From the NCBI RefSeq assembly GCF_963921235.1, contig NC_086123.1:11284001-11348000 (forward strand): a stretch of 64,000 nt of DNA, in the 5' to 3' direction. Position 1 is the first letter of the stretch. Each line of letters begins with the position of its first letter. The position numbers were made by a program, and so were the translations under genes. This DNA comes from Mobula hypostoma (lineage: Eukaryota). Below, piece after piece: positions 1 to 64,000 of the stretch. The notes under the pieces are model-generated. The model saw only the letters and a program-made list of their open reading frames with translations, ran no database searches and was not told the DNA's origin.

Positions 1-252
1 TTGCAAAAACAAATGATGGCAGCCCAAAGTTACTGACTAATTCAGGAAGCAATGAAGAGCAAGAGGCTGAAAGGGAAAGAAATACCAAGGGAAGGTGGAA
101 AATGGAATAGGAGTGGTTATGGTGAGGAAAGAAAAGTGATGCAAACGAAAGGTTGGAAATGGTAATTGGAGGAAGAAGGAACTTATAAAAAAACTTACAA
201 CAGGAATGAAGGAAGGAGATTGTTGCCAGGTTAAGGATCCAGGATAATTAGA

Positions 253-726
253 TATAGTGGATTCCAATTAATTGGGCCATCAGTTAATTGGGTCAGACGC
301 TTATTTGGGATAACTCCTAAAGAACAAAACCAAATCAAGAAAACTTCTGGGATCCCCTTCATTTATTTTGGACTCTATGAAGCTTAATTGGGGAAGGCTC
401 TAACTAGTGCCAGTCACGTGCACTTCTGTGGCCATTATACAGCACACTGTGCTTCGAATGAACTGTTTTTAAACAGTGTCAGTTGTGTGTTTGTGGTCAA
501 GAATCAGTGCTTTTGTCGCTGATGGTTGGTGAGAAATAAGCAGTAAGACAATTCAGAACTGTTTTGCTCACTGCGGTTTCAAGTACTGAGTCTTGGAGAT
601 TCCAGAAATGGCTGGAAGTAAAAATGAAACCATTTCACTACTTCAGCATGCTAGAAACTACAAAGAATCTGAATGTACCAACAATCATCTTGAATATTAC
701 ACTGAAAATGAAGACCTTGGGGATGC
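253..726 (+). mobile_element. Tigger/pogo-like DNA transposon derivative, left part only
   Basis: Starts TA-(C/T)AGTGGATTCCAATTAATTGGG with an internal TTAATTGGG repeat, typical of Tigger/pogo ends. The acidic peptide in ORF 593..856 (RNYKESECTNNHLEYYTENEDL) resembles a pogo transposase C-terminus. No right TIR seen; it abuts a Gypsy fragment. Confidence 0.55.
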
Positions 727-1320
727 CCAGAGCAGATACATCTTCCACGTGGACGGGTTCGAGGAGATGAAGCATCGCAGTTTTTCCACTCTGCTGATTT
801 CGCTCTTTCTGACTGACACATGGTTTGCCGATGATAGCCGGGGACAAACTCACTGAGGAAGGAACAGAGGGGTCACCGGAAGTGGAAGACGAATCGTGGA
901 CCCCGGTCAGACACAATGTCCTGAGCGAAAGCTTGGAGGCAAAGTTCAAGTTGGAGAATCCAGTCGCCTGTCTCAGCGGCTGATGGAAGCTTGGGGAGGG
1001 CTATGAAGTTGGAGAACTGGTCCAGCACTGTCATGATCCTCGTGGCCCCATCGGAAGTTGTCACACCTGTGATGAAATCCATGGCGATGTGGTGTCGGAG
1101 GACCAGTAGGGGGCACAGAAGCCCAGAGGGCCATTGGTTGGAGGAACTGGTCTGGGTATATTGAGGGCAGGCGGTAACGAACTGATGTATGGCTGTGATC
1201 ATGGCAGACGATCAGAACCGGCATTGTGGAAAATCTGGGATGGATGGAGAGTGGTGAGGGGTAGACCCACTGGAATGGGTCAGGGTGGATGGCTGCCACC
1301 ACGTGCATGCAGTTGTCAAT
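727..1320 (-). mobile_element. Degenerate Ty3/Gypsy integrase fragment
   Basis: ORF 873..1202 reads GLLCPL...HIAMDFITG...VLDQFS..FIALPKLPSAAET..DIVSDRGPRF, the rve core. Frameshifted continuation SVSLS...ERNQ lies in 638..949, with an HHCC-like region upstream. Confidence 0.9.
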
Positions 1321-1354
1321 TGTGTGTTGGCTGGAGCAAGCTGATTCCACGATC

Positions 1355-1601
1355 TTTAAAATCACTTTCAAAGATTCTACATCTCATGTCCTCAGTATTA
1401 TTTATTTACTTTTACTTTTGCATTTGCAGTTTGTCGTCTTTTGCACAATGATTGCTTGTCAGTCCTTATGTGTATTTTTAATTGATTCTATTGTGCTTCT
1501 TTGTTCTACCGTAAATGCCTGCAAGAAAATGAACCTTGGGGTAGTACGTGGTCATGACCTGTACATACTTTGATAATAAATATACTTTGAACTTTGAACT
1601 T
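1355..1601 (+). mobile_element. Rex1/Babar-type LINE 3' UTR
   Basis: CTCACTTTCAA..GACTCT...GCAAGAAAATGAA...ACTTTGATAATAAA followed by a (CTTTGAA)n tail. The same tail recurs at 19426-19808, 29013-29276, 48706-49019 (-) and 50578-50790, and it follows Rex1-type coding sequence at 19426. Confidence 0.7.
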
Positions 1602-1716
1602 CGTTTGAAACGCAAAAAAAAATCTCAAATAGAAGTAGAAAGCATGTCCTTGGGGAGAGGAGCAGAGATATCACTTCAGATTCTGCTAAACGTAAAATAT
1701 TAAATCTATTTAATTT

Positions 1717-1866
1717 TGCAAACATGAGGAAATCTGCAGATACTGGAAATTCAAGCAACACACACAAAATGCTGGTGGAATGCAGCGGCCCAAAATGTCA
1801 ATTGTACCTCTTCCTATAGATGCTGCCTGGCCTGCTGTGTTCCACCAGCATTTTGTGTGTGTTGCC
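1717..1866. mobile_element. Palindromic Penelope-like (PLE) terminal-repeat insert
   Basis: Inverted arms GCAACACACACAAAATGCTGGTGGAA (1755-) and TTCCACCAGCATTTTGTGTGTGTTGC (-1865). Candidate TSD TCTATTTAATTT (1705-1716) / TCTATATAATTT (1867-1878). Confidence 0.75.
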
Positions 1867-2298
1867 TCTATATAATTTAATTGTTTTCCAGGCGCTGCCT
1901 GCCCTGATGAGTATTTCTATTTTTTCTCCTTTACTTCAAATTGTCGTGGTTTGAGATGTTTTTCTTCTGGCTCTATACAGTGTGATTGTTTTAAACAGCT
2001 GTTGCTTCTGAGAGAAATATCTTATGCTGCGTTGAGCTCTTGTTAAATGCAAAGTGATAAACGTAGTGCCTCCTGCAAATAAGTATTAAACAACTTACTG
2101 ACCGATTTAGTGGTAGCCTTGAAGAATCAAATGCTATAAAAGTTTAATGCAGTGATGACCTTCATGCCCACAGTTGGAGCCTTCAGAAATTGTCCTTTGG
2201 TCAGCTTCCAAGCAATACCATAAATATATAACTATGTTCTTTGTGCAATAAGAATGCCATATACAGGTCTTCTTAGAAGCACACAGTTAATGCTACTC

Positions 2299-2590
2299 TT
2301 TCTTCTTCTTAAGCCCATCACCCCTATTGAGGCATAGGCCACTGGCAACAGTTTGCCAGAGTCCTCTGTCTTGGGCTAATAGAATGTTGATTGGTCCAGT
2401 GGATTCTGCTTTCATCACATGACTTCATACACCTTCTAGTCAAAAATCCTTCCTCTCCCATGAATGAGGTCTTTGAAGCTTTCATTGGTGTTTTTGCAGC
2501 TCTGGGCTTTTACAGGATAGAGTTGCTAGCCCCATACCCAAACCTCCTCCTTTCGCAACTAGGTTTGGGAACATCCAGGGTTGAGTTTAA
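2299..2590 (-). mobile_element. RTE/RTE-X-related non-autonomous retroelement fragment
   Basis: (TTC)n tail on + (i.e. (GAA)n), then CCCATCACCCC..GGCATAGGCC and GTTGCTAGCCCCATACCCAAACC motifs resembling RTE-X termini. Confidence 0.5.
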
Positions 2591-2714
2591 TGCCTCTGCA
2601 GTCTCTTCAAAAGCTCCTCTACCTCAAAATACTTCTGAGCCAAAGCAATTGCAAGGAACAGACTGGGAAATAACAACAGTAATCTGAAGGGGAGAAAATA
2701 TAATGTTTTTATAA

Positions 2715-3125
2715 ACTTATTCATTGCTTGGAATCTGTGCAGCACTGGCAAGTTCAGCTTTGTTTGTCCATTGATGTTTTGTTTTATTCAGAAGGTGGTG
2801 ATAAGTCTCTTTCATGAACCACTGCAGTCTTCTTAGTGAAAGCACGTCTACTGTTCTGTTCAATCTGGAGTTCTGGGTTCTAGACCCACTGGTGATGAAT
2901 TATATTTAATATATTTGTAAACTGTACACATAATTTATTTCAGGTTAGGATAGTGTGCAGGTTGGTGTAGTTCCTATATATCTTGTACATTGTTGTTCTT
3001 AATAGTGAAGCCATAGCTTGGAATGTACTCTCAAAGTAGCCTAGTTGAGTAACCATAGTGCATTTTGTCAATGACAGATGTTATAGTTACTTTGAACTGG
3101 TGGTTGAGGCAATGAATATTTAAGA
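2715..3125 (-). mobile_element. Old, highly diverged CR1/L2-group LINE 3' region
   Basis: GCACTGGCAAG..CAGCTTT..GTCCAT...GAAGGTGGTG...GAACCACTGCAGTC pattern resembling ancient elasmobranch LINE 3' ends; no ORF. Confidence 0.4.
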
Positions 3126-3133
3126 GAGAGAGC

Positions 3134-4365
3134 AGACCATAAGATATTGGAGCAAAATCAGGCCATTTGGCCCATTAGATCTTCTCCATCATTCCAGCAG
3201 CCTCATGTGTGGCACCTCGTCAAAGGCCCATTGAAAGTGTAAGTACACAACATCAACTAATTCTCCTTTGTCTACCCTGCTTGTTATTTCTTCGAAGAAT
3301 TCCAACAGATTTGTCAGGCATGATTTTCCCTTGAGAAAACCATGCTGACTGTGGCCTATTTTATCATGTGCCTATAAGTACCCTGAGACCTCATCCTTAA
3401 TGATCAACTCCAGCATCATCGCAACCACTGGGGTCAGACTAACTGGACTAGAGTTTCCTTTCTTCTTGCTCTCTCCCTTCATGAAGAGTGAAGTGACATT
3501 TGCAATTTTCCAGTCTTCTGGAACTATTCCAGAATCTGGTGATTCTTGAAGTATCATTACTAATGCCTCCACAATTTCTCCAGCCACCTCTTTCAGAACT
3601 CTGTGGTGTTCACTATCTGGTCCGGGCATCTTATCTACCTTCAGACCTTTCAGTTTCCCAAGTACCTTCTCTCTATTTATGCTAACTTCACACACTTATT
3701 GACCCCTGACACCTGAAACTTCCCTCATACTGCTAGTGTCTTCCACAGTGAAGATTGATGCAAAATACTTATTCATTTTGTCCGCCATTTCCTCGTCACC
3801 CATTATTACCTCTCCAGCATCAATTTCTAGCGGTCTGATATCCACTCTTGCTTCTCTTTTACACTTTATATATCTGAAGAAACTTTTGGTATGGTCTTTA
3901 ATATTATTGGCTGGCTTACTTTTTTTATTCCATTTTTACCTTCTTAATGATTTTTTTAGTTGCCTTCTAATAACTTTTAAAAGCTTCTCAATCCTCTAAC
4001 TTCTCCCTAATTTTTGTTCTATTTTATGCCCTCTGTTTGGCTTTTCTGTTGGCTTTAACCTCTTGTCAGCCATGGTTGTGTTATCTTTACTTTAGAATAC
4101 CTCTTCCTCTTTGGGATGTATATATCCTGTGTCTTCCGAATTACCTCCTAAAATTCCAGCTATTGTTGCTCTGCCATCCTCCCTGCCAGTGTTCTTTTCC
4201 AATCAGTTCTGGTCAGCTCCTCTCTCATGCCTCTATAATTCCCTTTACCCCACTGTATTACTGATACATCTGACTATAACTTCTCCTTCTCAAATTTCAG
4301 GATGAATCTGATCAGATTGTGATCATTTGCTCCTAAGGGTTCTTTTTATCAAATGGGATCACATG
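3134..4365 (-). mobile_element. CR1 LINE ORF2 fragment with an internal deletion
   Basis: ORF 3372..3695 (KLKGLKVDKMPGPD..HHRVLKEVA..VPEDWKIANVT..PVSLT) is CR1 ORF2. The 3' tail (3134-3195) is joined directly to the AFDxVPH RT region at 3196. Confidence 0.92.
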
Positions 4366-4432
4366 TGCTATTCTATAATTTATTTATTCAATAGGAGTAT
4401 TGAAAAGTTATTATATAATACACTATGGCTAA

Positions 4433-4633
4433 TGGGCTGGCATGTGGTGTAGTAGCAGCAGCAGTGGACTTCAAGGCAAATGGTCCTGAGTTCGAATCCG
4501 GACAGCAGCAGTTTCTGCGCGGAAGAAAGGCTTAGCAATCTACTTCTGCATCTTGCCACGAAGAAACACTAAAGACAACTACACTATCTATAGGGGCACT
4601 ATGATGGCAACTCGATGGCACTCAACAACAACA
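4433..4633 (+). mobile_element. tRNA-derived SINE with RTE-type tail
   Basis: A-box-like TGGTGTAGTAG and B box GTTCGAATCC; 3' end ATAGGGGCACTATGA..ACTCGATGGCACT followed by (CAA)n. Confidence 0.75.
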
Positions 4634-4646
4634 TGGCTAATTAATG

Positions 4647-5186
4647 TACACTTAAAGCCTCTTTATTATGTACACCTGTACACATGCTTGTTAATGCAAA
4701 TATCTAAACAGCCAATCACATGGCAGCAACTCGGTGCATAAGAGCATGCAGACATGGTCAAGAGGTTCAGTTGTTATTCAGACCAAACATCAGAATGGGA
4801 AGAAACGTGATCTAAGTGACTTTGACCATGGAATGATTGTTGGTTCCAGATGGGCTGGTTTGAGCATCTCAGAAACTGCTGATCTCTCGGGGATTTCATG
4901 CACAACAGTTTCGAGAGTCTACAAAGAATGATGCAAAAACAAAAAAAAAAATCCAAAGAGCAGCGTTTCTGAGGCTGGAAACACCTTGCTAATGAGAGAG
5001 CTCAATGGAGAATGGCCTGACTCTATCAAGCTCACGGGAAGGTGACATTAACTCAAATAATCATGTGTTACAACAGTGATGTGCAGGACAGCATCCCTGA
5101 ATGCACAACACATCGAACATTGAAATGGATAGGCTGCAGCAGCAGAAGACCACAAGTACACTCAGAGTCCACTTTACTAGATATCT
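4647..5186 (+). mobile_element. Tc1 non-autonomous derivative, copy 1
   Basis: Degenerate TIR TA-CACT....CTTTATTATGTACACC. Transposase N-terminal HTH KRDLSDFDHGMIVGSRWAGLSISETADL.GIS.TTVSRVYKE. Ends in a second left-oriented TIR at 5157. Confidence 0.9.
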
Positions 5187-5494
5187 AAAATACGCTATCC
5201 CTACTGCTCTTTTGTCACATTCTTATACAGAGCTTCATTAAAAATAATGACCCTGTACTTTTCTGATAACACTCATTTTACGTAGTCTCAGTGACCTGCC
5301 CACTGCTGACCTTTGCAGATGACCCTGCCTATGTTTGCAGGATTTAGAGAGGCTATTTGATTTTTTTATAGCAATGGTGATCCTGGTTTACGTTTAAGGT
5401 GCCCAGGCCACAAAGTCTAATTGACAAGTCTGTAAACCGGGCAAGATTATCTCGCCCCCACCACCGCCACTGATCTTCCACTCACAATTGTGAT

Positions 5495-5700
5495 AATAAT
5501 TGGTAAATTGTTTACTATTGTCACGTTTTGCATACCAGCCATCCAGATAATTCCATTACAATAGGACATTGAGGTAGTATAAGGAAAAACAAATAACAAA
5601 ATGCAGAACTAAGTGTTACAGTTTCAGAGTACTGTAAGTAGAATGCAGCCAGACAATGAAGTGCAAGACAATTATGTGGTAGATTGTGATACTCTGAAGG
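5495..5700 (-). mobile_element. Rex1-type LINE 3' UTR (second tail subfamily)
   Basis: ATTGGTAAATTGTTTACTATTGTCAC...CATTGAGGTAGT..AAGGAAAAACAA..AATGCAGAA; homologous to 42165-42560 (-) and 61660-61773 (+). Confidence 0.55.
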
Positions 5701-5767
5701 AAGCATGCAATTTACATTGAAAAAATTCCGTTGAACATTTGAAGGGTTCAACTCTAATGGGGGGGGG

Positions 5768-6253
5768 GGTGGCCATTTTATTAAGTACACCTGTACACCT
5801 GCTCATTAATGTAGATATTTAATCAACCAATCATGTGGTAGGAACTCAGTGGATAAAAGCATGCAGTCATGATCAAGAGGTTCAGTTGTTGTTCAGACCA
5901 AACTTCAGAATGGGGAAGAAATGTGATCTAAGTAACTTTGACCATGATTGTTTTTGCCAGACGGGATGGTTCGAGTATCTGAAACTGCTGATCTCCTGGG
6001 ATTTACAGGCATAACTGTTTCTAAGGTTTACAGAAAATGGTGTGAGAAACGAAATGCATCCAGTGAGCGGCAGTTCTGTGGGTGAAAACGCCTTGCTAAT
6101 GAGAGAGGCCAGAGGAGAATGCTCAGACTGGTTCAAGCTGACGAGGCAGCAGTAACTCAAATAACCACACTTGACAGCAGTGGTGTGCAGAAGACATCTC
6201 TGAATACACAACATGTTGAACCTTGATAGGCTTCGGCAGCAGAAGACCATACT
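5768..6253 (+). mobile_element. Tc1 non-autonomous derivative, copy 2
   Basis: GTGGCCATTTTATTAAGTACACC TIR; ATGGGGAAGAAATGTGATCTAAGT transposase start; homologous to 4647-5186. Confidence 0.9.
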
Positions 6254-6254
6254 A

Positions 6255-6410
6255 AACACAAAATAATCTGCAGATGCTGGGGTCAAAGCAACACTTACAA
6301 CACACTGGAGGAACTCAGCAGGTCGGGCAGCATCCGTGGAAACAATCAGTCGACGTTTCGGGCCGGAACCCTTCGTCAGGACTGTAGAGGCCTCCCAGTG
6401 AGGCCTCCTC
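6255..6410 (-). mobile_element. PLE-derived short insert carrying a hammerhead ribozyme
   Basis: Homologous to the arms at 1717 and 13148; perfect 9-bp TSD ACCATACTA at 6246-6254 and 6411-6419. Confidence 0.85.
6347..6384 (-). ncRNA. Minimal type I hammerhead ribozyme (intact core)
   Basis: Minus strand CAGUC-CUGACGA-A-GGGU(UCCG)GCCC-GAAA-CGUC/GACUG. Helix I is CAGUC:GACUG, the CUGANGA and GAAA boxes are conserved, helix II has 4 bp, helix III is the palindromic ACGU, and the cleavage triplet is GUC. Confidence 0.85.
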
Positions 6411-7384
6411 ACCATACTAGGTTCGGCTTCTATACAAAGGTAAAAGCAAAGCCTAGAGACCTGACCAGCCACTGGATTCTAGTCAAGTCTGACGGATACT
6501 AGCTGAAATTACAGTGAGGCTACACTTAGATTTTAACCCACTAAGGCTTTTTAGATGCTATGAAGCAACATTGGGAAAAAAAAATTAGTGGATCATTAAT
6601 AATATTCCTTTAATCCAAATATATTACATTTTGCAACTCTGTATATTTATATTTCTAAGCAAAAAATTATAAGCATGTCCATATTTTCTAAACTAATTAG
6701 ATCTTATAAAAGACTTCTGTAAAGTTTTTTGAGCATAAATGTCTTTGTAGAAATATCTTTTTAAAATTTTACTTTTCAGTAAGAACCAGCCATTAAAATT
6801 GAACAGGCCTTTGAAGATTCTGTTTAAATTTCATAATTCTAAATATCCAATACTGGATGGCTAACTTAATGTATACTTAAATATCTGCTTCTTTGCATTC
6901 AAACACAATGTCGTTCAATATTGCTCTTATTTCTGTTTTATTGCAACATTCATGTTAACATAGCCATTAACATGTTTTATAATGTCTCTCTTGTACATAG
7001 TAAAAGCAAGACTACTGCAGAATTAATACATGGGTATCAGAGGAAAGATAAATTCTATCAGGAGATCGTATTTAGAATGAGAAAAATCTGTAAAACGGAA
7101 AGCATTACCAAAATCTAACTGTGGAGGTGCCACAATGCCAGCAAATAGAAATATTCTGGCATTGCTGTTTTTGCAAGAATCTTAAAAATCATTTTATCCA
7201 TTGTAATATTACTATTATTTTACATGTGGAATTAAAATATATATATACTAATGGATGAATTGGTTAATAGTAGAGGACTGTTGTTAATGAATTTCAGTAT
7301 TGAAGCATTTTCAGCTTTGTTGTTCTGTTAGCATCTCTGGATCAGACAAAACAATTTGACGTGATCAAACACTGACTGGAGTTG

Positions 7385-7605
7385 TGCCAGCTGTATCTGG
7401 CCCAGTAGTAGCTTTGCGATGATGGCATGGTCTGGGTGGTGGGGATCTTTGATGACGAATGTTGCCTTCTTGTGAAAATCTACACCTCCTGTAGATACAC
7501 TTGACAGTGGGGTAGGCTGTCCATGATGTATTGGGCTGAGTCCAGACACGACACTCTGCAGCTTCTCACATTCCTGCGCGTTCAAATTGCCGTATCTGAT
7601 CTGCG
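7385..7605 (-). mobile_element. Rex1/Babar-type LINE ORF C-terminal fragment, degenerate
   Basis: ORF 7328..7609 RYGNLNAQECEKLQSVV...KKATFVIKDPHHPDHA matches the WYG..A.D.K.LQ..V / KA..IIKDP.HP motifs of the other copies. Confidence 0.75.
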
Positions 7606-8225
7606 GCACACATGATTCAGTAGGATTCTACCTCAGGCCGGATGGTAAATCTTAGAAGTGAACTGACTTTTCACTCACCGATTGCCAAATGAAGCCCAGC
7701 CAATTTTAATGGCTAGTTCTTCTTGAAATTGTTCTGGAAAAAGTACAGTCAGGAATGTCATACCAATCCCTCCCCTTCCCTTCTGTCTTTCAGCACCTTA
7801 GATGTGAATAAAACTATGTAGCAATGTTCCTCAAAGTGTCTGATACACCTGAACGTCACCAACAATTTTGGAAAGTTACCAGATTTCAAGGTCACGAATG
7901 ATATGTTCTTTTTAGATTTTCATCAAGGCCAATAATGAACTGGCTGCATTTAAAAGAGAAATGCGCTCATCTGCACACACTGCATAATTTAGGAGAGTTA
8001 CATTCAGGGAGCTTCAATGCATGGATGTTTACAAATGTGGTTTTATTGTGAACATTTGTGGTTGTTTCTTTTTGATAAGACATTACGTTTGATTAAGAAC
8101 TCATTTGTTTAACAAAGAATACTCATTCTTGTTTTGAAAAGAACTCGTTCAATGGGAAAATTTGTATATTTAACATTGGTATCTGGAATGTATGTAGTCC
8201 TAGAAAATTGCTATGAAGTTAATGA

Positions 8226-8890
8226 TATCATAGACCCTAGTACAGAACAGCTCCGAAGTAGGGCCTTCAGCCCAATATCTGTGCTGATCATAATGTCAAT
8301 CCATGGTTTGAGTGCACTTGTTCGATATACTTCCATTCCCTGCCTGTTCATGTGGCTGCCTCAATCCCTTTTAAATATTACTATCACATAGAGTCATAGA
8401 ATCATAGACAAGTACAGCACAGAAACAGGCCCTTTGGCCCACTTAATCCATGCTGATCCATTAAATCTGCCTACTCCTACCTACCCGCACTGATACAGCT
8501 CTCCATACCCCTCCCGTCCATGTACCTATCCAAACTTCTCTTAAAAGTTGAAATCGAGCTTGCACACACCACATGAGCTAGCAGCTCGTTCCACGTTCTC
8601 ACGACCCCCTGAGTGAAGCGATTTCCCCTCAGGTTCCCCTTTAGCATTTCACCTTTCACCCTTAACGCCTTACATGTGCTTCCACCACTTTCCTCACAGC
8701 CGAACTCAGGTACCAACTCCGTTCTGTCTAACAAAAACCTGACCTCATAAGTCTCCTTCAAACTCCGCCTTCTCTTCTCTTCAGTTTCAACCCACATCTT
8801 CTAGTATCTACCATTTCCGTCCTGGGGAAAAGATGTTGACTATCCACACTACCAGTGCCACTTATAATTTTATGTACTTCATATTGCAAA
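8226..8890 (-). mobile_element. Two nested CR1 3' ends (younger 8388-8665 inside an older copy)
   Basis: (CATAGA)n tail and KVKG...LRGNRFTQGVVRTWNEL..FKRSLDRYM (ORF 8477..8797); the older copy resumes after 8665 (VDSQHLFP). Confidence 0.85.
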
Positions 8891-9039
8891 TTCTTGCCAT
8901 GCATAGTTAAAATACTAGTGAGTGTGTTATAAGTTGTTTTTGGCATTAAGAGGAATGTTTTGATAGGCAAAAGCTTAAAATAAACAGATCGAAATAGTGC
9001 TTAATGTCTTTATAAAGTCATTGCTGAAGCTGTATTAAA

Positions 9040-9410
9040 GTCCAAAGGGAAATACTGTAAATGGAACCAGGTAGGGAGAAAGGGAGGTGGATTGGGAGGC
9101 GGTGGCTGGCAGGTGAACGAGACAGACAAGGAGTGAGGAATGTAATGGAGCTGTTGGAGTCAGGGTGTGAGGGTGGGGTGGGATGCGGGGGTGTGGAGGG
9201 AGGGCAGACGTCGGAAGATGATTGGATGATCAGTGGAGTCACAGGGGGTTGCAGATGCTTGAATCTGTTAGGTAAGGAAAGTGATAAGTGGAACCAGATA
9301 AGGTGGGGTAAAGGGAAGATGGGATCATTTAGGAGAAGGGAAGGAAGGCACAGTAGGTAAAGTGTATGGGTGAATAAATGTTGTATCAAAGTGCACAGGT
9401 GGCTAAGTAA
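9040..9410 (-). mobile_element. Purine-rich relic, probably PLE sub-terminal region
   Basis: Strong G/A skew with GGAACCAGATAAG-type words like those seen next to PLE terminal repeats; no coding signal. Confidence 0.35.
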
Positions 9411-10019
9411 GAGAGGAGCTGATTTTTATATTTAGTGTTAACAACGTCTTAAATTTAATCAAGATATTGTAGTATACCCCTATTGTGAATTATTTATTGT
9501 ATATGAAAGCAATAAAACTAGAGGTGAAAGAAAATGGTTTGAAGTTCCAGTGCATTGTCTAATAGTTCATGAAGCCAATACAGAAGAAGCCAGGGTTGCA
9601 GGTCCAATTCATAGAGAGCTTCTTGGTCAATCAAAGCCTGGGTCATGTGTACTGAGTGACCATCAGAGGGCTTCACTCTCCCTCCTTCTTAGTAACCATT
9701 AAGATTTTTAAGCAGAAGAATAGTTCTGTATATGTGTTTGATAGATACCCTACAAAAGCAGTAACATCTAAATTCTAAAACACAGATCTGAATAAATCAA
9801 ACCCCTTGCACAATCCTCGGTTCGACACCATTTTGTTCAAAACACAAATTGAGCATCAGAACTGGAACCCCATATTTTGGAAAAGACTAGAAGATCTAAG
9901 CTGGCACCACTGAAGATGTGCAGCAGCTTTCTGGTAGTTCAAAAGTGAAGGAATTTGTTTAAGACCATTACTAATAACATTTTTTTGAAGTAAATTATGG
10001 AAAACTATCACCACAAACG

Positions 10020-10925
10020 TTGAGGAGGTGAGCAAGGACGGGGCGAATTCAGGAGGTGTGCTGCAAAATCGATGCACTTGGAATTGGAGCCATGCTGATT
10101 GAAGTGGACGATTTGGAGAAGGGAAGACAGGCAGTGCAATTCCAATGCCTGTCCATCTACCCTGGTGTGAGGGTATATCGCTCTTAGTGCAAAACCAGTT
10201 TGGAGAGGTTAAGAATAGCTTCTACAGCAGCCAGATCTAGGCCTGAAGCGAATCACTGTTCTAGGCCCGGTGCGATTTGCGATGGCTGGGCCTGGGTCCT
10301 AATGTGAGATACAATTTGCAGTTTGGACAATTTAAACGCCAGCCCAGATAGACAGGAAAGGCAAGGTGTTGAGAGTCAGGCGAGGTTGGATCACTCTAAG
10401 TGCAAAGCTGATTTGGAGAGGTCAAGAATGGCTTCTTCAGCAGCAAAATCTAAGCCCGGAGCGATTCACTGCGGCAGATTCCGGGTCCTAATGTGACGTA
10501 TGATCTGCTGTTCAGACAGTTGAAATGCTGCCCCAGATGGACTGGGGGCTTCTCTCTCCGCGCCACTAAGGCTATGAGAGCTCCCTCGGCTGCTGTGCTT
10601 CATGTCTGCGAACTTTGTGGTAATTTGCCCTTCTCATATGATGAACTGAATACCGAGGCTTTGGGCCGAGTGTGGGGTGCTCCGGCGATTTGGATCTAAG
10701 GAATCAATTTGGTTCAGAATGCTGTTGTTGGTGCTCATTTCTATTGTTTGCATGATTTGAGTTTTTTTTTCTTTCTCTGTGCATTAGGGGGCGGGGGTTG
10801 GTCTTTATTTTTTTAGTTGGGTTCTTTCGTGATTCTTGCTTTCTGGCTGCCGGAAAGCAAAAAAGAAACATAAAGTTGTATAATTTATACATTCTTTAAT
10901 AATAAATGTACTTTGAATCTTTGAA
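10020..10925 (+). mobile_element. Non-autonomous retroelement with Rex-type tail and internal duplication
   Basis: Ends AATAAATGTACTTTGAATCTTTGAA. Diverged direct repeat at 10181-10352 and 10394-10541. Confidence 0.6.
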
Positions 10926-10986
10926 TAGGGTTAATAAAATAATGAGGGGACTGGGTTTTGTCGGTGTAGGCCAATTACTTAAGTTA

Positions 10987-11300
10987 ATTCAAAGTTCAAA
11001 GTAGATTTATTATCAAAGCATGCCCTGAGATTATCTTGCAGGCTTCCACAAAACAAAGAAACACAATAGAATTCATGAAAAACCTCACAAAACAAAGACC
11101 GACAAACATCTAATGTGTAAAAAAGAACAAGTCATGCAAACATTTTAAAAGGTAAACAAGTAATGCAAAAAACATGAAGCACTGAGACCCCGAAAGTGAG
11201 TCAACAGCCGCAGAGCCAGTTCAGCGCTGAGGTGAGTGGAGCCATTCCAGGGGCCCGATGGCTGAATACTCCATTCAAATGCAGAGGTGAATGAAGTCGG
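10987..11300 (-). mobile_element. Rex-type LINE / non-autonomous 3' tail
   Basis: (TTCAAAG)2-TAGATTTATTATCAAAG..CCCTGAGATT; related to 22773-23100. Confidence 0.6.
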
Positions 11301-11334
11301 TCGAATTAGAAAAGGTCCGAGCCTATACCTAGAG

Positions 11335-13620
11335 AAGTCAAAGCCAATATTAAAGTCAAAGAGAGGGCATATAACAGAGCAAAAAATTAGTGAGAAGTTA
11401 GAGGATTGGGAACCTTTTAAAAAGAAGCCAACTAAAAAAGTCATTACGAAGGTAAAGATGGACTACAAAAGTAAGCTAGCCAACAATATTAAAGAGGAAA
11501 CCAAATGTTTTTTCAGAGACATAAAGTGTAAAAAAGAGGTGAAAGGGGATATCAGACTGCTGGAAAACAATGCTGGAGAGGTAGTAATGGGGAACAAGGA
11601 AATGGCAGATGAACTGAATGAGAACTTTGCATCGGTCGTCACTGTGGAAGACACTAGCAGCATGGTGGAAGTTCCCGGTGTCAGGGGTCATGAAATGTGT
11701 GAATTTACCAGAAGTAAAGAGAATGTTCTTGGGAAACTGAAAGGTCTGAAAGCAGATAAGACACCTGGACACAATGGTGTACATCCCAGAGTTCTGAAAG
11801 AGGTGGCTGAAGAGAGTGTGGAGGCATTATTAATGATCTTTCAAGAATTGCTAGATTCTGGAGTGGTTCTGGATGACTGGAAAACTACAAATGTTACTCT
11901 ACTCTTCAAGAGGGTGAGAGGCAGAAGAAAGGAATCCATAGTCCAGTTAGTCTGACCTCAGTGGTTTGCAAGATGTTGGAGTCAATTATTAAGCATGAGG
12001 TCTCAGGTTACTTGGAGGCACATGATAAAAAAAAGGCCATAGTCGGCAAGATTTCCTCAAGGGGAAATCTTGCCTTACAAATCTGTTGGAATTCTTTGAG
12101 GAAATAGCAAGCAACATAGTCAAAGGAGAATTGGTTGATATTGTGCACGTGGATATTGAAATGGAGTTAGCATTCAGTGTTGGAATAAAGTAACAGCTGA
12201 TGACTAACTGCCTTTGATGAATGTTACGTTGTCCAACAAGGTGGCCATACATGAGGCTGCTTAACAAGATACAAACCCATTGTATTACAAGAAAGATTCT
12301 AGCATGGACATAGCATTGGCTGATTGGCCAGAGGCAAGGAGTGTGAATAAAGGGAGCCTCTTCTGGCTGGCTGCTGGTGACAAGTGTTGTTCCACAGGAG
12401 TCTGTGTTGGGACCGTTTCTTTCTACATTATACGTCAACGATTTGGGTGATGGAGTTGATACCTTTGTTGCAAAGTTTGCATTGGATATGAATATAGGTG
12501 GAGGGGCAGGTAGTTTTGAGGAAGAAGAGAGACTACTGAAGAACAGACAGATTAAGAGAATGGGCAAAGAAGTGGCAGATAGAATAGAGTGTTGGGAAGT
12601 GTATAGTCATGCACTTTGGTAGAAGAAATGAAGGGTTAGCTATTTTCTAAATGGAGAGAAAATACAAAAGTCTGAGGCACAAAGGGACTTGGGAGTCCTT
12701 GTGCAGGATTCCCAAAAGATTATTTTGCAGGCTGAGTCTGTGGTGAGGAAGGTAAATGCAATGTTAGCATTCATTTCCAGGGGACTAGAATATAAAAGCA
12801 AGGATGTAATGTTGAGACTTTATAAGGCACTGATGAGGCCTAACTTTGAGAATGGTGAGCAGTTTTGTGTCTCTTAATTTAGAAAGAATGTGCTGGAGCT
12901 GTAGTGGGTTCAAACGAGGTTCACAAAAGTGATTCCAGGATTGAATGGCTTGTCATATGAAGAGTGTTTGATGGCTCTGAGACTGTATTCACTGGAATTC
13001 AGAAGAAATTAAAACCTGTTGAATGGTGAAAGGCCTTGATAGAGTGGATGTGGAGAGGATGTTTCCTATGGTGGGGGTTCTAAGAGCAGAGGATACAGCC
13101 TCAGAATAGAGGGGCATCTTTTTAAAACGGAGATGAGGAGCAACTTCAACATGAGGAAATCTGCAGATGCTGGAACTTCAAGCAACACACATAAAAGTTG
13201 CTGGTGAACACAGAAGGCCAGGCAGCATCTCCAGGAAGAGGTACAGTTGATGTTTCGTCAGGCTGAAGGGTCTCGGCCCGAAGCGTCGACTGTACCTCTT
13301 CCTGGAGATGCTGCCTGGCCTGCTGCGTTCACCAGCAACTTTTATGTGTGTTGCTTGAGGAGAAACTTCTTCAGCCAGAGAGTAGTGAATCTGCGGAAAT
13401 CTTTGCCATAGGCAGCTGTGGAGGCCAGGTCTTTGTGTATATTTAAGGCAGAGGCTGATAGATTCTTGATTGGTCAGGGCATGGAGGGATCCATGGAGAA
13501 GGCAGGAGATTGAGATTGAGAGGAAAACTGGATCAGCCATGATGAATGGTGGAGCAGACTTGATGGGCCAAATGGCCTAATTCTATCCTATATCTTATGG
13601 TCTTATGATCCTATGGTCTT
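11335..13620 (+). mobile_element. 5'-truncated CR1 LINE (~2 kb), frameshifted, with two secondary insertions
   Basis: ORFs 11287..11955, 12377..12622 (SVVPQESVLGP..YVNDL..KFALD, RT motifs) and 12689..12877; (TCTTATGG)n tail. Insertions at 12159-12238 and 13148-13356. Confidence 0.95.
13148..13356. mobile_element. Palindromic PLE-derived insert in CR1
   Basis: ~75-bp near-perfect inverted arms (13178-13255 / ~13280-13356) around a deleted hammerhead core. TSD GAGGAGCAACTTC (13135-13147) / GAGGAGAAACTTC (13357-13369). Confidence 0.9.
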
Positions 13621-14091
13621 GTCTGGCAGATGGGACTCGCTAACTGGGCAACATAGACAGCATGGAAGAGTTGGGCCGAAAAACCTGTTTCTGTGCATGT
13701 TGGTACTTTTAATAATATAAATGGACCTTTATGCACTCTCATGACTCAACCAGACTTTACAGTATTTTACTTGTGCACAAGAACAACGTGGATCCTGTCA
13801 TCACACTGTTCTGAATTCAGAACAGAAAACTGCCATTTTTATACAGAATTGGCAGATCAGTTATAGGTATTGATCATTTAGTAAGGTATGTATGTTTGAA
13901 TTCTTTACTTACAAGAAGAATCACCATTCACAACACAGGTGTTATAAGTCAATAGAAACTATAAACTGACAATTGAAGTTAGTAAAGCAATTGTCTCTTA
14001 GTTGGTTAGTGTGCCTTGGATCGCTAATTTCATCTCGAGAACCCTGTTGCACAAAGGGACTAGGACCCTTCAACGACCTTTTTGTCTGAAA

Positions 14092-14322
14092 GTGAGAGGG
14101 ATGAATCTGTGCAATTCATTACCACAGGTGGCTGTGGAGGCCAAGTCATTGGGTATATTTAAGGCAGAGGTTGATAGATTCTTGATTGGTCAGAGCATGA
14201 AAGATACTGGGAAAAGACAGGAGATTGGGGCTGAGAGGGAAAATGGATCAGCCATGATGAAATGCTGAAGAGACTCGATGGGCTGAATGGCCTAATTCTG
14301 CTCCTCTATCTTTTGGTCTTAA
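14092..14322 (+). mobile_element. CR1 LINE 3' end
   Basis: NLCNSLPQVAVEAKSLGIFKAEVDRFLI, then the GATGGGCTGAATGGCCT stem-loop tail. Confidence 0.9.
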
Positions 14323-16107
14323 TTATATAAGAGTAGAACTAGGAATTCTCCTGAGATCACTGATTCACTGCAGGAAGGAGTGGAACCTATTTTAAGTTGG
14401 GACAGCCATCGCTTTGTATAAATTCATACAAAATATCTTGCAACATAAAATGGCGTCTATGTTTTCTGATGATGTAGTACTGAGAAACTCAAGCATTTAT
14501 TAAGGATTTTGGAGGGATTTGTTCCTGAAAGGGCTTTTTGTTTCTGATTGTTCTGTTTTTAACCTCTGCCAAGAGATTACAGGGTGCTAAATAGTTTCAA
14601 ACAAAACAAAACTTCTTCAATTCATAAAGTGGACAAGTGATAGGTATTACTGGTTGGTCACTGACCCACACTAATATCAAGCAAGTCCAGAAAACTCTTC
14701 ATCTCTCATTCAATCACATAAATGATGCCTGCTGTTATTCTAATCTATTCCTAGGATTTTGTTTGTTTATTTGAAAACTGATATGGTATGAATGATAATT
14801 GTTCATAATCTTTGGCAATAACACCAAAAACACTATCTGTTCAGTTATGACTGAGTTATAAAGAATAAACCATGCCAGTTGTATTCAGTAAAATAAGTGC
14901 ACTTATAATTTTTATATTAAACTGGCATTTTTAATACATAGGGTTGAGTATTATCTAAAATGCAATGTCTGAACCTATTTTTCTGCCAGAGGAATAAAAT
15001 ATTTATTAAACTGAATCACTTTCAAACATTGGAAATTTATGGCATCCACCTTTATTGAGAAGTGCATGGCTGTCTATACCTCCGCCTCCCCCTACACCTC
15101 TTCATTTGCAACCATCCTTCAGAGCCACCTGACTGGCCAAGTTTTAGGCCATCCCTCATAATATATCTTTCCTTGCCCCTTGAGAAGTATTTTGATTTGT
15201 TAAAAGTGTTATGGGCATGCACAGGTGGGCTTGTAATCGAGCCATTATGTGAACTGGCTTTTGTTAGTGGACAGACAGTGACACTTGTGATGTGTTGTTG
15301 ACTCTTGATAGGGACTTAAGTGGGATTGACGTCAATTGAGTTAGTTCAAACCTAAGTTAGATTCCCAATTTCAGTCCCATTCAGAAAGTTACCAGTTTGG
15401 CAGAATGAAATATTTGAAGCTTTGTGAAAAGACTGGCTGCTCCAGCTAGCCACAGGTGCAGCTGAAGGCTGAACATGAAAGATATGGCAAGACTGATTCT
15501 TTGGCTTGTTTCTATGACAACATCATTGTAGTAATAGACAATTTTACCAAGGAAGATCAATAGATGTTATGCTCTGATTTGTATGTTACACTTTCGATTG
15601 AAAACAGGTGTAAAATGCATTCACATATTGTACAATCCAACACTCTGAATTGTACCGTTCAGTTCCATATTGATTAGAATTGATACTGAACCTCATGGTC
15701 TGACTGAGGTGAAATTGTGTTCAACATACTATCGAAACAACAGACCATTGAAGATATATATGTTGGACAATGTAACATTCATCAAAGGCAGTTAGTCATA
15801 GGCTGTTACTTCATTCCAACACTGAATGCTAACTCCATTTGAGGAGGTAAATCAATTTATATGTGACTTTTCCAGCTTCTGTCCTGATCACAGAGGCAGA
15901 ATCAGAATGCAAATCCTGTGGCAATTTAAATGACTTCATGACATACAGTATGATAAGGGTAAATGCAATAAACTTACCTTTCACTGGGACATTACAAATC
16001 ATTGATATGCTAGATTTTAGTTCCTCCTCTTCCAAGTAGGTAGAAATAATGAAGAGAACAAGAAATTGTGCAAGAACCTAGAAAAGATATATCAAAACAG
16101 CCAAATA

Positions 16108-16722
16108 TACACACAGTGGTCACGTTACTAGGTACCTCCTGTTAGCAGGAGCAGGAGCTACTTAATAATGTAGCCTCTGAGTGTATGTTCATTGTCTTCT
16201 GCTGCTGTAGCCCATCCACTTCAAAGTTCAATGTGTTGTGCATTCAGGGATTCTCTTCCACTCACCATTGTTATAGCAGGTTGTTATTTGAGTAACGTTG
16301 CATTCCTGCCAGCTTGAAACAGTCCAGCCATTATCCTCTGAAATAACTCGTTAACAAGGCATCGTCACCCACAGAATTGGAGCTCACTGGATATTTTTTT
16401 CTGTTTTTCTCACTATTCTCTGTAAACTCTGGAGACTGTTGTGCATGAGAATCGCAGGAGATACTGAGATACTGAAGATAATCAAATACTGAAGCTTCTG
16501 AGATGCTGAAACCACCCCGCCTGGCACCAATAATTATTCCACAGCCAAACTCACTTGGATCACATTTCTTCACCATTCTGGTGTTTGGTGTGAACAACAA
16601 CTTAACCTCTTGACCACGTCTGCATGCCTTTATGTATAGATTGTAGCCACATGATAGGTTGTTTAAGTATTTACATTAACGAACAGGTGTATAGGTGTAC
16701 CTAACAAATTGGCCACTGTGTA
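16108..16722 (-). mobile_element. Tc1 non-autonomous derivative, copy 3
   Basis: ORF 16331..16600 MVKKCDPSEFGCGIIIGARRGGFSISE; TIRs at 16108, ~16160-16185 and ~16695-16722. Confidence 0.88.
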
Positions 16723-17707
16723 TGTGTGTGTATATATATATATATCCTGTGACCTAGCAACAAATCAGTTCATTGCATGCAATATACTGTACACGTGAAA
16801 GACAATCAGCGTATTACTTTGCTGTTGTCTCAACACCAGCTTCTTTTGCTGAATTCACTACACCTTGGTGGAATTTGCCAAGATAAGGAAGAGTTCTGAG
16901 TAATCCTATTAGCACGAACCATACCTGCAAATCAGCCCCAATACAAAGTGCATCGCTTTAACACTGCAAATGGCAGCAAGTTTGCCAAGCATTATCAATG
17001 ATTTTCTAATGTCCAGATGAATTTATTATTTCCAATCCTCCCTGCTCCTTCATTGAGGCAATCCTTAGTGATTTTGTTTCACTAAATGTGAAATAATCTA
17101 TCATTTAGTTTATAGAGATTCATGGGCACAAACACATATTACAAGTTCTCAGAACACTCAGAGAATAAGGAAATATTAAGGCACTGTCTACAGCAACACA
17201 ACTTCAATTTAAATTCTTTCCTTAATTATTAACAGATTTTTTGTTTTGTTTTGCCCTTTGCAGTGGCCACAATTTTGTTCATCATTGATTTCAGTTGCTA
17301 AAGTTTTGGAAACTTTAGTCTTTGGCCTAAGGTTAGAATTCTCTTCTTAAAACTCCCTGTTCTTTTATTTCCCTTTTTTATGATATTCCTATCACTTTGT
17401 CCAAGCTTTTTACCAGCTGTCCGAACATCATCATAACCGGCTCAAAGTAAAGTTCTGCTGATCTTGCTCCTGTAAAGCACCTTTGGATATTTTACCATGT
17501 TTTCTTGTTGACAGGCTGTCCTACAGGATTGATAATCGTTGGCTTGCTGTCCAGTTCCGAGGAGTGTAAGATGCTTGAAAGTGAATGTTTCTAATTCTGC
17601 TCACCTTTTCCTGTCAGGGTTTTAATTGAGCAAGCTTAAGGATGTCCATGAAGAGTGGTTCTATATAACGTAACACATCAAGCACATCAACAAGGAGTGC
17701 TGCCACA

Positions 17708-18547
17708 AGTCATAGTCATAGTCATAGTCATACTTTATTGATCCCGGGGGAAATTGGTTTTCATTACAGTTGCACCATAAATAATTAAATAGTAATAAAA
17801 CCATAAATAATTAAATAGTAATATGTAAATTATGAAATAAGTCCAGGACCAGCCTATTGGCTCAGGGTGTCTGACCCTCCACAGGAGGAGTTGTAAAGTT
17901 TGATGGCCACAGGCGGGAATGACTTCCTGTGATGCTCTGTGTTGCATCTCAGTGGAATGAGTCTCTGGCTGAATGTACTCCTGTGCCCACCCAGTACATT
18001 ATGTAGTGGATGGGAGGCATTGTCCAAGATGGCATGCAACTTAGACAGCATCCTCTTTTCAGACACCACCGTCAGAGAGTCCAGTTCTATCCCCACAATG
18101 TCACTGGCCTTACGGATGAGTTTGTTGATTCTGTTGGTGTCTGCTACCCTCAGCCTGCTGCCCCAGCACACAACAGCAAACATGATAGCACTGACCACCA
18201 CAGACTCGTAGAACATCCTCAGCATCGTCCGGCAGATGGTAAAGGACCTCAGTCTCCTCAGGAAATAGAGGCGGTACTGACCCTTCTTGTAGACAGCCTC
18301 AGTGTTCTTTGACCAGTCCAGTTTATTGTCAACTCGTATCCCCAGGTATTTGTAATCCTCCACCATGTCCACACTGACCCCCTGGATGGAAACAGGGGTC
18401 ACCGGTACCTTAGTTCTCCTCAGGTCTACCACCAGCTCCTTAGTCTTTTTCACATTAAGCTGCAGATAATTCTGCTCACACCATGTGACAAAGTTTCCGA
18501 CCGTAGCCCTGTACTCAGCCTCATCTCCCTTGCTGATGCATCCATTC
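17708..18547 (-). mobile_element. 5'-truncated Rex1/Babar-type LINE, uninterrupted ORF (young)
   Basis: ORF 17854..18552 [55 protein letters not shown]; (ATGACT)n tail. Confidence 0.95.
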
Positions 18548-18615
18548 ATCATTCCTCATTTAGAAAGCAACATTCATCATTAAGGACTTCCAACATCCAG
18601 GCCATGCTCTCTTTT

Positions 18616-19424
18616 CAAGTTAAGTCAAGTTTATTGTCATTTCGACCATAAGCTGCTGGTACAGTACACAGTAAAAATGAAACAACGTTCCTCCAGGACC
18701 GTAGTGGTACATGAAGCAACTCAGAACTATACTAGACTATGTGAGACAGCACAAGGCTATGCTAGACTACATAAAACAAACATAAAAACTGCACTAGACT
18801 GCAAACCTGCACAGGACTACATAGAGTGCACAAAACAGTGCAGGGCAGTACAATAATTAATAAACACGACAAGAGGCACAGTAGAGGACAAATTACAATA
18901 TAATAATAAATGATGTAGGTGTCAGTCTCGACTCTGAATATTGAAGAGTCTGATGGCTTGGAGGAAGAAACTGTTGCACAGTCTGGTCGTGAGAGCCCGA
19001 ATGCTTCGGTGCCTTTTTCCAGATGGCAGGAGGGAGAAGAGTTTGTATGAGAGATGCGTGGGGTCCTTCATAATGCTGTTTGCTTCACGGATGCAGCGTG
19101 TGGTGTAAATGTCTGTAATAGCAGGAAGAGAGACCCCGATGATCTTCTCAGCTGACCTCACCATCCGCTGCAGGGTCTTGCGATCCGAGACGGTGCAATT
19201 CCCGAACGAGGCATTGATGCAGCTGCTCAGGATGCTCTCAATACAACCTCTGTAGAATGTGGTGAGGATGGGGGGGTGAGAGATGGACTTTTCTCAGCCT
19301 TCACAGAAAGTAGAGACGCTGCTGGGCTTTCTCGGCTATGGAGCTGGTGTTGAGGGACCAGGTGAGATTCTTTGCCAGGTGGACACCAAGAAATTTGGTG
19401 CTCTTAATGATCTCAACCGAGGAG
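18616..19424 (-). mobile_element. Rex1-type LINE 3' fragment inserted into another LINE tail
   Basis: ORF 18922..19164; (GACTT)n tail; same subfamily as 36528-37322. The host tail runs 18565-18615 and resumes at 19426. Confidence 0.92.
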
Positions 19425-19425
19425 A

Positions 19426-19808
19426 TCGTTCCCATTGTTGCCATTGGGAAGCAGGTACAGGACCCTAAAGTCTCGCATCATCAGGTTTAGGAACAGTTAT
19501 TACCTTTCTCCTGAACCAATGTGGATAACTTCATTCATCTTAACACTGAACTGGTCCCAAAACCTATGGGCTCACTTTCAAGGACTCTGCAACTCATGTG
19601 CTCAGCGTCATTTATTTATTTATTTATTTTGTATTATTCTTTGTCTTCTTTTGTGCATTGGTTGTCTGCCAGTCTACTTGTGTATAGATTTTCATTATTC
19701 TATTGTATTATTTTGCTCTACTGTGGATGCCTGCAAGAAAATTAATCTTGGGGTAGTAAATGGTGGCAAATATGTACTTGGATAATAAATCAGCTTTAAA
19801 CTTTGAAC
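19426..19808 (+). mobile_element. Rex1-type LINE 3' end (host of 18616-19424)
   Basis: LPLGSRYRTLKSRIIRFRNSY, then the shared 3' UTR and CTTTGAA tail. Confidence 0.8.
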
Positions 19809-20507
19809 ACATATATATCAGCTATCTACCCATGCATGTATGCACATACACTCTTGCCCCTCCCCAATCTCAGCTGCACTTCACTGCTTCCTGCAGCCTC
19901 ACCAGACGTTATACTCTCTCCCTCTCTGGCCCTCACTTCACACATGCTCCCTCTTTGCCAGAGGTGACTACGTTTTAGGTGGAACATAAAAGCAGGTTGT
20001 TATTAATGTGTGGACATTGGTCTACAAATCTCCCTGATCCACCCACATCGATCAAGGCTGTGCTGAACGCTAATGTTTGAAGAGGAATTCTCCCTGTCAC
20101 ATACTCCTGCCTTTGGCCTTGGCCAATTTCCAGAGATTAAGGTAATGGGAATAAATGTGACAGGTCCCCAGCGCTGCCTGCCTTGTGGCTAGCTTAAACC
20201 CCTCTGCTGGGAGGAATCACATGCAGGGACAGATCCTTTGTCGCAATGGCTGGCAGCAACAGCAGTAGATTTAGAACGGCAAAAAAAATACAGCTTTCTA
20301 ATAATCTTCCAGTTTGATACATTTGCACATTCTGATATTTAGTGCACTAGATAAGATGGTACTTTAATTCTTTAAGGATAAAGGATCAACGTTATTTGCC
20401 ATATACATTAACATGTATTAGGAATTTGCTGTGGTGTATTGGCATGACATGAAACAAAAGGCAATAACATTCAATAATCATAAAGTACAATAAATTATTT
20501 TGAAATT

Positions 20508-21059
20508 CAGTCAGTGGCCACCTCCTAGGTACCTCCTGTACCTAATAAAGTGGCCACTGAGTGTATGTTCATGGTCTTCTGCTGCTGTAGCCCAACCACT
20601 TCAAGGTTTACCATGCTGTGCATTCAGAGATGCTTTTCTGCACACCACTGTTGTAACGTGTCATTTGAGGTACTGTCATCTTCCTGTCAGTTTGAACCAT
20701 TCTCCTCTGACCTCCCTTGTTAACAAGGCCTTTTCACTCACGAAGTTGCCACTCAATGGATGTTTTCTCACTTTTTGTACTATTCACTGTAACTCTAGAG
20801 GTTGCTGTGCCTGATAATCCCAGGAGTTCATCAGTTTCTCAAATACTCAAACCGCCCCATCTGGCACCACAATCGTACTATGGTCAAAGTCACATATTAT
20901 ATTTTATTTCCCATTCTGATGTTTGGTCTGAACAACAACTGAACCTCCTGACAATGTCTGCACGCTTTTATGCATTGAGTTGCTGCCACATGTTTGGCTA
21001 ATTATATATTTGCACAACCAGATACACAGGTGTACCCAATAAAGTGCCCACTGAGTGTA
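20508..21059 (-). mobile_element. Tc1 non-autonomous derivative, copy 4 (inside a LINE tail, ~20380-21320)
   Basis: TIRs GTACCTAATAAAGTGGCCACTGAGTG-TA at 20538-20565 and 21032-21059, plus an opposing TIR at 20508; antisense transposase HTH region. Confidence 0.9.
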
Positions 21060-22218
21060 AAGCTAGAAGAACAAATATGGAATGAATGTGCAAAAATACA
21101 TGAAGATTAGTATGTATTTACAATGTAAACAGCATTATAAGAAGTGGTTTAAAGTGTTTACAGCGCAGAGCGGTGACTGAGGAAATCAATACGGGGGGGG
21201 AGGGGGGACTAACTAGAACGGTTGATCAGATTTACCACCTAGGGGAAGAAACTTGTAAGATGGCATGAAATTTTAAATTTAATAGTGCTTTACAGAAGGG
21301 AGCATTTGGAAAGGGCACTCATTGCATATCATATAATACAGGATGATAATAACGTTCTGTGCTCCGATCACCCAGCATTGCTAAAGCAGAGATTGCAGAG
21401 TTATTCTGAGTATATCTGTTTCCTGGAAAACATTACTTTTTAAATGCCTGTTCATGTTTAGGTCAAAGCAGTGCCTATTCTCCTGCGGGCAGTGATGCCT
21501 GCTGGGATGGAATCAGTAGATTAGCTCTCCTGATTGAACTTCCTCTCTTGCATGCTACCTGTGTATAACATACGTTCAGAAATGAAGAAGAAAAGTAATG
21601 CTGACATGTTCTGGAAGGCAGCAGCAGAGTACATCGAACATAAAACAGTACAACACAGTGCAGACCTTTCAGTCTACAATGTTGAGCTTTTAACCTAACT
21701 CGAGATCAACCTAACCCTTCCTCCCACACAACCCTCCATTTTTCTTTCATCCATGTCTCTATCTAAGAGTCTCTTAAATATCCCGAATGCATCTGCTTCT
21801 CGCACCACCCCTGGCAGCACATTTCAGGGACCCAAAACTCTCTGTGTAAAACAAACTTACCTCTGACATCCCTCCTATACTTTCCTCCAATCACCCGAAA
21901 ATTACACTCCCTCGTATTAGCAATTTCTGCCCTGGAAACAAGTCTCTGGCTGTTCCATCTACCTATGCCTCTTATCATCTGGTATACACCTTATCAAGTC
22001 ATCTCTCATCCTTCTTTGCTCCAAAGAGAGTAGCCCTGGCTTTCTCAACCTATCCTCATAAACATGCTCTCTAATCTAGGCAGCCAGGTAAACCTCCTCT
22101 GCATCCTCTCTAAAACGTCCACATCTTTCCAATAATGTGATGATTAGAACTGAGTACAATACTCCAAGTGTGGTGTAAGCAGAGAGTTTGGAGCTGCAGT
22201 ATCGCATCATAACTCTTA

Positions 22219-22668
22219 AGGCAGATTTATACTTGTGTGTCAAATGTACACCATAGGTATCGTGTACCCTATGCTGTAGGGTGAGACGCTCCTCCCCAAA
22301 AATGTAACTCAGGCGATTGGTCCACTTGGCGGCATTGCATTTCCTCATATGCATTTCCGGTTGCTTTCCTCCACCATGTCTGTACACTGATGCAAAATAA
22401 ATGGTTGGAGACGATGAACCAAATTGTCAAATCTACCTGCCGACGTCCGAAAATATTTGAAATGCATTTCCTCGTCCATGTCTGTCACAAAGAAACTCAA
22501 CACAGTGGCATAGAAACCCTACCGCCAACTAGCGTTTTGGTGGTGAATTGCAGAGCGACGCAGACACAACAACGCATGCTCGCTACGACATAGGGCTACG
22601 CAAAAGTATAAATCAGGCCTATGGCGTGAGCTACGGCGTAGCCCGTATGCACAAGTATAAATCAGCCT
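22219..22668. mobile_element. PIF/Harbinger-like MITE
   Basis: TIRs AGGCAGATTTATACTTGTG / CACAAGTATAAATCAGCCT; 3-bp TSD TTA at 22216-22218 and 22669-22671. Confidence 0.85.
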
Positions 22669-22772
22669 TTAAACTTAGGACCCTGACTAATGAAGGCTAA
22701 CACTACATTCTCCTTCTTAGCTGCCCTATCAACTTGTGCAACAAATTTAAGGGATTTATGAAAGTGGACCCC

Positions 22773-23617
22773 AAGATTCAAAGATTCAATGATTCAAAAT
22801 ACACTTATTATCAAGAATGTATAAATTATACACCTTGATATTTGTTTGCCTACAGACAGCTACACAGCAAGAAACCTGAAGACCCCATTTAAAAAAAAAG
22901 GAAGAGTAACCACTATGTTGAGAAAGAGAAAAAAAAACACATATCATGGAAGCAATTGAAGCAGACTAAGGAATTCTGAACTAGACTGAGTTCTTAGGTC
23001 TGCTTCCAGGAGCAGTCAGAGTCGGCCCAAGCCTCTATTTCAGTTCATCACGTTAGCGGGGCAAAAATGCCACAACACTTTCAGAGAGGACAGCCTTGGT
23101 GCTGCAGACAGAGGAACAAACATCGCTGGAGAGCAAGTGATATCAACCTGGCTCTCGCCTCTGGTCCCAACACTCAGGCTTTCCAGTTTAACTGGTGCTT
23201 GAATTGTCCAAGCACCAGGTGGTGCCTCGCTCTAGGACCTGGATCCCGGCTCAGCAGCACACTTGGGCCGCACAACCCAAAGCCGTTCTCCATCTCACCA
23301 GTGCTTGGAGCGATCCAAACTTGCACCAGGGTTAGGTGGACCAGTATCAACTCTTCCGCATCGACTCTTCTCCAAATCGCTCACTCCAACCCCAACAACT
23401 ATACCATCTGTGACTTCATCTTGAACACCTCGCGCCTCAGCTTTGCGTTGCACCCGCACAGCCCATCCTTCGAGCCAGCTTCACGCTTGATTCTTCGTTG
23501 TTTGCGGAGATAGTTTACCACAATTTACTTCAGAAAAGGTGCCATCAGTAATCACCTCGTCAAATTTCTTGTCTTTTGAACTACCAGTGAGCTGTTGTAC
23601 CATCGTAAACTGGAAGT
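22773..23617 (-). mobile_element. Non-autonomous retroelement with Rex-type tail
   Basis: (TTGAATC)n-type tail and TTGATAATAAGTGTATTTTGAATC at the 22773 end, GC-rich body, 5' end CTTCCAGTTTACGATGG; no RT ORF. Confidence 0.65.
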
Positions 23618-24319
23618 TATTAATGACTTCTGACATCCTTCTGTTCGTCCACGCTACTAAGAATCCTACCATTAACTTGAACTCTGCCTTCATGTTGAAC
23701 GTTTCAAAATGTATCACTTTATACTTGTCCAGGTTGAACTGCATCTGCCACTGCTCAGCCCAGCTCTGCATTCTATCAATGTTCCCTTGTAACGTATGAC
23801 AACCATGGAACAATTTGGATCCAATGAGTCACCAAGAGGAAGATTCTTGTTTTATAGATGTTGCAAAATGCTCAAAGGTTCTGTTAGCTATGATGTATGA
23901 AGAGCGTGCCTCAAACTTACCTCTAGTAATTCTAGAACTGCCCAGTACTATAGGGGGCCAGACCTCTAAAATATCAGCAGGGTCAAAGAAAGGTAGAATT
24001 TCACTATTGCCATTGGCAGCTGGAAGAACCCTGCCCTCATCTGCGCAGTTTGGAGAACGCAAGTTAAGGCTGGAGCAGCGGCTTCAGTCACCAGAGATAC
24101 CAAACTGAGGCCTGTGGCTAAGCAATTCTATCATGTCTGCTTTCATTTGTTAAGATGATGGATGGTTTTCATTAGAATAAAACCTCAAAAAACAGCATGT
24201 CAGATCTTCAGACCGCCGCACATTTGTATAAATTGTAATAAAGTGACAATAAAAGCTACAGAGCTGAAAACAAAATGGAAGGAATTCGAGCATTTTAAAG
24301 TCAAAGCTCTCAAGTGCAG

Positions 24320-24435
24320 TTCACCCAAAACATTGACGGTCAATTTTCCTACACAGATGATGCCAGACCAGCTCAGTTCCAACAGCTGCTAGTTCCTCCA
24401 CTCCAGGTTCGAGGATCTGCAGCCTCTTATGTGTG
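24320..24435 (+). mobile_element. Degenerate PLE terminal-repeat relic
   Basis: CCCAAAACATTGAC..CAGATGATGCCAGACCAGCTCAGTTCC..ATCTGCAG..CTCTT.TGTGT is colinear with the 6255/59419 unit. Confidence 0.55.
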
Positions 24436-24759
24436 TGTCTCTCTATGCAATTTATTGTTAGGCTAGATTTCTGGATTATGGTGTAGGACAAAAATGACTG
24501 ACTTGGGTGTGGCAGGGAATGATGATGGTGATGGGAGATAGAGAATGAATGTCTTAACAAATAATAATAGGTCTATGTCTTTCAGCAGTAAATCCAGGAA
24601 ATGTTTCTACATGGAAAAGACAGCAGAAATTTGGAATTCTTCTTCATACAGTAAATAACATTCATTAAGTAGTTAATTTTAACCCTGGAATTGATAAGAC
24701 ATTTGCTTTTCTCTTTCAAAATCTTGAACACTGTTAAACAGTGGGCAGGCCAACAGATG

Positions 24760-25240
24760 TTATACAGCCTGCCCATTGCAGGTCTCACCATTGGACCAGA
24801 GGCCTGTTTCATGACTGTGGTTCCCAACCAGCTGGCTTGGTTCTTGGGCTCTCCAGGAGATCCATGCCCTCTCTGTCGCTGCAGTAAGTTGCTCCATCAC
24901 CCTCACACCCGTCACAAGAGAGCTTGCCACAATTGGCGACAGGAGGTTGATCCTACATGAATCCCATTTTTTGAAACCGTATTCAAGGGTGATCTGCAAT
25001 ATGTCTCAAAACCAAATGCGGGGCATTACCACGTGGAGAGCTTTTGGTGTCCCTTGCTTCCTGCTTCCTTTCTCCTTGGTTGGCCATAGCTTTCAGAGTG
25101 TGAGGTTCTTTGAGTTCTTGATGCTCACTGGCTTAAGCAGCCAGAGGTGATTTTTTACAACCATGGTGGGACTGGCCATCTGACAAAGCAGGAAGTATCT
25201 TTTGAGTGCTGATCCTGACACCAGCATTCATCTTGCAAGC
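24760..25240 (-). mobile_element. Very old RTE LINE C-terminal region
   Basis: Minus-strand GRKQ/GTPK-like and W..IN..W.....VR motifs resembling RTE ORF ends; many stops. Confidence 0.35.
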
Positions 25241-25274
25241 CTACATGAATTTTTGTCGATGTAAGATACAACCA

Positions 25275-25375
25275 GCAAATGCTGGGAACGTTCAACAGGT
25301 CAGGGAGCATCTGTGAAAAGAAAAGCAATTAATGTTTCTTCAAAAGAGTCTTTGACCTGAAACGTTAATTGTTTT
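25275..25375. mobile_element. Degenerate PLE palindromic relic
   Basis: AAATGCTGGGAACGTTCAACAGGTCAGGGAGCATCTGTG..AATTAATGTTTC / GACCTGAAACGTTAATTG inverted core. Confidence 0.55.
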
Positions 25376-26724
25376 TTAACATAAGCTTATGGGCGAAGGC
25401 AGGATTTTATAGATTAGTCTCTAATCAGGCTTGATGTCGTTAACTGGATATACAGGCTCAAAGGGACAATTGACTACTCTTGCTTCTATGTTTTTCCAAA
25501 GGGACAAATCATATTTTTAAAGAAGGCCTTTTATATATATCCCCAAAACCCCCTTGCGATATCAATCTGGTTCCATGCTCAATATCATTTAGTAACTACC
25601 TGCACAGACAGAAACAAGTTCAGCTTCCCGTTGAAAGGATTTGGTGAAATGGCAATGAACACAGGAGCATATTGCTGTTCCAGAGGATAAATGTTTCTGC
25701 TAACATTCAAGACATAACTCTGTTTCTTGTTGCTATTGAATACTTGCTGTTTTGAACTTTTGCTTCCATCTGAAATGGTTTTACTGAATCCTAACGAAAT
25801 CCGTCAAGGCTTTGGAGCTAGACAGTGTTTTCTCATTTTAAACCAAAGCTCTGCTCTATGTCAAATAAGTGAAAGAGAAAACAGAAGCAGCCAGGACCCA
25901 AACCTGAAACAATACCACCATCTCTAATATCAGCCTTTCACTGTGACGGAGAATCCAACCTTATATATTATCCCTTTCTCTCATCACCACGTCCCTGTTT
26001 CCTTAACATTGTGACATTACCCACACCCCCCACCACCATCTCAAGTGAACCTCTTTCCTCTTGCCCTGTTTCATTATCCATTAACCTTTTGCCCTGAAGG
26101 AAACTATGGGATTAAGAATGGCCTGAATTTTGAGTGTGCATCTCTCGGATCAGCAAACAGCATCACTGTGGAGGTGAAGCTAAATTTTATGTGAACATCC
26201 GCATAGAGACACAAGCACTCTGGGACTCCTGAGCACTTCTTCATTGGTCATCCCTGAACTTGTAGGTAAGATAGAACAGGAATAAGCCCCTTGGCCCTTA
26301 ACGCTTTTGCCGACCATGATGTCAGTCCAAGCTAAATCTACCTGCCTGTGCATGGTCTACATCACTCCATTCCCTTCCAATTTATATGCCTGTTGATATG
26401 CCTGTTTAAACACATGCCTTTTAAATATTAATATCGTTAAAATGACCTTCGTACATCCATAGAAGCATATCATATGGAAGTCAGCCAACCATCAACCAAT
26501 CCTATATTGATTCCAGTGTTTATTCTTCCTATATTCCCATCTACTCCCCCTCAGTTTCCACCACTCAGTCACACACTGGTACAATTTATCAGAATCAGTT
26601 TTAATATCACCGGCATATGTTGTGAAATTTGTTGTCTTTGCGGCAGCAGGACAATGCAATACATAATAATAGAGAATAAAACAGAGAATTACAGTGAGTG
26701 TATATATATATATATAATATAGTT

Positions 26725-27130
26725 GTTGTTGTTGTTCATCCTTCGTAGTCGAAGATGACCATGGCTTCAAAGTCAAATGGGAGATTGGTGGCTGTGGGTC
26801 TGGAGGTGACTGATGAGGCCAATCTGGGCCCTGAAGTCTCGCCCACATGTGGGACACAAGTGGGTGGGTGCTGTCATGGCAGTGGATGCTGCTCGGGCCT
26901 TGCGCACAGCACGCTTTCATTGCGCCTCGATGATGCGCCTGACTTCAGCTGCACGGGCTCCTGTGGTGATCTTGCTGCGCCAAGCTGGATGGTCGAGGGC
27001 AAGCGTCTCCCACGTGTTGATGTCGACACCTAGGCCTTTGAGGGACGCTTTCAGGCAGTCTTTGTAACGTCTTTTCTGCCCCCCGACTGAACGCTTGCCC
27101 TGACACAGTTCTCCGTACAGCAGCTTTTTG
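26725..27130 (-). mobile_element. RTE-clade LINE 3' end
   Basis: KKLLYGELCQGKRSVGGQKRRYKDCLKASLK..IN TWETLALDHPAWRS, then the C-terminal CPTCGRDF..IGLISHLQTH zinc finger; (CAA)n tail. Confidence 0.95.
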
Positions 27131-27440
27131 TGTGGGCACGTGGCCAAGTGGTTAAGGCATTGGACTAGCGACCTGAAGGTTGTAAGTTCGAGCCCCAGCG
27201 GAGGCAACATGTTGTGTCCTTGAGCAAGGCACTCAATCACACATTGCTCTGCGACGACACTAGTGCCAAGCTGTATGGGTCCTAATGCCCTTCCCTTGGA
27301 CAACATTGGTCTCGTGGAGAGACTTGCAGCATGGGCAACTGCCGGTCTTCCATACAACCTTGCCCAGGCCTGTGCCCTGGAGAGTGAAGACTTTCCAGGC
27401 GCAGATCCATGGTCTCGCAAGACTAACAAATGCCTCCTCC
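27131..27440 (+). mobile_element. tRNA-derived SINE with RTE-type 3' end
   Basis: A box TGGCCAAGTGG, B box GTTCGAGCCC, GTGTCCTTGAGCAAGGCACT core, 3' ATCCATGGTCTCGCAAGACTAAC. Confidence 0.88.
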
Positions 27441-29012
27441 TAATATAGTTACATTCAGTAAGTATTGCAAAAATAAAAATAACGAAAGTAGTGAGGGGGT
27501 TCATGGGTTTAATGTCCATTCAGAAATCAGATGGCAGAGGGAAAGATTCTGTTTCTGAATCATTGAGTACATGCATTTGGACTCCTGTACCTCCTTCCTG
27601 ATGGTAGCAATGAGAACAGGGCATGTCCTTAATGATTTACAGTGGTCAAATGGCTTACCAAACCACAGTTTGTTGGGATGTGAGAAGAAACTGGAACACC
27701 GAGACAAATCTCACACTATCGCATGGCGAAGAGCACTGAACGGATGCTGTGAGCCGATGGCTCTGTCATCTGAACCGCTGCAGCAACCCTCAAATAAGAT
27801 GATTTCATTAAATACTTGAGCATTATTCTTTATTCCCTGGCGTGCCTATAATTAATCTAGATCACACTATACAAGATTGTGGCCCTGTGCTAAGAATAAA
27901 ATAGTCATGGGGGCTGCCAATATCTTCAGTGTGAAAATATTGTCTTTCTAATTGTACTATCTAAATTTTATTGCATCAGAAGAGTTAATATTAAAATAAT
28001 AAGTTATAGTTAGCGTTAGTTTTTCTTTTCATTGCTTCCAATCTAGTCAGATAGGTACTCGTTCTATTCTGTGTCACAGCCAGCCAATTTTATACATAAT
28101 AGTTCTAAAGCATGCATGTATACACCCACACACTTCACACATCATACACAGATCACCCATTCATGTGAACACTCATACCCACAACTTGAGGGTGATAAAA
28201 ACATGGTTAAATTTCTGGGTTTTCTTGATCTACTTAAACACGAACAGGTTTTAACTGAAAGACATACGACCTTGATCAAATATAAGACTGAAGAGTTTGG
28301 AATGAACAAATAGACAATTTCTTTGATAATGTCAAATGGCATCAATTGCACACAAATGCCTTTGTGCCATATTCTGCTGTAGACCACACACAACATCTAA
28401 GGAGGTTGTAAGCAGCCTGAGGACCTCTTGAACTGTGAAGTTTGTGTCTTGTTTTGGAAAACAATCTCTGGAAAAGTCTTTCAAAAGAACTTTTGCACAG
28501 TTACTTTCTTTCATTTGTTCTTACAAAAGTTTCCAGTGTTTTAACGTTTTGTTTTTATTTAAATACAGTGCAGATTGTAACCTTTCAACGATGGAAAATT
28601 CTTAAATATTCAAGCACTCGAACTGATAATGAAGATAATTTTCGAGACACAATATACATTTCATTAGCCACATTATGTCTGAATTAATGAAATAAATCCG
28701 CTGAAATGTATGTTTGTTAGACATCAACATTAATTTGGATATGGGCTTAATAGCCTAATAACCAAAATTCACAATCAGGACTCATTAGCATTAGTGCCAC
28801 TATACTCTGTCCTATTAGCCCTGGGCTTCTATTTAATACCTATCCTGATAATGTTCTTTTCTATTCATTAGATGTGAACATGACATTGAAGCATTAATGA
28901 GCAAACTGAAAAGCTGACAGTGTTGGCTTGCTAAGCCTTTATGAAAATATAAATGCAACAACGAATATTGGCATTTTAACAATGCATAGGAGGAACAAGA
29001 ATTCCAGTTACA

Positions 29013-29276
29013 TTCACTTCCAAGGACTCCTCATCTCATGTTCTTGGAATTTATTGCTTAGTTGTTTATTACTATTATTTTTTTTCTTCTTTATATTTGC
29101 ATAGTTTGTTTTCTTTTGTACCTTGGTTGTTTGTCTGTCCTGCTGCGGTCTTCCATTGATTCTATTATGTTACTTGGATTTACTGAGTATGCCCGCAAGT
29201 AAACTAAAACAAGTCTCAAGGTTGTATATGGTGACACATACAGTATGTACTTTGATAATAAATTTTTTGAACTTTG
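29013..29276 (+). mobile_element. Rex1-type LINE 3' UTR
   Basis: Same tail as 1355-1601. Confidence 0.7.
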
Positions 29277-29456
29277 CACTTTGTGTTTGATCAGCTCTAA
29301 GTAATTCAATTTATTTCAATTATTGGTTGCAACGTTAAGTGAGATGAAAATTACATAAAAAGATATATGAGGTTATTAACTTCTTACCTATATCAGATTT
29401 GATTTAAAAAAACATATTAGAATGTTTTATTTGCAAAATATATTTATTGTTGAGTG

Positions 29457-29810
29457 TCATAGAAAAATAAAAAACCTACAGCACAATACAGGCTCTTTGG
29501 CCCACAAAGCTCTGCTGAACATGTATGTACATTAGAAATTACCTAGGGTTACCCTTAGCCCTCTATTTTTCTAAGCTCCATGTACCTATCCAGGAGTCTC
29601 CTCAAAGACCCTATTGTATCCACCTCTACCACCATCACCGGCAGCCCGTTTCACGCACTCACCTCTCTCTGCGTAAAATACTTACCCCTGACGTCTCCCC
29701 TGTACCTTCTTCCAAGCACCTTAAAACTGTGCCCTCTCGGGTTAGCCATTTCAGCCCTGGGAAAAAGCCTCTGACTATCCACACGATCAATGCCTCTCAT
29801 CATCTTATAA
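29457..29810 (-). mobile_element. CR1 LINE 3' end
   Basis: Minus strand YKMMRGIDRVDSQRLFPRAEMAN.RGHSFKVLG.RYRGDVRGK; GGCCCACA tail stem. Confidence 0.92.
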
Positions 29811-30330
29811 ACATTACAGTCATTCTGTTATAGTTTTCTTTTAGCCATATGTGTTATAAATAATAGTGGACTTTTTCTGAGGGGTCTTTAGAATTACACT
29901 CTTTGATTTTAGGTTAATTCCCTAGAATTCAGCCAAATTGGGGGTGTTTTTTGTTGCATATTGAGCTTTTAAAACTGTCAGTTGGTCATTCAAGGTGATT
30001 GTTGACTTTAAAAGACTGTGAAATGAAAAATACTTCTCTCCTTATGTGAAAAGCAATGCCTCCCTCACTCCTATTATTATTTACTTAGAGAGCTTGCCAG
30101 GATTTTGTAGCTTAAGGAGTGGTTGATATGCAAGCTTCGTTTAAAGTGCTCCTTTTTTGGATTCTGGAAGGCTGGTGTGGAAAGGCTGCACCCACCACAT
30201 TTACCCTGCTATGTCCCACTCCTCTACCTTAGTGGGGTCGATACTGATTTGTGCAATAATATCAATTGAGTGATAGCCAGTTGTCAGCCACTTCATATAC
30301 TGAATCCCAAACAGGTTACTCCCTTCCGAT

Positions 30331-30640
30331 GTGTTGTGACTATGAACAATAAATGATGCTGAAGCTAGTGGATATAGAAAGCTTTATTCGGCAAAACGAG
30401 CAGCAGGCATCATACTTGAGACACTCTTGGAAGAAGAGGCCTGCCTGACCCAATATTACACGACATTTTTATATGCTAAAGATCAAAGGTAACACTAGAA
30501 CAATTCTATAGTTACAAATGTACCTACAATGCTTCCTTTGAATTACATATAATTTTCAAACACCTCCCTCTTCACACCCATAATCCAGAAACCCAAGATG
30601 AATATTTAGTCAGCATTGTCTCTCTCTAGCTGAATTCATG
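30331..30640 (-). mobile_element. Partial LTR-like sequence
   Basis: Ends ..CA on the minus strand, with AATAAA and TATAAAA in LTR order; second boundary and TSD not found. Confidence 0.4.
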
Positions 30641-30708
30641 CTATCCTATTTTGCATTAATTTTTCCTGAAACCTATTCTCCCTAGGATTCTATCAACTAA
30701 CCACTCTC

Positions 30709-31075
30709 TTTCTTTCTTTTTAAATCTTTTTATTAAATAAGTATACAAAGGGTATACCATAAAGGCACTAATACACTGTTAGAAATTACAGGAGATATTA
30801 ATACAGAAGAAAAAATTGATACAAACAGTGCAATCTAAACATAAAATAATATAGTAAAATAATAGTATACTGATTTATATATATATATATATATCAATAG
30901 AGAAAAGGAAGAAAAAATCCCAAAAAAAGACCCCAAAAAAAACCCACCGTGCAACTAAACTAAAAGCAAAGCAAAGCAATGGGCTAACTTGGTAACAGGT
31001 AGAGTTAAAGAACTTAAAATCATGTCCTCAAACCCGACCTCCATTAAAAACAGTTAAAAAAAAAGGCAAGAAGGG
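30709..31075 (-). mobile_element. L1/Tx1-type 3' UTR insertion inside an HE1/V-SINE-like SINE (30650-31265)
   Basis: AATAAA plus A-rich tail on the minus strand; perfect 14-bp TSD AACTAACCACTCTC at 30695-30708 and 31076-31089. Confidence 0.8.
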
Positions 31076-31660
31076 AACTAACCACTCTCATCCAGATTCC
31101 ATGACTCACCTGCACGCCACAGCAATTTATAGAGAGAATTAATCTATCAACCTGCATGTCTTTGCAACGTAGGAGGAAGCATATGTGGTTAAGAGGAGAA
31201 CATACAAATTCCATACTGACATCACCCGAGGTTAACTGGATCTGTAAGGCAAATGCTCTAGTGATTATAACATTTCACATAGTGAGCTGTATCAATGGCA
31301 AATCTTGTAACATTGCTTGTGTTTGCAATTTAGTTGAAGGCTAACCACCATACAAGTTTATTGAAACCACCATGTTAGTAATCAAGGGCAGCGATGCATC
31401 TTCAGAGATGTTTCCAGAAAGTGAAAAATGTGCGCTACTGGCAGTGTGCATTGGATATCTCAGGCTGCTGGCGAAAGTAAGGAAAATTGCAAAGACACAG
31501 AAAAAATATGGAAGGCCTTCCTTCAGCTAAAATAAGCCTAGCTTGCATTGTCGTGGATTAAGTTGTCACTCAGTGATGGGAGCTGTAGATGTAACGAGCT
31601 GTTACTTGGTTAAGAACGCAGGACTGTTCTGTTGAGATCCTTCTCAAGAGTTATGAATAC

Positions 31661-32901
31661 TGGTAATGATGAGTTTGAGTACAGAGAGGAAATTAAGAAC
31701 CTGGTGCCATGGTGCGAAAACAATAACCTATCCCTCAACGTCAGCAAGATGAAGGAATTGGTTGTTGACTTCAGAAGGAGTAGCGGACCACACGACCCAA
31801 TTTACATCGGTGGTACACAAGTGGAACAAGTCAAAAGCTTTAAGTTCCTTGGGGTCAATATAACAAGTGACCTGACTTGGTCCAACCAAGCAGAGTCCAC
31901 TGCCAAGAAGGCCCACCAGCGCCTTTACTTCCTGAGAAAACTAAAGAAATTTGGCCTGTCCCCTAAAACCCTCACTAATTTTTATAGATGCACTGTAGAA
32001 AGCATTCTTCTAGGGTGCATCACAACCTGGTATGGAAGTTGTCCTGTCGAAGACCGAAAGGAGCTGCAGAAGATCATGAACACGGCACAGCACATCACAC
32101 AAACCAATCTTCCGTCTGTGGACTCACTTTACACCGCACGCTGTCGGAGCAGTGCTGCCAGGATAATCAAGGACACGACCCACCCAGCCAACACACTTTT
32201 CGTCCCTCTTCCCTTCAGGAGAAGACTCAGGAGCTTGAAGACTCGTACGGCCAGATTTGGGAACAGCTTCTTTCCATCTGTGATTCAAGATTCAAAGATT
32301 CAAAAAACTTTATTGTCATTCTGACCATACATCAGCTCTACAGGGCAGAATGAGACAGCGTTTCTCAGGGGCAGTGCAATCATAACATAACAAATGCAAC
32401 ACTAAATAATGAACATAACAATAAATAGTAAAACACAACAGCCACATGTCAGTTAAAATCAGTTATAAGTGTCCAGTGCAAGTTAAAAGTGTCCAAAGCA
32501 GAGTCAGGTGGAACAGCTATTTAGCAGTCTGACTGCCTGTGGGAGGAAGCTGTTTAGTAGCCTTGTGGTTTTAGTTTTGATGCTCCTGTAACGTTTGCCT
32601 AATGGCAGAAGAACGAACAGTTCATGGAGAGGGTGTGAGGGGTCTTTAATGATGTAGATAAGACTGCTGAACGGATTCTGACCCAGATCTGGGCCGTACC
32701 CTCCAAATATCCGGACCTGCCTCTCAGTTTTTTTTGCACTACCTTACTTTCTATTTTTCTATTTTCTATTTATGATTTATAATTTAAATTTTCAATATTT
32801 ACTATCAATTTGTAATCCAGGGAGCCGGAAGCACAGAATCAAATATCGCTGTGATGATTGTACGTTCTATTATCAATTGTTTGGCAACAATAAAGTATAA
32901 A
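31661..32901 (+). mobile_element. 5'-truncated Rex1/Babar-type LINE, interrupted by an antisense LINE tail (32283-32655)
   Basis: ORF 31632..32324 DEFEYREEIKNLVPWCENNNLSLNVSKMKELVVDFRR..FKFLG..KKAHQRLYFLRKL. The coding frame resumes at 32657 (ATAAGACTGCTGAACGG); AATAAAGTATAAA tail. Confidence 0.95.
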
Positions 32902-34820
32902 GAGTTAGAGTACATAGTATTTCACACACTTGAAACAGTGACAACAATTGCCATCGAACAAATATGGATATCACCTTGACTGGATGGGTAACCATTCAAC
33001 CCTTCCCATTGACATGTACACAAGCCTGAGAAAGGGAGCAGGCACCCCTTGTATCTTGATGGGACCACATGCTTATATATAATTATGTTGGTGGGCTCAT
33101 TCATAACCTAATTGCCTATTGATCTTCATCTTTATTTTGCCTACGTTCCTAGTTAAGGCTCCAATATAGATTGTATTCACACATGGACTGGCATCTTTTA
33201 CCCTGACTGAATAAAATCCATTGTCTCTAGCTGAAGGACTCCACACTAAGGGACCAAGCACCCTTAGTGGGGAGTTAAGTAATAGTCAGGCAAATGGGAC
33301 TAACTCAGATGGGAATCTTTGTTGGCATGGACCAATTAGTTGGTCTGAAGAGCCTGTTTTTCTGCTGTTGGATACTATGACTATAAACACCTCACCCTGA
33401 CTGCACACGCATGCACATACACGTGCACACCTCACGGCATTAACAGCCCTTCCCAGGTCTTTGCTGGCAACTCCGATACAGAATCAAAATCAGGTTTTTT
33501 TTTAATCACCAGCATGTGTTGTGAAATTTGATAACTTAGCAGCAGCAGTTCAATGCAATGCATAATATAGAAAGAAAATGAAATAATAATAATAAATAAT
33601 AAATCCTTCAATAGTTCTGAGGCTAAAGTTTCCATTCTAACCCTTTTCAGCAAAAGTTTATGATTTGGTTGGGAGCTATTCCAGTTCCTCTTCAGTCAGC
33701 TACTTCTCCATCCAAGCCTTATAATGTACTGCTGAAGTTCACCGGTCAATAACAGAAGATGCTTAGGTCGAGGGTTTCCAATAGGGAAGACAAAAGAGAA
33801 CCATTTTCAAACAATTTTATTAATACCTGGCCTTGACCATGACCTGTAGCAGTGAAGCTGAATACTTCATGGAGTCACCCAGATCAAGGAGCAATACAGC
33901 TGCATTCAAGTTAATTCAGCTCATTGACTGCTAAAGTGTGGGCTCAGAAAATGTTGTCTTTGGCCTAGAAATCTACAGAACACATTCAACATTTCAAGGG
34001 ACAGGAATGGGATTTTGAAAGCAATAATGGAACTTTAGTACTGAGAATTAGATGACATCTGTAATTTACTTCACAATGACATGGAAGTGAATTTTCTATG
34101 ATTGTAAAGCAGAGCATATGAATGTAAATAAACTTACTATTGGCTTGGTGTTAGGGTGCAATTATATTACTACTTCACAGAAATGGCCACAAGGTAGAAT
34201 TTCCAAGTGTTATGCTGATGTGTTAGATATTTGATGTGAAATTGGCAGAAACACTGCTTCTGGCCATTCATGTTTTTTTTGTGTTGTTCCACCTCCCACT
34301 CGCTTTAAAACCCTTGTAGAAATACCAGACACACCTTCTCCCAAAGTCCCGTCAAGTCCTGACCTGACTCTGTTTATTAAGAGTATCTGAAGGCTTATGG
34401 TGCTGGCCCAGGTTAAAAGGTGCTTAGAGGTTCCTTTGTTCCAGAATCACTTTTACTGAAATGGTTTAACCTCTACCTGCAAGCCTATTGCATTGTGAAT
34501 ATCTTGCCTGGGAGTAGAGTGCATTCTGTAAGCCCAAGATTTTTCAGGAACTTGGATTGAGCAGCACATGGAAGGAACTGTTATTTGCAATCTTTGTAAC
34601 TTATAAAATGTAAGACGTCTACTTGTTTTCATAGGGAGAAAGTAACCCAAGGCAAAATAATATAAAGTATAATCCTTCATGGATTAGATGACATGACAGA
34701 CCCTCAGTGATTAAAGGATAGTTTATCACAGCCACAGTACAATGGCAAACAAGCAACTAGTTAAAATGTGGATTACCTTTATAACAGTGTAATGACTTGC
34801 ATTCAGCAGAGACCCTGAAT

Positions 34821-34898
34821 CAGGGCACAGCCTTTTTTATGCCATGGACCAATACCGTCAAGCAAGGGGGTCCATGAACCCCAAGCTGGGAACCCCTG
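34821..34898. mobile_element. ~80-bp hAT-like MITE, copy 1
   Basis: CAGGG...CCTTTTTTATGCCATGGACC / GTCCATGAACCCCAAGCTGGGAACCCCTG; second copy at 47436. Confidence 0.6.
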
Positions 34899-35548
34899 CT
34901 CTAAAGGGTCAGATCCAACCCGATTTTTTTTTTGAATTTTCACAGAAATTATTTCTCACCACATCACCTTGTGTTGAGAGCCCTGTCCTTACTCCTGTTT
35001 TCCTAGTGGAACAGACTTCCAGGAGATATGGGACAATATTGCAAGTTAAGGCTGCCCCTGTGCAATACATGGATCAGGTTTCAATGAGAAGGAGTTACCT
35101 AAGTATGCTAACTAGTAAAGTAGTAATTGGTCAAGAAGAGTACATCAAGGACTGTTGATGCATTGGCAACTGTTTCTGATCAGTATCAGCAGATATTCAA
35201 TGCACACTGCTCAATCCGCAGTGGATATTGAACCAAGTTACAGGCTGCACTGGGCTTGCCGGGGTTGGGGGTATTGCAGAGTAAGTTTTTAGATTAATCA
35301 CAGTCACTAAGGAATTATAGAGTACTTTGATAATATTTGAAGACGGGCAGCGTTCCAGGCAGATAGAATCCAATAAAGCTATGTGCTCAGACAGAAACAG
35401 AAGGAAAGCCATGAGCTTAATTTAACATTCATTTATCAATGAGTGCATCATTACCAATGTCAACATTACCCATCCTAATTTCTACTAATGGAGAGTTAGC
35501 TATGGGCTGCTGCTTTAAAGTCATATATGGGACTAATCTATTCAGGAT

Positions 35549-35875
35549 AGAACATAGAACATAGAATAGTACAGCACAGTACAGGCCCTTCGGCCCACGT
35601 TGTTGTGCAGACCCTCAAAACCTTGCCTCCCACATAAACCCCCTCCTTAAATTCCTCCATATATCTGTCTCGTAGTCTCTTAAACTTCACTAGTGTATCT
35701 GCCTCCACCACTGACTCAGGCAGTGCATTCCACACACCAACCACTCTCTGAGTGAAAAACCTTCCTCTAATATCCCCCTTGAACTTCCCACCCCTTACCC
35801 TAAAGCCATGTCCTCTTGTATTGAGCAGTGGTGCCCTGGGGAAGAGGCGCTGGCTGTCCACTCTATCTATTCCTG
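35549..35875 (-). mobile_element. CR1 LINE 3' end (young subfamily)
   Basis: GIDRVDSQRLFPRAPLLNTRGHGF.VRGGKFKGDIRGRFFTQRVV; (TTCTATG)n tail; ~94% identical to 49747-50062. Confidence 0.95.
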
Positions 35876-36527
35876 TAAATATCTTGATGCATTTCTTTCC
35901 AGATGGGCTTTCATAACAAACTAACTGTTTGATGATCACAATTACTAAACTAGTTTATTTTTTGAAATAGTTCCAGTTTTATTAAGGTTTGCTAGTTGCT
36001 GTGGTATGATTTGGACTCATGTCTCCAGAACAATAGGGTAAATCTCTCAACACCTCTCCTAAAATTAATCCTCTATATTCCCACACCTCTGCCCTGTCCA
36101 AGTTCATGATTACTGTTGAACTAGGAGAGGCTGACTAAAACCTGGGAGTTAAAATAAACTCAATATAGATCATATTCAGTTGATACAAAGCGGCAAAGTT
36201 CAAAGCCAGCAGAATCCTGGGCTCACACACCATTTCAATAGAGTTGAAGAATACATTTATACTATAAAAGTAGCCTCGGAAAGAAGTCCTTTTACTTCAC
36301 ACTGCTGACACAGCTAAACAGCTTCAAGCCAAATCCAATATATGGGGCTAATGTGACAACTGAGTAAAGAATATGTGGATAAGCTAAGTACAAAGGGACA
36401 AGGAAATTTTGGAGTGTTTGTCCATGGACCTACAGATGTACAGGGATAGATTGTAAGGCTGAGGAATGAAATGAAAGGACAGACAAATCATGCCAGAACG
36501 CTGTAGAGTTCAGCTACATAACACTTT

Positions 36528-37322
36528 GTCAAGTCAAGTCACTTTTTATTGTCATTTCGACCATAACGGCTGGTACAGCACACAGTAAAAATGAGACAAC
36601 GTTTTTCAGGACCATGGTGTTACATGAACAATACAAAAACTACTCTGAACTACGTAAAACAACACAAAAACTACACTAGACTACAGACCTACCCAGGACT
36701 GCATACAGTGCACAAAACAGTGCAGGCATTACAATAAATAATAAACAAGACAATAGGCACAGTAGAGGGCAGTAGGTTGGTATCAGTCCAGGCTCTGGGT
36801 ATTGAGGAGTCTGATGGCTTGGGGGAAGAAACTGTTACATAGTCTGGTCGTGAGAGCCCGAATACTTTGGTGCCTTTTGCCAGATGGCAGGAGGGAGAAG
36901 AGTTTGTATGAGAGGTACGTGGGGTCCTTCATAATGCTGTTTGCTTTACGGATGCAGCATGTGGTGTAAATGTCTGTAATGGCGGGAAGAGAGACCCCGA
37001 TGATCTTCTCAGCTGACCTCACTATCCGCTGCAGGGTCTTGCGATCCGAGGTGGTGCAAATTCTGAACCAGGCAGTGATGCAGCTGCTCAGGATGCTCTC
37101 AGTACCACCTCTGTAGAATGTGGTGAGGATGGGGGGTGGGAGATGGACTTTTCTCAGCCTTCGCAGAAAGTAGAGACGCTGCTGGGCTTTCTTTGCTAAG
37201 GAGCTGGTGTTGAGGGACCAGGTGAGATTCTCCGCTAGGTGAACACCAAGAAATTTGGTGCTCTTGACGATCTCTACGGAGGAGTCGTCGATGTTCAGCG
37301 GAGAGTGGTCGCTCCGTGTCCT
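36528..37322 (-). mobile_element. Rex1/Babar-type LINE 3' fragment
   Basis: ORF 36783..37355 [53 protein letters not shown]; (GACTT)n tail. Confidence 0.95.
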
Positions 37323-37339
37323 CTGTGTTCCGTGTTGTT

Positions 37340-37515
37340 CTGTGTTGGTTATCACACTGCAGAAAAGATCTGATTGTAAAGGCAGAGAGAAGACTCACAA
37401 AAGGCTTGTCGGGAAGGAAAAATTGTAGCCATAAAGAACGTTTAGGTAGACTGGGGTTATTTTATTTGAAAGGGAGAAGGCTGACAGGAGACTTAATTGA
37501 ATTTTATGAAGGGAA
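37340..37515 (+). mobile_element. Degenerate CR1 fragment
   Basis: RRLTK..SG....[26 protein letters not shown]. Confidence 0.7.
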
Positions 37516-37699
37516 AATGGGCAAGAAACCTTCTTGTCCCCATACAATATGCTGGTGCGTCCTTCTCCAGCTGAATATAGACTTCAATATCATTACGAAC
37601 AAGTACACTTAGATCAGAACTCTATAACCCAAAGATATCTGAGTGATAGGACATTTATATAAATAGACATCTGATAAACATTTACATAGCAGAGAGACT

Positions 37700-37940
37700 A
37701 ATTGCTATTTTTTCAGTTGATAGTAATGCTTCAGAGAGGAATATTGACAAAGATACAAGGAGTATTCTGGTCTTGGTAAATTATATCATGGAAGTTAAAT
37801 CTCACAACCAGAATAACAGGGTCTCAATGTAAGAGCTCACCACTGTTTGGCATCCTTCTTACAATTCTGGACTGAATGCCATGCCTGGCTATATGCTCAT
37901 GTGATGGTGTGCTTCTGGGACCAAGAACTTGGAATCAGCT
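37700..37940 (-). mobile_element. Ancient Deu-domain-like SINE relic
   Basis: Spacing of AATATTGAC..GATAC..GGAG / ATCATGG / GGGTCTC..TGTAA..GCTCA / GGACTGAATG.CA.GCCTGG.TATATGCTCA resembles antisense AmnSINE1/SacSINE1; recognised by eye only. Confidence 0.4.
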
Positions 37941-38067
37941 CTGAATGCAACAAACCTTTTTTACAAGTACAATGTGTACCTGCACTACGGAGAGGTTGCA
38001 TTGCTAGAAAATCATCCGTATTGCAATTTCCTCCAGTGCAAGCTCTCTTTTCCCATGGAATCAAATC

Positions 38068-38333
38068 GTGAGGAAAAACTTCTTCTCACAGAGAGTGGTG
38101 AATCTGTGGAATTCTCTGCCACAGGAAACAGTTGAGGCCAGTTCATTGGCTATATTTAAGAGGGAGTTAGATATGGCCCTTGTGGCTAAAGGGATCAGGG
38201 GGTATGGAGAGAAGGCAGGTACAGGGTTCTGAGTTGGATGATCAGCCATGATCGTACTGAATGGCGGTGCAGGCTCGAAGTGCCAAATGGCCTACTCCTA
38301 CACGTATTTTCTATGTTTCTATGTTTCTATGTT
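38068..38333 (+). mobile_element. CR1 LINE 3' end
   Basis: RKNFFSQRVVNLWNSLPQETVEA; (TTTCTATG)n tail. Confidence 0.92.
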
Positions 38334-38414
38334 ATAAATGGTGATAGATTCCTACTGGAAGTTTTTCTCTCTACAATAATACTCAGTAAGTATGTAGTTT
38401 AGAGGCAAGGAAGT

Positions 38415-38665
38415 TATTTATTTATTATATACAGAGCAGAATCGGCCCTTCGAGCAGCACCACCCCGACAAACCCGATTTAACCCCAGTCTAATCATGGG
38501 ACAATTCGTAAAGACCAATTAAATTACCTGGTACATCTTTGGACAGTGGGAATGAACAGGAGGACGGGAGAAAATCCACACATTCCAATGGGAGGACGAA
38601 AGGATTGAAATCTGAAGCCTTGAGCTGTAATAGCATCACACTAACTACAATGCTACCATGGAGCC
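38415..38665 (-). mobile_element. HE1/V-SINE-like SINE
   Basis: GGCCCTTCGAGC..TAATCATGGGACAATT..GACCAATTAA..TCTTTGGACAGTGGG; homologous to 56325-57185. Confidence 0.7.
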
Positions 38666-39410
38666 CCTGATTGTATTGTAGGCAGAAGAGACAGGGTTGT
38701 TATCTTAACTAACTGGAAATCGATGTAACATTGTTTGATACAGTTTTCTTGTACAAGTATCAATAGGAGAGATGCCTTGTCAGTTTCCAAAGCAAATCTC
38801 TTAAGTTGTCTCCTGCCTGTGATTGTTGTCCCTTACGAACTAGTTCAGTTCTCTGTAAATATACTGTGTTTTTTCACATAAATTCCATCAGAACAAATTT
38901 TTATTTTGCAGTTCAAATTTTTTTGAGTGATTTATCAATTCTGTAAGGGCGAAATTCCTTTACCTGAAATGTGGAATACACTGACGATTTTCAGCAAATG
39001 AACACAGATCTGAACACCACCTGAAACAAATAATATTAGTATCAGCAATAGTAACCAGAAAAATACTGAAAACTCTGTGATGTAAACCGATAAAGCCACT
39101 GTTGACCTCAATTAAAAAAAAACACATTATCTTCATTACCTTTTATGATTCTGCCAACGTTGTGGGAGTTGTCAATGGTAAGGCAATGCACTGATTTGGG
39201 CGTGAAAGGGATGTTAAGTGGAAGAGCAAAAATTGATCCTTTCCTGAACACTAAAAATCAGAATTGTTCTCCACCTTAAATATTCCCTGAAATTTAAAAT
39301 CACTTAATATTATTAAAACTTAAGAAAACCTGAAAAACTTTAAATACTTTAAAACATTGAAAATCTAAGTTAGCAAGCCATATGACAGATTTGGGGAAAA
39401 GACATATTTA

Positions 39411-39509
39411 TGTCCTGACGAAGGGTCTCTGCCCGAAACGTCAGCTATACCTCTTCCTAGAGATGCTGCCTGGCCTGCTGCGTTCACCAGCAACTTTGAT
39501 GTGTGTTAC
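39411..39509 (+). mobile_element. PLE-derived short insert starting with a hammerhead core
   Basis: GTC-CTGACGA-A-GGGT(CTCT)GCCC-GAAA-CGTC; the downstream arm matches 13290-13352; candidate TSD ATATTTA (39404-39410 / 39512-39518). Confidence 0.85.
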
Positions 39510-40924
39510 ATATATTTAAAATCCTTTTAATTTACTGACCAAAGGGAAGATTTTATTTTTAAATTTATAGCAGGCATTTCCTGAATCTCTAGCAGATATT
39601 TCTTTTCATCTAAACTAAAATAAAACTCATCTTCTCAGACCTAGAAACAATCTTAAGGTAGCTAAAGGGTAATTGGCAAAAGTTCTTATTGAATTCCATG
39701 TTCAGGGCAGCAAGAGCACGGCCCCTGAATGTTTTGGCGGAAAGCATTTATGCTGAAATTACAGTTGATACTGGGTTCACATTGTCAGGTTAGTGAATAC
39801 CAGTCAAATTTTTAACATTAATCCTACAGCTCATCAGGAGACATATAAGGCTTGATTATTCAGGTGCTTTTTAGAAGCAAATTTGAAATTATTTTAACTT
39901 TTTATTACAGCAATATCCCATGGGGAGCATAAATGTTGCCCGGTTTGCACATGTTGAAATCATTGCACTGAGTAGAAAGAAGAAGAGAATTTACCTCTGC
40001 TCTATAAGACTTAATGAATCCTCTTTTCATCTGACATATATCTGTAGCTATCCTCGTGTTGATAACGCCTTGCCAAAAGGAGTGCATGGGATTTTTATTT
40101 GCTTGCTTCAGGGAGAAAATAATCATTCTCATGCGTTACTGGCATTGACGTATTATCTTTTCAAGTAAGGTAAAAAGAAATAATAACAAAGATTAAATGA
40201 AATATGTAGCATTGGACTGTTGCTAGGGAGTGCCACCTCCTAGTATGAATAGGATTATGGGATTAATTTTTAGCTTTTACTCTGTACATATTTTTGAAAT
40301 CATTCACACCTCGAGGGATGACGTGAATATGACTCATTAAGAAGTAGTAATCTTTTCAGGATGCTGAGTTTGCTAATCCTTTACTTGCTGGTGACTTTAA
40401 CCTTGTTTAGTATGACCTGTTGCCAAAGCAATAGTGTTTTACCTAAATTTGCAGTTGGCACCTGACTTGACAGCATGCACACCACAGATCTTCTAATTAG
40501 CTGAGTGCATTCACACCCTGTAACATTAGTAGCTGGAACATCAGTGGCATGTTTGAGGACAGAAAGTGAGCAATCAAGGGCCTAATGTTGAAGTGTAAAG
40601 TGTGACAATGCCTTTTAACAGTGTATGTAAAGTGAGGAACAATCTGGCATCTACCCTGAATAGACAGATTAGTAAATAAAGCTGCTGGATTTTGTGCGCA
40701 TAAGGGAAGGGGTTCTGACAACATATATGTGACTATTGATCTGAGTACGCTGGAGTATGCCTATTATCTACTGATGACTGAAAGTTTTAAGTCGCCCAAC
40801 TAAATGTTCAGAATCAGATTTACCTCGGTGATGTGAATGTGTTGTTTTACAGCAGCAGGACGGTACAGAATTTAATCTAGACTGGCATCTGCGCTAATTC
40901 CTTTGGAAAAATATAATGTGCAGT

Positions 40925-41300
40925 CAGAGGTCGCGCGAGCCCAGAAGTCAGGGCCCGGAGGGCAAACCTGTGCTGTGAACCCTGGAGTAGTCGGAAGTCG
41001 GCAGTGAGTCTGAGAATCCGGGGACAAGGAGTGGAAGCCCAGAGGTGGTCTGGCCTGGGGCTGGAGGTCTGTCTGTGTGTATGAGTGGGTGAGCGTCTGG
41101 GTGGGAGGGGTGGGAAAGGGCCTTGTTTTGATGGTGGTGCTGTTGCTTGTGCTGTTCTGTGGAACGTTGTGGGGTTGCTATGTTGGTGCCGGAATGTGTG
41201 GCAATGTTTGTGGGCTGGCCCCCAGCACATCCTTGGTTATGCTGTTTGTTAATGCCAATGATGCATTTTCACTGCATGTCTTAATGTGCAAGTAACAAAA
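40925..41300 (+). mobile_element. Non-autonomous retroelement 3' portion
   Basis: GC-rich body, GT-rich 3' part and GCATTTTCACTGCATGT...AACAAA Rex-type end; abuts an antisense (TCAGAA) tail at 40808-40925. Confidence 0.5.
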
Positions 41301-41599
41301 CACGGACGAGTGAATGCTGTCGACTTGTTAGCTGAGAGGACTGAGGCCACCTGGCAATCAGAGGGAAGACTGAGGTAGCAAAGCCTCAAACCTGCGATAT
41401 TTCTTACTTCACTGTGGAGATTTATTGACTGACCTCAGAGAACCCGATGATGATTGAGGCAACATGGGATGTCTAAGAATATGGCAGCTCCATGGTTCAG
41501 GATATGAAAAAGATTTTAATATACTGTAAATTATCAGAATGAAATTAAGATTTTCTCTTTATAACTATAGGATAAGCTGAGGGGGAAACGCTTAATGTT

Positions 41600-42070
41600 C
41601 AAAATGAGTCCCTGAATGATCAATACCCAGGCCAATATTCCCAGAGTCAAGGTCGCAAATTGGCTCCCTCCATTGCTGATATAGTCAACACTAGACTCCT
41701 GAAACAGGCTTCCATTCTGAGCCCAGTCCCGGAGAGAATTGACAGCCAGATGGAGGGTGATATTCATGGAGGTGCTCAAAGCCTATTAAAAAAAAAGGAT
41801 AATTCTCACTGTTTCATGGAAATCCTCAGCCCAGGACCACACAAAGTGGAGAGAGAAGGAATATTCCAGATGGTCCTGAGAACCTTGAGACCATGCCTCC
41901 AGAGTACCGAGAAGTTCTGTGCACAGAACAAATTTCCTACGAGTCACCACACTCCTCCTCTGTGGGGAACATTGCTGTTCCTATATTGGACTCATCAGTC
42001 ATCTTAGAATCCACAAAAGTGAAGTGCCAGCAGATTGTCCTCAACCCCAAGGGACTGTCTCAGAAGGTGG
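41600..42070 (+). mobile_element. Degenerate RTE LINE 3' end
   Basis: CGEHCCSYIGLISHLRIH zinc finger (compare 26800-26850), with WE.L..D..KW-like sequence upstream. Confidence 0.7.
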
Positions 42071-42164
42071 AGACAATACGCTGTATAATGTATCAGCAGG
42101 GTACACTGAAACCCCAAGCAGCAAATATGCGTTTACTCACTCTCACAACGTAATGGATGGGGAG

Positions 42165-42560
42165 GAATTGGAGTTAGTATTGGCTGTGGTTTATTATTGT
42201 TATATGTACACAGGTACAGTGCAAAACTTGTTCGCACAGATCATGACATGGTGAACTGAGTTAAAGCAAGGTAAAACAATAGTAATGCAGATTAAAGTTT
42301 AACAGCGGAAGAAAAAGTTCAGTGCAGATAAATGATCAAGTGCAAGATCATAACAAGGTAGAGTATGAGGTCAGGAGTCCAATTCATCATACCCCAGAAC
42401 TAATTAATACCCTTATAAGAGCCAGGTAGAAGCTATCCTTGAGGATAGTGATTCATATTTTCAGGCTTGGTGTCTTCTGCCCGATGGAAGAGGGGAGAAG
42501 AGAGAATGTCCAGGTGGGTGGGGAGTTTGACAATGCTGGCTGCTTCACTGATGGAGTGAG
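42165..42560 (-). mobile_element. Rex1-type LINE 3' end
   Basis: Antisense P.HSLFSPLPSGRRHQ.LK..T.ILKDSFY plus the tail shared with 5495-5700. Confidence 0.7.
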
Positions 42561-43861
42561 AAGTATCGGCAGAATCGATGATGTTGTTTGTGAGGGGAGA
42601 TTTTAGAAGCTTGTCCTGTCCTTGGAATGATTAGTAACAGTGGCACCGGCAGGCAAATTTTCTGCTTGTCTTCCTGACCAAGCAGAAGGGTTGAACGTGT
42701 AAAAGTGGAGAGTAGAGAAAACGTCTGGCTGTATGTTCCAGAAACCATTTCTTGTGCTGTAAGACAGAAGTCAAATTATGAAATGATGGGACAAGGCCTT
42801 TAATTTCCTTTGTATTTTTCTTAAAAATTACTATTTGTGTAACCTCTATAAGTACATATGTGCGACCTGGAACTGACAGGCTCCAGATTTTAATAATCTT
42901 GGCCCCATATGTGACTTGAAAAACACATGATGGCTTGGATGAAAAATGAATGTTGCAATCAGTATTGTAATTTATTTCTCGGAGGAAAGTGGGAACATTT
43001 TTCACTACTGTTTATAAGGATCAAGGTTGTAAAAACATTTTGTACTTTATGTTCTTTCTTAAATAGCACTAATTGTAGGAAAATTGTGATTAAAATGCTC
43101 AATTCACTGAACACAGAATAGTTACAGCTGTTAATTAATTGACTCTGATCCAGCCAGAAAGTTGTGAGTTTAAGGTCTGAAATTTTCAATAGCAGCTCAT
43201 TTCAGTGATTGGGGTGGTGATGTGGGGTGGGATGAGGGGGAGGATAGGGGCTGGTGGAAAGAAGTCTCTGGAACACCAGGAAAGTGATAGATTATCAAAG
43301 GAATGAGGAAAGTGATATTAACCATATGTTACCTATTTAAAGTGGACCTCCCACCCCCTCAATGTGAAGCAAAATTGAAGAGTTTAGGTCAGCTCATCAT
43401 CGCAGGCTGGCTTGAACAGGAAACATGACGAAAAGAAGGCTGAAGAAAATTCAGTTAACCATTAAAGCATCACTCGCTTTACTAAAATAACCATTAGTGT
43501 GCGGGGCTACTTCAGTTACTCGTGAGGAAAGTTACAATTGTTCCATCTCTGAGCAATGCTTGAAGGGAGAGGTTCGGGAAACAGATGGTGGTGGAGACAG
43601 GATTATCTGCTCTTCTGGTAACCATGAGAGAAGTGTGACTGAAGTGACACTGCTCTTGTAATCAAATACCAGAGTGCCAAATCACAGTAATCCTGCGCCT
43701 AATGATTCCTGAGGGCTGTTGTCAATCTTCACCTTCTCTTTCTCATCCAATCTTGCTTGAACTCTCTACTGCTCCAAGATTACCTTGATTCATTCCTTTT
43801 AATGACACCACCAAGTGCCTTTAATCCTTCTTATCCCCAACAATCTTCTTCAAGTTTTCAA

Positions 43862-44158
43862 GTCCACCACCCAAGACATGCTCTCTTCTCATTATTACCA
43901 TCAGAGAGGAGGTACAAGCCTGAAGGCATACACTCAATGCTTTAGGAACAGCTTCTTCCCCTCTGCCATCAGATTTCTGAATGGACAATGAACCCATGAA
44001 CACTATCTCACTATCTTTGCTATCTTTTTGCACTACTTAATTAATTTATATATTTTTTAAATTATTATCTTAATTTATAGTATTGCACTGTACTGCTGCC
44101 ACAAAACAATACATTTCATGAAATATGTCAGTGACAATAAATCTGATTCTGATTCTGA
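43862..44158 (+). mobile_element. Rex1-type LINE 3' end
   Basis: HHPRHALFSLLPSERRYK..FRNSFFPSAIRFLN; (TCTGAT)n tail. Confidence 0.85.
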
Positions 44159-44470
44159 TCCTGGTTTATTTTGTTAGGCTTACATACCTAGGGTATTAAG
44201 TGCCTTGAAGATGATCTTTTTGTAACAGTAGCACGTTACAAACAAGACAAACAAAGTGCATAACTTAAATTGACATAAATTATACATAATTTATAAACCA
44301 AAATAAACAAAAGTAAACTTAACAACTTTAGTGCAAGGGAAATGTAGTCTGAGGTAGGATTAAAGTTTCTCAGCTTGGTTCAAGAACATGATGGCAATGG
44401 AGAAGAAGCTGTTGTTGAACATTGCAACTTGAGTCTTTAAGCTCCCAATGGCAGCAACGAGAAACTAACT

Positions 44471-44647
44471 TCAAATGCTGACATCATACTTTGAAAAGCC
44501 ACTGTTACTTACTAATCCTCTTGTAGTAGTCTTTACATCAAAGATCTTACGGGCACCAACAAGAAGATCAATTGAAATGCTGCCATCACACTTTCCAAAG
44601 CCATCCTTGTTTACTGATCCTTTCATGGTAGCTTCTACATCAAAGGT
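44471..44647. repeat. Diverged direct duplication, 75-bp units with a 102-bp period
   Basis: 44471-44545 and 44573-44647 align without gaps at 56/75 nt. Confidence 0.8.
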
Positions 44648-46832
44648 CTCACAGGTAAAGGGCTCTGCCATGCTTTTCCAAGTGCTTGTTGTTGATTATT
44701 TGAGATGACTGTACATGGAGCAAGTTTGATGTATAACGTTCTTCTGTTTCTGCCCCAGTGATTTGCACTTGAACATTCGTCACAGAAAAAATCACTCCTG
44801 TGTCTGAACTCTAATCACTTGCATATGGTCCAGATGGTATCACGCTGAGCATCAGAAGATAACTCTTTAAAAATCAAATATGTAATGTAAATGAAGAAGC
44901 CTAAATCATAGCAAAGTCAGTCAAACAGAATGGGAGTTTTAAGAGAATGATAATGATAGAAACTTTCATTTTCTTGTCAGTCTATTTGCTGGTTATAAAA
45001 ACTTTCCTGTCTTAGATATCTATTTTTTTTAAAGGGTCATAGTTAAAGAAGGTATCCTTGCATGCATGTTCTGTCAGAAATAACAAGCCATAATGCTGTT
45101 CATTCTTGCAATTCATGAGTATTTATGCTTTATTTATTTAAACTTTACGACATTCTGGTTCTGTGAAATGTAAGGTACCACTTTTTGTCACATGCCTAGA
45201 GGTGAATGAAAATAAAATGTACGGTAAAAGAGTAAGTATTCAAGCCTGCGTTTTTTCTGTACATTGCAGCTTTACTAAGAAGTCGATGAGTCTGCAATTA
45301 CCCAATTAGCTGCCATTTACTCAAAGTATGGTTAAAATCAGCAGAAATAATAATTAAGCCTTTCAGCTGTTGTTCCACATTTTAGGATCTACTTCTGAGA
45401 AGTGTTAAAAGAAAAACACTTGGAAGACTTGAAATGCATATTACAGGGAGGAAATAAGTGTGCATCAGCGTTCTTTGGCTTCTACTCAGTTCTGGAGTCA
45501 GTATTGTAAATATTTTCCTTCCTTGTACATGATTAGACTGATAGGAGGCCAAGTATCTTTTTTTTTCCAGCTGAGATGGCTCGTATCTGGTGGGAGACAT
45601 TGCTACAGCTATTAATAGTGAGAGGCGTAGATTTGGTGGGAAGAGTCAGACTCTGCCCAGGGTGATGATGCCACCCATCAGAAAAGAGGTAGATTGTGGC
45701 AGATGAAGACTGTGCCAAGAAAATGTGGCGCCAGCTACATAAACATGCACAGGAATTAAAGAGCAAGACAGCTGTAGCATGATAACATTTACAAAAGGAG
45801 AAACATCAAGAAATGACAAATGCATCATTGAAACTTGTAAAGTACTAACAGCTATTTCTGACCTTTTTTTTCCACTTAGTTTCTCTCCAGACTCTATGAT
45901 GTTTTTGAGGAGGATGCCCCTAAGTGTAATGTAATGACTGAACGTTCCCCTCATATAAGACAGCGATAGACTTCATTCTGATTCAGATCCTGAACATTTA
46001 AAATCATACGGACTTGATTGATCCGAAATGCATAAAGAAAATTATTCTAGTGTTTTGACTTTCTTGACTGTAGGGTTAGATGAAGTTATTCCACTGTCTC
46101 CATTGATTTCCCTGTCAGTGGGACTAGATCACTGAAGTCCATCACAGCACGTCGAACACCATACAGGCAGAAATCTCTACTAGCTACAATTGCTGACCAT
46201 TTCAAACGTGATCTGAATAGTTTGATGCTTTGATCAACTGAGCCACAAGACGTCCCACAAAATCCAAGGTAAATGTCATTACACCATTCCTTTTTTAAAG
46301 AAATCACGTGATATAGCTTTCAATTTTCTTATCTTAAGAAAGGAAAAGTTGAAATTTGAGAATAATAAACTTCCTGCTTAGAAATGTTCTAAGGATTGTT
46401 TGTAAATTCGTAATAATTTATGCTGCTCCAGATTTTTTCAAAACATTACTTCCAGTTTTTCTTTGGGTAGCAATATACAACTTAATCATACTTAAACACA
46501 GTAGAGCAGTCTTGATGGGCCAAATGGCCTAATCCTGCTCTGATGCCCTATGTCTTATCTATGTAGTTAAAAGTCTTGCTTCTATTGCCTGTCTGGCTTT
46601 TTGGGAATTGAACTGGTTGGGGAGGAGAAAAACCCAAAAGCAAAGTACTGTAGATGTTCAAATTCATCTGAAAAGCTCTTGCTAATTTTTATTTCTTCTG
46701 ATATGGGCACACTGAGGGTAGGATTGAAGAATGGACGACACTGGTAATTCTCGATGAAAATAATGGGTTGAAATTGGTAAGTTCTTACAATGTGTATCCT
46801 TTGCCTGCATGGTTCCTTAAGGTTGTTATATT

Positions 46833-47385
46833 CAGGGGTGGTAATGGGGACGAGCTCCCACTAAATATTAAGTGCTCCCAATGGCGTGTGCCTCAAATAG
46901 CCTCTGAAAACCAAGTCCAGCTCCTGCCCTTCATGTGTGACTTAGCTACTAAGCCCAGTGGAACCATTCCTACTGACAGGAGAAGGAGCAAAGGCGTGTT
47001 ACTGGCGCCTTAAAACCAGTTGCTTTGGGCAGGTGGGGCTCATCAGTCGTTGTTGGCAGCTCATCTAGAGGATAATACTGATCTCAAACCTCCTCTGCCT
47101 TGTGGCTACACTCACTCATGAGGAAGGCTTCGGGAGTAAACCCTGAGGGAAAAATCCGGATCTGGAGTCCTTAAGGCAGTCCTACATTGAGTTCAATGCT
47201 GACTGGCAAGTCCTCCGATGTTTCTGGTACCAAACTGCATCGGACCCTGCTGTTCCTTTGGGTTCATCAGATACATGGAGAGGGGGAGCTTACTACATGG
47301 GCAATAGCTTGATCTCCATATCATACTCCCCAGGCTAGACAGGTAGAATGCGATATCCATGGTCAATTCTGACCGACAGAGGCCA
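46833..47385 (+). mobile_element. Non-autonomous RTE-related element (5'UTR-like head plus RTE-type tail)
   Basis: GGCAGCTCATCTAG..CTGATCTCAAACCTCC is RTE 5'UTR-like; the 3' ~170 nt are homologous to the SINE body at 27255-27435. Confidence 0.65.
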
Positions 47386-47435
47386 TCGAACTTTGAAAGT
47401 TAACCAAATGAATCACAAGTAATAATCTATTACGC

Positions 47436-47517
47436 CAGGGCTTACTGACCTTTTTTTTTTGCCAGGGACACCAACTATTAACTGAGAAGCCCATGGACCC
47501 CAGGTTGCGGACCCCTG
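47436..47517. mobile_element. ~80-bp hAT-like MITE, copy 2
   Basis: CAGGG...ACCTTTTT..GCCAGGGAC / CCATGGACCCCAGGTTGCGGACCCCTG. Confidence 0.6.
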
Positions 47518-47875
47518 AACTAAGCAAACAATGCTGACTCACCTGAATGGACCATTCATATCAATGGCCATCATATGTGAAAGGATTATTTGATTAAAAA
47601 GTCCATGAGGTAAAATTCAACCAATAAGCAACCAGCAGCTACTGGAAAAATAAACTATTTCAGATGGTGAAAATCAGCTGCGGTTTAAAACTGGTCTCAC
47701 CTTGACAGAGGCAGTTCATAAAAGCACTAAGTATCAAACATGAGAAAACAAATCATAAAGATAATGCTATAACTTACTCAGGTCACCTCCAATATTAAAA
47801 ACAGACTAGAAACATCACTACGGGCTAATAAGTACTGGAGGAGCCATGCATTTGTTTTCTATCTGTTTTTTATTC

Positions 47876-48106
47876 TGTGTAGGACGTTTATTATGTGTAT
47901 TATGGTAACTAGTCACGTGATTGGGGGCGTGGTAAAAGAGAAGGGAATAAGTTACATATTCGTGCTTTGTTCTGGGCTGTTTAGATTGGAGCTGGGGACC
48001 GACGAATGTCATATCTTTTGTTGATTCAGCTACGATTAATAAATCTTGAAGTTTCATTGCTTCAAGATAGTATGTTTTGCTAGTTGCTAATAAAGGATCT
48101 AATACA
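47876..48106 (+). mobile_element. Solo LTR (231 bp)
   Basis: TGT...ACA termini; 4-bp TSD ATTC/GTTC (1 mismatch); promoter motifs followed by AATAAA. Confidence 0.65.
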
Positions 48107-48309
48107 GTTCCTCAACTTTTTTGGAACATCATTACTGGAGTGATGGGAAGGCTACAAGGGTAACAACCCTTGCTGGGTTGCCAGCAGCGGCAATTGATTT
48201 GTTACAATTGGATGCTACGAGTACAATATTCAGTCAGTTGTTGCTCTGTTGTGGCAAATGTTAGGCCTCAGGTATTGTCAAGCAAAAGCACATCAATCAC
48301 TCCAGCCTT

Positions 48310-48425
48310 TGTTGTTGTTGTTCAGTTGTTAAGTTGAGTCCGACTCTTCATGACCTCATGAACCATAGGACTCAGCACCATCTTTCTCGAAGTCCAGTGC
48401 TGATGTTACTACACCATCAGCGGCT
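48310..48425 (-). mobile_element. Short tRNA-head + BovB/RTE-tail SINE
   Basis: Minus strand: TGGTGTAGTAACATCAGCACTGGACTTCGAG..ATGGTGCTGAGTCC (same head as 4433) fused to CATGAGGTCATGAAGAGTCGGACTCAACTTAACAACTGAAC-(AAC)n. Confidence 0.75.
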
Positions 48426-48705
48426 CTGGCCTTAACTTTTAATCTTTTAATTTCCCCAAAATGGAAAGGCATAGACATTTAAGGATCTTAATAATGTGCA
48501 CAACCAACTACTAATGCTGAGAATCCTTACTGTAGCAAAGCACAACTGATGTCCTGTTGTATCAGTGCCTCACTTCTAACGTACTTCAGTGCCAGACTAC
48601 CTGAAGTTCACATGAGCAATGAGTGTGTTTCATTGGTCAAATATTCCACATACGCACCGGTGATAATGATTGAATTGGTCCTTTCCTCTATACGTACCTA
48701 CTGTA

Positions 48706-49019
48706 TGTTCAAAGTTCAACATAATTTTTAGTATCAAAGTACATATATGTCAATATATACAACCCTGAGATTCATTTTCTTGTGGGCATACTCAATAAGC
48801 CTGCAGAATAGCAACTATAAAAGAATCAATAAAAGACAACCCAATCTGGTGTTCAACCAGAGTGCAGAAGACAACAAACTGTGCAAATACAAAAAGAATA
48901 AATAATAATAGTAATAATAATAAATAATTAAGCAATAAATATCAAGAACATGAGATGAAGAGTCCTTGAAAGTGAGTCCACAGGTTGTGGGAACATTTCA
49001 AAGTGAAGTTGAGTGAACT
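48706..49019 (-). mobile_element. Rex1-type LINE 3' UTR (host of the CR1 at 49020; resumes 50063-50092)
   Basis: Antisense of the 1355-1601 tail. Confidence 0.75.
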
Positions 49020-50062
49020 CTGCCTGAGAAGGCAGAGGGTGGTGGTGGAGGGAGTACATTCAGATTGGAGGATTGTGACTAGTGGTGTCCCACAAGGATC
49101 TGTTCTGGGACCTCTACTTTTCATGATTTTTATTAACGACCTGGATGTGGGGGTAGAAGGGTGGGTTGGCAAGTTTGCAGACGACACGGAGGTTGGTGGT
49201 GTTGTAGATAGTGTAGAGGATTGTCAAAGATTGCAGAGAGACATTGATAGGATGCAGAAGTGGGCTGAGAAATGGCAGATGGAGTTCAACCCGGAGAAGT
49301 GTGAGGTGGTACACTTTGGAAGGACAAACTCCAAGGCAGAGTACAAAGTAAATGGCAGGATACTTGGTAGTGTGGAGGAGCAGAGGGATCTCGGGGTACA
49401 TGTCCACAGATCCCTGAAAGTTGCCTCACAGGTGGATAGGGTAGTTAAGAAAGCTTATGGGGTGTTAGCTTTCATAAGTCGAGGGATAGAGTTTAAGAGT
49501 CGCGATGTAATGATGCAGCTCTATAAAACTCTGGTTAGGCCACACTTGGAGTATTGTGTCCAGTTCTGGTCACCTCACTATAGGAAGGATATGGAAGCAT
49601 TGGAAAGGGTACAGAGGAGATTTACCAGGATGCTGCCTGGTTTAGAAAGTATGCATTATGATCAGAGGTTAAGGGAGCTAGGGCTTTACTCTTTGGAGAG
49701 GGGGAGGATGAGAGGAGACATGATAGAGGCGTATAAAATAATAAGAGGAATAGATAGAGTGGATAGCCAGCGCCTCTTCCCCAGGGCACCACTGCTCAAT
49801 ACAAGAGGACATGGCTTTAAGGTAAGGGGTGGGAAGTTCAAGGGAGATATTAGAGGAAGGTTTTTTACTCAGAGAGTGGTTGGTGCGCGGAATGCACTGC
49901 CTGAGTCAGTGGTGGAGGCAGATACACTAGTGAAGTTTAAGAGACTACTAGACAGGTATATGGAGGAATCTAATGTGGGGGCTTATATGGGAGGCAGGGT
50001 TTTGAGGGTCGGCACAACATTGTGGGCCGAAGGGCCTGAACTGTGCTGTACTATTCTATGTT
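49020..50062 (+). mobile_element. 5'-truncated young CR1 LINE with an open RT C-terminal frame
   Basis: ORF 48985..50085: RQRVVVEG..SDW..VTSGVPQGSVLGPLLF.IFINDLD..KFADDT..WQMEFN..KC.V.H.G..LVRPHLEYCVQFWSP; no endonuclease or RT N-terminus. Confidence 0.97.
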
Positions 50063-50577
50063 TGGTACAAGAGCCTGATGGTTGAGGGGTAATGCGATTT
50101 ATTTATGTGACACTTATGCATGTTGCACTGCTTATTATGTGAATCCCTACAACATGTATTTCAAGAGGACTTTTCTCAAAGAGTAAATGATCCCATCAGG
50201 GTGGCGAGTCTTTGGTATGTTGTTCTGCTAAGTTCAGTGATAGCAGAATATTTAGAATTTTTAAGGGGCGGTGGGGAAGTAGATAGATTCATGAGAAGCA
50301 AAAGGGGTGGGAACTTTCTAGGGTCAGCAGGAATGTGCAATTGAGATCATCATTGACCTTAATGAATGGTAGAGCAAGCCCAGTAGGCAAGTAGCCAAAT
50401 CCTGCTCCCAATTTACTTCCAATATGGAGGACACCAAGCAAGTGGAAGAAGAGTGAATAGAAGTAGACAAAATCCAGTGGAAGAATATAGTTTAGAAGAA
50501 AGTTGATGAGAAGTAGGTTAGATCGGAGAGTTCAATGACGGGCAGATGCTCAGAGGAGTGGTGATTCTACAATCTAC

Positions 50578-50790
50578 AGCCTCACTTTCAAAGACTCTTT
50601 CCAATTCCTGTTCTTAGCTATTTTTGTCTTCTTTTGCACATTATTTGTATGTCAGTCTTTGTCTGTTTATGTATAGTTTTTCATAAATTCTATCGCATTT
50701 CTTTTTTCATGTAAATGCTTGCGAGAAAATGAATTTCGGGGTCATATACGGTGTCATATATGCACTTTGATAATACATTTATGTTGAACC
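50578..50790 (+). mobile_element. Rex1-type LINE 3' UTR
   Basis: Same tail as 1355-1601. Confidence 0.7.
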
Positions 50791-50829
50791 TCTGAGTGTG
50801 GGTATTATTTCTTGGAAGTGTGACAAAGG

Positions 50830-50955
50830 GGATAGAGATGCAGATGTTGGAATCTAGAGCAAAAAGCAACCTTCTGGAGGAACTCCAGAAGCCCAGCAGG
50901 ATCTGAGAGAGGAAAGGGGACTCTGACTCTTTGAGTCAAAACCTGCATTAAGACA
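50830..50955 (-). mobile_element. Degenerate PLE-derived unit
   Basis: TGCAGATGTTGGAATCTAGAGCAA..CTGGAGGAACTC..GCAGGATCTG..TTTGAGTCAAAACCTGCATTAAGAC is colinear with 6255-6384. Confidence 0.65.
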
Positions 50956-50977
50956 TAGGGAATGCAATATGTTGGTC

Positions 50978-51305
50978 ACAGAGTCATACAGCAGGAAAAG
51001 GAGTCCTTCAGCCCACTCAGACTAAACCGATCATTGGGCACCCATTTACGCCAGTCCTAAGGCAATCCTCTTTATACTCCCCACATTTCCACTAACTTCC
51101 ACCAGATGCTACTACCCACCTCCAAATGAGGGACAAGTTACTGTGGCCCATGGGCCTGCCAAACCACATGTCAGTGGGATGTGGGAAGAATATGCGGCAG
51201 TTAGAGAGAAGTTACACAATCACTTCAGGAGAGCATGCAAGCCTCACACCGACAATAGGACTGAACCGGGATCATTGGAACAATGAAGGAGAAGCACTTC
51301 CGTTT
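50978..51305 (-). mobile_element. HE1/V-SINE-like SINE with CR1-type tail
   Basis: CATACAGCAGGAAAAGGAGTCCTTCAGCCC tail; CACATGTCAGTGGGATGTGGGAAGAA core. Confidence 0.6.
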
Positions 51306-54300
51306 GCAATTCTTGGTACCCGAGGAGCAAAGGCTTTTGGCTGGAATATGGGGAAACATGATGGGGAAGAAATGGAAAATGAAATCAGTTTGTAGGATAG
51401 CGTGAAAAGTGAGATTTTGAATAGATAGATGTGATTGGATTTATAGGGTTTTGTGCAGAGGTTAACGTGTTTTGGTTATGTTGTGGCTTGTAAATTATGA
51501 ATCAAGAAGTGAGACATTTATAAATCTTAAGAACATCCAGATGGGCAATCTATAGCACTTAAATACACTTCTGAAGTAAATGCACGGTTAACCAACTACA
51601 ATGCTGGAGTATATATGCAGTGTAAGAGCTTTCCCACTAGCTTGTTAAGTAGAGGGACTGAATGTTTTGGTCCAAATAACCATGTGAAATAAGAGTTTAG
51701 GTTCAATCCATGGTCAGTAATCTCAGCCAACAAAGCAGTTGTGGTAATATGAAGTCAGTATCATCTAAACTCTCTTCACCCCTGTCTGTTTAGCAGGAAA
51801 ATACAGTATATGTGTCTGGACAATGGATGATTAGGCTCATCTGTAATGCTATTCATGGCCAGAAAATCCCTAAGCATGATCACTAAACGAATCAGAACTG
51901 GTAGAGTATTATTTTCTTTTTAGCTCCTTTAGGATAAAGTTATTGAAAGCATATAGAATGCATTTTGCATTTATGTGATGCACTGTAAATAAATTACAAT
52001 TCTGTTACTCCTTTAATGATCTATGACAATTTCAAATGCTGCACGACTTGCAGATGACGAGTGACAACATTGGTCTCTTCTACATCTCCATTCTGATCCA
52101 CTGGAAATCCAGAGCAAATAATTGCTTAGATGAAGCAACAATTTCCTCCTTATTTTTACAACAGTTCAACAACAAGATTAGCTTAATACTCTTTATAGTG
52201 TGCAAAAAAGACCTGGTAAAAATTGCCGCATTTGAACCAATGTGCCAGTTTTCTTTTCTAAAATCATATTTCAAATAGCCTGCAAGGAATTTATTTGTTC
52301 TATGCTGACTGTTATCGGAGGGGGAAAGTGATCACTTACTCCGACCTCTGAAATGACACTCCAGTAAAGATTAAAGCACAAACCAGACCCACTGTCTTAC
52401 CACCCACCAGTCTGTCTACCTTAGCCACTAAAGTTAATTTTTAAACCCCTAGAGATAGATTTTTTTCAATTAATTTGCTTACTTTGGCACATAATGAGCT
52501 CCTGCTCCCTGAGATTTTAGATTTAAAAAATTAGACTCTGTTGAAACATACTTATTTGAATAATGGTTTTGACCTTTTTCCCACCCTTCTGCAGTATCTC
52601 ACAACACTGACACTATCCTTTCTCTGGCTTCATTAATTTAGCAGGCTATATATGTGCCAAGTATTTGGGAAGCAGTCTGCTTATTGTAGTTGTAGTAAGA
52701 TAACTTGGCATTCTTCACGCCTGACTTGAATGAAATGTTCTTGGTACTCTCTCCTTCTTTCATTTAGCGATACAATAGGTGGAGCTTAAATGTTAAGACT
52801 TTTCTTTCCCCTTTAATTTAGACAATTGCTATTGTAAATAAAAGCTTGAGGCATACTGTATATGTATCAAATATCTTGGTCATTTTCATAGCAACGTCCT
52901 TTTTAAACTGGAAAATTCAGGTCCGCGTATGGCAGAATTAAATTCTTAATTTATTTACATCATTGCATAAATAGGCATGCTAAGGAATGCAGTAAGAAAT
53001 TGTACAATGCAATTTGAAAATTAACCTGAGCCAAGATAGTGACATCTGAAAGTCCACAGTAGTTTGCATGTATCTTAACTGCTGTCATTCAAATTTTGGT
53101 ATAAAATTATTGAACCAGTCGTAATCCAGTAAAATTTAGTCTTGATTTTCTTTTGCTTTGTTCAACATTTCAAATTAACCCTCTGATAGAATTTTGTAAA
53201 CTCTAACAATATCCAAAGCTATTCACCTTGATGGATTTTGGAAGGTTGTTTTCACATTAATTGAAAGCTGATGTATACTCTGTTAGCGGTCATTTCTCTC
53301 AACACTATCATATTTTACTATCTCCTTTGTTCTAAATGTGCAGACGATGTTAATTGCTGTGTTAGAATTTTGTCTACAATGTGCTTTGCTAGATAAAGCT
53401 CTGCTCATCTGCATTTCGGGTGTGCATGTCATTAAAACATTATGTCCCATAATTTGATGCAAAGGGACAACCTTTGACATTTTCAGTGTTTGCGTGAGGG
53501 AAGCATACAAAATACTGTAAGGGCTGTGCTTAGCAAGTGACATGTGAATGTGTGTATACAATTAAGAAGATTGCTGATTCTTATTGAGAATTGTTATGAA
53601 TAATCCTGGCAATGCTCCATATTCCAAAACCTTAAATTTAGCCTTTAATTATAAAACATCACAGATACTTAATGACCTTTATTTTAAATAAAATGTACGG
53701 TAATGTGATTTTTATATTACATTCAAATCTGTAAAGACAGTATTAGGTTTATCACTTCTTTGGATTATAATTTAAAGGCACTTTCTAATGCCTGCAGCCA
53801 CTGCTGAACCAGCAAGAATCTTTTTTCACACAAGCAGTTTAAAAGCTGCAGGGTAATTTAACACAAAAGTTCACTTCCCATTTTCATCAAATTCCGTTGC
53901 TTAATTGTTGCTGTTTTCTGCCTAATATTTATTCGAACACGTTGTAGAGTAGGTTGGGTAATATTTTCTATAAATAAATAAATAGTTTCAATAAATGATT
54001 TCCTGTCATCATGCCATGCTTTTTTGCTATAAATGGATCCATGTTCCTGTAGGTGCGAGGGCTTGACCTTTGTCCTTGGCTGTTCAGTTTTTAAAAGCAA
54101 AAGAATTAGGCTTAATAATTTCAGAATAACCAGGCACTCCCTCCAGACGGTTTGTTTTAATATATCTCACAATGACCAGTGAGTTGTTAATTTAAGAGTG
54201 TTGCTCTGTTCCCTTGCTTATGCCCTAAGGGTGGATTAATATCTCAGCTGTGTCACAAACTAATGCCAACTACTGAGTTATCCCACAGATTCTGTATATA

Positions 54301-55053
54301 GCAACTCTGACTCTGCCAGGTCTCTGCTTTCTCATGTGAAAACCAGCACCCTGGGTCACTTCTCATACCCACTGACCAATATCTCTTCTGTCTGGATAGT
54401 TCAGGAGTTTCCGTGTCAGCTCATTTTTATTTTATAAATCTTATATGCACTAAAGTCTTGACCTTGGGAAGAAATAAGAATTTAATGGAAGATATGTATG
54501 TGACCATGATTTCAGTAGCTGCTGTGCTTAACTCTTCAGCTGCATTCATCTCTGCTTCTTAATCTCTTAGTCCTATGTAGCTGAGTACTTTGAGACGACA
54601 TAGGAAAAGAGTTGAAATGCCTTCAATGCCAATTTGTGACACTGATATGTTTTCTGCAATAATTTGTGAAGGTCTATGATGCAGTTTAGAGTTTATAGTC
54701 TATGTAGTTATGGTCCCTTGCATTGTTTCCCTATGAAATGCTGGATGTCTGTTGCAGAATGACAAGGGGCAATGGCCCATCCCTTCCTATTAGTAGAAAT
54801 TGTAATAACTTGCACTCCATGAGTGTACACAGCTGCCTGGAAAACTAACTGACCCTGGGTGATCTGTTTTGTTGAGCAGTCTTGAACAAATGTTAGAGTA
54901 AGATGATGAGGTGAGATGATAGAATTATGAAGTTGACTTTCAATATCCCAGCTTTGAAACTTTAGTAAAACTTGACAGGCTTTCCAAGGTTTCCCAGTGA
55001 GTAGATAAATAGTGCAGATCAAGAGTATCGCCCTGTTTGTGACCTGTTAGGTA

Positions 55054-55185
55054 GTCATATTTGGGCTGAGACCTTTCATCAGGACCTGAATTAGGATCAC
55101 TCCTAATGAAGGGTCTTGAAACGTCGACTCTTTATTCCTTTCCATAGATGCTGCCTGGCCTGCAGGGTTTCTCCAGCGTTGTGTG
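55054..55185. mobile_element. PLE-derived insert with two back-to-back decayed hammerheads
   Basis: Minus 55054-55085: GTC-CTGATGA-A-AGGT(CTCA)GCCC-AAATAT-GAC. Plus 55099-55129: ACTC-CTAATGA-A-GGGTCTT-GAAA-CGTC-GACT. Confidence 0.75.
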
Positions 55186-56324
55186 CATCTTCTAGAAAGA
55201 GACTGCAGAAGACATAAAAGGGACTTAACTTAGATACATTTTCTGAAAAATTGGGAAATAAGCTCTGTGGGGAAGAAGTACAGAAGAAGAGTTGAGACTT
55301 TGGGCAGATCAGCCTTAACCCTATTGAATGATCGGGCAAATGTGATGACCGTGGTGGCCAAATACAGTTCCTATTTTCTTGTGAAATACTTATTATTTTA
55401 CTCCAAAAACACATTTTGGAAATAGTAAGGATTAAGGGTGGGGTGAGAATGTGAAACTTGGAGAAAATAGTATTTGTAAAGAAATGGTACTGGAGAAATT
55501 AATTGGACCACAAGCCAACAAACTCATATTTCCTTTGCTGGCATCTCCCCGTCTTCAGAGGCAAGATTTGCAGCTTCACATTTTCTCTTCTGCATCTGTT
55601 AGCTGTGATATATACAAATGGTATGTACGTGGAGGACTAGGTCTAGTTTTCTGGCTCTCTTTGCGTTTTGTCCTCAGTTCTGCTTGGAAGGAAACGAGAA
55701 TCTCCATGGAATGAGAGAAAAGGCATGTGTTGAATGGATGGACAGGAGAAAATTCATTAACATAGATAAGGCGTTGTTACTTTAGGTTGAGGATATCTCT
55801 CAGTGGTGAATGTGCAAAGGTATGTAGATAACTTGGATAATAGTTACTGCTGGTTAGTTAGTGTCATCTCATTATCACAGTCTGTAGAATGAAAGAAACT
55901 AGTTGCTGTTTAAATTAATATCAAAGATACTTGAGTAACCAAAGAGGAACTTATGAGCGATAAGAACCTCCACACTGGCAGATCAGTTCTGTATAGTTCT
56001 TCCCTGAAACATCTATAATAACCTGCTGAGAGTAATTGGTCACATTCCATCATTTTAAGAGAGTACACGCCCAATATTATAAAGGTCACATCACTTCTTA
56101 ATAATGAAAACCAAAACTGATTTTCAGTCTGCACCAGAAATCGGATACATGGGACACCTCACTTTCAGCTTATTGTGTTGTCAGCGATAGTACCGGCAAT
56201 TTCCCTTGTTCTGCACATTACTGCAGTAATTTGCATCTGCTGACTATCCAGGACTTCTAGACTGGTTTTTATGGATTTGCAGTTTTCCTTATTTCATACA
56301 ATTTTTTTGGAGCCAACTCTGTCT

Positions 56325-57185
56325 CAAATATTATTTATTTATTTAGCTATACAGTGTGAAATAACACCCTTGCACCCCATCGAGCCGTGTCAACCAATAG
56401 CTCACTGATTTAATTCCAGCCTTATCATGGGACAATTTACAATGACCAATTAACCTACTAAATACACTCAAAAACTTCTATAGTTGTTCAGTGGAGAGCA
56501 TTCTGACAGGCTGCATCACTGTCTGGAATGGAGGGGCTACTGCACAGGACCGAAAGAAGCTACAGAAGTTTGTAAATATAGTCGGCTCCATCTTGGGCAC
56601 TAGCCTACAAAGTACCCAGGACATCCTTAGGGAGCAGTGTCTCAGAAAGGCAGTGTCCATTATTAAGGACATCAAGTACTGAGGGCATGCCCTTTTCTCA
56701 CTGTTACCATAAGGTAGGAGATACAGAAGCCTGAAGGCACACACTCAGTGATTCAGGAACAGCTTCTTCCCCTCTGCCATCTGATTCCTAAATGGACATT
56801 GAAGCTTTGGACACTACCTCACTTTTTTTAATATACAGTATTTCTGTTTTTGCACATTTTGTTAAATCTATTCAATATACGTAATTGATTTACTTGTTTA
56901 TTTATTATTATGTATTATTTTATTTATTATTTTCTCTCTCTCTCTCTGCTAGATTATGTATTGAACTGAACTGCTGCTGCTAAGTTAACAAGTTTCAATC
57001 ACATGCCGGTGATAATAAACCTGATTCTGATTCTAACTGGACTGTGGGACGAAACTGGAGCACCTGGGGAGAAACCCACACACTTCACGGGAAGCACGTA
57101 CAAACGTTTTTACAGTGGACACCAGAATTGAACTTTAAACTCCAACGCCCCAAGCATTGTGATAACCAATACCATGGCACCCCTT
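56325..57185. mobile_element. HE1/V-SINE-like SINE (-) split by a Rex1-type LINE 3' fragment (+, ~56463-57033)
   Basis: VESILTGCITVWNGGATAQDRKKLQK..CLRKAVSIIKD; (TCTGAT)n tail; the SINE resumes at CTGGACTGTGGGACGAAACTGGAGCACC. Confidence 0.88.
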
Positions 57186-57592
57186 TCCATGGCTCAACTC
57201 TCCTCATTTCCACAAACAACCTGATTTCTGAGAGCAGATACTTCAGATGTGTAAAACTGCAAAATATCTGCTGACAACCTTAGCTCCAATAAGAAAATAT
57301 CAAATGATTCTTCCTGCTCCTGCCTCTTAGTATTGTCAGAACTGGTCAATTGTTTCATTTCCAGGGCGGGTTGTACTGTGCTTGTAATATATCAAGTGCA
57401 ATCTTCAGAGCTTCCTGCTTGGCCTCAATGGTAGAATAAAATTTTCCCCACCCCCTTATGACCAATGACATATAATAATACTGTGATTTTTTTTCTTTTC
57501 TGCTTTCTCTTCAATGACCAGCTCAATGTGAACCCTCCCCTCCAACTTTACGCAGGTTAGAAATCCAAAAGCATGTTCAGCCCTATATATTA

Positions 57593-58085
57593 CATAAGAT
57601 ATAGGAGCAGAATTAGGCCATTTGGCCCATCAAATCTACTCCCTCATTTCATCATGTCTGACCTATTTCCCTCTCATTCCCAATTTCCTACCTTCATGCC
57701 CTGACTAATCAAGAATCTCTCAACCTTTGCCTCAAATATGCCCAATGACTTGGCCACCACAGCTGCCTGTGGCAACAAATTCCACAGATTCACTACTCTC
57801 TGGCTAAAGAAATTCCGCCACACCTCCATTCTAAAAGGACATCCCTCTATTCTGAGGCTGCATCCTCTGGTCTTAGACTCCACCACCTCAGGAAACACCT
57901 TCTCCACATCCACACTGTCAAGACTTTTCAACATTCAATAGGTTTCAATGAGATCCGCCCCCCCCCCGCCCTCATTCTTCTAAATTTCAGTGAGTACAGG
58001 CCCAAAGCACTCAAACACTCCTCATAAGATAAGCCTTTCAATCCCAGAATCATTTTCAAGAACCTCCTTTGAACCCTCTCCAATG
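57593..58085 (-). mobile_element. CR1 LINE 3' end
   Basis: ORFs 57928..58131 (LERVQRRF.KMI.GLKGLSYEE.L.ALGLYSL.FRRMR) and 57674..57934. Confidence 0.93.
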
Positions 58086-58283
58086 TCAATTTACTCATTA
58101 TGGATAAACTCAACTGAATCACACAGATCACTTTATTTCAACAAATGTCCATGTATTATTTTAAATAAGAAGAATCAGCCATAGTATTTTACATTTCAGT
58201 TGACGGACTGCATCTTCATGATTTCCATCATCAGCATTTCTGGCACTGTGTCTCAGGAATCAGTGACTGCAAAGCAGTCACTA

Positions 58284-58918
58284 AGGAGGGAGGAGAAGAT
58301 GGTGGCGCGACGCAGCACGTGCAGCCGTTTCAAATGATATCGTATGTGTTAACTAGGATGCCGTACACAATCCTGATTTGATGGAGACAGACGTGAGGAA
58401 CATCTAGAGAAACTTCTGAAATGCCCGCTTCGCTGCCGCTGCTACTGTGCGATCGAGAATCTCTGGAGGGGAAGGCCCCAAATCCTCGCCTTTGTCTATT
58501 GCCTGTTGCCAGGGCCGGGGTATCGGCAGAGATGGTGCTCGGTGCTCGGTGTCAGAGAGCTGGTTGGAGGCTCGGAGTTTTCAGACGGACTCGGAGTCGG
58601 ACTGTGGTCAGATGCTTCCAGGATGCTGCATCGGCAAGTTTGCGGCGCTGGAGGTTCACCGTCTGCGTGAGATGATGGGACTTTCGAGAGACTTTGAGAC
58701 TCTTACCGTGCCATGGTCTGTTCTTATCAAATGACGGTATTGCTTTGCACTGTTGTAACTATATGTTATAATTATGTGGTTTTTGTCTGCTTTTCAGTCG
58801 GTTTGTCATGTGTTTCTGTGATATCATTCTGGAGAAACATTGTATCATTTCTTAATGCATGCATTACTAAATGACAATAAAAGAGGACTGCGTGTCCTCA
58901 TAATCTAATCTAATCTAA
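58284..58918 (+). mobile_element. CpG-rich, young non-autonomous retroelement
   Basis: 5' AAGATGG(T)GGCG, CpG-rich body, AATAAA and (AATCT)n tail; no RT ORF. Confidence 0.75.
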
Positions 58919-59418
58919 ATCAAATTAACAACTGGGGTACTTCATTAAACAAACAAGGAACTTGAGGATATCAAGCTTTGGTTCGCATGTAAACTGATTC
59001 TTCCCAGTTCTACACAGCAAAATTAATGGTTATGTATGAGGAGAATTGATCACAGGGTACACATAGGTTATCACTGTGTGTAAAAGAATTGATTATAAAG
59101 GGTAATATGCGACTGTTTGAGAAATCGAGTATAGAATGCAAGTAACTAATCTCTTTCTCTAACCTTCCTTTACCTACATAGTTCATTGAATTATTTCTAA
59201 ATACTGTTGAAGAGTGTATTATGCTCTGAACTCAAAAGCCATTTCTTTTTGTTGTCCCAGCTAAAAACTCAGTCGCATTGCAAGGGTAAAGTATTTCACT
59301 TTGGATCCATGCAGACCTCAGTGTCACACCAAAGAGGTTCTAGTGAAGATAGTCACGGTTTTCCAAGACTTGATTCTTTCTCTTTCTTCTGTCTAGTTGT
59401 TCCAGCTGACAAGTTTGC

Positions 59419-59559
59419 AGTCCTAATGAAGGATCTCATTCCAAAACGGCATCTGTTTATTCCCCTCCATAGATGCTGCCTGGTTTGCTGCCTTCCTCCA
59501 GCACCTTGTGTGAGTTGCTCAACATTTCCAGTATCTGCAGGATTTCTTGTGTTCATGGG
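59419..59559 (+). mobile_element. PLE-derived short insert with decayed hammerhead
   Basis: AGTC-CTAATGA-A-GGAT(CTCA)TTCC-AAAA-CGGC; ends ATCTGCAGGATTTCTTGTGTT; 8-bp TSD AAGTTTGC (59411-59418 / 59560-59567). Confidence 0.8.
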
Positions 59560-61777
59560 AAGTTTGCCGCGTCCCTTTACACTGCCTCCGTCACAACTAT
59601 GTCACAGTTCCTCGAGAAACTTGGAAATCATATACCAGTGAGAGGACGGGTTAAAGCAAGCACTAGTGGTTGCTCCCCACTGGTACATTTCCTGTCTTCA
59701 CCATCCTCCCCACTGACCAACTCCTAGCTTGTCACTAACTCAAAATATCAGCTTAGTGTTGAAAGGGAGTTAGAACCAATCCAATAGAACTATAAAAAGT
59801 TCATTTAACTGCCAGGTTTCAGTTCTTATCAGATATTATAACTAACTAAAACAAAAAGTCATTAAATAATTCTTATAGCCAACCGCTTTTGTTGGCTGAT
59901 GTTCTGAAGGCCTGACTCCAATCCTACACTTGTGGATTTATCACAGTTGAGACATAATGACAAATCTAATTTCAGGTGAAGTTCTGTATACTGATAATGC
60001 TAGTGATATCATTTTATCTTATTGAAATATACAAGTGTTTGATCAGCATTGTGTACTTGGTTTCTGCCATACTTAAATGAAAACAGATGAATAAAAAAGA
60101 GAGCTGATTTAACCCTTTTGCTACTTATTCCGGGCTCCTGACCATAAAATTGTACTGAAGAAAGGGTCGCTCCTTTGCTTTGTAGTTATGTGTGCCAAGG
60201 TTAACAATTCTAACCTTTTTGGTTATTAATGGTGATTTGAGAACATGTAGAATCAAACACTGAACTCGATAAAGGGCTTTACGAGACTAACTTGTTTTGA
60301 ACTTTAACATTACAAACCAGTTCCCATCTGAGTAAACTTTGCTCTTTCTGTAATACTTAACCATCCAGCTCTCATAAACGCTGGGTGTTTATCAGATCAT
60401 TTTAAGTATGAACATTTCATTGCAGAATTTCAACTTTTAAAACAGTTAGCAAAATTCTTTTTAAAAAACCTGAAATAAAGAAGGCAACCCCCCTTGTTAA
60501 GGGTGGGGGGAATGGGATTTAACTGCACATCAATGTCAAATGAAATTTAGGATGAGCTGGAGACATTTCAAGCATACTTGTTTGGATAACACAGAAAATT
60601 ACTTCCTATACAGTAAACTCTGAAAATGTTTAGCTTTATCTCCTGGCCACACTGTCTGTGATCTGCTTGCTCATGGTAAAAAAAACCTGTTTCCTATCAC
60701 AAACTGAGAGAGCTTGACAATCTATGTTGTCTGATTTTGGCAAGCAGCAATTAATAGTGGGGTCTCATTACACAAAGAAGTGGCGCTGTGATGTTTATAT
60801 TCAGTAATAAACACAGTTAAGCATCTGCCATGATTCTCTGCAGTAGTCAGCTGAAAAGTTGAATGGCTGCCTTCTGATTCGGACGTCTCCTTGCTTCCCG
60901 AGGAGGAAAGTGAAGTCCCTAAGTACTTTGCGTTTGGATATGGGGTAAACTTTCCAAGCATAAACACAGTTATGAAAATGCTCTCACACTTGCCTTGTTA
61001 ATGTGGTTACCCATGACATTTTTCATGCAATGCAATTTGACTCTGTTAACTTGTGTTTTTTTTTAACAATGCCGAATTTGGCAGAAGCCCATTCACTGTA
61101 CTTCATCACAGCGGGAACAATAAAATTCCTGCAGACTTCAGCACAGGGAAGCATAATATATTTTGACCTGCCAGTAAAATGGGTCACTCAGTTAGAGAAG
61201 AAGTGAGCCATTTCTGCAGTTTTGATGCTTTAATGAAGGTTGTTTAATAAAATAGATTTATCCCTAAAATCAGACAAAATGTGATTCCTTCTTTACCGAA
61301 TTTCATCTGAAGGCAGAGCAGCTGCCTTCAGTGCCAAAGAAGAATTGCTTCAGTTACAATCTAGGCGACTGACTAACTACACCCAGTTGACCACTGGCAA
61401 AAGCGGTTCAAATAGACATCGGGGCCTTGTCCCAATTCTTTGGTTTTTTCAGTCCAGCTTACTCGTTTTGGAACCTTCTCTTTAACTTAGACCCATTGAA
61501 GCCAATTGCCATAATCTTAGTGATATCTGCCGTGAGGCCTAACTGATCTGTGTAAAACACCCAAATACAGACATTTCCTTTGTATTCTCTCTCTCCCTGC
61601 CCCTTTGCACGTGTATGTGTGTATTTGTGACTCTTCCATCTATGTCTTCTTGTCCCATCATCGTTCCACTCTTTTCAATGCACTGTGTAATGATTTAATC
61701 CGTATGGGCAGTATGCAAAACAAGCTTTTCACTATTTCTTGGCACTTGGGACAATAATAAACCAATTCCAATTCTGT

Positions 61778-61807
61778 CCCTCCATCCTTCCATCCTTCCA
61801 TCCTTCC

Positions 61808-61851
<44 letters not shown>

Positions 61852-61899
61852 CTTTCCCCGTCCCTCTGTCCGTGTATCCCCACACTCTATCTATTCTGC

Positions 61900-61942
<43 letters not shown>
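61778..61942. repeat. Compound microsatellite: (TCCATCCT)n plus two (TG)n tracts
   Basis: (TG)~19 at 61811-61848 and (TG)~20 at 61902-61942. Confidence 0.97.
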
Positions 61943-61944
<2 letters not shown>

Positions 61945-62237
61945 CTCCTTCTTTTCAGTCTATGTGTGTCACCCCTCTTAGTGCACCCTCTCTCACATTT
62001 CTACAATGTAAAATACACCTCTTCTCATAATATGAAAGAACATTTACCTAAAACATTAATCCTTTCTTTCTCTCTCCATATACTGCCCTACCAGTTGAAT
62101 ATTTCCAGAATTCTTACTTGTATTTCTGAATAGAACATAGTTGGAAACTAATACCCATGCAGCTTACAAAAACCTGAATCCAGATGAGTTTGTCATTATG
62201 ACTAAGGTTTGAAAAAAGGTTTAGGGTTCTAATATTT

Positions 62238-62368
62238 TTCTGTCATTCATACTCTGGGTTTTTTTCTTCTGTTTCGTGGATGTCAGTGAAGAGTAAGAAT
62301 TTCAGGTTGTATACCGTATACTTTCTCTGATATTAAATTGAACCATTTGAACCATTGAACCATTGAAA
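62238..62368 (+). mobile_element. LINE-type 3' tail
   Basis: AAGAATTTCAGGTTGTATAC..ATTAAA followed by (TTGAACCA)n. Confidence 0.6.
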
Positions 62369-62889
62369 AACACACAGATGACAAATGATACCAAGTTGAA
62401 GTAGATACTGGTGTTGAGATACTTTGAAATTTTTCATCTACAGTGTCACAGAAGTGCACCTGTGCCCAGCTTCTCTGAGGCTCTTGTCACTAACAGGCTG
62501 AGATTCTGCAAACTGGGTTCAGGCTACAGTGAACATTTTCCAAGAAAACCACCCAATTCCAAAGGTATAGAATGGACAAATGGGAGAATAGGAGAGAGTG
62601 GAGAGACAGGATAGACACATGTAGAGAGAAAAGACATACTTACAGAGAGGGAGGGAGTGGATACCCATGCACAGTGAACAAACTGCAAGAGATATGACGT
62701 ACAGTATCTCACCTGAAATATCGATCTCTTACTGTTTGCATGAGCCTGCTTCCATTTTCTGTGTTGTGGATGTTGTAACATAGTTGCTAGGTCTCTGAGT
62801 ATTCATCATTTGCCGTGATCAGTGTCTAAGTAATTTCCCCTACCAGCAGTGGTGTGGAGTTCCTTGTAGCATGGGGTCCTGCACTTGTA

Positions 62890-63076
62890 ATGCTGGAGAC
62901 TGAGAAGTAATCTTATAGAAGTGTATAAGATCAGGCTGGATTTAGATAGAGAAGGTGAATACCTTTGGTCTTACACTGAATGTTGGGAATAAAGAACTAG
63001 AGGGCACAGGTTTAAGGTGAGTTGGGAAAGATTTAGTAGGAATGAGGGATAACCGTTTTACACAAAGGGTAGTATG
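62890..63076 (+). mobile_element. Degenerate CR1 fragment
   Basis: RLR.NLIEVYKI..G.DR / TRGHRFKV / FTQRVV motifs. Confidence 0.65.
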
Positions 63077-64000
63077 CTAGATCTAGATTCAAAAGACCTC
63101 CGCCTAATCAGAAATCTGTACTGGGAATAAACTGCCACTGTAAGAATCGATGGAGAAGTGAGTCAGTTTACAAAAATCAAGAGAGGCGTTAGACAAGGGT
63201 GTGTTTTCTCCCCTGATTTGTTTAATGTGTACAGTGAAACAATGTTTCAAGAAATAAGAGACATCTTGGGAATCAAAGTTGGCGGTGAAAATATCAATAA
63301 TTTCAGATATGCAGATGATAGTGTGTTAATTGCAAGTACAGAGGAAGAACTACAAAACTTAATTGATACAGTTGTTGAAGAAAGTGCAGAAATGGGTCTC
63401 TCTATGAATTGCAAAAAGACAGAATATATGGTGATATCCAAAAAGAATGAGAATCCTATCTGCAGGCTGAGAATAAATGGGGAAGACATGACATAAGAAC
63501 AGAACTTTTGCCACTTAGGAAGCTGGGTGACATCAGATGGCAGGTGCGACATGGATATCAAAAGAAGAATAGGGATGGCAAAAGACAACTTTACGAGAAT
63601 GAAGAGTATACTGACCAACACTAAACTAGGCATGACAACCCGCCTCAGAGTACTGAAATGTTACGTTTATCCAGTTATGTTATATGGCTCAGAATGTTGG
63701 ACAATATCTAGTAACATAAGGAAACGAATTGTAGCAGCAGAGATATGGTTTTTGAGGACGATGCAAAGAATATCATGGACGAAATGAATATCTAATGAGG
63801 ATGTCATGAACAGAACAAACACAAAAAGAGAAATAATGTATGAGATCATGAAAAGGCAACGTAACTTCATTGGACATGTGATTAGGAAAGAGGAGTTAGA
63901 ATGCACGATAATTATGGGAAAGATTGAAGGGAAGAAGGCAAGAGGAAGACAAAGACAAGTGATGATGGAGACAGCAGCCAGAGAACTGGAAATGGATACC
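63077..64000 (+). mobile_element. RTE-clade LINE reverse transcriptase region (pseudogenised, runs off the window)
   Basis: IKRGVRQGCVFSPDLFNVYSE, NINNFRYADD, DIKRRIGMAK..F, YVYPVMLYGSECWT, GKIEGKKARGRQR; in-frame stops near 63128, 63494 and 63785. Confidence 0.96.

What the first reader, a model, noticed from the sequence alone, without database searches (positions are those of the whole stretch)
26715..27450. Head-to-head RTE-LINE / tRNA-SINE chimera bounded by a single TSD (two-RNA twin priming?)
Seen: a 5'-truncated RTE (minus, 26725-27130, (CAA)n tail facing left) is joined with no spacer to the 5' end of a full-length SINE (plus, 27131-27440, RTE-type tail facing right). One 10-bp duplication, TAATATAGTT (26715-26724 / 27441-27450), flanks the pair; there is none at the internal junction, and the host LINE tail is continuous across the site. 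Established: twin priming normally uses one RNA, and template-switch chimeras are head-to-tail. Inference: both target strands primed reverse transcription on two different RNAs in one event, implying a dimeric RTE RNP and identifying this RTE as the SINE's mobiliser.
Basis: partly seen in the sequence, partly recalled or inferred. Interest (0 to 1): 0.7.

Follow-up and report, generated by a model that had tools for sequence, protein, structure and literature searches.

The report
Back-to-back LINE–SINE insert, one duplication
A cut-short RTE-like jumping gene and a complete tRNA-type SINE sit head-to-head inside one 10-base target duplication in a ray genome. They most likely landed in one event that copied two RNAs from the two ends of one DNA break, which is already described for human L1 but not, in the papers I found, for this LINE type.

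Summary
TAATATAGTT occurs at 26715-26724 and 27441-27450. Between the two copies lie the 3' 405 nt of an RTE-like LINE on the minus strand (26725-27129), with its (AAC)n tail abutting the left copy, and a full-length tRNA-headed SINE on the plus strand. The SINE starts at 27130, not 27131, and ends at 27440. No repeat longer than 4 bp lies at the internal junction.

The 10-bp duplication matches the 10-12 bp peak reported for RTE-clade inserts. The LINE tail overlaps the target by GTT/AAC, as expected for direct priming. The best reading (about 0.6) is one event with two templates copied from the two staggered nicks and then joined.

This is not a new principle:
- "Dual priming" was proposed for L1 in 2010.
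- Opposite-orientation two-RNA L1 inserts have been seen in cell experiments.
- Antisense Alu, tRNA and 5S/L1 chimeras have been catalogued.

A dimeric RNP is not implied. The tie between this LINE and the SINE rests on a weak similarity over about 30 nt of tail.

The orthologue test failed. Contigs of three related rays break in the high-copy host repeat on both sides. Two nested insertions (about 0.27) therefore remain possible.

Unchecked notes from this scan report two other head-to-head SINE chimeras in the same genome.

The parts
26715..26724 (.). Left copy of the 10-bp target-site duplication TAATATAGTT. Its last three bases, GTT, are also in register with the LINE tail.
26725..26736 (-). 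LINE microsatellite tail, (AAC)4 on the minus strand (GTT x4 on plus). It is 5 units if the GTT of the TSD is counted.
   Evidence: Homologous LINE copies also end in AAC/CAA-type repeats.
26737..26772 (-). LINE 3'UTR of 36 nt, with the conserved hairpin TCATCTTCG-ACTA-CGAAGGATGA.
   Evidence: The same hairpin is present in L001.
26773..27129 (-). 5'-truncated LINE ORF C-terminus: 118 codons plus the natural stop at 26773-26775. It begins KKLLYGELCQGKRS and carries a C2H2 finger. One in-frame stop lies at 26917-26919, where the family has CGA.
   Evidence: (26919 A>G in the family)
27130..27440 (+). Full-length tRNA-headed SINE of 311 nt from a very high-copy family. Only 3 listed differences from the family majority.
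   Evidence: tables 2, 3, 5c
27134..27196 (+). tRNA-like head of the SINE. An A-box-like TGGCCAAGTGG and a B-box-like AGTTCGAGCCC were read by eye.
   Evidence: 22.3 bits, E 0.14, below the gathering score
27441..27450 (.). Right copy of the TSD, TAATATAGTT.
26588..26714 (+). Left half of the older high-copy host repeat that was the target. The insert lies in its variable AT-rich stretch.
27451..27629 (+). Right half of the host repeat.

Best explanation
The insert is a single retrotransposition event with two templates, called 'dual priming' or two-RNA twin priming.

Proposed steps:
1. An RTE-type endonuclease made two nicks 10 bp apart in the AT-rich part of an older repeat.
2. The plus-strand end ...TAATATAGTT-3' paired through GTT with the (CAA)n tail of an RTE RNA. 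It was extended rightward into antisense LINE cDNA, which stopped or was cut after 405 nt.
3. The minus-strand end ...AACTATATTA-3' primed on the 3' end of a SINE RNA and was extended to that RNA's 5' end.
4. The two cDNA-extended ends were joined with 0-1 nt of overlap, and the gaps were filled. This leaves LINE(-)/SINE(+) head-to-head inside one TSD.

Shown: the anatomy, the TSD, the tail overlap, the full-length SINE 5' end and the lack of an internal TSD.

Inferred: that the two parts arrived together, the order of priming, and the joining pathway.
For: - One exact 10-bp TSD flanks the pair, and no repeat longer than 4 bp lies at the internal junction.
- Ten bp fits the 10-12 bp TSD peak reported for RTE-clade LINEs (PMC4245944, citing Ichiyanagi & Okada 2008). 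An independent RTE-type insertion would normally bring its own TSD of that size.
- Read in LINE orientation the TSD is AACTATATTA. It starts with A and continues the (AAC)n register, as reported for animal RTEs with (CAA)n tails (PMC6007223). The LINE was therefore primed at exactly the nick that bounds the shared TSD.
- The SINE starts at its family 5' end, 27130 (table 5c). This fits a cDNA that ran to the end of its RNA.
- Both parts are young. The LINE part has 8 listed differences in 405 nt, 5 of them CpG decay. The SINE has 3 in 311 nt. The two TSD copies are identical.
- The staggered-nick geometry gives two 3' overhangs of 10 nt. PMC4245944 argues that this length is needed for a second priming.
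- There is precedent in L1.
- Unchecked scan notes report other head-to-head SINE chimeras in this genome.
Against: - No orthologous or allelic state could be read. Contigs of related species B, F and C stop at about 26610 and about 27600 in the host repeat, and 26690-26749 was masked.
- The SINE end CCTCCTCC has no complementarity to the primer end ...ATTA.
- The SINE's 3' end is fixed only by the TSD.
- The SINE tail is only weakly like the LINE tail. A stringent RTE reverse transcriptase using both RNAs is therefore not assured.
- The LINE part shows 5 CpG decays and the SINE none among about 10 CpGs. This is not significant, but it hints that the LINE part could be older.
- My rough estimate (inference) is that chance abutments are not negligible over a whole genome with very many SINEs.
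- I did not check the junction in raw reads of the source individual.
Confidence: 0.6

Rival explanations
1. Two independent nested insertions. Either the SINE went in first with the 10-bp TSD and the LINE later used the same GTT| nick at the TSD/SINE boundary, or the LINE went in first and the SINE later landed at the LINE 5' end/TSD boundary. In both cases the second event left no TSD, or one of only 2-4 bp.
For: - The site is an AT-rich stretch that this SINE family hits repeatedly. Other loci have the SINE in the same host-repeat region (table 5c).
- The left TSD copy keeps the sequence 5' of the nick, and GTT is the only match to the (CAA)n tail nearby. Re-use of that nick is therefore favoured.
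- A trivial GT/TTGT match at the junction is compatible with a 2-4 bp TSD.
- CpG decay was seen in the LINE part only.
- The SINE family is extremely abundant (table 2), so some chance abutments must exist genome-wide.
Against: - It needs base-exact placement.
- It also needs an atypical insertion almost without a TSD, for a clade whose TSDs peak at 10-12 bp.
- Neither the TSD nor the SINE 5' end lost or gained a base.
Confidence: 0.27
2. One event without a second priming. An ordinary TPRT insertion of one element captured a free cDNA of the other by end-joining. Alternatively, the 726-bp unit is a retrocopy or duplication of a composite that already existed elsewhere.
For: Ends extended by reverse transcriptase can take up extra cDNA products before ligation in L1 experiments (PMC11702581). 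No spacer lies at the junction.
Against: - Both natural 3' ends abut the TSD copies, and the LINE tail overlaps the target. Priming at both nicks predicts this; random capture does not.
- A retrocopy from one RNA cannot carry outward-facing tails at both ends.
- No second copy of the junction is in the window or among the listed contigs. That list is heavily cut, so this is weak evidence.
Confidence: 0.09
3. Assembly artefact joining two repeats.
For: Both parts are repeats, and I did not lay reads of the source species on the junction.
Against: - An exact TSD at both outer borders is not what a mis-join produces.
- The host repeat continues colinearly across the insert.
- The unique flanks on both sides are found, colinear with the window, in three related species (table 8).
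Confidence: 0.04

Closest known systems
Antisense Alu/L1, tRNA/L1, 5S/L1 and U5/L1 chimeric insertions in mammals (Cell Genomics 2026, PMC13174262)
   Same: A SINE or small RNA and a LINE 3' part lie in opposite orientation within one TSD. The authors attribute this to two reverse transcriptions started from the two ends of one TPRT break.
   Different: Those cases use L1 machinery, with poly(A)/poly(T) tails and 7-17 bp TSDs. Here the LINE is RTE-like with a (CAA)n tail and a 10-bp TSD, the SINE is tRNA-headed with its own non-A tail, and the host is a cartilaginous fish. Their calls rest on multi-species dating, which I could not do.
'Dual priming' (Meyer et al. 2010, Mob DNA 1:7, PMC2837659)
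   Same: The model is the same: two RNAs anneal to the two nick sites and are each reverse transcribed.
   Different: It was proposed only as a speculation, for L1 loci with 5' poly(T), where the second template could not be identified. Here both templates are identifiable and different.
Two-transcript opposite-orientation L1-mediated insertions in induced cells (Mendez-Dorantes et al. 2024 preprint, PMC11702581)
   Same: Opposite DNA ends are extended by reverse transcriptase from different templates and then ligated. The junctions show microhomology or untemplated bases.
   Different: Those are experimental, L1-driven events in human cells, and the templates were mostly mRNAs. This is a germline-fixed event of another LINE clade.
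Classic twin priming (Ostertag & Kazazian 2001)
   Same: The second nick's 3' overhang is used as a primer, the TSD is kept, and an inverted segment is joined internally.
   Different: Classic twin priming uses one RNA and primes internally, so the inverted part has no tail. Here there are two RNAs, each primed at its own 3' end.
U6/L1-type template-switch or RNA-ligation chimeras
   Same: Two RNAs end up in one insert with one TSD.
   Different: Those are head-to-tail in the same orientation. This insert is head-to-head.

Membership tests
RTE-clade LINE (the minus-strand fragment) | Compact element with one long ORF holding an AP-endonuclease and a reverse transcriptase, and no large ORF1 | tested here: met
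   Tested on a homologous, near-complete copy, not on the fragment itself. L001 has ORF 351-2681 (776 aa; Exo_endo_phos + RVT_1) running into 2620-3594 (324 aa, the C-terminus homologous to the window). That is about 3.3 kb in all. Only a short 87-aa ORF lies upstream.
RTE-clade LINE (the minus-strand fragment) | Very short 3'UTR ending in a short microsatellite such as (CAA)n | tested here: met
   The 3'UTR is 36 nt and is followed by (AAC)4-5. L001 and P0002 end the same way.
RTE-clade LINE (the minus-strand fragment) | TSD of about 10-12 bp, starting with A for (CAA)n-tailed animal RTEs | tested here: met
   The TSD is 10 bp and reads AACTATATTA in LINE orientation. The criteria come from PMC4245944 and PMC6007223.
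RTE-clade LINE (the minus-strand fragment) | The reverse-transcriptase domain groups with the RTE clade in a phylogeny | not tested
   No reference RT sequences of LINE clades were available from the tools. The fragment itself lacks the RT domain.
tRNA-derived SINE | tRNA-related 5' head with pol III A and B boxes | tested here: inconclusive
   Rfam tRNA scores 22.3 bits, against a gathering score of 29. ARAGORN finds none. A- and B-box-like motifs were read by eye.
tRNA-derived SINE | Short, non-coding, with many dispersed copies sharing defined ends | tested here: met
   The element is 311 nt. Family depth is in the millions in runs of three related species. Other loci join their flanks at 27130.
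tRNA-derived SINE | 3' tail shared with its partner LINE | tested here: inconclusive
   The free local alignment gives p about 0.1. Anchored at the 3' end, the last 30 nt give p < 1/3000, but I chose the anchor after looking at the sequences. MAFFT gives a different alignment. The terminal repeats differ.
Classic one-RNA twin priming | The inverted and direct segments derive from one RNA, and the inverted segment is primed internally | tested here: not met
   The two segments belong to different families with no similarity outside about 30 nt of tail. Each carries its own 3' end.
Two-template ('dual') priming chimera | One TSD around both parts, none between them, and both 3' ends outward and abutting the TSD copies | tested here: met
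   The SINE 3' end is known only to within a few nt.
Two-template ('dual') priming chimera | Both parts arrived together: related genomes show the site empty or doubly filled, never singly filled | not testable with these tools
   Contigs of species B, F and C end in the host repeat at about 26610 and about 27600, and the left junction was masked. No protein-based route to other loci worked.
Template-switch / RNA-ligation chimera | Both parts in the same orientation, head-to-tail | tested here: not met
   The parts lie on opposite strands with their 5' ends joined.

The most novel reading that the evidence does not exclude
Rays may carry an RTE-clade machinery that regularly loads its own RNA and a SINE RNA, or another small RNA, onto the two ends of one staggered break. 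This insert, the reported U2/SINE head-to-head insert and the SINE at a Penelope inversion axis would then be products of one recurrent pathway. That would give the first natural, template-resolved proof of dual priming outside L1. It would also show physical co-residence of a LINE RNA and its parasite RNA at the integration site.
Probability: 0.15. Interest if true: 0.65.

Novelty: new variant of a known kind. Interest (0 to 1): 0.4.

Why it matters
If the two parts did arrive together, this is a clean natural example of two-template priming in which both RNAs can be named. It would come from a LINE clade that recognises specific 3' tails rather than poly(A). It would extend a mechanism so far documented for mammalian L1 to RTE-type elements and to cartilaginous fish. 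It would also place a LINE RNA and a SINE RNA at the same break at the same time, which bears on how SINEs borrow LINE machinery. As a single locus without an orthologue test, it is an anecdote that justifies a genome-wide census. It is not a proof.

Tried and rejected
- Orthologue test. I laid contigs of runs of three related species (B twice, F, C) on 25900-28300. The unique flanks are present: B is 2-3% diverged, F and C 4-6%. Every flank contig stops in the high-copy host repeat, and 26690-26749 was masked.
- Other copies in the window: none of either element.
- Exact-protein look-up of the 200-aa ORF that spans the junction: not on record.
- Word search with that ORF: only LINE C-termini were found, and nothing spans the junction.
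- Word search with a SINE ORF: nothing.
- JGI metagenome scan for a CpG-free SINE 22-mer: nothing.
- ESM Atlas on the LINE C-terminus: uninformative.
- Pfam on the LINE C-terminus: only a weak C2H2 finger.
- Rfam on L001 and L002: no 5' ribozyme.
- Template switching as the cause: rejected, because it would give head-to-tail order.
- A read-through retrocopy: rejected, because one RNA cannot give two outward tails.
- A hidden TSD: rejected above 4 bp.
- A frameshift in the LINE ORF: I suspected one at first, but it turned out to be a single in-frame CGA>TGA stop.

Full report
**What is there**

The 10-mer TAATATAGTT occurs at 26715-26724 and 27441-27450. A 10-mer pair somewhere in 1.4 kb is about what chance gives, and one search also lists three exact 9-mer pairs. 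The weight lies in position. The left copy abuts a LINE tail and the right copy abuts the end of a SINE.

Everything between the two copies is accounted for by two elements.

**The LINE part (26725-27129, minus strand)**

- It consists of (AAC)4, or five units with the GTT of the TSD.
- A 36-nt 3'UTR follows, with a 9-bp hairpin.
- Then comes an in-frame C-terminal reading frame of 118 codons, starting KKLLYGELCQGKRS, with a C2H2 finger.
- What first looked like a frameshift is a single in-frame stop at 26917-26919. The family has G at 26919, so CGA became TGA.
- A word search found six proteins 62-75% identical to this C-terminus.
- One of them lies on a 4.1-kb metagenome contig, L001. That contig carries a near-complete element of about 3.3 kb with one long ORF: endonuclease plus RT, 776 aa, running into the 324-aa C-terminus.
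- L001 has the same 3' hairpin and a short AAC-like end.
- Architecture, tail and TSD type are those of the RTE clade. I could not place the RT in a phylogeny.

**The SINE part (27130-27440, plus strand)**

- The head matches the tRNA model weakly: 22.3 bits against a gathering score of 29.
- Contigs from three related ray species laid on the region show an enormous family, with depth in the millions. That is 20-50 times the depth of the LINE family in species B (X5, X6) and far more in F and C (table 2).
- This copy differs from the family majority at only three listed places.
- Contigs from other loci join unrelated flanks to the SINE at 27130 (table 5c: 26628>27130 and 26668>27130).
- No spacer is present, and no direct repeat above 4 bp lies at the junction. 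The TTGT/GT matches come from the (GTT)n tail.

**The host**

The insert lies in a high-copy older repeat. Three other copies in the window align on both sides of the insert.

**How it most likely arose**

Two nicks 10 bp apart give two 3' overhangs. The plus-strand end ...TAATATAGTT-3' can pair by GTT with the (CAA)n tail of the LINE RNA. The TSD read in LINE orientation, AACTATATTA, continues the AAC register and starts with A. Nishiyama and Ohshima report this for animal RTEs with (CAA)n tails (PMC6007223).

The minus-strand end primes on the SINE RNA and runs to its 5' end. The two extended ends are then joined.

Ten bp is the RTE-clade TSD size: a peak at 10-12 bp is cited in PMC4245944. 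The same paper argues that overhangs of 10-20 nt are what a second priming needs. An independent RTE-type insertion would normally bring its own 10-12 bp TSD, and there is none. I rate this reading 0.6.

**Rivals**

- *Two nested insertions (0.27).* These need base-exact placement and an insertion almost without a TSD. However, the site is an AT-rich stretch that this SINE family hits repeatedly (table 5c). The left TSD copy preserves the nick context, and GTT is the only local match for the LINE tail. With so many SINE copies, some chance abutments must exist. My rough estimate puts the number expected by chance and the number expected from an L1-like rate of antisense chimeras within an order of magnitude of each other (inference).
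- *Relative ages.* The LINE part shows 8 listed differences, 5 of them CpG decays. The SINE shows 3 and no CpG decay among about 10 CpGs. The difference is not significant and leans slightly towards unequal age.
- *cDNA capture or a copied composite (0.09).*
- *Mis-assembly (0.04).*

**The decisive test failed**

Related species B, F and C have the unique flanks: B is 2-3% diverged, F and C 4-6%. All flank contigs end in the host repeat at about 26610 and about 27600. The left junction was masked as a simple repeat. Routes through proteins or metagenomes gave no further loci.

**Comparison with what is known**

- 'Dual priming' by two RNAs on the two nicks was proposed for L1 in 2010 (PMC2837659).
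- Nine two-transcript L1-mediated inserts were recovered in cells. Those in opposite orientation were explained by ligation of ends extended by reverse transcriptase from different templates (PMC11702581).
- A 2026 catalogue lists tRNA/L1, 5S/L1 and U5/L1 chimeras that are mostly antisense. It also lists 452 Alu/L1 chimeras with one TSD, of which 11-17% are antisense (PMC13174262).

The kind is therefore known. What differs here is the clade (RTE-like, tail-specific), the host (a ray), and that both templates carry their own natural 3' ends.

A dimeric RNP does not follow from the structure. The link between this LINE and the SINE is weak:
- A free local alignment of the tails is not significant.
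- A 3'-anchored alignment of the last 30 nt is significant, but I chose the anchor after looking.
- MAFFT prefers another alignment.
- The terminal repeats differ.

**Earlier notes of this scan**

These notes are unchecked. They told me the genome is a ray's. They also report a U2 5' end fused head-to-head to a SINE within one TSD (s1-142960), a tRNA-SINE at the inversion axis of a Penelope fold-back (s1-144836), and several twin-primed L1s. They raise the chance of a recurrent pathway but are not evidence.

**Verdict**

The mechanism is probably right in outline but unproven.

Noticed in passing
window 26588-26714 and 27451-27629; other copies at 43875-44153, 56682-57031 and 33483-33578: A very high-copy interspersed repeat starts with (AGAATC)n-like units and has a variable AT-rich middle. 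In species B this SINE family is inserted into other copies of the same repeat (table 5c). This suggests a preferred target.
   Followed up: partly
L001 1-4145 (ENA metagenome contig k119_1695128): A near-complete RTE-like element sits in a metagenome assembly. It has EN+RT of 776 aa plus a C-terminus of 324 aa with one frameshift, and shares the ray element's 3' hairpin. Rfam finds no HDV-like ribozyme at its 5' end.
   Followed up: partly
window 26917-26919: The only break in the LINE reading frame is a CGA>TGA change at a CpG, so the copy was otherwise intact when it went in.
   Followed up: yes
window 26068: Species B and F carry 19 extra bases (TTTCACAGAAGCACCATAT) after 26068 that the window lacks. 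This is an indel in the unique left flank (table 4).
   Followed up: no
window 26305-26385: Contig depth rises about tenfold over the neighbouring unique flank in all four runs (table 2). This points to a short low-copy repeat.
   Followed up: no
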